Assembly (NCBI GenBank): GCA_977016875.1 | Contig: CDRNST010000180.1 | Location: 2,170,001-2,234,000, forward strand | Direction: 5' to 3' | DNA from: Pavona decussata | Lineage: Eukaryota | Length of the DNA stretch: 64,000 nt | Translations under genes and position numbers: made by a program | Notes under the pieces: generated by a model | What the model was told of the DNA's origin: nothing | Databases searched by the model: none | What the model saw: the letters and a program-made list of their open reading frames with translations, nothing else | Part shown: in pieces, positions 1 to 64,000 of the stretch | Position numbering within the stretch: the stretch's first letter is position 1 | Layout of the letters: each line of letters starts with the position of its first letter

Positions 1-3000
1 CAAAAATATAATTTGAATGTATACTTTTCATCCCCGTGGTTTTAACACTGCAGCCCCACTGGAGGTGCAAAATTGAGTATCTTTTAATTTAAATTTGGAC
101 TTTTGGAAGGTATATTTAATTTAATCAGCGAGGTTAAACAGGCAGCCGAATAAAAAGAATGATAACATGGAGCGGTTGGGGCTACTTATAACACAATGCT
201 AAACAATACGAAAACTCAAACTGATGTTTTGTTTGAAAACCGAGTAAGTCACGCTTGACTTCAAAGGAGAAATTACTACAGGTTTTTAATAACTGACATT
301 TTACATTTTATCTGATGAAAACCGAGCCTATTCATGGCTAAATGCATTCATATGAATTCGTTTTGTTTGTTCAGCCTACAACAAGCACGACTATATCTGT
401 CTTAATTGAATTACCACGGCCTTACAAATAAAGACAACTACTTTTACAGTGGATCAATTATACTCTACTGGAGCACGAAATAGCCAGGGTTTGGAGCATG
501 TTGGTTCTTGTTTCCTTAAAAATGAAGCTTTATTATTAAAACTCTCTCAAGTAACTCGAATTATAGCCTGTAGTGACTTTTAAATCTGTAATTTCGGTTC
601 GAACCAATTCAAGCTATACCGGTGTTGGGCGGTTCAGCTTTCCATGTCTTTCGAATTGAAATGAGCACATAAAAGGTCAGTTTTAGATGCTATCTGTCCA
701 ATGATTTAAGTAAAACAGAATAAAGCTTTAAAGCGACCGTTTTCACATTGAAAAGGCGGCAAAGAATCGTCGATATGAAAACTTAAACAAACAGAAGGAG
801 ACATTTTTGTTATGTGCACCTTCATTGAGTAAACAAGTTTCCATTGAGCAGTGTTTTGTAAATTTGTGGTCTTGTCACCCCGTGGGTCCGCATTCTAATT
901 ATTTTTACAAGATTCAAACTTTTAAAGTTTATCGCAGCTTATTTAATTCAACGTAAGGCCGATAATCTTTTCCTGGTGTTTAATTTTGGAAGTGCACTAC
1001 AACCAAAATGACTAAGTCCTGCGTTTGTTGTGAGCAGAATAAAAAGTAAATGGTTGCGAACATTGTTCGCTTAGGCTTCTAAAGTAAATTTAAGTACAAA
1101 TCTCGTGCGTGGATCTAATTAATTCATTGCAAAAGTTAAACAATTTTGTTTTCTGTATATTTTGACTTTTATCACTGTGAGAACTGGATTTGCATGTCGG
1201 TCTCATGGAGTCAGGTTTCGCCTTTTTGTGTTCGTATCTTCAATTTTTTCCTTGCTCTCCGACACATAACAACTGTTTCTTTATAAACTATTCCCCCGCT
1301 CCGTATCTAAAAGAATTATCTTCTCTTATATTGTCAAAATTCAAAAGCGTGGAAAAATTATTTTCCGCTGTGAGACATAACCGACTTATAAAGAAACTGA
1401 GTCTATAAGATGCTATACGTACTCAAAGGAAGACATATTTTCTTGTCAAAACATGTATAGTGAACACAGAATACCGCGCGTAACCTTTCTTCCCTTATAA
1501 TTGACGCAAATAAATTTTAAAGGACCGAGAGTTTAAAGGAATTGAGACTTATCTACCTTTATATTTTAACCAAAACTGTCGCTGAGACTTCCAAATGTTA
1601 CCATTAAGAAAATAATGAAAGGCGGCAAGCTACAGTCCACGGCGAAGGACTCATGCTCAGCTTAAATGGCAACCGGTAACACGGAGCCTTGATTTGTACA
1701 TACTACCGCATTCATCTTTGCCTAAAACTGAATTGATTTTACGCTAAGACGAACCACTGACCTGTTAGAAAAGTATTTTAACTTTTCCAAGCGAGAGATC
1801 GACTGTTCACCGATCTCTCTATAGCTAGTGATTTAACTTTTAGAATATCACAAATTAAGCAACGGTACGTTTGAAACAAGGACAAGTTTACGTTTGGTAT
1901 TAAAACAAAACGACACACAAAAAGGAAGAAAAAGTACGTCCACTTTGTCACGTAGAAAGTGTACTTCGTAAATACTATCGTGCCGTATTTTAACAAGAAG
2001 CAAAAGAGCGAGCAAGAGGAGACATCTTATGGTGAGAAAACGAGAAAGAAAGAGAGACTTATGTTGCAGGTGACCACGACTGAATGGATTTCCTCTTTGC
2101 TAACGAAGCCGTGACTGCGGAAGAATACGCGATTATTTCGTCTGAGACCTTCGCATTAACAAATAGGCAACTTACTCTATTTGAAACTGAATATTTTCTT
2201 ATTTTAGGGGCGTGTAATAGAGAAAAATGAGAAAGCAATGTTCGTCAAAGCGTCCGGTTAACAGCTTCGTCCAAGACACGCTAAAGAACCAAATGCAATG
2301 TAACACTGAGTTCTGTTCTCTTGTTAATATAAACTAAGGAACTTTAGAAGCTGAAAGGCTCACTGTAAATTGCTTGCAATTTTTTTTTTTGTTTTGTTAC
2401 TGAAAAGAACGCTTAAGAGATCACATTGTACTCATGCTGATTGGACTGTATTGTCGCAGCCATGCTTACTAAATGATTGGCAAGCAGATCAAGCTTGTTT
2501 CAACAGACTCTTAATTTCTCTAACAAAATTGCTCCCCTCTTATTATCTACCCTCTAAAGATCTTACAGTTTTGAAATTTACCAATAGCAATTTGTTCGTT
2601 CTCTTGAACACAGCTTGGCTCTTTTTAAACGCGAATTCTGCATTGTCATTGTCATTGTCATCTCCTTCAGCTCGGTATTCATGCTTATGAGACAACTGAT
2701 ATCAAGTCGAAATATGAATCCTATAGCTGTACAATTTCTAAACGATCCGTAATTATTTTTGTCATATTTACACTGGCCACCTCAAAGTTTTGGAGTCTAC
2801 TTCAAAACACAAGTTTTCTTAAATGAAAAGTGAATGGCTAATGGCTTTCTTGAGAAGTACAGCATTTGAACATCTTGAGCATTCCTGGCTCGTTGGAATC
2901 TAGGATGCTACTAATTTGAGTCTATATATGCTGAGTGTATCTAGTCCTTTGGAAAGTCCATCTTTCCTGAAAAGAATCTATACATTTTCCTGCAAATATT

Positions 3001-6000
3001 TCCCTGAATAAATGAAGTTCCGCTCCAGCAAGGCCAATTTCAAGTTTAGCTTTCATCACGAGCAAATTCACTAGATCATTCAAATATTCTTTTAAAGCCT
3101 TAACTAAGATATGAAAAAAATCTTCATCATTATAAAAGTTGGTTTTAAAAAAATTTCACTTCAATGTTTCGTGGCGTTTTTAGAACACTACGTTAACAAA
3201 GGATGTCACACCCAAAGTTTTTAGGGAATTATAAATTGATGCTTCCAGTTCAGCAGGCGATAAAGCAGACTTAGCAGTGTAAAAATTATTGAGTTGTTCG
3301 TCTTTGTATCGGCCTTTTCTTTCGTATTGTGTAAATCGATCATGACCAAGAAAATTCTGATCGGCTTAAAAAATTTTCTTGAAAGAATGAAATGCATACC
3401 TGTGTGGTTCCACCCATAAGTAAGTGCCCTTCAAGTGTGCAGCAAAATCGGTGTCCTCGGGTAAATATTATCCGTATGGACCGCCTTATCATGGTTGGTG
3501 GTACATGCTTGTTCATCTTATCAATGACATTACAAACTGTCTGAAAACACTGACGCGGTGAGTTGCGTTTAAAACGCGAATGAAGACAAACCCTTTTTAA
3601 CTTTTATTTATATGTCTCGTGTTTAAAAACAACACCTGACCATTTGAGCGGACTTATCCTAAAATGGCTAATTTAAAACATCTCTGTTTTGAGGAAACAC
3701 CTTCTAGTTTTATGATGGGAATTCTCAAGATGTGCTTTCAGTATTGCGATCTAGTTTACAGCTTATCTTTGACACCGACCGTTTTCATTGTCTATCAAAA
3801 CTAATAATTGTTGTTTCATTGTTAAATTTTAGCCTCGGATCTACTTTATTTATCAATTTAACATTCAAATTCTTGTTTCTAAAAAGCCTCCTTCTGCTCA
3901 GTAGCCACAAATTTCACTGTAATAAGAACGCAGGAGTCTCTTTGGCTGAATGAAACATTTCAATAGATCTGAAAGATGCGCCATGTACTATATAATCTTC
4001 TAAAACGGTTATTACCAAACATCGCCTTATCAAAAAGTTTGCGAATACTATGTTCTAAAAGTCCAAATCCATTTTTAGCTTGAATAATAATTCAACCCAA
4101 GAAATTCAATAGTTCATTCTGTGCTTCTTCTTCTCCGGAGAATATCATTTGTAGAAAAGATGGATGGTTCTGACAAATAATAGGCAAGTATGATGTTTGC
4201 TGCATTTTTGTTCCTTGTCAATGTTAGGATCAGATAATGCTTAATACTTAGAAAGCGATTTTTCGGTACATCCATAAAACTTTAGGGCCTTTGATGAGAT
4301 ATTTGTGCCAATACCAAAACAGCTCAAAGTTTCAGAAAATGAAATCTCATACTACAAATTCACATACTGTATTTGCATGGGGTAGCTAAACTTGTGCTCT
4401 TTACTGTGAACAATGCATTTACGTTTTATGTTTTACAGTCAGTTCTAAAAAGTTTCAACGTTAGCACGTTTTCTCGTAGACCTACAAGTTTCAACGGTAG
4501 CTTGTTCAGCCACAGACATTTATGCTTTGATAATGAACAGCATCACAAGTACGGTACTGCTGAAAGATTGTCTCTATTTGAAAGGAAAAACATGAGAACC
4601 TCTTTTACAGAAGACTGATGACAGTTTGGAGTCTTCCTTTGAGTACGCGAACGCAATTTCTTCCACAGATGCTCAAACGGCAGCACAAAGCTTGGCTCTA
4701 AAAGCATGGCAGTTAAGCCAAGGAGTAACGAAAGTGTGACGCCTTTTCTAAGCCAAAATAGCCTGGACCATTTTTTATCAGTCGAAAAGTGCTTTGTATA
4801 AGAAAAGTGATCAAAGTAGACAACGAACTCCTTTCATCTGACTAAGTGTGTGAGGTTTGAGTCACAACTCTATTCCTTAAAGGAAATTTCATTTTGTTAG
4901 GCCAATGTAAATATCATGTCTGGCATTTAAGTAATGTTGCATTTCACTGATTACCCTGTTTAAGATGAGCAAACATCTTTTCATTGTGCGACTAAAAAAA
5001 GGATGCTTCTGATTTACAGTATTAAATTTGTCCGGCTTAGTATTCCGATGTCTGACTGGGAAAAATGGGACCAATATTTCCTTACAATATGCTTATGTAC
5101 TGAACTTCTTGCATGAGGGGGACTCCTTTATAAGAGGGCCTTGTATTGTTTTAAATAGCTAGCAGCAAAAACTTGGAACGATTTACCTTACCTGAATCTA
5201 CGCCAACCATTAGCGTTTTCAAAGATTTAAAAAGCTATTCGTGGCTTTTCGTTTTCGAATTTTTGTTATTCAGTTTCCCTTTGTAATCAGCATTTTATTT
5301 CTTGGTTTCTTATTCTTATTTCCTGTTTGAAGATATTAGCATATTTATGCTTCTCTTTAATTCCGAATTGAAATAAAGTTACCTACCTACCGACCTAGTC
5401 AATTATGCTTATTTCTCCTTCTCGTTTTACACAAGGTGACCAATTAACCTCGTTTAAAAAAATCAGGTTTTTTCTTCTGCACTTCAATCGCGTTTTTTCT
5501 TTATCATAAGGCGCTAACTTAGCGATTAAAGTTTATGTTACGAAGCTTATCCAGCGATTAATAATTATAATTTTAGTCGTGTCACCTACTACCAAGAGAA
5601 ACAATACCAAAAGTGCTTGTTTTGGCTAGCCACTAGCTACTAAAACGATAGTCAATTAGCTTCTGTTACGGTGCACCAAAGGGCGTGAACGATTTACCAA
5701 AAAAGTTTGGAATTTTATATTACTGAGGGTCTTTGGGGGCTAACTGATAAGCTGAGAAATAACAGGGGTTTTTGTACCGATAGCTGAGAAAAGTTACAAA
5801 ATCTGTTAGATGAGATGGTTAAATTTTGCCTTAGTATAGTGTGAATTTTACTTGCAAATAAGTTGTCAATAATTGTGTAGCTGATGCCTCGAGAATAAAT
5901 TGCTAACCGGAAGATGGCTCGGAGCTCCCCACAAGTCTGTTTCTAGTCATGAGGCCGTCAGTAGATGATACACAGTGTTCGTAAAGTCTCGAAAGAGATT

Positions 6001-9000
6001 GGAATCACTCAAACGTTCTTCGGAAATCTTCGGATATACTCGACACTGTTCGACTAATTAAGGGACACCGTTGATTCGATACAAGAGCGCAAAAACACAT
6101 GAGAAGAAAAGGTTATACTACTTCCGTTTGATTTTGCAACGACAAGACATTTCTCAATAGCATTTTCCTCGAGTTTAGTATATATAGAAGGTCAGCATGG
6201 GGGTGCTGGATTCTCAGCTATCATAACCATTTCTCGGTTATGAGGTGACTGTTTCAGCTATTTCTCGAAGCTATCAATTAATTAAGCCGGACTTCACAAG
6301 ATTCGGTTCCGACGGACAAGCGGTACCACACTTAATAAAAGAAAAAAAAATTAAACTACTCCATTTAAAATGTGAGTTAATGTCATTTTTAGACCACGAT
6401 TGCGGTGAACATAAAACGTGACGTTTGTCACCGAATTTTAATGCTTGTTCATTAGTCAGAATCTCTTCCTCCCAAGGCCAATACGGGGGATATGTACGTA
6501 TTTTTAACCGTTACGCAGTTTCGAAACCTAACCTTGACTTTTCATGAATTCTCTTTACCATTTGGGGACGACCTGTACCGTTTGCAACATCTTACATGGT
6601 TGGTCGAGAGGACAAAAGAATGAACAACAGAACAATGCTTCCAGCCCTAAAAACAATGCAGCTGCAGGTTATCAGGGTCCAGTGAAAATAGAGCTTTTGA
6701 AGGGTACAGGTCCGCTGTACCATTTGGATCCTGTAGGTCGATTGCAGGATTAAGCCAATTCAGAAATAATACCAATTCCTTGCAGTTCATGATTTTCGTT
6801 ACACTTTTTTTACTTGATTGGGATACTTTTTACAACTTAAAATCAGCTTTCGGATTGCTTTTGTATAAACTTAATTATAACATCTGACAGGTTGAAAAGT
6901 CCTAATTACACCTTTCAATTTTTAGACGAAGAAACAATATTTTGTGGGTTACTTTGGTTGGTGAGTTGGACCGGCAACTGATGGGTTTAATAGTGTTTTT
7001 TTCTTAGTTGTACTGAAAGTAAAGTAATTTTGATAATTTTGATATACGAACAACCAAGATGAGGTCGTTTTTTACATATCACGATTCGCATGCTGCTTTT
7101 TGTTTCCTTTATTAAACAAAAAGTTGAAGATCCTGTCGCGAAATAGATTTCTCTGATATTTTCTCGGGAATTCTCGAGTGGCATTTATAATTTTTTATCC
7201 TGAGTGATCATCTCTAGATCTCTAGGACGTCTCTGTTTTCGTCACGTTTTAGTTCAACGTCTTAACTTTCAAAACTTTCTGAAAATAAAACTGAAAATAA
7301 AAAGCTAATTATTGATAAACATTAAGCACTTTGGAAATTCCTGCTCGGAGCTGCTTGCCAGCTCAATAGTTTTTTGAAGGATTCAGTTGAAGTTAGACTA
7401 GAGCTTCATTTTTCTATCTGAGCGTGAAAACAGGCAAACAGATGGTTATAGCTCATAGGTAAAGAAAGACGGATTATGTGTGCTGACAAATATGCTAGCC
7501 TCACTAAGTCTTGAAAAGGCACCGAGTATCATCTTAGGTTGCGGTGGACGAGTCATTCGTACTGTAGCATCCTTACTTCACACAAAATAGACGACATATG
7601 ACAAAGATGGCGCTACCTTGTCCCAAACAGCATGACAGCATCTCTTGTACAAAGTCGACCACCGCCGCTTTTCATCTGAATATCACTTATCACATCTTAT
7701 ACACTAAAAGCTTAGCTGACTACCTTTACATGCGGCATACTAAATTGAAGAGCAAAAATAAGTATGGCCGAGAGTTTCCATTATAATGCTCACACAAACA
7801 CAATTAATTTTATTCTGAATAACACTGAGTGGAGAACAACTGAATTAACTTTGCACAAAGCTTAGAACTGTTACAGTAAGCGAGAGTAAAAAATAGCAAC
7901 TTTTTCTTCAAGACTGTTCTGAACTAGCTATCAAAAGTAGGTGACTCGTACTTGAGGCCGAACTCGCGCAGAGTCGTAGTTTCGGTTTAAACCCGCAGTT
8001 TCTGGCTCTTTAAATTTACCTTTACGTTTTCGGTTAATAGATCTATATATTTCCATCGTAATAATAAATTTTCCTAATTTTTCATGCAGGCAAGCAGCGT
8101 TTCATTCTGACCTTAAAGAAAGACCGAAGCAACCGGCGAGCCGTTCCCTTGAAAGAAAATTGCTAATTCTCTCTCTAATGTTCTTGGTTCTTTTTGAGGG
8201 GATGTGAACGTGAGTTTTTGTGAAAATTCTTGTTAGGCCATCTGAATTTTCACTTACCTTGTTCTTGTTACTCAGCTGGTGCTAAGAAAAGAATATATTT
8301 CTTTTGAGTTAGAATCTGCAGTGAGAAGCAGGAGCAGTTGTTCCGGCGTAAAGTTGAGTTCTTATGTTAAAAATACAACCTCTGTTTTTTAAGGGGCCTC
8401 TAGTGATTTAAGGGGAAGTGTTGAAGGCGTTTTCAAGCAATTTAACAAAAACTGCGTGGAACATAACACAGGTATTTTTAGTTTACAAGCGTAATTACAC
8501 TCATTCCTCATTTTCAATTCCCAGAAAATGATCCTTTAAATCTCAGTAAGTAGGAATCAGACTTTTTTTCAACCCTTTAATCTTCAAACCGCCTCCATAT
8601 GTCATATATTTAATAGCACCTTAACAGTGATCAATTAGAGTGATTTTTCAGCCTCCCTTTACCAGCCCATGGTACCCATTCGGTTCGATTCCGGCGCCTA
8701 CGTTATAATTTTTCAATAGGGGCTGGTTGTTTCGCTACCCTCTGAAAGTCATTTGTTAAAAGGGGAAGCTTATGGCATTGAGGGGGTTTCTAACTAAAGC
8801 ATTTTCAAAATACTGACTTGGTTAGTTATATGATTCAAACGAAAGTTTACTAACGCACAATACTTCCTTCTACGACTGCTATCGAACGCTGATTCAACTA
8901 CCTAAGGGTACATGATCACAAAAAAAAAGGTCTAAAAAACATCCCTTTTCTCAAAAATGGATCAATTTGAGATAAATGCTCGTAGTTAACTTCCGGGTCG

Positions 9001-11559
9001 GCGACATATCACAGAGAATAAACTATAACTAATAATTGAATGAGCCTGAGGGTGCTCCAACATGGCCGTTTGGCTGGAATGCTGTTTGCAGCTCAGTAGA
9101 ATATCTTGTATTTTTAAAATTACTTTATCATAGTTTAGATGGGCGCACTGAAAATGAATTCGTGAAGAAAACAGGAAGGAGGACGTGATGTTTTTCGTGT
9201 TTTTCAGTTTTAATGCTTGTTCATCAGCCAGAAACCCTTTCCGGTTGATATTGCGTGGTATGTACCCCTCAGTCAACACGTGAATTAACACGTGCACTTG
9301 TCCTTTTTGTTATATAACATTCTTGTTATATAACATTGCAAGAAAACGTGACTTTCTGGGAATTTTCTCCTTTCAATTTTCTATCGCTAAGATTTTAGAC
9401 AATTTTGGTTTGTAAATGGTTGTCAGAATGTCGCTGAATGTGAGGATTTTTCGATTTGTCGTTTTGTACACCATTAAAACGAGTTCTGCTAATAAAAATT
9501 AACAAATGAATTCTAGTTAAGTGGCGCAAGCGTATCGGTGAGTGGAACATGCACTTAGCTAACAAGTTAAATTTTTGTGATGTATTTTCGCTAGAGGTAT
9601 TTCACAAAATATGCGGAGTGTTTTCCTTCTGTTTCCTTTTTCATTTCTACACCAGTAACATGTGAGTAAAATTCACGTGTACCGAAAACCAAACGCCTCT
9701 TCGATCCGGAAGAATCTTTGTAGAACGCGACCCTCCTTCGCTCAGATATTACGGTGCCGTTAAGAGCAGTATGTGCAAAGGAGTAGGGGCGTTAATGTGC
9801 TTCTTGTGGGAGGAAATCCAAGCGAAATGAGAAAATTTGACAGATTTCTCCAGTGAGATCCTGATTTTCCTCTTTTACAATTTGAAAATCTTGACAGTGC
9901 TATAGTAGAAAAAACAAAAAGTAGCCCACATGACGTCGGCGTTTGACCAGTTGGCAGGAAAATCAACGAATTGAGTTCTTTCGCAAAACTTCCCTCCCTC
10001 GTACCCAAGCATATTTTAAAGGGGGCCTTTACAAACTGTACTTAATAGCTGTTATTTGAATGATTATCTAGCGTTCAGGATTTCATCCACAGACTGTAAA
10101 GCTGTAGTGGAACTCAGGTCCTAATATGCATCGTGAATATAATAAGCAGCACGCACGAAAGACTCTGCCCAACCTGAGCTTTTTATTTTTGAATGATTAC
10201 ACTTCAAGCCAATTACGTCCACGGACAGAAAAATTAGAACCAGCCTGTTGAGCTTTAACTGAAATAAACCGCAGCATCACAGTAAAAAATAACATGTCGG
10301 CCGCTGGTTTTGAGATAAACACAGACATGTAACAAAATGGCACTAAGCAGCATTGCCTTGAATCCTGTACGTGTGCTTCAGTATCGCATTGTGTTGGACG
10401 TCCTTGTGTTTATTCTTGTGCTTAATTATGCTTATGAATATTGCACACAAGGGAAAAGAGCCTTCTTGTCCAGAATTATGCCATAAACAGCGCCATAGAA
10501 AGAATTACTCCTTAGTCGCTTTCCGGCCAGTTGCGTACCGGCAACACTTGAGCTCCGTTATACGGTCACTCTTCACAGCCCTTTCACCTTCAACAGCGTA
10601 ATGTAAACAGCCCCAAACGAAACTACTGCTCTAAAACAAGCCGAAGAACCTTCCCTTGAAGGATCCACCATGCAGGGGTGATTGATTAGCAAAATCTGTG
10701 TGAAATGGGTGTAGACGTTTTCATTCAGTCTTTGTAATGGCAAGTGAACACAGCTTGGATGGAAAAACTTACACAACGAATGCCGGTTAAACCAGCTCCA
10801 GTATAGAACATTTCGCCAGTGTAATAATGACAGGTGAGGAGTTCTTTGTCGCTCTTAGTGAAAAGGCGGCGGTCACTACTCGCAGATAAAGAGAACTGCA
10901 ATTCAGCCGGGCTTCTTGATCGTGCCTAACCTGATGTGATTGATGTCCAATTCTCAAAAAATCGTACCAAAAAATTTCGTTATTAAAGCCGCAGTTGTAT
11001 AGTGTCTTTTTGCACCGCAGTTACAGAGTTGTGTACACTGTAAAATAACACTGATCAGATATGTATCTAGTCAAAATGCAACACTGTGGAGTTAGACTCT
11101 CGTCATGTCTTCAGCAGCGCTTACAGAAGGTTAAATTGAACATTCGTAAACTTTAGCCCCAAAGGGTTTGCACCAGTGGCGGTCGCACATCAGATATTTC
11201 TAGTGATCCAGAAGAGTTCAATATCGCGATAAACGTATTATAAGGAGAGGTATTTGGTAGGGAGGTGTTTCAGCAGTCAGTTCAGAAACAAAACTGGTTT
11301 CGTACTGAATTTCCAAAACTGGTGTCACTGAGGTAAATAGCTTCGTTTGCTGCCCTGGCTTGTCCTCAAACATTTGAAGATTATAATGTCCAAGTTTTCA
11401 TAATTATGGAAAGAAACGAGTTGTCTTCATTCGATGAAAGTGAGCACACTGACTTCACATTTTACTGTGCATGAGCAAAAATGAATCAGCTCTTAATCCT
11501 TACTAGGCATGGACTTTCAGAGTCAAATTTTGATATATTGATATTGTGGTTCAAGCTTG

Positions 11560-12720
11560 AGGTGAAATCCGGCTCTAGTGTGACCGGCCATTCAAATCGG
11601 AAACTGCTACTAGTGAGCAGTACTTTCCCGTGGGGCTGTTTATTCTATTGTATTGAAGACGTTTCTAACTTTTGAGTCTGTAGATGAAATCCTAAACTGT
11701 GACAATTCAAATGAAAGCCACTGAGCAGTACTTTCCTGTGGTGCTGTTTATTACGCTGTACAAGGTGGTTCTAACGTTTGAATCTGTGGATAAAATCCTG
11801 AAGTGTCACCATTCAAATGAAAGTTACTGAGCAGTACTTTCCCGTGGTGCTGTTTATTACGCTGTACAAGGTGGTTCTAACGTTTAAGTTTGTGGATCAA
11901 ATCCTAAAGTGTGACCATTCAAATGAAAGCTACTGAGCAGTACTTTCCAGTGACGCTGTTTCCTTGTGTGCTGAAGATGTTTCTAACTTTTGAATCTGTG
12001 GATGAAATCCTAAAGTGAGTGTAACCACCCAAACGAAAGCAATTCTTTCCTGTGGTACTGTTGTACAATCTATAGTTGCTATAACTTTTGTTTGAGTTCG
12101 TGGATGAATTCCTAACGTCTGACCATTCAAATGAAAGCTACTGAACATTACGTTCATGTGGTGCTGTTTATTATGCTGTATAATTAGTAGTTCAAACTTG
12201 AGTCTACAGAGAAAACCCGAAGATGTGACTATTTGAATGAAAGCTACTGAGCAGTTCTTTCCTGTGGTGCTTTGGTTGTAACTATCGTCTGGGAATAAAA
12301 TACTTATAAGCCGTGTGTAACAGTTGAAATGAAAGCGTCCTAAGCAGTATTTTCTCTGGTACTACGTGTATTATCCTGTTCTAGTTGGTTCAAACAGTTT
12401 CAGTTTCGTCTGCGAATGAAATCCTAAAGTGTGACCATTCAAATGAAAGCTGCTTAGCAGTACTTTCCTGTGGTGCTGTTTATTGTGCTGTACAGGTTGG
12501 CTCTTAACTTGAGTCTGGTCAGGTTTTAACTTTTGAGTCTGTGAATGAAATCCTTCAGTATGACCCGTTCAATTGAAAGCTACTGAGCAGTACTTTCCTG
12601 TGATGCTGTTGACTTTTGCTGTACAGGTTGGTTCTTAACTTGAGTCTGGTCAGTCTGTGAATTAAGTACACTACTTGGAGGGCTTCTAAGTAAGCAGTCC
12701 TTTCCTTTGGTGCTGTTTAT
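11560..12720 (+). repeat. Tandem array of ~10-11 diverged ~106-bp units
   Basis: Recurring GTGTGACCATTCAAATGAAAGCTACTGAGCAGTACTTTCCTGTGGTGCTGTTTATT...GTTCTAACTTTTGAGTCTGTGGATGAAATCCTAAA. AAATGAAAG occurs at ~11709, 11815 and 11921 (106-bp spacing). Confidence 0.93.
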
Positions 12721-14691
12721 GATTCTGTATAGGCTGGCTCAAACGTTTGATCGTGCATGCGGATAGACTCGTAAAGTGTGATATAAAACTATCACGCGGG
12801 TATTTAATTTTTTTTCTTTTTGTATTTTATTATTTTCGAAAGAGGGTAGTTTGAGTCGGTGTGAACTTTATTGGGGCTTGCAAGGAGGCGTGTCTAAACG
12901 AAAATTTTTGAAAAAAAGGTAGGTAACTCCCTACATCCGGTCTTGGTTAAAACATTGAGCAGTACTTGACTCTGGTGATAAATATTTACTTGATGACTAG
13001 GGCTTCGCAAATTTGATTTTCGAGAGATTTTTTAGCGCTTTTTACGGACACTTAGACTCGTAAAATGTTTGTCATCTTAGGCCATTTGTTTCCATTAAAT
13101 GGCCACTGCGAAGTTCATTTATTAAAATCTCGTTAACGAAACGGTTTGGAGAGAAATAACACCGAGTGAGAGAAACTACTTGTCTACAGTATACCGCGAC
13201 ACAACACATGACCATAGTTGAAAAAAGATACAATACTGAATTTGACCTTTGGCTTGTAAAGGAAATAAAACCTGACTAACGTAAGAATCAGAGAGGTTAA
13301 ATATCTTTCAATTTTCCATTTCTGTGTGTTAAATGATAAAAGCATAGCTTCCGGTGGTGAACAACTTTCGAGGGACGATTCTTGCAAAACAACTTGGATC
13401 TCCACGACCGGACATCTAGAAATGATGAGTTTTTGTCGGTTTTTCTTTTCCAACATCTTGAATAAACTCGTATGTCAAAGCCCCTCTGTGGCCGGATGAC
13501 ACTTTAATATACCGTGAAATTATTTGTTATGACTTTAACTTGTTGATAGTTTATGTGAAAAGTCACGAATGCATAAAGGGTCAAATTGAACCTATTTTCT
13601 TAACTGACATATAAATACTGAAGCATAGAATTAGCATGGGAAAGTTCATAGTGATTTCAAAACTCTCTTCTCTCAGTCAATTGCTCACACTGGACTCTTA
13701 AAAACTGGCTTCACTTAATGGGTGGAGCCGATAACGTTTAAAATAGTAATTTGTTATTTCTTCACTCTTTCTCCACACTCATTGAAACAGTGAATTACCT
13801 TGAAACAATTTAATGGCTTCATAACTCTTTTGTTGATGGACTGAGTGGATGACATTCAGAAGATGTATTTGTTATTTCTGCACCATTTTCCCATTCTACT
13901 TCGCTCTCAAGGCAATGCAATGAAACAACTCTAATGATTTAATGACACTTTACAAACTGAACTACTCAAGCCGCTTGCCCAATTAATTATATGTCAGAAA
14001 TTCAGCGGGTAAGGTCTATTTTGAAACATACACAGCTTTTAAGTACCCCGCTCTCTGTCCTTTGCCTCTGCGGGGTGTAAGCCCTAACCTGACATGCATT
14101 TTAGGAAGATCCTCAGGCTGTTTATGTTACACTGATTTTAATAGAAGATCAACCTTAGTATCCAAGAATAGTTTGAAGACTTCAACGTTACTATAGTCAA
14201 AGAAAATTTGATACTATTTTACATAAGGTTATCAGTATTTACGATTTTTACACTGTTAATATAATATCTCTTAATCTTTACATGTTTTGTGGATAGTATA
14301 CTTGGGCTAACAGTAACTGTTACCAAACAAAGAGGTTTATATAGATATATGGATACCTTTAATTTACACAGACACGGAAAATCGCTAGTACACTATATAG
14401 CATTGAAATATAGCGTTGAAATCATATCTACTTCCCAAGGAAGAAAAGACCTTTAACTTTGTGTTTGGTAGCCTATGGAGTTTTTCAATGCCTTAGATTA
14501 AAAAAAAATTTCAAGTTGACCTTGTTATCATTATTGGTTAGTTTTCCTTTAAACATACGATGTGAATTTTAAACCTGGACGTTTGTTTAACAAAAAACAA
14601 TAATAACAAAAAAATAATGAAACAAAATAAACGGCACAAACCCTGGGATAAATAAAGGTTGACCAAACTGCAGTTATAGAAAGATAGAAAA

Positions 14692-14876
14692 TAGCGACCT
14701 TCAGCGGGGGATTTGACTACGAGTACAGGATTGAGTACGAGTACGACTTTTCAAGTCTCCTTATCTGCAGGTAAACAACGGGAAGGAGCCAGAGTTTTGG
14801 GGATGCGTCTGATTTGAAATTTGAAAGTCTTACTCGTACGCAATCTCGTTCTTGTACTCGATCTGAAGGTCCCTTA
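14692..14876. mobile_element. MITE-like element with terminal inverted repeats
   Basis: Left end TAGCGACCTTCAG...GAGTACGAGTACGAC pairs with right end CTTACTCGTAC...CTGAAGGTCCCTTA. Confidence 0.65.
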
Positions 14877-15773
14877 CTTTAAAATTTAACCGAGTATGTA
14901 AAACTGAGTGCACATGTTGTGAAGTCACATGCGATAGAAAAAAATACACTGAAAAAGTGTCAGGCGCTACACACTACCACCCTTTATCTGATAGTCTATA
15001 AATACAGACGCCCCCAACGTTCACGTTTGTTACGGGCGTTTGTGCTTACCCCCTAGCTGTCGAGGATGACTAGTAGAGCGGCCATTAATTTTTGAGGGTC
15101 TATCCTCAAGGAATTGCACAGCTGCCAGCAACTACGCACATTTCTAAATTTGGAAGTGAAGCAACTTCCCAATTGAAAATTACCGCCTTTTAAAATGGTC
15201 AGTTTAAGTTCATACTCTCGATTGCTTTTTTTTATGGTTCATACAGAGCATGAGATCATATAGGGTTTCTTTGGTTTTATGTTCATTGCAACTAACACGG
15301 AAACCAAAATATCAGTTGTGTATTCATTTATGTGTACAAAAGAATGCGAAAAAAAAAAAAGATTCACAAATTAAGCCGACGTGCTTTATTGAGTAAAATA
15401 AGAAGTGGTTTTGAAAACATCTGATATTAACTTCATTTTTAGTGTCAGGAAAATTGAACCCTTAGACCGCGTGGTTATTTTGCAAACGCTGGTACACAAA
15501 TCCATATTTTCCACAAATCTGTTTTTTTATTTTTTAGCGTCGAAAATAGTGGTGAAGTCACGCACAATAACTACGCCCTTGTTGTTCATAACAGGAAGCT
15601 AAACTAGCAGACCCCTTCCGCCCCCAGTTTTTGGTGTTCCTTTAATTTTGTATACCTATTCTGAGCTCCAAGAAGTAAAAGACCGCCCGTACATATATTA
15701 GTTAGTACCCCGCAAAAGCGCAAAAGCAGTGAGGTATCTTGTATACACATATCTTCCTCGTGGATGGTCAACT

Positions 15774-15982
15774 TTAACCCAACCCCTAATATCAAAGAAA
15801 AAATTCTCCTATCTTGTCCCAATACTTTTCTTATAAAAGTGCAGGGGAGAAGTTATTAAAATATCAAGAGAATTCACCTAGGGTGATCATATCCTTGATT
15901 CTCATGACCTCAGGGGTTGAATGAGCATTGATAACACAAGGAGAAATTTGATGCTGATCACTGTTAGGGCTTAAAGGGTTAA
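15774..15982. mobile_element. TTAA-flanked (piggyBac-type) MITE
   Basis: Ends TTAACCC...GGGTTAA. An inverted partial copy of its interior lies at ~37993-38155 (shared TTCAACCCCTGAGGTCATGAGAAT). Confidence 0.65.
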
Positions 15983-18900
15983 ACTAGAATGTAGCTTATT
16001 TTTTACATCACTGATCCTTCATTTTTCCGTCCAAAATTTGAACCTAGATCCTAACTGGGCGCCACAAATTTCATGCCTGGTGTTGGTTTTGATCCCATAA
16101 AAATCGCACAGTCAAATTTGTCTATTCAGCCTGAGAAGCAATCTTTCTCGTCTTTGCACTAGCTGTGTTCCTTTACCCAAAAACGTGCAAATGTTCATTC
16201 CCCTCACTCATTTAGGCCAGATTTTGTGGATCTGGCAATTTTGATCCCACAAAAATTACGCAGCGTCAGCCACAAACTGATCGATCCCGAGACCTTTACT
16301 TGGTCTCTGACTGTTATTAAGAGTCTTCGTTTACGAAGCTGTTGTTTGTAGTTTACCCTGGTATAATCTTATGCAATTTGATGTTTTCTGAGCCCGCATT
16401 TTTTCGTGCTGTTGAGGCTTTCCTGCCTGTACCTTTTTTTCTCTTTTTTCTTTTTTTTTTAACCTAGTATTGGCAGTATTGTCCCTGGGGAGGCTAATAA
16501 AATAATATAACATTTAGGATACTTTATCAAGTGCTAAGAAAGTGGAATAAGAATGATTAACTCTACCAAATTTTTTAATTCCGCAGCCAAGTTTTCCCAG
16601 TTCTTTTTAGCCAGGACTGTAAGCTGCGATAACCTTTGCGACTGGGATTAGCAAATGCGACAGAGATTACCAAATGTGAGAGCTACTTTTACGGAGAAAT
16701 CACTTTGAATCACGTCTCAACACGGACTGAGGACTGGGGACTGACACACGTGCCTTGCAATTGTTCGCATCTTTCAGCGCAGGTGCGGCTGCTTTTGCAG
16801 TCCAACTAAATTACGTTCGAAAACATGCTTGATCTTTGGAGTGAAAGATGTACTACACCTTCTAATTTCTTTTGATAATAGTGTGAGGCGATAATGTGCA
16901 GCTCTTTCTCACCCTCTTATCGTGGACTCCAATCTTGGTTTATTTTTATTTTGTTGCGTGCGTGTTTTATCCGAGAAAAAGCTCTTTGGCAGCTTACGTT
17001 TATCCCTCGAATGATCTTTTCCTCGTGTTTTTCTCTGCTGACATCTCACAGGTTTTTTTAACAGAGTTAATACTCCTATCGCAACTGTTTATCTGTTTTT
17101 CTTACCTATTTCATTACTGTCATCGACTCTCTGTGTGGTTGAGTTCAAAACATTTGTGAAGAGGTACTAATTTTCTCGACCGCATGGAACATGCAATCCA
17201 TAATTGTTAGCAAGCCTTAACTTGACGCGCGTTCACGGGAAGGAAAATTAATATGGCTTTATAGGAAACCCGCGTTTTTCTTTCTCTCGAAACATCCCTA
17301 CTGGAAAATGGAAGACAAAATTCGTGAATAAAAATATCTCTATTTTTATCGTCAAATACTGTCTGTTAACAGATAATCCGATTAATTAGGAAAGACGAAG
17401 AGGATTTGTTGTACGACTGTGTTTTGGACTTGTTTGAAAGGTCTGTCTCGAGAACAGTCAAGCACGGGGACGACTGAAAAGTACAAACATGTCTTTTGTG
17501 AAAATGGGGAACTGAGAACAAACTCTTTAGGTTTTCATCGTCTACAGGCTTTAACTATACGTACTTCACCACATTGTACAGATAACATGTATGAGCGCAA
17601 TAGTGGGTGTAATAGTAAAGTACATTTTTTTTTATTTGAACAGTTAGACTTGGTTATCGTTCTCTGACCACAATACTGACAGCTCACTGACGTTCTTTTG
17701 TACTTTCCTGCAAGAAAATAGCTTCATTTACTTTTCATTTTTGTAATTGAACAATTTTGTCCTGATTTTAAACAACACATACAAATAATCAAACCCCGGG
17801 AATCAAACAAACAGTAACCCCCTGTTGTGCGGATTAACGACAACTGAACAACGTAAACCGCAAAAAGAAATTGCATTTCTTTAGCTAAAGTAGTCAACTT
17901 TTGAGTTAGATTTAAGGAATGCGTCTGCATAATATGTATTAAAGAACGTTTCTTTCGGTACATTTTAGTCTGAGAATGACAACGTTCATTTAGCGTGACG
18001 GCCATTGTGATGAAAGCTTTCATGAGCTGTAGTTTGTTTTGATGCTACTTGTTTGCAGTAATTTACAAAATGACATTTGCGGCTTTTTTCTGACGTTTTT
18101 TTTTTTTACATCAGATGCTTGTGAAAATACAAGAAATGAAGCATTTGTGACATGGTCATTGCAACCAGTCAGTAACTTTTGCTGAAGTTATCCCTTTTTG
18201 TGCCTGCGTGTTTGACTCTGTGTGGTTCCCCCATGCATGATGAGAATCTTCAGGTAAAAAACCCACATGTACAGTACAACTGTATACCTAACAATGTACA
18301 ACGAAAGGAGACCATAAATAGTATGAAATAATGCGATAGATCTCCTTAATCCTTTAATCAAATAAACATCACCCAGGAAGTGCACTGACGCACCACTACC
18401 GGAGATTGTAACATTGCACAGAAATAATCCAATTACGCATAATTTGTACCTTGCTTCTTGGTTACTTTGATACATCTTAACTCTAAAACTAGTTAACTAT
18501 ATATTGATGGAGGTTACGTTTTCCTCGAGGTTTTTTTTTTTCCGCGACGTTTCAAACAGTTCCAAGCATATAAGTTTTCAATTAAATTTTAATTAAGTTA
18601 CTGCGCTTAGTCACAAATTGATTCCTCTTCCCGATTTTCAAAACCGCACGGTTTTAATTTCTTTCACCTTTTCTGGGCAGACAAGTTTTCAAGGACATAC
18701 TGTCTGTTTTACGTACTGAAAAAGGTCTTTGTAAATCAAGCCCCACCCTTATTATGATCTTACTGAAGATCTAGTGTGAACCCAGCGAAAGTTGTTTCAG
18801 TGAGGTGGTCACATTATTACGAAGGATTCGGAATTACAAAGTATCCATATCTGTTGCGTACACACTATGCGGAAACCAGCCACAGCTGTAAGTTCAGAAC

Positions 18901-19696
18901 ACGAAAAAAAGGGAATTCAAGAAAGTTAAACCACGTACAATTCCCTTTACATTTCAATCACTGGCAAGACTGACCTCATTTCCAAGCTGCAACACTGTTT
19001 CATTCTAAACTATTATTGTTTGGACACCCGTTTTCAAATGTAGTGTTTGTTTAGGAAGGGATATCCTGAAAATGTCCTTAAACAGAATGGGTCATGAGTT
19101 TTTAAAATTGTGTTTTTTGTTAAAAATACTCATCCCGTAAACTCGTGCCAATGACAAAACGTTCAACAGGTGTTTATCAAAAATGGTCTCGCTTCTGTTC
19201 GCCGTATGTTGAAAAGGTCTGAATAGTGTATCAGGCCATAAATACTTCAACATGCTAAGGAGTGAAGCTAGAGACACGCTATATTCTGTTCAACAACCCG
19301 GGCATGTTGAACCGAGAAAGCAAATTAAACAAGCGGCCCACTTGAGAGAGGATTTACCTGCCCTCACCGTGTAGCGTAGGGCAACTTTCTATTGCTGAGG
19401 AGTTGAGAGAACTCGCTACTTGTGAATTTACATATTTATCATTAATCTCTTTCTTCTTAGGTCACCTTTCTGTGATTTCATCCATTGTCGTTTTGCTACA
19501 TTCCTCGAGATAACTAAACACTATACAGTGGTTTTTAATAAGCGTCATCACTTCAAGAGATTGGGAACACGCGGAGATTACAGTCTAATTGCATCTGTCA
19601 GTGTTTGACCCCTTCACCCCCAAGACTGCTCAAGTTAGTTCAAGTTAAAAACTTAAAAAAATATGTTTGATTTCAGTTTGAAAAATAACAAAAAAC

Positions 19697-19790
19697 AAAC
19701 AGTACCACAGGAAAGTACTGTTCACTAGCTTTCATTTGAATGCTCACAGCGTACAATTTCATCCACAGATTCCTAAGCTAGAACGACATT
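19697..19790 (-). repeat. Solo inverted copy of the ~106-bp repeat
   Basis: ACAGTACCACAGGAAAGTACTG...GCTTTCATTTGAATG...TTTCATCCACAGA is the reverse complement of the unit. Confidence 0.8.
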
Positions 19791-22100
19791 GCATCAAACA
19801 GATGGGTTGAATAAAAGTCGGGGTTGTATTAAATAATCCAATTTGGAAATTCTTCTCATACATTGTGGAGAGGTTTTGATACTTTTGCTTTATCTATACA
19901 GATTACCTTGCGTGCGTTTGACCCCGGAGGGTAGTTGAGTTGTTTATTTCCTTTAAATTTCGCCCATGACATGATGTTCAGTCTTGCATGTTTTGAGTTA
20001 AAACAGCATACACCACGTTTCGTGCTTGTTCAGTTATTTAGACTGAGAAACAAAAGCCTGTGATTTATCCACCACTTTAACTCAGTGTGAAATTTGTTAA
20101 TCACATCAAATAAAAATCATCAATATTTATTCTAGCCGCATGGGAGATAGTTATTTCACCATTTTAACATCCTTGTCACATTGTTAACGCTTTCCCATGG
20201 CACAGAAATTTCAGTAACACCCCAATAACATGTACTTTCCTGTTGAGTTAAATTGAGAGTCTAAGAACAGAAATATTCTATACCACGATTTTCGTGCTTC
20301 AATATAGAAACATTAAGGCTGTTGTTCTTTTTTTACACTTGAAATTAACCCTTATCCACCAAGTATTAGGTTTTCAGACTTACATCGGAAGCTTTGTCAG
20401 TTGATATTGTCTGGGAATTCAATTAGTGTCAACGGAGTTTATCGCATGAATCCGCCTTACATTGATTATAGGGGCTTTTGATCACGGCAGGGCGACATTG
20501 CAGCTGCCTTTTATAATGTTTCCAACTTTGGTCCTAAAAGACGTATTTCATTTATGATGGGAAGGTTAAAAAGCTGTATAATCCGCAACAATCGTCTGCA
20601 GATGGTCACAACGGTAGGTGGATTATGGTACTTGATGATAGTGGGTTAGTTCACCTCGATATCTAACTGGAACCCGACCAGGGATCGCCAAACCCAATGC
20701 ACTCGAACCGCAAGCAGAAAATTTTCCGGCTTTTCACACATTAAAGTAACTCAACCCACCATAAGTAAACTTGAATGTACCCAGGGATGAACTTAACCAT
20801 GAACCTAACAATCTCGTGTCATTTCAAGTCAATTGTAGCAGACAGACAAAAAATACAAAGCGAGCAAATGCTTAAAGAGTCTACTGATATGCTAAATATC
20901 TACACTTCCGCTTCTAGCATATACCTTGAGCAATACATACCTCAAGGCGATTGTTAGTTAGCTTATTATTCTTGCCCTTGGCTGTAATCAAAGACAGTGA
21001 TGACTGTAAAGGAAAACTATAAAACAGACAGTATGTATCGAGTTTGTCATGAACTTTGTGCCTTCGGTTGTTGTTCGTTCGGTCGACCAAGCCTCGCCCC
21101 ATTTTTTCTATTATCGTGTTCAGTAATCTTAGTTGTTTTTCGTTTCCGTGAATGCGTGCCTCTTGTAAGGGTCTAAAGTGTAGAAGAGCGAACAACCTTG
21201 ATAACAATTTCGCTAACAAGGCTCTCGTGCATGAAACTTGTGTATACATAGTTATGATAAATGTACTGCAAATGGGTGTGTCACAGCTCAAGAACAAGCT
21301 TTCCTTGTTGACAGCTTTCGATCTTTTCACAACGAAATCAGTTCATAACTAACAAGAATCCATAGGCTTAAGATGGTGTACCCTGAAAATTGGGATATAC
21401 TGAACATTTTACTTAAACAGTTTTTAGTTTTATATATGGTGTCTCCTGAGGGTCGACGTTGGGTCATGTGATAATGTAATTATCTATGAGTCTTTGGACT
21501 GAAAATTCTAAAGAATAAACCGTTCAAATGAAAGCTATTGAGCGGTACCTTCCTGTCGGTGGCGCTCTACAAGGTGGACAGGTTCTAACTTTCGGTGTGT
21601 GCATGAAATTCTAAAGAGTTTTTTTTTATTTTTATTATTATTATTCACAACATATTACTTACACTACTTAACAATATGATGCTTACCCTACTTACAATAT
21701 AATACTTTACACTTAAACACAGACATGAATAAAACGAAACTTGCCAATTAATAAATTGTGGCACATACAATATGTGTTTAACAGAGATATTACACAACCT
21801 AAAAGACGCTACATCTACTCACATTATAAAAGGTTACATGGCAGCGAAATAAAATAATAACAATAGAATTGATAACAAAAGTAACTAAATGGGAAAAATA
21901 AAGACATGGGCGCCGCTATTAAGCACTTAAACTGGTGGTATACTTGTTTCATTTGCGGTTAAAACTGGATTCATGTTTGGTGAATTTGTTGATCTTAAAT
22001 TCTATTTGATAAATATAATAAACTTTACAGATAAATAATCTCAGAGTGACCATTCAAATAAATTAAGGCCATTGACCCGTGGCAATGTTTATTATAATAT

Positions 22101-22470
22101 ATAGGGAACGTGAGCAGCGACAATGGCGACGTCAACGAAAATGTCTCTTTAAAATATAAATTCATATTATTTGAGCTATCTGTCATTTATCGTAACTTAA
22201 CTCAACTTGAACAGTGTGGGGTAATTATCCAGGAACTAAATTCATAGGAAAGGTACTCAAGTCAAGAAAGAGAATGAAAACTTCACCGTCGTGTGTTCAC
22301 GTTCTCCACAAAACCTTGAACTTGAGATCATTTCACGTTGTTCTTTTGAAGAGAATGGAAAAGAAATTACCAATACATCAAGCCCGTGTAGAGCGATTAG
22401 TCTTGCTCATTAGACCTCTTGTCTTGTGGCGTTCGCGTTGCCGTCGCCGTCATCTAATACGTTATGCTGT
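22101..22470. mobile_element. MITE-like element with imperfect GC-rich TIRs
   Basis: Left GCGACAATGGCGACGTCAACGAAAA versus right TTCGCGTTGCCGTCGCCGTC. Confidence 0.65.
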
Positions 22471-22559
22471 TAGTACTCAGGTGTCTAAAAGGAAAGTTAT
22501 TTGATACACTTGAAACTGTAGACTCCTATATTGAAGTGGAAACGATAATTGACCAAATA

Positions 22560-22873
22560 AAAAACTGATCATCCATGTCCTTCTCTTTGCCAGTATAATC
22601 TGATTCTCCTTTTTCCCTTTTCATCTCTTTTCTATTGTAGTATTAATGATAACAAAAAATTACATATAATTTACTTTAATTTTGATGTATAGCCTTATCT
22701 ATCTACGTTATTGTGTAAAGTTAAGTTTTCCGTTTTTCCAGAATGTTTGTAATTTGGTGTAATTTTTTTTTGTCTTGTCCCGCCTCGACTAGCTTTGTGG
22801 CTATTAGCGGGACAAGCCCTTTATATAATCTAAATCTGTAAATAAATTGTTGTTGTTGTTGTTGTTGTTGTTG
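22560..22873 (+). mobile_element. 3' end of a non-LTR retrotransposon (L2/CR1-like) with (TTG)n tail
   Basis: T-rich tract, stem-loop TTGTCCCGC...GCGGGACAA, then AATAAA and a (TTG)n run. Confidence 0.6.
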
Positions 22874-25800
22874 AGTTTTATCCTGTACGTAAACAACTGA
22901 AAGCTACCAAGCAGTGCTTTTCACGTTGGCTTTACACGGCCGTTCTAACTGTTGAGTCTACTTCTGGGTACAATTGTTCAAAGTAACCATTCAAATGACA
23001 AGGATTAAATAGTCCTTTCCTGTGGGCTGTGGAAACCTGAACTACTCAGTGATGAAAGCGTTTGCGCAGTAGTTTCCCATTTAGCTGTTTGTGGCATTCC
23101 TAGAAGGAAGAAGTTAACAAGATAACAGCACTTCGCAATTTGGCAAAATTTCCACAACGATTGGGTAATTTTTATCAAGTTACAGTTAGATTAGTAGACT
23201 TCCTGTCTTTTTGACGTTTTGTCCTCGATAGGCCTTATGGGCGCATGCGCAAGTGTCGGACATGTTTGTACCAGAGGAAATAAGTATTCAGGCACAAGTC
23301 AGATGATGCACAATTATTCGCATCAGATCACTGAACGCATCAAAAGGTCTCATCCGAATTGGCCGAGTGTGTAATTCAAACCACACACTAATCTATCTCT
23401 TAGCCTCAACTAAAGCTACCCTCGTAGAGAAATCAAAGGCTTTGGAGCCATTTTAACACTATGAGATTGCTGTTTTGTTTATATATGGATGGAGTCGTGC
23501 CAGCACAAATGTCTACTACTTGTTTTTAGTTGGGAACACGAACTGACCAAACTGGCGTGAAACACACATTGCTAATGAAACTGAGCTTAGGTGAGCACAC
23601 ATTTAAGATATGTCTTATACCAATTGTAGTGTTTAATCCATATTTTCGTCCGTATAGTGTGAGCCCTTGTTACTCTGGGTAATAAGCACACTAAACGGAG
23701 TCGTTATGTCGGTATAGTCACGTTCCTTGAAATGTGTTTAGCTAGAAATTTCATCGTCAAACAGCTCTGGACTTGGAAAATGAAAACAGCCGCAAACAAA
23801 TGCAAAATGGTCGTATTTTGATTTTTAGATGTTTACAAGTTGTTTAAAATAAGCCGCAAAGTTTATGTATTCATATTTAAAATAAAGTTGGACACCTATT
23901 TCAGTATCCAGGTTAATCTACAGAAAATTGTTCGACTGAAATCTTTGGTTGTACGTGAAAATACCCCTCTATCTTAAGTAACCACGTTGCGTTATACTGT
24001 CATAACTGACGAAGTGGGTCACCTTTTTCAAGTTGAACTTTCCATTGCGAAAGGTTCATCATTGACCTATTTACTTTTTTTTAAAAATGTTTACCTTCGT
24101 TGGGGAGACTTTGTAAACTAAACAGCACTGATCATCAGCTTTCATTAAAAGTTCAACACTGTAGAATTTCGCCAACAGGCTCAAAGAAAGGTTTTTAGGT
24201 TTTTAAACTGAACCACAACACTTATAAACTCCATCATATTTCCTTCTCTCACTAGAACGAGCAACTCCAGTGTAGTTTGTTGAAATTATACTTTGTAGTT
24301 TCTAATACTGGTTGAAGAGCTCTGCTAGTTTAATTTATGCTTGGGTTAGGAAAATACAACAGTAAGGAAAAAAGTGTTGACAGCAAATATATAAGTATAT
24401 AGTATACGTTAATTTTTTATATTATTTATGTTTGGCTATCAAGTAGAAAAAGTTTGAATTTCTTTTTAAAAACATTGTAGGGCAGACACTTAACTTCCAT
24501 TGGAATTGTTTCCCAGGTTTGTGATGCCACTACTCTAAAGCGTGCTAAACCATAATTAGTGCTAAACCATAGTTAGTGTTAAACCATAATTCCTATAAAG
24601 TTCTCTTATTAACGAATCTGGTACTATCTTACAAGCACCACCTGTGTATTTGACTATCAATCGTGATCGACGAGATAATACAAATTTCAGTTGTGTAATT
24701 CTATTTTCAGTTTGATCTGACTTTCGTTTAAGAAATCTCCACCACAGTTAAGGCGTTCACAACACAAGTTAAATAGTTTGCTTTACAGTTAGAGAACAGT
24801 ACTTTGCTGTGTTGCTGTGAATTGTGCTGCACAAAATGTTCTAACTCTGAAATATGTAGGCGTCCAATGAAATCCATAGAGCACAACAGATTTACAAAAG
24901 CCGGAGTAATTAATACTGATCAGCACAGTAGCAGAGGGCCTCATATGCGTCAGTATCATTGATGTGTCAGGCCATTGATTTCTGAATCTCATTGAAAAAT
25001 ACATTGTACTATGACTTTATGGTTTATTTGCATCGCTAATAGACTTTTTTTTTCTTGCATTTCAGGTAGAAAACCATGGACTTAAATTTCATTCTGTACG
25101 TAAACGGAAAAGAGGATTTAAATCCGAATTCATCCCGTTCTTCGGAACCAGAGCCAGGAACTCTGAACGTGCAATGTATATTCATGGCCAGTGAAGGATG
25201 GTCAGTGTACTTATGAAATGATCGTGAACTCAGAGGCGGGAACTACAGTAAGAATAGAGAATAATGAGCTTTACATAGAATGAGTTAGTAAATTAAACGA
25301 GGTAGTAAAGGAAGATATGAACTTCAAAGATGATAAGATGGCCAAACTGCCTTAAAACAACTCTCTGTGTTTACTTTTTAATACAACCCAAAAAAGACGC
25401 TGAACTTAGTGAGAACATACGTAATTCATCCTGCAACAGTTAAAGATAAAAAATTGTCGCTGGCCAGTAGCGATGATGTGATGCAACTGATTTTTGGAAA
25501 GTATGCATTTGAGTTTAATTGAAGAGCAAATTTTGTGAGTTTTATCAGTGCGCGACAAAGTAATGTTCTAGGCAGTAAAGTTTGTTCTTTCACGAATACA
25601 TACGACCAAAACAGTTCAAAAATGGAGAAATTAAACGAATAGTTTTCATGAAGAAACTAGATTTTCAGAAAACGATAGGCTTGTAATTTGAACTAAATGT
25701 TTTGTTAAAATCCATTTGGCCAGATGTTTATAAATGTTTCTTGTTTTACAAGTCAATTCATTCAGTTAAGTCAATGTTTGCCCCCTTTCAGCGTCAGTAT

Positions 25801-28800
25801 GTTTTTGTTTTTATGCGTTAAATGAGTTGTTATTATGTTATAAGTTCAAATCTATGCAGTGTTCGACGCCATCTTGTAATCACGTGTTCACAAGGAAGAC
25901 TGGAGCGAGTCGGCTGCTGTGCTTATTTATGGCGCGAAAATTTGGCGCGTTTAGTGTTCTGAAAGAGGCCTGTGTTGTCTGTGTTAGGAAAAAATAGGTC
26001 AAAGAAGAACAGAACTCTTATTCTTTCAGACTCATTTTTAACATACCGATAATTGTTACATCGTTAAGTGCAGTAGGCAAAACTAATATGCTTTGGATCA
26101 AAATTACATGAAAATTTTCTGTTAAGTTTTGAACGAAGAAACGAATTTAGTTTTCTTTGTAAAATCTGCAAACATTGCATTACTTTAACTGATTTATTTT
26201 GCTTCTCTGTTCCTTTTCTGTCGGCAGTTTTCATCATGTCTCCGTAACTCTTTCGTGAGATTGGATTGATTTTGTTCACAAATAACAGGATATCTTAGAT
26301 CTCAGACATTTCAACAACAGGCAAGCGTGACAACTTGGCCCAAACGTTTCTATGGCTACCAATACCATGGCAAATGATAAGGGTTCCGACTTATCTCCTT
26401 ATTTAGGACAGGAAGTGTCGGTAACATGTCACCACGTGACACACATTGACACCTCAGTGAAGGAGTATAATTAATTATGTATTTATTAGATTAATTTCGA
26501 GATCTCGAGACAACAAGGAGCCAAAATTCTCGTCTGGTGCATATGAGAAGCACCGGCATTTTCCGGATTTGTAATTGCTTTTCTTAAACAGTCGTTTAAC
26601 GGAATTTGATCAGTCGTTCCCAAGTGCACAAGGAAAAAATAAATTTTGGGCCTCAATTCAAGATGCTGTTTTTCCACTCGGTGTATACACTACTAAAGTG
26701 TGACCATTCAAATAAAACTACCGAGCAGTGTTTTCATGTGGTGGTGTCTGTGTCACCAAAGCTAATCTGGTATTTTCCATAACTTCTTATTTGAAGTGTT
26801 AATCCTTCTATTTTTGTCCTCTTATCTCAAGCAATAACATTTTTGCATCCATGGATAGCTTCAATATTATGTCGAGGTGCAACTGTTTTCAGGAGAAATG
26901 TCTTCGACTATTCACGCACAGGAAATTGCAGATAAGCCTGGAAAATCCTTTTTGACGTTTTATTTATGGTACTCTAGTCGATAACTGCGGTCTGCCAGAC
27001 CGGGAAACCAATATTCCAACAATGTGTCGCCCACCATCATGAACGTTAGAAAAAAAGCCATTCCACAAACAAACTGCTCTATTCATTCTGTGGATCTGAC
27101 TGCAGTTGATTTATAAAAAGTTTGAACACTAGACACTAGAAGAGTTTATTAAGATATTTTTAAAAAGTGGAATTTTTATTTAATACACACAGACTAAACA
27201 GTTCATTTATTTCATGATTTACACAGAGAAGCCCTAGATGCATTTTATACATTTTTTCGAGGCGTCGAATCTGACTTCTGTCTGACATAAAAACTGGGTG
27301 TCAACTCACTTGCGCAATTTTCCGGTTTTGCTCATCATTATTATGTAGCTAAGTAACCATTAAAATGCCGCCTTGACAGAAACTTTCCTCAAAATATACA
27401 CAATAGCTTTCTATGGCACTGGCAATATTTCAGTCTCAAATGTATGTAATGGAATCATTCTAGCTAATTCTGAAGCCCGCCATTACGGTTGCTCTTCTTT
27501 TGACTGCCCCTTCCATTCAAGATGCCAAGGATGAATATAGTTGTTAAATTTACACTATAATGCTCTTCGAAAGTACAGTTGGAATTTATGCTCAACTCGC
27601 TCTTTGTCTGAAGGAGAGAGATGTTTTTGTTGTGTAAGAATCACGTGACCCAAGAGTCCTGAAAGAAGGCAGTGTTCAGTTTGAAAGAGTTGAATAAATA
27701 TTATCAGCCATGTAGAACATTCGAAAAATAATAGCAGTTGCTATTCTCTCGAGAAGATAACCTAGTTTGGCATTGTTAGAGACTTTCCATTTACTTACCA
27801 TCAGGGAACCGTTTGCCTGTCAAAAGGCTTGCCAAATTTAAGCTGTGATAAATACAACTCCATTAGTTCCATTATAGAACTGTCTTGTCAAAATGATTTA
27901 TGATTTCTCGGTTTTCCTTTATGTTGAATTTCTGGCTTGTTGGCTGGCTTATCTCGCCACAGCAGAACGTCGTATTGCAAAATAACTTTGTTCGCTCATA
28001 AAGTTTTAAAGATTTTGCAAAAAACTCTTCCTGTGGTGGTACGAAATATTTATACCTGACCGAGTCTCCTACTATTCTTCAAAATGGCGTCCATGTTTGA
28101 GTGAAGTCAAGTTAAACTGAGAGAAAGCCTGAAAGCAAAGCTATGAAGAGAGACAAAGTCGACATTCAAAGCTGAACCAGCAAAGTGAGCAGATAAATAT
28201 CAGTCAATACTTGCATATGTATATGAGGCCCTGAGTTAAAATAATGTTGTCAGTAGAAGATACACACTTTATTAACTTCCCATTAGGAACTAAGGTAATC
28301 TGCGGTTGTGATTTTTGAGTCTGTGGATAAAATTAAGTGTTACTACTGATATGCAAGCTACTCGGTAGTGCTTTCATGTAGTAATTTTTGGCTTTTAGCT
28401 ATAGGATGTTTGCGAAGTGTAGGTTTCACACAGTTCGATCAAATTTATGTTATAGGAAATGACAATAGCTTGAAGAAGAATTGCACGACATCTTAGGTTT
28501 TCTGAGCAAAGTTTGTTATAGTGTTTCTTGGCAATGTGTTTCTACCCTTCAATTAAATCATGCAACGACTGTTTAAGTTTAATGCAAGACTTCCAGTTAA
28601 GTAACTGCCGATGTTTTCTTTCCCATCAAAAGTAATAATCTAACTCCTTGTTCAAGTTTGTGTTCGTGTTCGTTGTAATTGGAATCGCAGTCAACTTGAA
28701 GTCGCTTGGCGGGGACTGCTTGTGATTAACCCTCCCCAAAACATATGCATATATGTATTACTCTTTAGTTCAGTTAAATTGACAATCACATTGGAATTTG

Positions 28801-42238: not shown

Positions 42239-42239
<1 letters not shown>

Positions 42240-42260
42240 GTAAGAGATAAAAAAAAATTG

Positions 42261-42332
42261 TTCCCATACCGGGAGTCGAACCCGGGCCGCCTGGGTGAAA
42301 ACCAGGAATCCTAACCGCTAGACCATATGGGA
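42261..42332 (-). tRNA. tRNA-Glu (TTC), copy 3
   Basis: Identical 72-nt sequence, followed by a long T-run. Confidence 0.97.
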
Positions 42333-42788
42333 TTACTCGATGTGGGCAATTAAAATATTAAAACACAATTGTTAGGGTTCAACACCAATTAATTGTCAGG
42401 GCATGATTTGAACTTAAAAATGACTCCCAAGGGAGTTTTTCGTGTGTCCAATTTGCAAACGTTTTCTAATAGCATGTGATCATGACGCAAACTTTATGGT
42501 TGAACATTTCACGCTAAAGAGTGGCAAGTTCGAAACAAAATGTTAAAAATTTATTTTAAATTTCCATGGGAGAAATATCCAAGACAGGAGTAACAGCTAA
42601 CCGAACAGCACAGCAGCTTTATCGCTTTAATGTTAAAACTCTCACTTCATGAGGGAATCAATGAATTAACGTCCGACTGTGATTTGGGGAGTAAAACAAG
42701 GTGTCTTATATGGCGCATCAGACGAACGATTTCCTGTCAACTGTCTGCTTATAAGTGGATGCGTGTGTCTTTACCTCTCCAGCGCAGT

Positions 42789-42860
42789 TCCCATATGGTC
42801 TAGCGGTTAGGATTCCTGGTTTTCACCCAGGCGGCCCGGGTTCGACTCCCGGTATGGGAA
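42789..42860 (+). tRNA. tRNA-Glu (TTC), copy 4, head-to-head with copy 3
   Basis: Identical 72-nt sequence on the + strand, followed by TTTTT. Confidence 0.97.
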
Positions 42861-44309
42861 ACATTGTTTTTATTTTGCCATTTTATTTCATTTGGTTTCA
42901 GCCGCCGGGCAATGAAACTTCCTTTGCAAAGATGAATCATTCATCTTATTTCTCAAGATAAAGACATAAATTATCTCCGTTTCACTGATTTACACTTGTC
43001 TGACTATATGAAGTAGACTATATTTTTGGAGAAGACTTATTATTTTCAAAATCCCATATGCGATTAATTTCAAGTAATTCATGCATTTGTTTAGCGATTT
43101 TGGCGTTTTTTTGTTTTTTGTTTTTTTTTTTTGGGGGGGGGGGGGGAGGGCGGTTATGTACCAATCCGATATGAAATCTCTCCATGTACAAACGATCTGT
43201 TCAAGTAATATAAATTCGCCTTTTCCTTATTTTGACTCACGGCAGGTACGGAAACTTCATCCATTTGTTGTTGTTGTTGTTGTGTTGTTTCTCTGTTTCA
43301 TCCAATGAGCGATGTCATCCCTTTGTTTCGTAATTTGTTTCGATTTCTGAACTGCGCCAGAAATCTGTTAATGTATAAACAATTATTAGCATTGTAACTT
43401 GACTTCACACTACTCTTTTTTTGCTACTGCGCATTTCGGGATGCTCCGAGAAGCTCTGATTTCTTAAGGACGGCGGCCTCCTAATTCAATAGGTTTTTTG
43501 TTCGCGATTTATGAATATGCCGGGAAAGAAGATTTTAGAAGGGCATACGTTGTAAGTTGCGCTCACAACTGTGATGGTCCTTTTTTGTTTTTGTTTAGTC
43601 TTTTATACGTAGTTCACATATATGGTTTTTCAGCTATTTCACTTCAGTTTTGTTCGAAATAAGCTTTTGCACCTTGCCGTTGTTTAACGCTGGTTCCCGC
43701 ATCTCCTGCGTCAGGCCTAACAGGTAGACTGATCACATGACACGAAACTATTTTTTCAGGCACTCCCAGTAATGGGTAAACGGAAATGAATAAGAGCGCT
43801 TTGGTGACCACACCTGGCAGGTTTAACACAACCCAACTAACACAAAATCGATATCCTTAGTATCGATTGCTACATTCTACAAGCATATACGACATCAGTG
43901 CATGAACAGGCTTCAACAGGACTTTGCACTCAATTATCTTTCAACAAACAAATAAGCCACCCCCATGTCACTATTTAGCACAGGATGACAAGTCAAATAT
44001 TTATGATATACACAGTGATCAGGCAGGAAATATGGTGCTGTGTTTCATGGGAAGTCTTTTAAGTGGACGAAGTGACAAGCTATGCTTTTGACGCCTTGTT
44101 TGCGCCGACTGGCGGGCGCCGCGCAAGGATTACAATCGTTTCATTGTATCTTACATGTCCGGCCGACAGGGATAATGGTTCCCTAGGACTCCAGTTAGAA
44201 ACGCCCTAACATTCTAGTTAGCTTACTAGAGCTGCTAGAGGACAATAGTGGCAATTTTTCTAAGGTTTTTCCTTATGCAAATTGAAATGGCAACTGTAAT
44301 AACAACCCT

Positions 44310-44560
44310 CAGCTGCTTTCATTTGAACGGATCAACTTTAGGATATCAATCACAGACTAAACAGTAAGAGCCACCTTGTTTAGCGAAGTAAAATGTACCA
44401 CGGAAAAGTTTTGCTCAATAGCTTTCATTCGTATGGTCATACTTAAGGATAACCTTAAGGATCAATGGATCCATGGACTGAAAAGCATCACAGGATGGTA
44501 CTGGTCAATTGCTCTCATAGAAATGACCACCAGCACACTTAAGGATTTTACTCACAAGCG
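44310..44560 (-). repeat. Two to three degraded inverted units of the ~106-bp repeat
   Basis: GCTTTCATTTGAA, CACAGACT and GCTCAATAGCTTTCATTCGTATGGTCATACTT match the unit on the - strand. Confidence 0.7.
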
Positions 44561-47500
44561 TAAAACCTTAGACAAAAAGAAGAACTTGAGCAAGACAGTT
44601 GATTGCAACATCTCCTCGGGAAAGTATGATTGCTTAAAAAAAAACATTTGAATGGTCTCCTCGTTATTAGGATTAGGTTTCCATGGAAAGACATGAAAGT
44701 AAAAAAATACTTTCTACTACATCTGCTAAGTAGCACAACGGAGAATTTCTGCTAAATTGCCTTCTTTTGAATCGTTGCGACCTTAAAGAACGAGAAATTC
44801 AGTGGCTAGCTCACGGTTCTAATGAATGTGCTGAAGAGTTTGTTCGGGTATGTTCGTGAGTAAAGATTAAGGTAGATATTGATGCTCTCCACGTATTTCT
44901 ATTGCTCTGAGTAAACCACAGTGTGTTCTAAGGCCCGGCCCAAAGATAGCCTATGTGTGGACGACAAAACTATTATAAGCTCACCTCACTGGTGACGTTG
45001 GGTTTCTGTTTGTGTAGCTTCATCCTAGGTGGAGTCTTTTGTGTTCAATTGTTATCTTCAAACCCTTCATACATTCCAATCATCCATTGCCCTAATTTCC
45101 CTATGAACTGACCATTTTCACTTTAAACTGAAAATCAAAATCAAACAAATGTAAACTACAGATACAATTCAGTGGTAAAAGGTTTCCTATGTACAGTGCA
45201 CCTTTATCTGTGTACTTTCAAAAAGAGGCACGCTTCGCCAAATATAACATCTATAAATGACAAAATCTAAAATAACGCAAAAAAAAATCTTACGTTGTTA
45301 AGGATCTATCCACTTTTAGACATACGGACATTCTACATAGTTTCACTGACTTTCTCGGGGTCCTATTCTGTTCGTCCACTTTTTTCCTCACAAAGTAACG
45401 TGTAGAAGTAAAAGGCATCTTATCATAAATTATCTGTAGGTTCTCCTTCGTTCTTGTCTCGTGAAGCAAGTAATAAAAGGTAGAAAGAGATTCAGCCCAG
45501 AGCGAATGGCAGCTGTGCCCCTTCCGTGTCAAATTGAACAAATTCAGCTCTAACTTTACCATTTAAGCTTCAAACCTGTCGTTTCATATTTCGGTTGTAT
45601 TTTGTTTCACACTGTAAGCTGATTTGAATCACAAAAATGACCAATCATTGTGGCTTTGTATTAACTAACTTATTTTGCCTTGGGGGAGAGTGATTCTTAA
45701 TTTAGCTTTGACTTTGGAGATCAAGGGATAGGATACTTGCTAATTTGCTGGTGGCAGTCAAAATGATTGGAGGTTCCCCAAGTTGCATACAGTTATGTGC
45801 CACAACTCTCTCAACGATTTTCCAGTCAGAAATAGCTATCTCTACTACACTTAAAGCCATATACGATGTCGTTTTAGAGTTCTTTATGAGGAAAAATCAC
45901 TTTGGAAACTTACTTTCACATTCCTTACCGATCGAGTGTAAGGTAGTGTAAGTAAATGTTAGGGAACTACATCTTAATCCCTGAATTTACAAGTTGATAT
46001 TGTCCCTCCGAATATTGTATATGAAATTTGCTCCACCCAAAAAACTGAACTAAACATGTACCATAAGGAGTCCATCCTTCAGCTGAACTTCTTGTACTCC
46101 AAATGGTGAAACCAAAAATCATATTTTACAGACCTGTGTCTGTGATCCCAAATTCTGGTTGATCGCGGCTCAGTACTTTAGTTTGTACGAAGGGTTGAGA
46201 AAGGCAACTATTATACGTAGCAAGATAAATCCCTTCTCACCGTTGAGATTTCTTCGTTGTAAAGAAAGCAAAGGAATAAGACGGCAATGACCACAGCGAA
46301 GGTTGAAAGATGTCTGCTGATAGCTGTTTTTAAGGGCGATTTTGAGGACAACTTCTGTAGTGTTCTTTTGACAAAGAATGCCTTCAAATCTATTTGGTTT
46401 CCTTGATCTAATACCAAAAAAGAAAAAGTTCTCAAACAGCCACTAGGTAAAAGCACTGCATAACAACTTTTACAACTCGAATTTGAAGTAACACACACAT
46501 GTACAAATTTCGAGGCCGAGAGTCCCTGATTTGAAGGTACTCTCCCAATCAAATTGAGTGTTAGCACAACCTTAACTGTAAAATGTAGATGTCTAAACAT
46601 TACAAATTTATGCAGCTCGGAAGGAAACAGAACTGAAATATACTTGTAATGATCTCAGTGAGAAATAGAAAGTTACGATATCTGTACAAATATTGATAGA
46701 ATAAAACAAGGTTTCACCCTTCCAGACATACACCATAATTACTATCTCTACCGCCTTTTAAATTAACAGAGCTAATTCCACTAGGTTTTCTTTGAAACGT
46801 TTATCGAGTTTCAATGAAAATTTAACCTTGATGTTTAAAGAAAAAGTTTCTCCAATGAATCAAAGATTTCTTGGAAGGTCTAAGTACCGAAAATTAGGGC
46901 AGACGCGTAAACGCACTAAACTATTTGTTAATTAAATAACTCGTTGGATAGCACAACTGATAAGCTGCAGTTTTAACAAAGCCTTTACTCGCGCAACCAG
47001 TTATGCAAGGCACTGTAGAAACACAAATGAGTTTTGAAATCACTGCAAAGCGATAAAAAGTAATTAAACACTTAATTAAATTACACGATATTTCGAAAGA
47101 CTGTTGTACCAGCGAAGTACGCGCCTAACCACAGGTGAAAAGAGAGATAATTACTAAGACAACTGTATAATCAAACTAAAGAAAATGTGTGAAAACAAGG
47201 ACAGGAGAATTACCTGTCTTGGACGAAATCTCGCGTGTCTTCACGCCATCTCAAGTACCTTTTAAAAACTGTTTAAATCAAGTCATGGCAGTCCACGGAA
47301 CGCCCTAAATCAATGGTCTCCAATGCTGTAACTCCTTCAAATGCATTGTACATAATTTGCTTATCTTGATTCACAGAGTTTCTCCCCTGAGTAAAACAAG
47401 AGTAATATGAAAAGCATACGTTAGACGTAGACTGTACGACTCTTGCCACATGGCGTTCGGCTCATGTCCAAGTTAAATCATAAATCAATCTCCTCGGCTT

Positions 47501-50500
47501 TAGCTGGCGTGCGCAGCTCACAAACACGCAACATCTTTTCGATGGCAACAGCTGGCAAGTTTTAAAAACTGAATTTAACCGGTAAAAAAATAAAAGTTCC
47601 CAGTTAGCCAAACCGTTGTAAAAAGTATAATTAATCTTCTAGCTTCTGAAGGAAAGAAAAAAAGGAAAAAAGGACAAATATTTTCAAGAGTTCCCCTTTT
47701 TCAAGAACCAATTGGAAATGTTTTGCTAAAGCAACAAATCTAATTCAGTGATATAGAATTACGGTGCTAGTGACCTGTCCCGCAAATGATTTATCATTTA
47801 AATGCTATCTTTAACTTTTCTCCTCCAGATTGCATGGTATTTTCTTTGTTTCAGGTTTCCCTTTGAGATGCACTTAAAAAACTTTCGTTTACAATGGCGG
47901 TGTTTCCGCAAGGAATCAATTGCTTTAGGAGGAAAAACAATCTATCCAAACATTAAGATATAAGAAGCCCACAAATAAAGTCTACTTTTCATGCCAATGA
48001 ACTTTGTAAGGCATTAAATAATCTTTAATCAAGGGAATTTCTCTAATACTTGAAACGATAAAAAATGTGTGAGAATTTATGTTAGCTGCATGCATGCTGT
48101 GAACACCAAACCACATTAGGACCACTCATTTTACTTTCTTGAGGAAAAGCAAAAATCCTTCAGTTTTTTTTAAATAAATCCGCAATGAGAGCACGTACGA
48201 TAAGTTATTTATGAAATTCAATAATTTGATCTGACAGCTCGACGTTTAGCCCTCTTCTTGCACATAAAATATTTGTCGCTCAAGTCATAGATTGTGACGG
48301 GCGATCAATGTACATAAAATATGGTTTTGACTCTAAGGTACTTTAGCCTACCCTTTGAGGGTTAACCTTTAAATAAAATATAATACACGCTAAGACGCAT
48401 CAATAACACGAGTTTCTGTTGCCTCCGGGTATGTGAATCAGCGTGAATTTCTTTCTCTTCGGCTTTTTAACGTAAAAACGGTCCGCTCGCCTATGGAATG
48501 TACATAGGACTTGTTTCGTAGAACGGCTTTAAACACGGAAAGCGAGAAAAAGGATTTAAGAGGTAATATTTTCTTTGATTTAAGTACTTTAAAAATTTCT
48601 CCTTAGTTAGGAAACTGGTGTCGTGCACCTAACTAAGTTTCAAGATTGATTTATACGTATTTGTAATGATTTTTACCAGTACCGACTCAACTAGGGGCGT
48701 GGTACGTGTTTATCTGTTTTCCTTCGCTAGCGATAAAATTCTGTTGTGGGACAGTTTATGATGTCCGCACAAATTTAACTTAGTGTCAATTAAATTAAGT
48801 CGTTTTCCTTTTCCAGATGAGTTGTTTTCTTGTTCAAAGAAGATCTATAAATTGATTGTGGTTTATGAGAATGTCGCTTAATTTTTAGAAGTGTAATTTT
48901 TAGAACCAAAACTAAACGCAGTACAACTGGCGATCGGGGCGGCCATCTTGTCTGTCTCTCGAGCGACAAACGCTCAAGATATTACCTTGAGTTTGTTTTC
49001 ATAATTTCAAGCGTATGAAATCTTTCTCACAATTTCAATGATATATTGTTATTGGGCTATGATATATATAAGTTTAAGTGTAACTTTCTGAACTCAAAAA
49101 AGGGACGACCTTTGAGTAAAACAGGCTGAGCACAACCCTAGGCTGGTTTGAAGTTCATAACAAGCGAAGCTTTCATAGCCTTCTTTGGTGTCGTTCTCGC
49201 CCATAATATATTAAGTACATAAGTACATCGCTTTACAAAATACTGTTACTTGGCTGTTACTGTAGATTGTCTTGTCATTGATTTAACTAGTACGACAATT
49301 AATTTCTTGAGACGTGGTTTGCCGAAGGAAATCCAAAACAATTTAACACACAGAAACCCCGGGGAACCTCTCCACGACATCCAAGTACGTTCTTGTTAGT
49401 ATTCCATCACAATTCCTCCTTAGAATTCATTTGAATTTTGTTTTAAAATTGTTTAGGTCTTACTCTACTATTTTAGCAGTGATAAAGGCGTCTTGCAAAG
49501 TGAAAACTGGTACGTTTTATAAGTAAAATCGATTTTTGCCTTCATATTGGAGGGCAAGCTCTTTAGCAAGGTTGACACTTTTCACACCTAAGAAGAGAGT
49601 GTGTTTGTTTGGTGAAAGAGCTGTTAATCTCATCTTCGAGGGCTGTAAAAAGCGAAGTTACCATCCTTTGTTAGTTTGCAATAACAGCACCAACTAAACG
49701 ATAGCGTTTGCTGAGCACAAAACGACCGTGATACTAAATGATCTTCGGACGCCATTTTCTAAAATGGCTAGTTGTGTAATGGCGTCATGTAATGCCCCGG
49801 CATGTAGCTTAGTCTTTCGCGCATGGTTTCTCAGGTCCAAAGGGAGCCAAGAAACTCAATTACGTTTTCAAGGTTATGTAATAGACAAATGTTCAGCCAA
49901 ATTGTGGTATAAAATAAAATAAATCTATAAACAGAATTCAACACAAATGTAGTCCATGGATTTTCCACCCGTTTCAATCAGCAATCATGGCGGAAAGAAA
50001 ACTGTACAGAATTCAGTTACCTCATGTAAAACTTTGCCGGACCCAATCTAGTGAAATTGAACGTCGTAATATGCAAATCTGTATAGCTATACTGTCTGAA
50101 ACTTTGATCATATTTGGTAGAATTACTGTGGCGGTATAGAATTGACATGCAACGCTGGAAGTAGACATCATTTCACAGTTCGCAAGTAAAACAGTAGAGT
50201 TGAATTTAGTTGATAGATGATTTAAAAACGCTGTTGCTGCTAAGTTTTTTGCTGCTCTGAAATATTTCTGAGGAGCTAAAGATGTTTAGATGTTACTTAA
50301 TCCTCGAAGCAGTTTAAATTATTTATTGCCAATCAAAAATAGAGCATTCTGCTTTGTTTACAACAAGGGAAGCCATTGTTTTCAAAAACGACATCAACCG
50401 ATTTATCAGTCGAACAAAGAGCAAAATTGCTAAGTCTGTGACAATTATAACTTATCCATACAGCCATACATCATCAAACAAAACATTATTATGGCTTGAG

Positions 50501-51243
50501 AATATTGCTTAAAGAGATTACTGTAGCCATAAATTTTTTCGTTGACTCGTTTATAATACAATAAGGACATACAGAGCGCAAAATATGGCGACCTCTGAGA
50601 ACCGACTTTGTGAATGAGACGCTATTGATCTTTATCAGGAAAGCTCATGCAAATTTGCAGTTTAGCCTTCAAGGCATACTTCTGTCGTTTTATTAAATTG
50701 CTTTATTATATGATTTTCTTAGTCAAACAGATAACTGGGCAATATGTTTGCCATTCATTGACCCATGAAAAATGCGTGCTGTCGTTAAAGAAAAGAAAAA
50801 CATGGTCTTAGCTTCCCATTAAAAGTAGCAATTTCTTGAAAATTTCTTTTTGCAGTGGCGCGGATTGATTTAGATTATAGACTTGAAAAACTCATTTCTA
50901 ACTGAATAGTTCTGTTAGAGGTGAATTAAGTTAGAGTAAAATTAAGATAAAAGTTACCTATTTTAGCTTTGCACACAAACAATTGAACTAGCGCCATATT
51001 GAAATCAATTCTTTTTGAGAGATAACAAAGTCTAAATTAACTGCCGCTACTTCCAACAACGAAGTGATAATTTTTCAAAGTTTAAGTTAAATTACAAAAA
51101 GGAACGTCTTTTCTACAGGAAGCCGTACATAGTTAACACATTCAACGTTAGAATAAACGGAAAAAACAAGTCGCCGATACGGACTTAACTTCGTTTATAA
51201 ATATTTAACGCGGTTAACACAATCGTGTTGTAAAATGAAGATG

Positions 51244-51249
51244 TTTATT
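51244..51249 (-). terminator. Putative poly(A) signal of Anthox1a
   Basis: TATGTACAAATAAA on the - strand (UGUA element plus AATAAA), ~700 nt after the stop codon. Confidence 0.45.
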
Positions 51250-51956
51250 TGTACATAAAGTTTTACATTTATAAATAGTACGCTGGAAGTTAACAAGAAT
51301 GTCGTTAAATGTAGTTTAGCATTGAATCACAGTATTTGAAACAGTTGAATATATAAACTTTGACAGTAAACGACTGTACTTGAAGAAATAGTATAGAAAC
51401 CGAACTTGTGATGGGAAATCGTTTCTTCACAATTTTACCATGTAGTGATACTCATTAGAAGCAAGTATTTTATACCACGTAAAAGTACATAGAAAAGGTA
51501 AAAGTTAGCGTGTAGTTGAGTTTAGATGTTTAACTAACAATAGTGATCCATGCGTAGCTTTGCTGTTAAGAAACAAAGCAAAGGAACTGAGTCTTCATGT
51601 CTCTCTTTGAACGAATCAACTTAACACCTCATCGGTAACCCACAGACGTCTGACTGAGAGCGCGTGAACAGACCATCATGCCTTATTTACACTTTTAAAA
51701 TTTCTTATTCGTCAATGGCAGTTTTGTAGCCCGGCAAACTTTGGAACTAAAGTGGCAGTTCAAAAATACCATCAGAATCAATCCACGCGGGTGAAACATT
51801 AGCGCATTTTGTTGCACGTCTCTCCATGGCAGACTTGAGAAACACTCTTTTCGCCTGACAAGTGCGAATGGTCAATTTTTATACACCTATAAGTCTGAGG
51901 TAAAAGGATTTACGACAATTTGTAATTGATAACCTAACGAATTTAATGTTTGTAGC

Positions 51957-52234
51957 CTATCTTGTACATCCGCGACGCATTCCTCTACTCGTTGGTATAA
52001 CTGGCTTGTTGTCTTTCTTCCATTTCATTCTTCTATTTTGAAACCAGATTTTGATTTGCCGTTCGGAGAGTTGTAACATGGAGGACATCTCGGTGCGTCT
52101 CGCCTTGGTTAGGTATCTTGTGAAATGAAATTCTTTTTCTAGTTCCAGAATTTGATTTCGTGTGTAAGCAACTCGTCTTCGATGCTTGAACGGTTGCTTG
52201 TAATGCCACGGGACATCTTTGTCATCTTCACCGT
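51957..52234 (-). CDS. Anthox1a: Anthox1a gene, exon 2 (W-motif plus homeodomain)
   Basis: Acceptor ATTTAG|AC, phase 1. Translates [84 protein letters not shown] and FTRYLTK..RTEM are Anthox1/1a-type; linkage to Anthox7/8 favours 1a. Confidence 0.88.
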
Positions 52235-52579
52235 CTAAATATTTAAACAAATTTTGAATTTCATTAGTTAAGGTTCCCGCGAAAGTATTAGTTAGAAACA
52301 AAGTGGATTTGAACTCAACTCTGATAGCACTTCAAAGGTTTAGTAATGCAATCAATGTTAAGCAATAAAAAACACTGTTTTTCTTAAATATTTCATATGA
52401 ATGATTGATTCTTTTCAATATTCCATTTGACCTGTGGGTAATCGAACTGATTGCACACTCAAACATTGTTTAAAATTTGTTCCTGTTGTAACTTCAATCG
52501 GCGCTTCGATGCTATACTTCCACATGTTTCGATTTGCGCGTACTGTTTTGTTCTACTCAAATGTAACTCCAAATCGTAC

Positions 52580-52943
52580 CTGTTTTATCTTCTGATTCAC
52601 TGGCATCTTTCCCGGATTGGCAGGGCTTTTCGTTAGGCTCACTACATGTAGTTTCTTCAAGTGTTTCTGCAGAGCTGTCGCTCGGCGACTCTGGTGGAGT
52701 TCGTGAAGCTGTTGATAAAGGACTTGCATTGCTTTCAGAATTCGTCACAAGGCAAGGAATGCTTTCTCCTAAATGAGGCGGACTTCTTGAAGTTACTGGT
52801 GGCCTGTGGATCTCAGTGTTGCGGCTCAATGCAGGGAAAAACTGAGAAGAATAGTACGCTGGGACCCCATAACCGTATACAAGAGGAGGTGCGTTAAAAT
52901 AAGCCGGCTGGCGAATTCTACCAGCTTGATAGAAGCAGTCCAT
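52580..52943 (-). CDS. Anthox1a: Anthox1a (HoxE-type, central/posterior-like Hox) gene, exon 1
   Basis: ATG at 52943 opens a Pro/Ser/Tyr-rich N-terminus. Donor ACAG|GTACGA (intron starts 52579) is phase 1, in frame with exon 2. Confidence 0.82.
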
Positions 52944-53074
52944 GTTATGCGCGTGCTGACTGAAAACAGCTCAAGATAGTTCGAACTACAAATGAATAAG
53001 GCACCAACTTGTCGAGAGCAATATTCCCTCTCACTGGTCATAACTCAGACTATAATTAGACAGGAAGATCAATT

Positions 53075-53140
53075 TCATGATTGGCTAGTTAACAAACAGG
53101 CTACGTCATCGCTATGCATGCTTGGTAAACTTATGGCGCC
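53075..53140 (-). promoter_or_regulatory. Putative Anthox1a proximal promoter
   Basis: CCAAT (ATTGG 53080-53084), CRE-like TGACGTA at ~53102 and GGCGCC at 53135-53140, 140-200 bp upstream of the ATG. Confidence 0.45.
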
Positions 53141-56100
53141 TGCAAAACGGCGCGTGCTAGAAACGGAGCTTGCAGAGACAAACGAGTGATAAATTTAATT
53201 AAAAGTGCGCTTTTCATCTCCTCGCAGACAAATTTCTAAGGCGTGGAAAACAAAACCCGAATCGTTGTTTTTAATGAAATTTATTATAAAGATCCCATTA
53301 TCTTCGAAAGTTGCGATAAGTTTTCCTATTTCACGTTATTGTGCGACGTGCCGCTCGCGTCAGCGACGCGGGTCTCAAAAACGCCCGGTGAACAATTTAA
53401 CACATCATAATTTTAAAAATTGTATGAAATATTGAAATAACAAATCATCTGTACCATTGCTAATGCCACCTTAGCAAAACGTGTCCGACGATTTCTTTGA
53501 GACCCGAAGGAATATATCAGTACAATGTGTTTCCCTTCTCTCGCTAAACTAAAAAGTGACAAGCCTTGTTACAATCTTGCATTGCCCTACAGGGAACAGT
53601 TATTTCTAACAGCGGGTTGTTAGCAAGGCTTTGATTCATTGCCTGGGCGATATTAGAAACCCCACTTGCTCCTTAACGGAAATCCGGAAAGAATGTTCTG
53701 GGTACAGCACGTGTAAATAATGACAAAAATAGCGGGTGGCTTTTAAACCCGAATTCATTTATAACAATAATTCAAAGTAGTTAGGGCTCAGAAATATTTC
53801 AGTGCAGTGAAAAATACACTGTTGCTGTTTTGCAGCGTTGGTCATTATTTACGTCACTGATCTCTCAATTATCGTACCATGAAGCTGCAGCCACCTAATT
53901 GAAACGGGGGCAACAGAGCGCGGGCAATAAAATTGTTTGTAATAAGGAACATAACCTGGGTTAATTTATTTAAGTGGCTCTCTTTTTATTTCCTATCAAG
54001 AGGAATATTAAGAAATTAAACTAACCACAAACGAACAACCTCGGGTAAGGGAGTCTGCTCTGTTTCACAGACGCAAGACGCAAGACAGAGGGTTTCCTTT
54101 GCGACTCCAAGCAAGTGTTGCGGTTCTTTAGCTGTCTGCGCAGAACACTATGCCTCGAAACGCTACGAATACATGCTAATAATGTGTGAACAGCAGTGTT
54201 ATACCACATTTCGTGCGCCGTGCGTACAACGTTTATACCAGGATAGATACGACAAACGCTAGAAGTTGCTTTTCAAAACAAATAAATGGAAAGGGATTCT
54301 TGGAGTTAACCATTGAGAGATGAAGCTGATCGGTTAGAATCACTGAGGGCTTTGAACACGTCGCACTACTGTCGATTTAATTTTTGGAATTAATTTAAAT
54401 GGTAGAGGATTGTGTACAGTATACTGCTGAAAGACCTCAGGAAATAGTGTAAACTAGCCAGCCGTTTTTGCATTGAATTGCCAACGACATCGAGGTGCAA
54501 GTTTTAATAGACTTACAGCTCATGCAAAAGAGAGCAACTAAAACCCGCTAAGCGGGTATCAAGATGCATGAAAGTATGATGATATCTGAGGTATAAATAG
54601 ATACACTTATAAATAAAAACAGTAGTTATCTGAATATTTTAACACTGAGTTGATTACAATGGAACCTGTACCGACAGAGAATACGATCAAACTTGGTTCG
54701 TTTATCCATCCAATGTCCAGTCCAGAATTTACAACTGAATAATTCACCCAAATTTCTTCTTAAATACGTTTATTTCCATTGGCTCGCTTTCTCCGACTCA
54801 CGTCCTAAAGTATGCCGTTACACTAATTTTCCTAACAAACTAAACCTTCCTTGTGTATTTTCTATCACTGGAATTTCTGGGCAATCTAACTGATCCACGC
54901 GTGATTTTCATTGTCTAACAAAAGCCTCTTGATCGTTTTGTTCTGGTTTTCTGTGTTTTCAAACACAGTGCATTCAATTTTTCGCCTCCGTGGCGCCGAA
55001 GAGCTGAACACATCATACAAGCCGCGCACCAAACAATCCAAGTCGGTCTTTTGTGTTTCCAAGCAGTCATCCATCAAATCTGACTAGAACACGGAGCTGG
55101 ATTATTAAACACAAATTTGTTGAAACCACATCGAGTTTTGGTTGTTGTCTCGCGTGAGTTTTCGCCACGCTCCAGTTTATAACGATAAACTGATGTCTGC
55201 ATAGAGTCAGCCGAGCTTGAAAGTTTCCTTACAACAGACCGGAAATGTGTTAAACGGTCTCATCGGCTTAATCGCTACATGATTTTGTCTCATTAGAGCT
55301 TAATGAATTACCCAGCGCTCAATCAATAAGACAGCTTGCTAATTGTCGCATGGTGAGCCCAGCATGAGACCGGAGTCATCACATACATGTAATACGAAAT
55401 CACAAGTCCATAACCATAACTTATGGACCTCTACATACAGCCGGTAAATTCAAATAAAAGTGATTTCAGTAAGTGCGTTGCTATTTTAGCATCGAATCTT
55501 ATAGTGAATGCATTTTACTTATCAGTTGTTTTACTGCTAAAAAAAGTGTTTTTATAACAGTATCTGTGTCCACTACTCAGTCTTCTAGGACCTTCCGAAT
55601 TTCAATCAAATTTGTGCCCTGTGACTAAAACTATTTTTACAGCAGGAAATAATTATTTTCTGAAAGATTTCAGCTTTTACCTTCAGCTTTTTCGCGGTCA
55701 GATTTGCCAATTCTTCGCTTGAATATGAATGTTGGTGTCTTGGATATCTCCTAGACTCCTTGTTGGTTTATTTATTTTTTTCTTTTCGAACATTTCTTTT
55801 CGTATAGACATCTAGCTTCTTAGTCAGCTACCTTAGTCTCGGGAACCAGATCATTCGTGTACGGAAAGGCCTTTCGCGTGCAAAAAATCGCCTTTATTTC
55901 CAGAACCGTTTAGTTTAGTTTAGTAAGTCTGATTTATTTTAGTCGTATGATGAAGCAAAAATACTCAAACAGGTATTTTTATTTGTCAGCCTTTAACTCT
56001 TTCCTATTTTGTTATTTATGAATTCATTTATTTATTTACTTATTTACTTTCTAGTTGATTTATTTGTTGGTATTTCGGTCAGTACATAAAACGCTTTCTC

Positions 56101-59100
56101 GTACAACTGGATTATGTCATCCAATGACTTTTTATTTGTGTCAGAAAAACTGACGCCCTCTGCACTATAATATTTTATCGACGGCCAAAAATAAACTTTC
56201 ATTCCTTTTAACATCTCTGTCGTCAAATTAACTTTAAATTAACAAATTGTAACTAAATAAAGACAACATATTTTTTAAGTGCCAAGGGGACTTGAATGGT
56301 TAACCAACATCCTGTTTAGACAAATCAAAACCGAGCTTAAAAAATAGCACTGCACGAATGTCCGCCTTTATTCATACAGTAAACACAGCGAATAGCACCG
56401 TGCAAAAAGAGTATGCACCCTGAGTATAGAGCAGATCTATTGGCTAACATTTGCAATAGGAGGACTCAGTGTTCCCCCATGAAAAGTTGCATGTATGTAA
56501 ATCTGCAGGTAGGGTCTCTCAACATATGAGCTATATCGCCGGTATATTGTTGGTTCCGGAAAGGCTATTAATATCTGTGCAGTAGGGGTTAGTCGGAAAC
56601 GGGGTATGAAAAGATTCTATCAGGATACGGTTAATATAAACTAACTTTTCTAGCCCTTTTTTTTAGGTTAAGGATGGGTCTGTTAGCATCTCTTCCACCG
56701 CCCTTCGGCGAGTTTCGTCATCGCATTTCGACCAACTCCACCCTCCCTATGTTTACAAATTAGCATGATATATAAACTGAAATAACTGAACTCTTGACAT
56801 TTAGTCTGCAAAAGAAGTTTTTAAAGAGCTTCAGGATCTGGTATGTCAGGCATTCTTTTGTTAAGGGTGTTCGTTTCTAAAGATACTGCGGTGCTGCGTC
56901 CGTGGGGAGAAGAAACAAATGTTTGGTTTATCAACAGAGTTGATAACTAAAGGTAAATTGGCGGCCACCGTAAAGAGATTCCGAGTGCTGACACTTCAAG
57001 CGTTGGCTCTTCGTCAGAGCGAAGTAAACTCTACAAGTTATTTGAATTTTACTACACGACGGCTAAGTGAGTGAAAAATCCAATTTCCGTTTACAGAGCT
57101 TAACATATCCTTATCAACTTAATTCTTGACCAATCTATCTTACTCTCTTGTTCTCTTACAAAGATACGGAAGCACGGTTCGTCTAACTGTTCCGTTTTGT
57201 GGGTTTGCCGCAAACAAAAAGGTGACATTTCCACTGTAACGGACGGATTGTAAATACATTCTGTTGAAACAAGGCAGGAAGGAAGTACAAGACAAAGAAA
57301 TCCTGACGGGTATCTTTCGTCTTTATAATAATCTAACATCAGCGGCTTCTTACGGTTCAACTCGGTGGATATCTGTTCGCCGGGAAAGCCTTAATCGCTT
57401 CAGAAATTCGGATTTAATTGTTAGGAAATTCTTAAAGGGAAGTATCATGGGGTTTTTGATATCTTTTGTTAAAAATACTGAAACAAGACCTTCAACCAGC
57501 TGCCAAATAATTCTAGACTGACGAGAGGAAAGAAATCAACTCAATTCTTGAAAGAAACAACTCGTGATCTGTTCTATCGCATTTTGGAAACAAAAATGCG
57601 AGAACTTGAAAAACATTAGCCTAACATTTTTCAAGTTTCAATCCATACCGACCGTACTCTCTGGTTGGTCAGAGGCACTAAACGACAGTTTTATTGCACT
57701 GGGGTGATAATTTATAACAAAACAAGACAGCTATTTTTTTGTTTCTGTTGTCAGACAAACATTTTTGGGTTTTGAAACGTCATCAAATTTTCGTGATACT
57801 TCACCTTTAATCGCCTTAGAAATTCGGATTTAGTTAAGTTGTGAAGAAATTCTTAAGTTTTCTTTTGCAAGATGTCAGATCAAAATTTCGTAACACTGAA
57901 GAACTAATTCCTTTCGTTTTCGAAGAAAATAAACATTCATTTGATTGAAGAGACAAATATGTAGTAAAGATACGGGAAAAGGTCAGCTAGCACTTTCATA
58001 AAGCCAACAACAAACAGCCGTAAATTCAGGGGAAAAGGGCAGGAAACGATCTGGAAGCACGCGTACGAGACATGTTTTAAAGGCTTAGATGTTATCGTCG
58101 GATGTCCCTCTAACATGCATGGTGCTTCCGATTATGATTTGGTTTCCGTCCTGAGGAAATTAGCGCTATGAAGGTAAACCTCGGCAAAATCTGAAGAAAT
58201 CATTCAAGAAAATTTCAGCGCCGTTGCTAGTGAACCTTAATTTTTTCTGTTGTTGCTCCAGCCGAGTATCGTTGTAATAGCGGCCATGCCTGAGATACAA
58301 GAAAGTTTGCACTTTTATCACGAGTCCTTTCCACCAACCAAACAACTTGTGAAACGAGAAGAAATTTAATTTAAACTTTTATTTGAAAACTTAACATCGT
58401 ATCTTGGCTTACGCCCGTTTCCAGCTTATTTCCAGCCCACGCGTGGCGCAGGTTGCTCGTAGCTTCTAGCGCTTTAGTACCAGTTGTATGTTTTCCCGCG
58501 CTTGAAACCGGTTACATGTTTTTCTGCACTTGGCACTTGTTCGATCTCGCTCTTGGTACGGCGGTTGCATGATTGCAAACTTATTTTTGTAATCCACATC
58601 TAAGGAGATATATTGGGAATATTAATTCTACAGGTTAACATTGTTAAAAGGAAGAAATGTGTCGATTTCAGTAAGGCAAAAATCATTAGAGTCCAAATGA
58701 TTTCGATTTCTTTCACTTTAATATCGTAAATAAATATGAAAAAGTCAAAATAAACTTCTCAATATCGTGAAGTATTTTAATTTTGTTAGGTTTTATATCG
58801 TTCCCTCCAAATTGTTAATAATTCGTTGATGATTAAGAATAACAAGTGGCTTTTAGACTGAAAAAAGACGTCAGTAAATTAGGAAGAAAAGAATAGAATA
58901 ATAGACAAAACATTGGGGACAATTTCCGTAAGCCTGCCTCCCACATTCATCTAAAACACCATGCATTGCCTTGACAACAGTCAAGAGAGTCTCGAACCCA
59001 CGAAACTGACAAGCATATTGAAGGCCAAGTTCAATGTAGGCGAAGTCAAACGTTTATTTTTGTTCAGTCTGATTAATCAGTAAAATAAGATTCAAATCCC

Positions 59101-59175
59101 CAGGCTAACAGACTAATTCAGTCATGAAAGATAGCATATATCGTGTATATTTTGTTCGCTGATTTCGTTGAAGTG

Positions 59176-59523
59176 AGAACAGTTTTCAAAAGACTGTCAT
59201 TTAGAAACCATGGCTGTGAATAATACTAAAAGCACCAAGCAAAGCTCAAAACAAGCTGTCATTAGCTGAATGGTGAGGGGCGAAGTGCGAAGCGGGAAAA
59301 AATCTGCAACCGGTGACAATGCTCATTGGTTGCCAAAACGCGCGCCACTTTCTTAACCAATGAGAAAAAAACTACTCGCGTGCGTTTTCCCGCGCTTGGC
59401 GCCGGTTACATGTATTTGCTTCGAGTTGATACTGATTGGTTCATTGCGTTGTTTACGTCTGTTCTGATTGATTGGAGTAATTACTATGGTTTTGATTTTA
59501 CGACACTCGTTTGAAAGCTGCTC
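59176..59523. mobile_element. MITE-like element
   Basis: Ends AGAACAGTTTTCAAA...TTTGAAAGCTGCTC. The internal TTTTCCCGCGCTTG...CCGGTTACATG motif recurs at ~58490. Confidence 0.6.
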
Positions 59524-60734
59524 CTATGAGTGCTGTAAAATTTTTAGCGCCTCTGATCTTGAATGAATTTTTTCTCACATTGTCTCTTATTACAGTCCAC
59601 TGAATTTAAGCCCCGCCAAATGTTTTTAGTTGCTTTAGAATAAGGCTAAATAAAAAACTGTCATAATATGAACATTTTTTTATTGTAAATATAGCAGACC
59701 CATCACTACATCAATGAATAAACCTACCAAGACGTTCGCTTTCCTACGTCTTTTTTCTATCAGCTAAATTTCTAAATCTCTTTGTTTTTAGTGATGTGTA
59801 CCTTGTCGGTTGGGACATGAGATCACTGACGTATTGCGTGTAGAGAAACCCTGGTTATAATTTTTTGCAAAGAAAGAGAGCGATTTTACGTTTACGCACT
59901 GTGATTACGGGAATATGCTAAACAATATTTGAAACGCTTCTTGGTTAATAGACCTCGCGTTACAATTATAACTGAGCCGTAAAACTTCTACGCTGAACTG
60001 TGATACTACTTTGTCACATATCGTCCTGTTTTTCAGCGGTAATCAATATGCCCGATTTTTTCACACAGCCTGAATCAGTGACTAATACCAGTTTCAGTTT
60101 ATAAAACGTTCTTGAATACAACACGCACTTTCTAGTTCAATACGAATGTTTTTAAATATTGTTTGGTATTCATTGTTTAGAATTCAAAAGCGACGTTCAT
60201 TGACTCAGCTGCCAACTCGAGCTCATATTTGTTGATATAATCAGAGATATATATAATTCCAGGCCCTCGGTGCCGCTTCTTATTATCTACCTTTACGAAC
60301 ACACTTGGTCCGTTGGCTGTATCAGTTTTGAATATCTTACTTCCGTGGTAGAATATTCCGCTAATCTCGGAAAATTTTAAATCAGCGCGCGCACATTCTC
60401 AGTGGGAACTCTTTAGGTTACCAAGGCTTTTAGTCACAAGACTCAAGGTGCATACGAAAATCGGCCGATGCACGTGCTCTGTCTTCCAAATATGGAAACG
60501 CAATGTGAACATGACCAATGAGCAATTCCCGGATGCACGTGAGTCGTGTTCAATACTGTACCTTGGCGGGAAAAAGTCCAGAGTACGGTACCAAAACAAA
60601 CCTAGATCCTGTACAACCGGTCTAGCCTTGGACTTCCAAGGAATACAAAATAAAGAGACACTAAAATAATATTATCATACCACGGAGCATTTTGTATCAG
60701 TGGTAAGAATTTTGTTACGCCTTAAAGCTCCAAG

Positions 60735-61430
60735 ATGGATCTTTGCGTGAAAATTTTGAACGACACCGAATCTGTGAACTCAGCGAAACGTCTTTTGTAC
60801 GATGTCTATATCCACGAGATGGGTTGGGACTTTCGTGACGATAACCCAACTGGTTTTCGCATCGATAAAGACAAACGAAACGAGCCGATTCTTTGTGATG
60901 TTTTTGATGATGATGCCGTCTGGTTCGGCGCCTACAAAGAAGACAAAATAATTGGAGTAACTCGCGCAGTACAACGAAGTAACGCCCTTGGGAAGCTCGA
61001 CCTGGAGCTGTATCCGGCGAGTGGACTACCTTCCATGAAAAGAATTTTACAAGGAAGTAATGGTCATAAATTGGTAGAAGTGCAGCGAGGTGCAGTTTTG
61101 AAGGACTACAGAAAAACACAGCCAAGCATTATCCAGTTACTCCTTTTATACGTGTTTGGTTACGCGCAAGAGAAAGAACTCAGTGTTGTGTGTCCCACCG
61201 TATTCCCCGTATTAGAGACTTTATTTAGCCGCGCTGGTATGCAGTTGGTGGAAAAAAATTTCACCTACGGTGAAGGAGGCGAGGAGTGGCCCACTTTTAT
61301 CTTCTACTGTTCCTCAGCTGAGTTGGCGCAAGTTGCGAGGAGATTAAAAATAGCGGGAGGAAAACGGAAATCAAGCTTCTTACAAGAAAGAGGACAGCAA
61401 GCTAAACGACGCAAATTTCTTGTCGTCTAA
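60735..61430 (+). CDS. Intronless GNAT-fold acyltransferase, LuxI / N-acyl amino acid synthase (FeeM)-like, 231 aa
   Basis: Longest ORF in the window, with AAGATGG start context. Ordered motifs AKRLLYDVYIHEMGW, DVFDDDAVWFGAY, IIGVTR, LDLELY, LVEVQRGAVLKDYRK and LFSRAGM parallel the LuxI/NAS pattern. AATAAA at ~61751. Confidence 0.75.
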   Translation: MDLCVKILNDTESVNSAKRLLYDVYIHEMGWDFRDDNPTGFRIDKDKRNEPILCDVFDDDAVWFGAYKEDKIIGVTRAVQRSNALGKLDLELYPASGLPSMKRILQGSNGHKLVEVQRGAVLKDYRKTQPSIIQLLLLYVFGYAQEKELSVVCPTVFPVLETLFSRAGMQLVEKNFTYGEGGEEWPTFIFYCSSAELAQVARRLKIAGGKRKSSFLQERGQQAKRRKFLVV

Positions 61431-62039
61431 CTCCAGGATTTTCAAAGGGAAAGGGTCGGGCAATTTTCAGCAGCGGGTTAACTTATAAATTTCTGATATT
61501 TTTAAAAGTTATATGTCGGTAAAAGAAATATGGAAAAGATTTATTTGATATCAGTTGTGCATGATATTATTTGATATTGTATATACCGGTACAGCGGTAA
61601 AAGAAAATATGGAAAATATTTCATTGATATTCAAGTTGTGGGTAGCAACTTCATTCAAGAGATCGACAGAAAAATTTGCATCCCTCATCAAATTCAAAAC
61701 CCACATATTATCTTTAGTAAAGTACACTAAAGAGAAATAACCCGTAATTGAATAAAGGAGCTAAATTAAAACATGTTTGACCATTTGTTGTATTGTTTTA
61801 CCCGAAACATCATTTAACTATTTATTTTCCATTGTACTTACGATTGTTAAAAATGTCAATTTTCATGTTTTCTTTGTTTAAAGTTATTAACTATAACTGA
61901 AGACAAGATTATTGTTTTTCAATTATTGCACCGGAGCTTGCACAACCGAAAGCTCAAAACGCTTTGTACTGTATCCAGACCGTGAACCGTCCCGGCACAT
62001 AAAAATATTTTCGTTTTCCTATTTGTAATTATTTTCTTT

Positions 62040-62238
62040 NNNNNNNNNNNNNNNNNNNNNNNNNNNNNNNNNNNNNNNNNNNNNNNNNNNNNNNNNNNNN
62101 NNNNNNNNNNNNNNNNNNNNNNNNNNNNNNNNNNNNNNNNNNNNNNNNNNNNNNNNNNNNNNNNNNNNNNNNNNNNNNNNNNNNNNNNNNNNNNNNNNNN
62201 NNNNNNNNNNNNNNNNNNNNNNNNNNNNNNNNNNNNNN
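62040..62238. other. Assembly gap (~200 N)
   Basis: Run of N. Confidence 0.99.
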
Positions 62239-62322
62239 TAGAAAAACTATTTACAAATTCTCACCTATTTACAAATAATAATATATGACCAATTCACATT
62301 CCACCATCGTAGACTAAAATTT

Positions 62323-62499
62323 TGATGATGATGATAATAATAATAATCATCATCATCATCATCATAAAGAAAAAACAAATTTCATAGAGTTACAATAATT
62401 TTCTTATTTGTAATAAAAAACCATATGGTCGTATTCTGACTAAAAATATTTGGAAGTAAAAATAAGCTCCTTAAGGAAAAACAGTTCTTATTTAAAATC

Positions 62500-62530
<31 letters not shown>

Positions 62531-62551
62531 AATAATAATAATAATAATAAT
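62323..62551 (+). repeat. Two compound (ATC/GAT)n-(AAT)n microsatellites
   Basis: Direct reading at ~62323-62365 and ~62500-62551. Confidence 0.9.
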
Positions 62552-63024
62552 TTACAAGAGGCTAATAACTACGGGTGGAAACAAACTTCTGTAACCAACA
62601 ATGACCTCTAGAAAGTTTGCTTTAATGAAAAAAAAAACAAAGAAAAGTTACATTAGCTGATGTGAAAACTGTTAACACGCCGGGTAACTGATCTGAAATC
62701 AAATTCAAGGAACAAACAAACAAAACGTCCTTGCGCGCGAGGAGGGTGGTAACCTCGAGTGGAGCGCGGGGACGAGCGCGCGCAGTGTGAAACTCGGCCT
62801 AGTCCCCGCGCATGTTGATCGCTAGGTGATCGGAACAATTAACCGATTAAGCAGATTAGGCAAAGCAGCAATTACAACGTCAATCATTTTTTTTATCACC
62901 TTAAATACTCAATTGACTAAGACGGTTACACAATGAAATTGTGACCCGGGATTAATTGAGGGTCACTTAAAACTCAAGCGCACGCGTTTAAGCTGCTTTC
63001 TGTTCAATCTGTGCACTCCAAAAC

Positions 63025-63283
63025 ATGGAAAAACATTCTCCCAAACTCTCCTTTTCAATAAGCCGGCTTCTTGGAACAACAGACGAGACAGATCCCGTGG
63101 AAATGAAGGATAATTCCTCGAATATCGGAGAGAGGAGCTTACAGTGTGGCCAGGCCGAATCTGCACAACAGAACAAAGTCGAACAACTCACGGTGAATTC
63201 GCAGAGCAAGGGACACGAAGAGCGATGTATTTATCCTTGGATGACTCAGTTTAACAGGCGTAGCAAGGGAAAGAAAAAGAGAA
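63025..63283 (+). CDS. Exon 1 of a third ANTP-class homeobox gene; homeobox exon not found in this window
   Basis: AACATGG start context, eh1-like FSISRLL (aa 10-16), hexapeptide IYPWM, then a probable phase-1 donor AA|GTAAGG at 63284. Same architecture as the Anthox7/8 exon 1. Confidence 0.75.
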
Positions 63284-64000
63284 GTAAGGGAAATATTGTT
63301 GTTTATCGGTGAAAATAAGATACCATGCAACTCAGTGCCTTGTTAACACAGACATTAACTAGACAGCTTGACAAGTCTTTGCTAACAAGGCGACTGTAAC
63401 AACAAGGGTTTAGATAAAACTGAGTTTTGCTTTTATACTTAGAGCCATATTCGTCGGCTTCGGCGCTCTGACTTGTTGGCAACGTTAGGGACGATTTTAG
63501 ATAACAAATTTGCCAGAAACGCATCACAGCTTGAAGTCGAAATGCTAATTCTGCACTGCCAGAATCAACGAATTTTCTTCCATGGTTAGCGGGAAAAAAA
63601 AAGTTTCCAAAGTAGCTCAAATTCATACCGGTTTAACATTTGTGGTGAATGCAATATAGCAATGTGCTAATTCTGATGTAAAACACGGCCTTTCAGCTCA
63701 GATAACAATACATGGACTAACAGAGTAAATTACCCTCTAACAACACTGAACAGCCCGTTCCAAGTGACAGTCTCACACATTGTAAATAATGGTTGCAATC
63801 CTGAATGAGCTGTGTGGACCGACAGAATTTAGGTCAGCTGATAGTATTTTGCGATATAGTGTCCTTTCTAACAGTTTTGTTTCGCTTCCAGCCCACTCAC
63901 AACATGTTCAGTCTCAAATCGGTCCAGACCATGAAAATGTCTAAAGAGGTGTTTCGTCAACCTCGAATATCATGTGCCAAAACCGCTGACTGTTATGAAT

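Follow-up and report, generated by a model that had tools for sequence, protein, structure and literature searches.

We analysed a window of 64,000 nt from the stony coral Pavona decussata (contig CDRNST010000180.1), in which a single-exon open reading frame (ORF) of 231 amino acids runs from ATG to TAA at positions 60735..61430 on the plus strand. The ORF list and direct reading of the sequence confirm the original prediction that this ORF is intact and intronless and lies in a Hox cluster. We annotate it as the coding sequence of a GNAT N-acyltransferase on the basis of the ORF list, the sequence, the Pfam model PF13444, its single copy, its orthologues and dN/dS. The acyltransferase gene is flanked by an Anthox1a-type gene on the minus strand and an Anthox6a-type gene on the plus strand, provisional names taken from the order that a Montipora preprint gives for the cluster (10.1101/2024.09.29.615694). 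The upstream Anthox1a-type gene has its homeobox at 52014..52181 (minus strand; PF00046, 79.5 bits) and its first exon at 52575..52943 (minus strand; 61% identity to the exon-1 peptide of Porites in tblastn), and its start codon lies 7.8 kb from the acyltransferase ATG. Downstream, the first exon of the Anthox6a-type gene, which includes a YPWM motif, was located at 63025..63283 (plus strand) from the ORF list and from exon-1 homologues in corals. Its homeobox lies outside the window at contig position 2241951 (plus strand), ~8 kb beyond the window end, at 7936–8130 of the contig stretch that follows (L010). A further homeobox is present in the window at 31659–31829 (minus strand).

The ORF had been described as contiguous with Anthox1a. 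This holds, as the interval from the Anthox1a-type gene up to the ORF contains no N run; on the other side, an assembly gap of 199 N (62040..62238), 610 nt downstream of the ORF, intervenes before the downstream homeobox gene. The flank also contains a host repeat, as had been predicted, but the element given as a MITE at 59176 fits the description of a ~200-bp interspersed repeat at about 59325..59523 better. It lies ~1.2 kb upstream of the ORF, and a search of it for terminal inverted repeats turned up none that were convincing. The genome search returned 2,869 candidate places for it, the 40 scored places showed 77–82% identity and were spread over many contigs, and RNA-contig depth over the repeat was very high.

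The genome search found one copy of the acyltransferase gene in P. decussata, with a 100% match. Orthologues in the stony corals Montipora foliosa, Porites lutea and Oculina patagonica are 73–84% identical and sit on chromosomes of 33–53 Mb. The Oculina assembly has a frame change near codon 33. Comparison of the window sequence with the Porites orthologue gave dN 0.148 and dS 1.27 (dN/dS 0.116), the one usable ratio, as dS was saturated in every deeper pair. The ORF has a GC content of 44.7% and its flank one of 37.9%, values that, like the untranslated regions (UTRs), are usual for the host. All hexacoral copies examined lack introns, and a stop-free frame of 231 codons is presumably rare by chance at the local base composition, according to a rough estimate. 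The synteny check suggested with the original prediction gave the same gene order in four coral species: in Porites, Oculina and a further species (L006), as in P. decussata, the acyltransferase is Hox-adjacent, with Anthox1a-type homeobox orthologues (88–93% identical) 7–8.5 kb upstream and Anthox6a-type exon-1 homologues 1.1–5.4 kb downstream. The gene is tightly linked upstream of the Anthox6a-type gene, and this linkage is conserved in stony corals; the control by Hox enhancers suggested originally would be a hypothetical addition to it.

Transcript evidence covers the whole ORF. A transcript-like contig at 60689..61740 (plus strand; run X1, record 8) extends over the ORF, with ~46 nt of 5′ UTR before it and at least 310 nt of 3′ UTR behind it. 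This record (1,132 nt, depth 19.5, 22 differences) contains the ORF and short UTRs only, and the depth of the run is zero over 59628–60539. Runs X1 and X2 were taken as RNA by guess; for X1, an RNA-type contig is indicated by the size of the run, as 164 million letters of DNA would be too few for assembling a single-copy locus in a genome of 602 Mb. Pieces from run X2, which is presumed RNA, cover 60852–61740, and the X1 and X2 contigs diverge after 61740. In X6, a metatranscriptome obtained by RNA-seq, a contig ~95% identical over 59973–61546 starts 760 nt upstream of the ATG. A putative TATA-like A/T-rich stretch at 60662..60675 (plus strand), read from the sequence 14–27 nt upstream of the RNA contig start, is a candidate core promoter. 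A polyadenylation signal, AATAAA, lies at 61751..61756 (plus strand), 321 nt past the stop codon, and comparably placed poly(A) signals (+303 to +335) are present in Porites and Oculina. The acyltransferase gene is thus expressed.

Because the ORF is conserved, evolves at a low dN/dS and is covered by RNA contigs, it is a gene, and one that is functional, constrained and part of the coral host genome. Contamination, mis-assembly or a dead ORF could draw on the downstream gap and on the Oculina frame change, but these accounts are ruled out, with almost no probability left to them, by the same neighbours in independent chromosome-scale assemblies of other corals, the host repeat in the flank, the dN/dS of 0.12 and the RNA contigs over the ORF. 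The original prediction had likewise argued against contamination, and single copy number and the Hox genes on the same contig add to that case.

The family to which the protein belongs was examined by sequence and by structure. PF13444 (Acetyltransf_5) is the sole curated model that the window protein passes, just above the gathering cut-off (24.5 against 22.4 bits, residues 22–129), and it is also assigned, in precomputed annotations, to most orthologues. With the FeeM model PF21926, the window protein scored 18.7 bits, below the cut-off of 27, and three relatives scored above it: P0023 (42 bits) and the bacterial-type P0045 (35.1 bits) and P0034 (35.8 bits). The best NCBIfam matches were OlsB models, with 29.4 bits against an equivalog cut-off of 320 (NF052555) and 21.4 against 350 (NF052554); these scores are well under the cut-offs, and orthology to OlsB was rejected. 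Searches of PDB sequences with the single sequence and with a coral profile returned nothing significant (FeeM chain, E = 0.31). With a wider family profile, generic GNATs matched best (SACOL1063, E = 1.3e-5; also PaiA and Naa50), and the LasI and BjaI chains reached E = 0.085 and 0.51, respectively. As generic GNATs match best, sequence alone ties the window protein to neither FeeM nor LuxI. The sub-threshold FeeM score and the lead of generic GNATs over FeeM and LasI in these searches run counter to a FeeM reading.

The AlphaFold model of the window protein (pLDDT 76.8, pTM 0.79) has the GNAT alpha/beta fold, and VIA-align gave Z ≥ 8 for 849 of the 999 chains compared, nearly all of the listed ones being GNATs. 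The Foldseek search, another of the checks suggested earlier, ranked FeeM first (2G0B, E = 6.5e-9, TM by target 0.71), and in both programs the top group comprised FeeM, RpaI, BjaI and LasI. VIA-align Z-scores were 16.4 over 180 residues for RpaI, 16.2 over 173 for FeeM and 14.8 over 179 for LasI. Generic GNATs align over ~140 residues only, although the Z-scores of the two groups differ by ~1 or less, and NAA60 and NatC also stand high in the ranking of both programs. In the ESM Atlas, every match by features (0.94–0.96) and by shape (TM 0.63–0.72) was a bacterial FeeM/Acetyltransf_5 cluster; one feature neighbour cluster is named AHL-synthase family and one structural neighbour putative L-ornithine N(alpha)-acyltransferase. 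Pfam, Foldseek/VIA-align and the Atlas thus support assignment of the product to the FeeM/OlsB/LuxI-like branch of GNAT N-acyltransferases, and the proposal of a FeeM/LuxI-like GNAT of mainly bacterial type stands.

The four motifs quoted in the original prediction are present in the order given: R19-L-L-Y-D-V-Y..E28-M-G-W31, C54-D-V-F-D-D59, G74-V-T-R77 and V114-E-V-Q-R-G-A-V..Y125-R126. Across 16 orthologues, the majority of the key motif residues do not vary (W31, C54, D55, F57, D58, G74, V75, R77, E115–V121 and R126). Trp31, Asp55, Asp58, Arg77, Glu115 and Arg118 are conserved and follow the order of the LuxI motifs, a correspondence that rests on motif order without a significant alignment, and two motif residues are replaced. 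The LuxI-family positions themselves (Trp, two Asp, Arg, Glu and Arg) follow the earlier motif list.

These residues, the presence of RpaI, BjaI, LasI, TofI, MesI and EsaI among the best structural matches and the Atlas cluster named for AHL synthases would suit a true LuxI-type AHL synthase that combines SAM with an acyl donor to give quorum-sensing signals or their mimics. However, the AHL synthase model Autoind_synth (PF00765) gave no match to the window protein even at E ≤ 10, LasI reached only E = 0.085 with the family profile, two LuxI motif residues are substituted and FeeM-type clusters dominate every Atlas search. The conserved residues also fail to separate the two enzyme types, as N-acyl amino acid synthases have the same ones as AHL synthases. 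A LuxI-type identity is therefore highly improbable, and AHL synthesis by the coral acyltransferase is unlikely; the LuxI membership suggested earlier fails with PF00765, which leaves AHL mimicry speculative.

The CoA P-loop Q/R-x-x-G-x-G/A is absent from its expected place in 16 of 16 coral-type sequences, which have Y-R-K-T-Q-P-S there; some members of the wider family retain a partial R-G-x-G P-loop. Loss of the P-loop marks carrier-protein-dependent GNATs (PMC11685415). The window protein has a conserved 14-residue loop, G86-K-L-D-x-E-L-Y93. The C terminus forms a basic tail resembling a bipartite nuclear localization signal (NLS) (K210-R-K ... K224-R-R-K; 61362..61415, plus strand), directly followed by a conserved hydrophobic end, F-L-V-V (61416–61427, plus strand). 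In the 16 coral-type orthologues, K224, F228 and V231 are invariant, and K205, K210, R211 and L229 are conserved at ≥90%. The pLDDT of 38–43 over the tail predicts disorder. The tail is absent from the homologue of the anemone Actinia (210 amino acids) and from its nearest relative P0023 (213 amino acids), which marks it as a later addition.

The family extends well beyond corals. Homologues were found in Actinia tenebrosa, Rhopilema esculentum and Hydractinia symbiolongicarpus, so that Actiniaria, Scyphozoa and Hydrozoa are represented besides stony corals; all members looked up are annotated as uncharacterised proteins only. The cnidarian sequences form one clade (SH-aLRT 96) whose order follows the species tree, and the tree in which this clade is held together was the best found (lnL +3.6, p-AU 0.61). 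P0017, P0020–22, P0023, P0028 and L012 are called coral-, hexacoral- or scyphozoan-like only from where they fall in the tree, from conserved neighbours and from cluster mates that have names; P0023 and P0028, which come from short marine-metagenome contigs, group with Actinia. Exon-by-exon comparison of the medusozoan genes by tblastn revealed an identical phase-1 spliceosomal intron in Hydractinia and in a scyphozoan-like contig.

These results bear on the original proposal that a bacterial LuxI/NAS gene was acquired horizontally by the coral or by the stony-coral lineage. The lack of introns in all hexacoral copies examined is in keeping with such a transfer, as are the bacterial nature of the nearest characterised relatives and of nearly all Atlas clusters. 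The main text of a paper on horizontal gene transfer in corals (PMC4878875) names no acetyl- or acyltransferase among its candidates, and a case may thus have been overlooked there. Against it, anemone, scyphozoan and hydrozoan homologues share one clade with corals in species-tree order, medusozoans share an intron, the unrooted tree places no bacterial sequence with support inside the cnidarian clade, and GC content and UTRs are those of the host. A coral-only transfer is thus largely refuted and retains very little probability, and a recent bacterial transfer into corals does not hold. The single clade with its species-tree order and the medusozoan intron place any bacterial transfer before the cnidarian radiation, and vertical inheritance since before the anthozoan–medusozoan split is the best explanation of the family. 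A vertically inherited eukaryotic GNAT family, the outcome named at the outset as the one that would overturn the proposal, is nearly what we found, at least within Cnidaria; behind it, a very old bacterial origin is still conceivable. For surveys of horizontal transfer, the case carries a caution: an intronless, bacterial-looking coral gene proved to occur phylum-wide, with spliced versions in other classes.

Deeper in the tree, which is unrooted and has a weak backbone, sequences of bacterial type and from foraminifera lie all around the cnidarian clade. The bacterial relatives that could be named, drawn only from cluster look-ups and Atlas taxa, include Burkholderiales and Legionellales proteins and GNAT–PAS–histidine kinase–receiver fusions. 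Foraminiferal sequences (Bolivina and Nonionella) occupy a neighbouring clade; their transcriptomes may carry bacterial contamination. Together with the medusozoan spliceosomal intron and an unrooted tree that would fit either bacteria or foraminifera as the sister group, they could indicate an ancient eukaryotic gene that passed vertically down to cnidarians while most other lineages lost it, so that no bacterial gene entered the cnidarian stem. Yet among the ~30 relatives with source names, the eukaryotes are cnidarians and the two possibly contaminated foraminiferal transcriptomes only, and the majority of relatives, which are spread over many phyla and include bacterial-only domain fusions, either are bacterial or sit on dense contigs of prokaryote-like character. 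We regard this alternative, which would leave the enzyme reading unchanged, as doubtful. As nearly all other relatives are bacterial, the ultimate origin of the family is probably a very old transfer from bacteria.

The best explanation of the data as a whole, to which we assign a probability of roughly 60%, is a single-copy host GNAT of the FeeM/OlsB/LuxI-like branch that is inherited vertically in Cnidaria and would act as an N-acyl amide lipid synthase. Its most likely function would be the transfer of a fatty acyl group to an amine to yield N-acyl amide lipids; PF13444 enzymes use acyl-ACP to form the amide bond in aminolipids and in N-acyl amino acids (PMC11631085). In the proposed mechanism, the enzyme would bind a fatty acyl thioester, with the missing CoA P-loop suggesting an acyl-carrier protein as donor or a non-canonical mode of CoA binding. 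The invariant Glu115 could serve as the base, and Asp55, Arg77, Tyr93 and Arg118 could shape the active site. The acyl group would then be attached to an amino acid, or to a related amine, at its amino group, and the coral-type-specific basic and hydrophobic C-terminal tail may direct the enzyme to the nucleus or a membrane. The NLS-like tail by itself would better suit a nuclear protein-modifying enzyme than a lipid synthase.

An unlikely alternative is a conventional GNAT, dependent on acyl- or acetyl-CoA, whose substrate would be a nuclear protein or a small amine such as a polyamine and which would make no fatty-acyl lipids. The conserved bipartite-NLS-like tail points in this direction, as do the sequence matches of the family profiles to SACOL1063, PaiA and Naa50, the high structural ranks of NAA60 and NatC, the partial R-G-x-G P-loop in some wider family members and the use of CoA donors by the top structural matches RpaI and BjaI. 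However, the P-loop glycines are lost in the coral clade, LuxI/FeeM-type folds align over 173–180 residues compared with ~140 for generic GNATs, all Atlas neighbours are FeeM/Acetyltransf_5 clusters, and the tail, missing in the anemone homologue and P0023, is a later addition.

In stony corals, the gene has been kept between Anthox1a and the oppositely oriented Anthox6a-type gene, 1–5 kb upstream of the latter, where it would most simply be a bystander within a conserved regulatory block. It is a clear case of a non-homeobox gene that the compact Hox cluster of stony corals has retained, and it can serve to mark the regulatory constraints on that cluster.

N-acyl amides have known signalling roles, and little is understood of how animals make them. 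Membrane aminolipids, biosurfactants and signals are the products of FeeM/OlsB/LuxI-like N-acyltransferases, which are considered to be bacterial. With a clade of such enzymes that is conserved, expressed and under constraint in corals, anemones, jellyfish and hydroids, animals would have a direct, thioester-driven synthesis of N-acyl amides. We tentatively suggest, as a speculation that goes well beyond the main reading, that cnidarians use an ancient FeeM-like synthase to make thioester-driven N-acyl amide lipids that could serve in host–microbe or symbiont exchange, and that in stony corals the gene was captured in an Anthox6a-type regulatory domain and gained a nuclear or membrane tail. 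If so, animals would have a way to make signals of the N-acyl amino acid type without PM20D1 or FAAH, one that pre-dates the anthozoan–medusozoan split, and cnidarian lipids could share a chemical language with bacterial N-acyl amides and AHLs. In the literature searched, we found no description of a thioester-driven GNAT-type N-acyl amino acid synthase in animals and no earlier report of a cnidarian FeeM-like family, which is open to simple biochemical tests.

Among known systems, FeeM (PF21926, 2G0B) is similar to the window protein in its extended GNAT fold (Z 16.2 over 173 residues), and the degenerate CoA P-loop of the window protein recalls GNATs that depend on carrier proteins. Scores above the FeeM cut-off were reached by P0023 and by several relatives of bacterial type, and the nearest Atlas clusters are all of the FeeM-domain type. 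However, the window protein is only 16–18% identical to FeeM, is encoded by an animal without a neighbouring acyl carrier protein gene, and has the conserved 14-residue loop and, in corals, the basic C-terminal tail. OlsB-type enzymes share PF13444 with it, provide its best NCBIfam matches and have the chemistry expected here (acyl-ACP reacts with an amino acid to form an amide), but the score of 29 bits compares with a cut-off of 320, and no OlsA-type O-acyltransferase is evident near the animal-genome locus. LuxI-type enzymes (RpaI 6WN0, BjaI 5W8A, LasI 1RO5, TofI and EsaI) resemble the window protein with Z 14–16.4 over ~180 residues and in the motif order of Trp31, Asp55, Asp58, Arg77, Glu115 and Arg118; they differ in that it has no PF00765 match and, as noted originally, carries other residues in place of the motif Glu and the first motif Arg. 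PM20D1 is a peptidase M20 enzyme and FAAH an amidase run in reverse. Their folds and mechanisms are unrelated to those of the cnidarian enzyme, yet the product class predicted here, bioactive N-acyl amino acids, is the same as theirs (PMC7145423).

The acyltransferase open reading frame (60735–61430, + strand) runs from ATG to TAA over 231 codons, as read from the ORF list and the sequence, and the positions and strands of the neighbouring genes place it between two divergently oriented homeobox genes. Upstream, on the − strand, homeoboxes were mapped at 31659–31829 and 52014–52181, the latter belonging to an Anthox1a-type gene with exon 1 at 52943–52575 and a start codon 7.8 kb from the acyltransferase. 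Downstream, on the + strand, exon 1 of another homeobox gene, containing a YPWM motif, starts at 63025, and its homeobox lies at contig position 2241951, about 8 kb past the window end. The distance from the acyltransferase to this exon is about 1.6 kb as assembled and includes a 199-N gap (62040–62238). Homeoboxes and exons on both sides confirm the original prediction that the ORF lies between Anthox1a and a third homeobox gene; the ORF was then described as contiguous with Anthox1a, and this gap lies on its other side, towards the downstream homeobox gene. In stony corals the cluster order is Anthox6a paralogues (in the opposite direction), Anthox1a, Anthox8, Anthox6 and Evx, and robust corals as well as complex ones keep this order (Montipora preprint, 10.1101/2024.09.29.615694). 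Naming the upstream gene Anthox1a and the downstream gene Anthox6a-type fits that order.

Several results establish the ORF as a genuine gene of the host. The 602-Mb assembly has a single copy of it, and orthologues 73–84% identical to it are found in several stony corals; those of Montipora foliosa, Porites lutea and Oculina patagonica are annotated as "uncharacterized proteins" on chromosomes of 33–53 Mb. In Porites, Oculina and the species encoding the relative P0017, an orthologue of the 52014 homeobox gene (88–93% identical) lies 7–8.5 kb upstream of the acyltransferase on the opposite strand, and the downstream homeobox gene has its first exon 1.1–5.4 kb past the acyltransferase stop codon. 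Single copy number, host repeats in the flanks and the orthologues and synteny in other corals argue, as originally proposed, against simple contamination. Comparison with Porites, the pair usable for dN/dS (deeper pairs are saturated at synonymous sites), gave dN 0.148 and dS 1.27, a ratio of 0.116. The Hox-cluster position is a feature of the stony-coral lineage; no homeobox was found within 10 kb of the homologues in Actinia, its relative P0173, the species encoding P0022, Hydractinia or the scyphozoan-like locus L012. The conserved spot, 1–5 kb upstream of the Anthox6a-type gene and co-oriented with it, is most simply explained by a bystander locked in a conserved regulatory block. In Oculina (L005:9928–10621, chromosome CM126641.1), the orthologue match falls in two reading frames that join near codon 33, so that either the assembly contains an indel or that individual has a true frameshift; the annotated protein (P0015) is N-terminally truncated, and other sequences from its group in the tree, such as P0012, are intact.

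Part of the window is present in 19 public sequencing runs, 4 of them on record as RNA, and runs were mapped over 57500–62030. Run X1 carries the same organism label and comprises 164 million letters, its type being only guessed. It yielded a 1,132-nt contig of depth 19.5 that spans 60689–61740, beginning 46 nt before the ATG and ending just short of the AATAAA at 61751; depth is zero over 59628–60539. We take this contig as mRNA because 164 million letters of DNA reads would be too few for a locus present once in a 602-Mb genome to assemble. A coral metatranscriptome (X6) contributed a contig about 95% identical over 59973–61546, which is probably from another species and may represent a longer 5′ untranslated region (UTR) or DNA carry-over. 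No splice joint within the ORF was found in the runs mapped over this interval. An A/T-rich stretch at 60662–60675 (+), together with a favourable context around the start codon (A at −3, G at +4), would fit a compact intronless transcription unit. The contigs of X1 and of a further run, X2, both depart from the window at 61740, 11 nt before the AATAAA, and continue for 72–80 differing letters; an indel or allelic difference in the 3′ UTR could account for this, as could a splice that went unrecognised. The upstream element first described as a MITE proved to be an interspersed repeat of about 200 bp (~59325–59523, >2,800 candidate copies) in which clear inverted termini were not found. Short interspersed repeats here and at 57500–57800 have thousands of genomic copies; RNA-run contigs reach very high summed depth over both, and many end or join inside them.

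All four motifs originally reported in the protein are there, in the order claimed, and most key motif residues are invariant in 16 orthologues (W31, C54, D55, F57, D58, G74, V75, R77, E115-V-Q-R-G-A-V121 and R126). D55, R77 and Y93 do not vary anywhere in the family, with W31, W63, E115 and F176 close to invariant. In Pfam, the protein matched Acetyltransf_5 (PF13444) at 24.5 bits, just above the cut-off of 22.4, scored 18.7 bits against the FeeM family (PF21926, cut-off 27) and had no match to Autoind_synth; the top NCBIfam models were those of OlsB, yet far below cut-off. P0023, the closest relative beyond the coral-type orthologues, exceeded the FeeM cut-off at 42 bits, as did the bacterial-type relatives P0045 and P0034. 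An AlphaFold model from the orthologue alignment (pLDDT 76.8, pTM 0.79) retrieved FeeM (2G0B) first in Foldseek (E = 6.5e-9), followed by BjaI, NAA60, LasI, EsaI and TofI. VIA-align gave Z scores of 16.4 for RpaI (180 residues), 16.2 for FeeM (173), 15.2 for BjaI and 14.8 for LasI (179); small generic GNATs reached about 15 but with just ~140 residues aligned, so the extra length matches the extended LuxI/FeeM-type fold. The ESM Atlas returned bacterial clusters only, both by language-model features (0.94–0.96) and by shape (TM 0.63–0.72), with names covering FeeM-domain, Acetyltransf_5, ornithine N-acyltransferase and AHL-synthase families. Because the family profile, by sequence alone, ranks generic GNATs (SACOL1063, E = 1.3e-5) ahead of LasI (0.085) and FeeM, the placement on the FeeM/LuxI-like branch rests jointly on Pfam, fold and Atlas. 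The initial LuxI/N-acyl amino acid synthase-like assignment therefore holds for the branch and fails for a match to the LuxI model itself.

Searching 1.84 billion representatives exhaustively with a profile recovered 337 relatives at E ≤ 0.001, and look-ups among the nearest of these gave about 30 a source name; every named member is annotated "uncharacterized protein". They include Actinia tenebrosa XP_031572648.1 (P0024), Hydractinia symbiolongicarpus XP_057311551.1 (P0118), a Rhopilema esculentum protein within the P0044 group, two foraminiferal transcriptome sequences (Bolivina and Nonionella) and proteins of Burkholderiales and Legionellales MAGs, with further relatives on dense, prokaryote-like contigs. 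Trees of 153 and 59 rows unite the cnidarian and cnidarian-like sequences, 23 in all, as a single set (SH-aLRT 96), in which the stony-coral and anemone types are joined by the scyphozoan type and then by Hydractinia; no clear sister group to the set emerged. A trio of long-branched, prokaryote-like sequences breaks into the set in the careful tree, with negligible support (39/8), and constraining the cnidarians together raised the likelihood by 3.6 units and was not rejected by the AU test (p = 0.61). Exon-by-exon comparison of the spliced medusozoan proteins placed an intron with GT–AG ends at an identical position and phase in the genes of Hydractinia (L013:10001–11822; intron ~1.1 kb) and L012 (6519–10585; intron ~3.4 kb): phase 1, at the codon matching coral Gly40, directly after a conserved Asn-Pro-Thr/Ser. 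All hexacoral copies are continuous at this site, reflecting either loss or retroposition in Hexacorallia or gain in Medusozoa. These sequence comparisons indicate a family present in the cnidarian ancestor and vertically inherited. The homologues in Actinia, Rhopilema and Hydractinia and the single cnidarian set contradict the proposed horizontal acquisition by a coral, and the supposed arrival of a bacterial gene in the Hox cluster of a coral reduces to a cnidarian family of long standing. Judged by where its relatives occur, a bacterial origin of the family is plausible and would be very old.

A second coral-like group (P0022 at L004:10001–10696, and P0020 at L007–L009) is 45–47% identical, with the same length and the same K-F-L-V/I-V end, and had no homeobox within 10 kb; it could represent a sister order of stony corals or an old paralogue. 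Actinia tenebrosa carries, about 750 nt upstream of its intact gene (L011:9101–9279), a short degenerate copy of the N-terminal part (residues 6–40 and 71–95) that looks like a decayed tandem duplicate. In long bacterial fusion proteins the acyltransferase domain is combined either with cNMP-binding domains or with modules of the PAS, histidine kinase and receiver kinds; P0029, P0032, P0035, P0074, P0115 and P0116 comprise Burkholderiales-type PAS/HisKA/HATPase/receiver fusions and, in other bacteria, cNMP-binding or class V aminotransferase fusions. These are sensor-coupled FeeM-like enzymes and appear to have been little studied.

Together, the data establish that the protein is expressed, under constraint and enzyme-like, that its GNAT fold is of the extended kind and that acidic and basic residues are conserved in its core. 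Where the GNAT CoA P-loop (Q/R-x-x-G-x-G/A) is expected, the coral proteins have Y-R-K-T-Q-P-S; GNATs that depend on a carrier protein, FeeM among them, are described as typically lacking the P-loop (PMC11685415). We suggest that the donor would be a fatty acyl thioester, on acyl carrier protein or on CoA bound non-canonically, that Glu115 would activate the amine and that the product would be an N-acyl amino acid or related N-acyl amide. The acceptor may be bound by the family-specific loop G86-K-L-D-x-E-L-Y93, a candidate for that role that is invariant in corals, holds the family-wide Tyr93 and has low confidence in the model. A serious rival to N-acyl amide synthesis is a nuclear GNAT that modifies proteins or polyamines, retained mainly for the conserved coral-type C-terminal tail: K-R-K, an 11-residue spacer, K-R-R-K and a terminal F-L-V-V, predicted to be disordered, which could act either as a nuclear signal of the bipartite type or, being polybasic and hydrophobic, as a membrane anchor. 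AHL synthesis is unlikely because the protein failed the LuxI model test.

We found no paper that connects cnidarians with PF13444 or with N-acyl amino acid synthases, and the main text of a coral horizontal-transfer survey (PMC4878875) mentions no acyltransferase; with all named members uncharacterized, we judge the protein, as far as these sources extend, to be a new animal member. It adds a cnidarian representative to the FeeM/OlsB-type N-acyltransferases of Acetyltransf_5, and an animal-encoded FeeM-like synthase is both unstudied and readily testable. Within cnidarians, coral proteins carry the C-terminal basic tail, whereas the hydrozoan P0118 (residues 1–35) and scyphozoan P0200 (residues 1–60) have N-terminal extensions that coral proteins lack; the Hydractinia extension has a basic and hydrophobic character and may be a peptide that targets an organelle. 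Compared with known systems, the protein falls, in the strict sense, outside the LuxI and OlsB families and, by score, outside FeeM; it belongs to Pfam Acetyltransf_5 and would work like the FeeM/OlsB-type N-acyltransferases.

Follow-up and report, generated by a model that had tools for sequence, protein, structure and literature searches.

The window, by which we mean the whole stretch of 64,000 nucleotides of Pavona decussata DNA that was analyzed, carries an intronless acyltransferase gene on its forward strand, with homeobox-gene sequences on both sides of it (51945-52253 on the reverse strand and 62791-63406). Table 1 gives the positions of the gene, of the parts of the C-terminal tail that it encodes, and of the putative signals around it.

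Table 1. Features of the acyltransferase locus, in window coordinates
Feature	Position	Strand	Basis and remarks
Conserved upstream region, putative promoter/5' UTR	60385-60734	+	blastn against L010, 78%
CACGTG E-boxes (two)	60471-60476, 60536-60541	+	Sequence reading, putative promoter
CCAAT	60515-60519	+	Sequence reading, putative promoter
Acyltransferase CDS, intronless, stop codon included	60735-61430	+	ORF list; 231 aa, Acetyltransf_5 GNAT, FeeM/LuxI-like fold
Upstream basic cluster, K210-R211-K212	61362-61370	+	Translation; candidate importin-alpha minor-site contact
Spacer, S213-A223, 11 residues	61371-61403	+	Translation; includes S214 in R-K-x-S-hydrophobic context
Downstream basic cluster, K224-R225-R226-K227	61404-61415	+	Candidate major-site contact, P2 to P5
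Terminal hydrophobic residues, F228-L229-V230-V231, true C-terminus	61416-61427	+	Translation
AATAAA poly(A) signal	61751-61756	+	321 nt after the stop codon; compare the ending of L012

The predicted protein has a mass of 26.3 kDa. Its Pfam score for PF13444 (Acetyltransf_5) was 24.5 bits, above the family cutoff of 22.4, and its score for PF21926 (FeeM) was 18.7, below the cutoff of 27; the latter family is on record for the relatives P0021, P0048, and P0059. NCBIfam models of the OlsB ornithine N-acyltransferases gave only weak matches, and the LuxI sequence family gave none at an E value of ≤1 in either Pfam or NCBIfam, so the protein is not filed here as a LuxI member. At the level of the fold, however, the relationship was clear. 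An AlphaFold2 (AF2) model obtained with 14 homologues as input (pTM of 0.79 and mean pLDDT of 76) retrieved the FeeM chains of PDB entry 2g0b as the top Foldseek matches (E values of 3e-8 to 5e-7), followed in the ranking by the acyl-homoserine-lactone synthases BjaI, TofI, LasI, MesI, and RpaI. The original prediction, which had spoken of a LuxI/NAS-like enzyme, is thus borne out as a description of the fold but not as a statement about sequence family. The E-x-x-R core motif (E115 and R118) is almost invariant. A sequence search of solved structures, with both the protein and the family profile, returned only generic GNAT matches with weak E values, none of them informative on the tail. Judging from the modeled fold, the protein is a bacterial-type N-acyltransferase of the FeeM/LuxI fold, with N-acylation as its predicted activity.

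A homeodomain gene (PF00046 in locus L008) lies ca. 8.5 kb upstream of the acyltransferase in two other coral assemblies as well. The PF00046 gene of L008 matched window positions 51945-52253 (reverse strand) at 92% by tblastx, L009 matched positions 51958-52235, and L010 shared the downstream region 62791-63406. Given that this neighborhood is conserved across coral assemblies, the acyltransferase has been a stable resident of it, and the synteny with the upstream homeobox gene, kept in two other coral assemblies, establishes the acyltransferase as a real animal gene.

The region also contains repeats and some doubtful reading frames. Positions 11560-12780 are occupied by tandem repeats of ca. 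106 bp each, which gave staggered blastn matches of 70 to 80% to arrays in the coral loci L008, L009, and L010; shorter copies are found near 19690-19800, 21487-21619, 22894-23025, 28304-28389, and 44308-44450. The corals seem to have a repeat family in common here, within the Hox region. A trinucleotide microsatellite (GAT/AAT/ATC runs at 62320-62370 and 62450-62611) adjoins a gap of Ns at 62021-62239, and the ORF with His/Asn runs that arises from it is most likely not a gene. Gene model P0004 has an N-terminal extension similar to the spurious ORF at 60448-60669; this extension looks like an over-called start, as probably does that of P0014.

Two kinds of contigs bear on the transcript. A contig of 1,132 nt from run X1, which shares its organism label with the window and whose RNA label is a guess, was collinear with positions 60689-61740 at 98% identity and had nothing matching 60300-60688; it looks like an unspliced transcript starting 46 nt before the ATG. 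Transcript-like contigs from runs X1 and X6 both extend to position 61740 and continue with letters unlike those of the window. In the metatranscriptome runs X2 and X3, no contig was found over the ORF, only over the 3' flank. L012, a contig of an orthologue, opens with an Illumina adapter and closes with an AATAAA, a short gap, a poly(A) stretch, and an adapter; it represents a polyadenylated cDNA that spans the whole ORF, tail included. For the species of the window, the evidence of expression comes from runs with a guessed RNA label; taken together with the poly(A)-ended orthologue, the X1 contig supports the view that the tail belongs to the mature mRNA.

Translation of positions 61362-61430 (forward strand) gives 22 residues and the stop codon. 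The original prediction had placed a bipartite nuclear localization signal (NLS) at 61362-61415, and these positions correspond exactly to K210 through K227, with KRK and KRRK 11 to 12 residues apart. The same positions had been taken for the C-terminus, which is incorrect, as F-L-V-V follows K227 before the stop. Under the Robbins-Dingwall rule, a bipartite NLS consists of two basic residues, a spacer of 10 to 12 residues, and at least three basic residues out of five; the stricter consensus is KR-X10-12-K(K/R)(K/R) or K(K/R)X(K/R). The tail of the window protein fits the rule with spacers of 10, 11, and 12 residues and fits the KR-X10-12-K(K/R)(K/R) form likewise with its K-R-R-K, which is in addition a monopartite-type motif.

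The bipartite pattern is loose and occurs in a few percent of nonnuclear proteins. Among 20,000 shuffles of the protein, it appeared anywhere in 15% and within the last 30 residues in 1.1%, and near the C-terminus it was seen in 2 of 144 tail-less relatives. The tail is markedly basic, with a K+R content of 36% versus 12% in the domain. For the NLS-like pattern, conservation (see below) is a stronger argument than these chance statistics. In the AF2 model, a confident last helix (residues 194 to 207) is followed by residues with a pLDDT of <50 (211 to 231), so the tail is predicted to be a disordered, exposed linear-motif region; its pLDDT is 36 to 41, and its terminal end is not packed on the domain. 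By this model, the tail has the exposed and flexible character expected of a classical bipartite NLS. As for other C-terminal signals, the peroxisomal targeting signal type 1 ([SAC][KRH][LM]) is absent from the coral proteins, which end in V-V, and L229-V230-V231 fits the class II PDZ ligand pattern (hydrophobic-x-hydrophobic-COOH), a pattern of almost no information content.

The tail is widespread among corals. A word search found 22 relatives, all from coral-type data. The copies of Montipora foliosa, Porites lutea, and Oculina patagonica lie on chromosome-scale contigs of 33 to 53 Mb, and a Desmophyllum pertusum gene model carries the tail too. Nearly every full-length coral copy, the named ones and many others, has the tail, and the two coral models without it are truncated or frameshifted. 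The bipartite pattern is present in all full-length coral-clade copies save the cluster P0022 to P0024, where A-W-K stands at the site of the first basic cluster. Montipora and Porites are complex corals and Oculina and Desmophyllum robust corals; with the tail present in both, it predates the scleractinian crown group. One entry is anomalous: P0042 (Desmophyllum pertusum KAJ7372612.1) is a 672-aa model named “Dynein heavy chain 3, axonemal” that ends with the acyltransferase tail and shares a 90% cluster with the 231-aa proteins, and it is most likely a fused or misnamed gene model.

We compared three tailed clades, namely, the main clade, P0017 (62% identity), and P0020 to P0022 (45 to 48% identity). 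In the main clade, the layout is K-R-K/N, a clade-conserved spacer, K-R-x-K/R, and F-L-V-V. Across the alignment of tailed copies, K224, F228, and V231 never vary, conservation reaches at least 90% at K210, R211, and L229 (alignment A2), and position 227 is always basic (K or R), while position 226 may be R, S, Q, E, or G and is free to vary. F228, L229, and V231 are kept even in the clade with 47% identity, and no C-terminus like F-L-V-V was found among the 144 tail-less relatives. In every clade the spacer is 10 to 11 residues long; one conserved sequence is shared across the main scleractinian clade, with unrelated and acidic ones in P0017 and P0020 to P0022. The strict consensus is found in the main clade (K-R-S/Q/E/G-K/R) and in P0017 but not in P0020 to P0022, which have K-L-K/R-K, with L at P3. 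The loci of P0020 to P0022 showed no flanking similarity to the window; they are AT rich, with sparse genes.

The K-R-R-K of the window is shared with just one other cluster (P0006), and most species have K-R-S-K. The second cluster that had been predicted as KRRK is therefore correct for the window sequence but is not the conserved form, and it varies even within the labeled species. In the X1 contig, 61410 C>A changes R226 to S (R226S), turning KRRK into KRSK; two further differences in contigs of runs with the window's organism label, 61397 G>A and 61412 C>T, leave the protein unchanged. The differences probably reflect different alleles or material from a close relative. The species of the window appears to be polymorphic at R226S, and so a basic residue at position 226 is not fixed, even within the same labeled species.

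In order to read this conservation, it is useful to consider how importin-alpha binds its ligands. The minor site takes K-R and the major site K-(K/R)-X-(K/R), where the Lys at P2 is critical. Linkers may vary widely and are often acidic. At the sequence level, the position-specific conservation of the coral tail matches this tolerance profile.

We then looked at selection with a codon alignment of eight loci, from which the comparison of tail and domain uses five main-clade orthologues. Among these five, the tail shows 5 to 11 synonymous differences over about 14 sites, which is near saturation, and 2 to 7 replacements over about 52 sites. The dN values of the tail (0.04 to 0.16) are similar to those of the domain (0.09 to 0.18), for which omega is 0.07 to 0.12. 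Together, the near-saturated synonymous sites and the few replacements show that purifying selection acts on the tail at the level of the encoded protein. Along similar lines, the position of the stop codon is fixed among orthologues, and the blastn match of L010 to the window (60385-61445, 78%) ends 15 nt past it. Conservation among coral orthologues had been set beforehand as the test on which the original prediction could fail; the tail proved to be conserved and, by these sequence comparisons, under purifying selection.

The relatives of the enzyme place the origin of the tail within the coral lineage. A profile search of 1.84 billion representatives retrieved 346 relatives, among which no tail-like ending was found outside coral-type entries (144 are tail-less, mostly bacterial). 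Noncoral relatives match only up to profile positions of about 195 to 224, and the anemone, Tara plankton, and bacterial proteins end at about residue 207 to 215 in coral numbering, that is, at the last helix or shortly after it (alignment A3). The Tara relative (P0048) is a tail-less protein of 213 aa from ocean metagenomes, and the anemone relative (P0049, Actinia tenebrosa XP_031572648) is a tail-less protein of 210 aa encoded by an intronless gene on an animal scaffold. The more distant relatives are bacterial, with annotations as gammaproteobacterial or Burkholderiales MAGs; some are fused to sensor-kinase-like regions, and the locus of one has MutH, BirA, OmpA, and AcrB as neighbors. When the anemone and Tara genes were read on in frame past their stops, nothing tail-like was found, and an origin by stop loss was not traced. 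The enzyme, bacterial in type, was probably acquired horizontally.

For the maximum-likelihood tree, the last 22 residues were removed, and the root was not established. All 14 tailed proteins form one group (support of 90/77; present in 89% of bootstrap trees), whose sister is the tail-less group of P0048, P0049, and P0053; jointly, the two are split from the bacterial-type proteins with support of 99/99. Since the tailed copies fall in one group on a tree built from the domain only, one gain of the tail suffices. Given that the root is not established, the tail may instead have been lost in the anemone lineage. The description of the tail as a eukaryotic addition is supported by both results, the tail-less endings of the anemone, plankton, and bacterial relatives and the single group of tailed copies. 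The alignment with bacterial and coral homologues had been expected to show the tail only in animal copies; it is indeed present in coral copies and in no bacterial one, but the animal copy of the anemone lacks it too.

A separate observation concerns the C-termini of the tail-less relatives. Eighteen of the 144, including P0058, P0059, P0068, P0071, P0077, P0090, P0108, and P0110, end in a peroxisomal-type tripeptide (mostly S-K-L or S-R-L), versus ca. 0.3 expected by chance. The sole SKL-type locus checked (L013) is clearly bacterial (MutH, BirA, OmpA, and AcrB neighbors). These endings could be a C-terminus shared by the subfamily or a host-organelle targeting signal of a protein from an intracellular bacterium.

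The reading that best explains the tail is that it acts as a classical bipartite NLS concentrating the enzyme in the nucleus, to which, on the strength of the sequence, we assign a probability of about 0.5; a nuclear role of the enzyme is plausible, with the balance about even. According to this scheme, K210 to V231 would be a C-terminal extension added once in the coral lineage and then kept by natural selection. K210-R211 of the flexible tail would occupy the minor groove of importin-alpha and K224-x-x-K/R227 its major groove, and this binding would concentrate the ca. 26-kDa enzyme in the nucleus. Since passive nuclear entry is possible for a protein of this size, the signal would concentrate the protein rather than permit its entry. 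Phosphorylation of S214, a putative site of basophilic-kinase type beside the first cluster, could make the import regulated; its context is R-(K/N)-x-S-hydrophobic in the main clade, and the site is absent from the tails of P0017 and P0020 to P0022. Importin binding, nuclear accumulation, phosphoregulation, and any nuclear substrate are steps that we infer.

Several features fit an import signal less well. F228, L229, and V231 are among the best-conserved residues of the tail, although they are not needed for import, and in the main clade the spacer and the basic clusters are equally well conserved, which would be unusual if the tail were an import signal and nothing else. Besides, the K-L-K/R-K of P0020 to P0022 breaks the K(K/R)X(K/R) consensus, and P0022 to P0024 lack the first cluster. 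Another possible, if rather unlikely, explanation is that the tail is mainly a protein-protein docking or assembly element with the invariant F-L-V-V end as its key part. This end could be a class II PDZ-type ligand or a terminal beta-strand inserted into a partner, as in strand-swapped GNAT dimers, and the basic residues would help to bind an acidic partner, e.g., an acyl carrier protein. Exchange of the C-terminal strand is known from GNAT dimers, and LuxI-type enzymes bind acyl carrier protein through basic patches. The retention of F228 and V231, and nearly always of L229, even in the 47%-identical clade with its unrelated spacer, points in this direction, as do the lack of an F-L-V-V-type ending in any tail-less relative and the conservation of the spacer within the main clade. 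However, docking leaves unexplained why the gap between the basic clusters stays fixed at 10 to 12 residues despite the turnover of the spacer; the class II PDZ pattern is almost uninformative; and AF2 left the terminal end unpacked, at the low pLDDT values given above. The docking and import-signal readings are compatible, and the tail could serve both.

Quite improbable, in our view, is a basic-hydrophobic membrane anchor that would keep a lipid-making enzyme attached to surfaces of acidic phospholipid, as the C-terminal helices do in NAA60. The FeeM and OlsB families do make or use lipids, and the tail of the window protein has a net charge of +7 together with F, L, and V; its basic-hydrophobic score is 0.64, versus a usual threshold near 0.6 (approximate figures). 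Nevertheless, on the same approximate scale, the orthologues score 0.24 to 0.51, except for P0013 at 0.64, so that the score is not conserved, and the divergent clades have an acidic spacer and a net charge of only +3 to +5. The helical hydrophobic moment is ≤0.5, there is a glycine in midtail, and AF2 shows no helix; conservation falls on specific positions and not on bulk charge. A conserved membrane anchor was rejected on the grounds of the variable score. Finally, the looseness of the motif (present somewhere in 15% of shuffles) and the polymorphic KRRK might suggest a tail without specific function, a product of neutral read-through whose likeness to an import signal is accidental. This is very hard to reconcile with a tail kept across both major scleractinian lineages and the more divergent clades, with saturated synonymous change and few replacements, a fixed stop codon, and DNA similarity that ends right after it.

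Returning to the bipartite import signal, we can extend it to a more specific scenario, which we regard as doubtful. Stony corals would have retargeted a bacterial lipid-signal or N-acyl-amide synthase to the nucleus by means of a phosphoregulatable bipartite signal, and there the Hox-cluster-encoded enzyme would produce acyl-amide ligands or transfer acyl groups to chromatin or transcription-factor proteins. If true, this would be a new animal signaling or chromatin-modifying activity of bacterial origin. We know of no nuclear function for any FeeM, OlsB, or LuxI-type enzyme.

The bipartite import signal is a well-known element, and the gain of eukaryotic targeting signals by acquired genes is a known theme. 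What is new here is the combination, undescribed in the literature searched, of a bacterial-type FeeM/LuxI-fold acyltransferase, fixed in a coral Hox cluster, with a selectively maintained tail that resembles an import signal. Literature searches on N-acyl amino acid synthases or LuxI in corals and cnidarians and on Hox clusters with acetyltransferases returned nothing on the gene or its tail, and a search on import signals of horizontally acquired animal genes returned no direct precedent. A term search of the main text of the 2016 eLife paper on coral comparative genomics likewise yielded no description of the gene or its tail.

For animal genes of bacterial origin, understanding seldom goes further than their presence, and here there is a concrete, datable step of domestication, in which a eukaryotic-style tail of 22 residues was gained once and kept across both major stony-coral lineages, while the nearest anemone and bacterial relatives are without it. 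Should the tail function in import, it would bring an acyltransferase of the FeeM/LuxI fold into the nucleus, a compartment in which none of the family is known to act; should F-L-V-V turn out to be the part that matters, the tail would point to a partner protein. Deletion or point mutants of the tail offer an easy handle on the role of the enzyme in corals.

In order to put the coral tail into perspective, we compared it with known systems. Like the classical bipartite NLS of the nucleoplasmin type, recognized by importin-alpha/beta, it has basic clusters 10 to 12 residues apart in a segment predicted to be disordered; the window protein and most orthologues fit KR-X10-12-K(K/R)X(K/R), and conservation is concentrated at the would-be P1'-P2' and P2/P5 pocket positions. 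It differs from that class in its invariant F-L-V-V end and its conserved main-clade spacer. FeeM (PDB 2g0b) is the best structural match (Foldseek E value of 3e-8; TM scores of 0.59 to 0.73), but the chains of FeeM and the bacterial relatives finish with the last helix, and a basic tail is missing. The LuxI family (BjaI, TofI, LasI, MesI, and RpaI) belongs to the same fold class, with ranks from 4th to 39th and TM scores of about 0.55 to 0.68, although sequence identity is only 12 to 17% and no solved member has such a tail. A parallel in architecture is NAA60, the plant structure of which appears among the fold-search matches. Both NAA60 and the coral enzyme join a GNAT domain to a short C-terminal extension that sets the location of the enzyme, a role that is a prediction for the coral tail. 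The extension of NAA60 is a pair of amphipathic membrane-binding helices, whereas that of the coral enzyme is not amphipathic and resembles an import signal.
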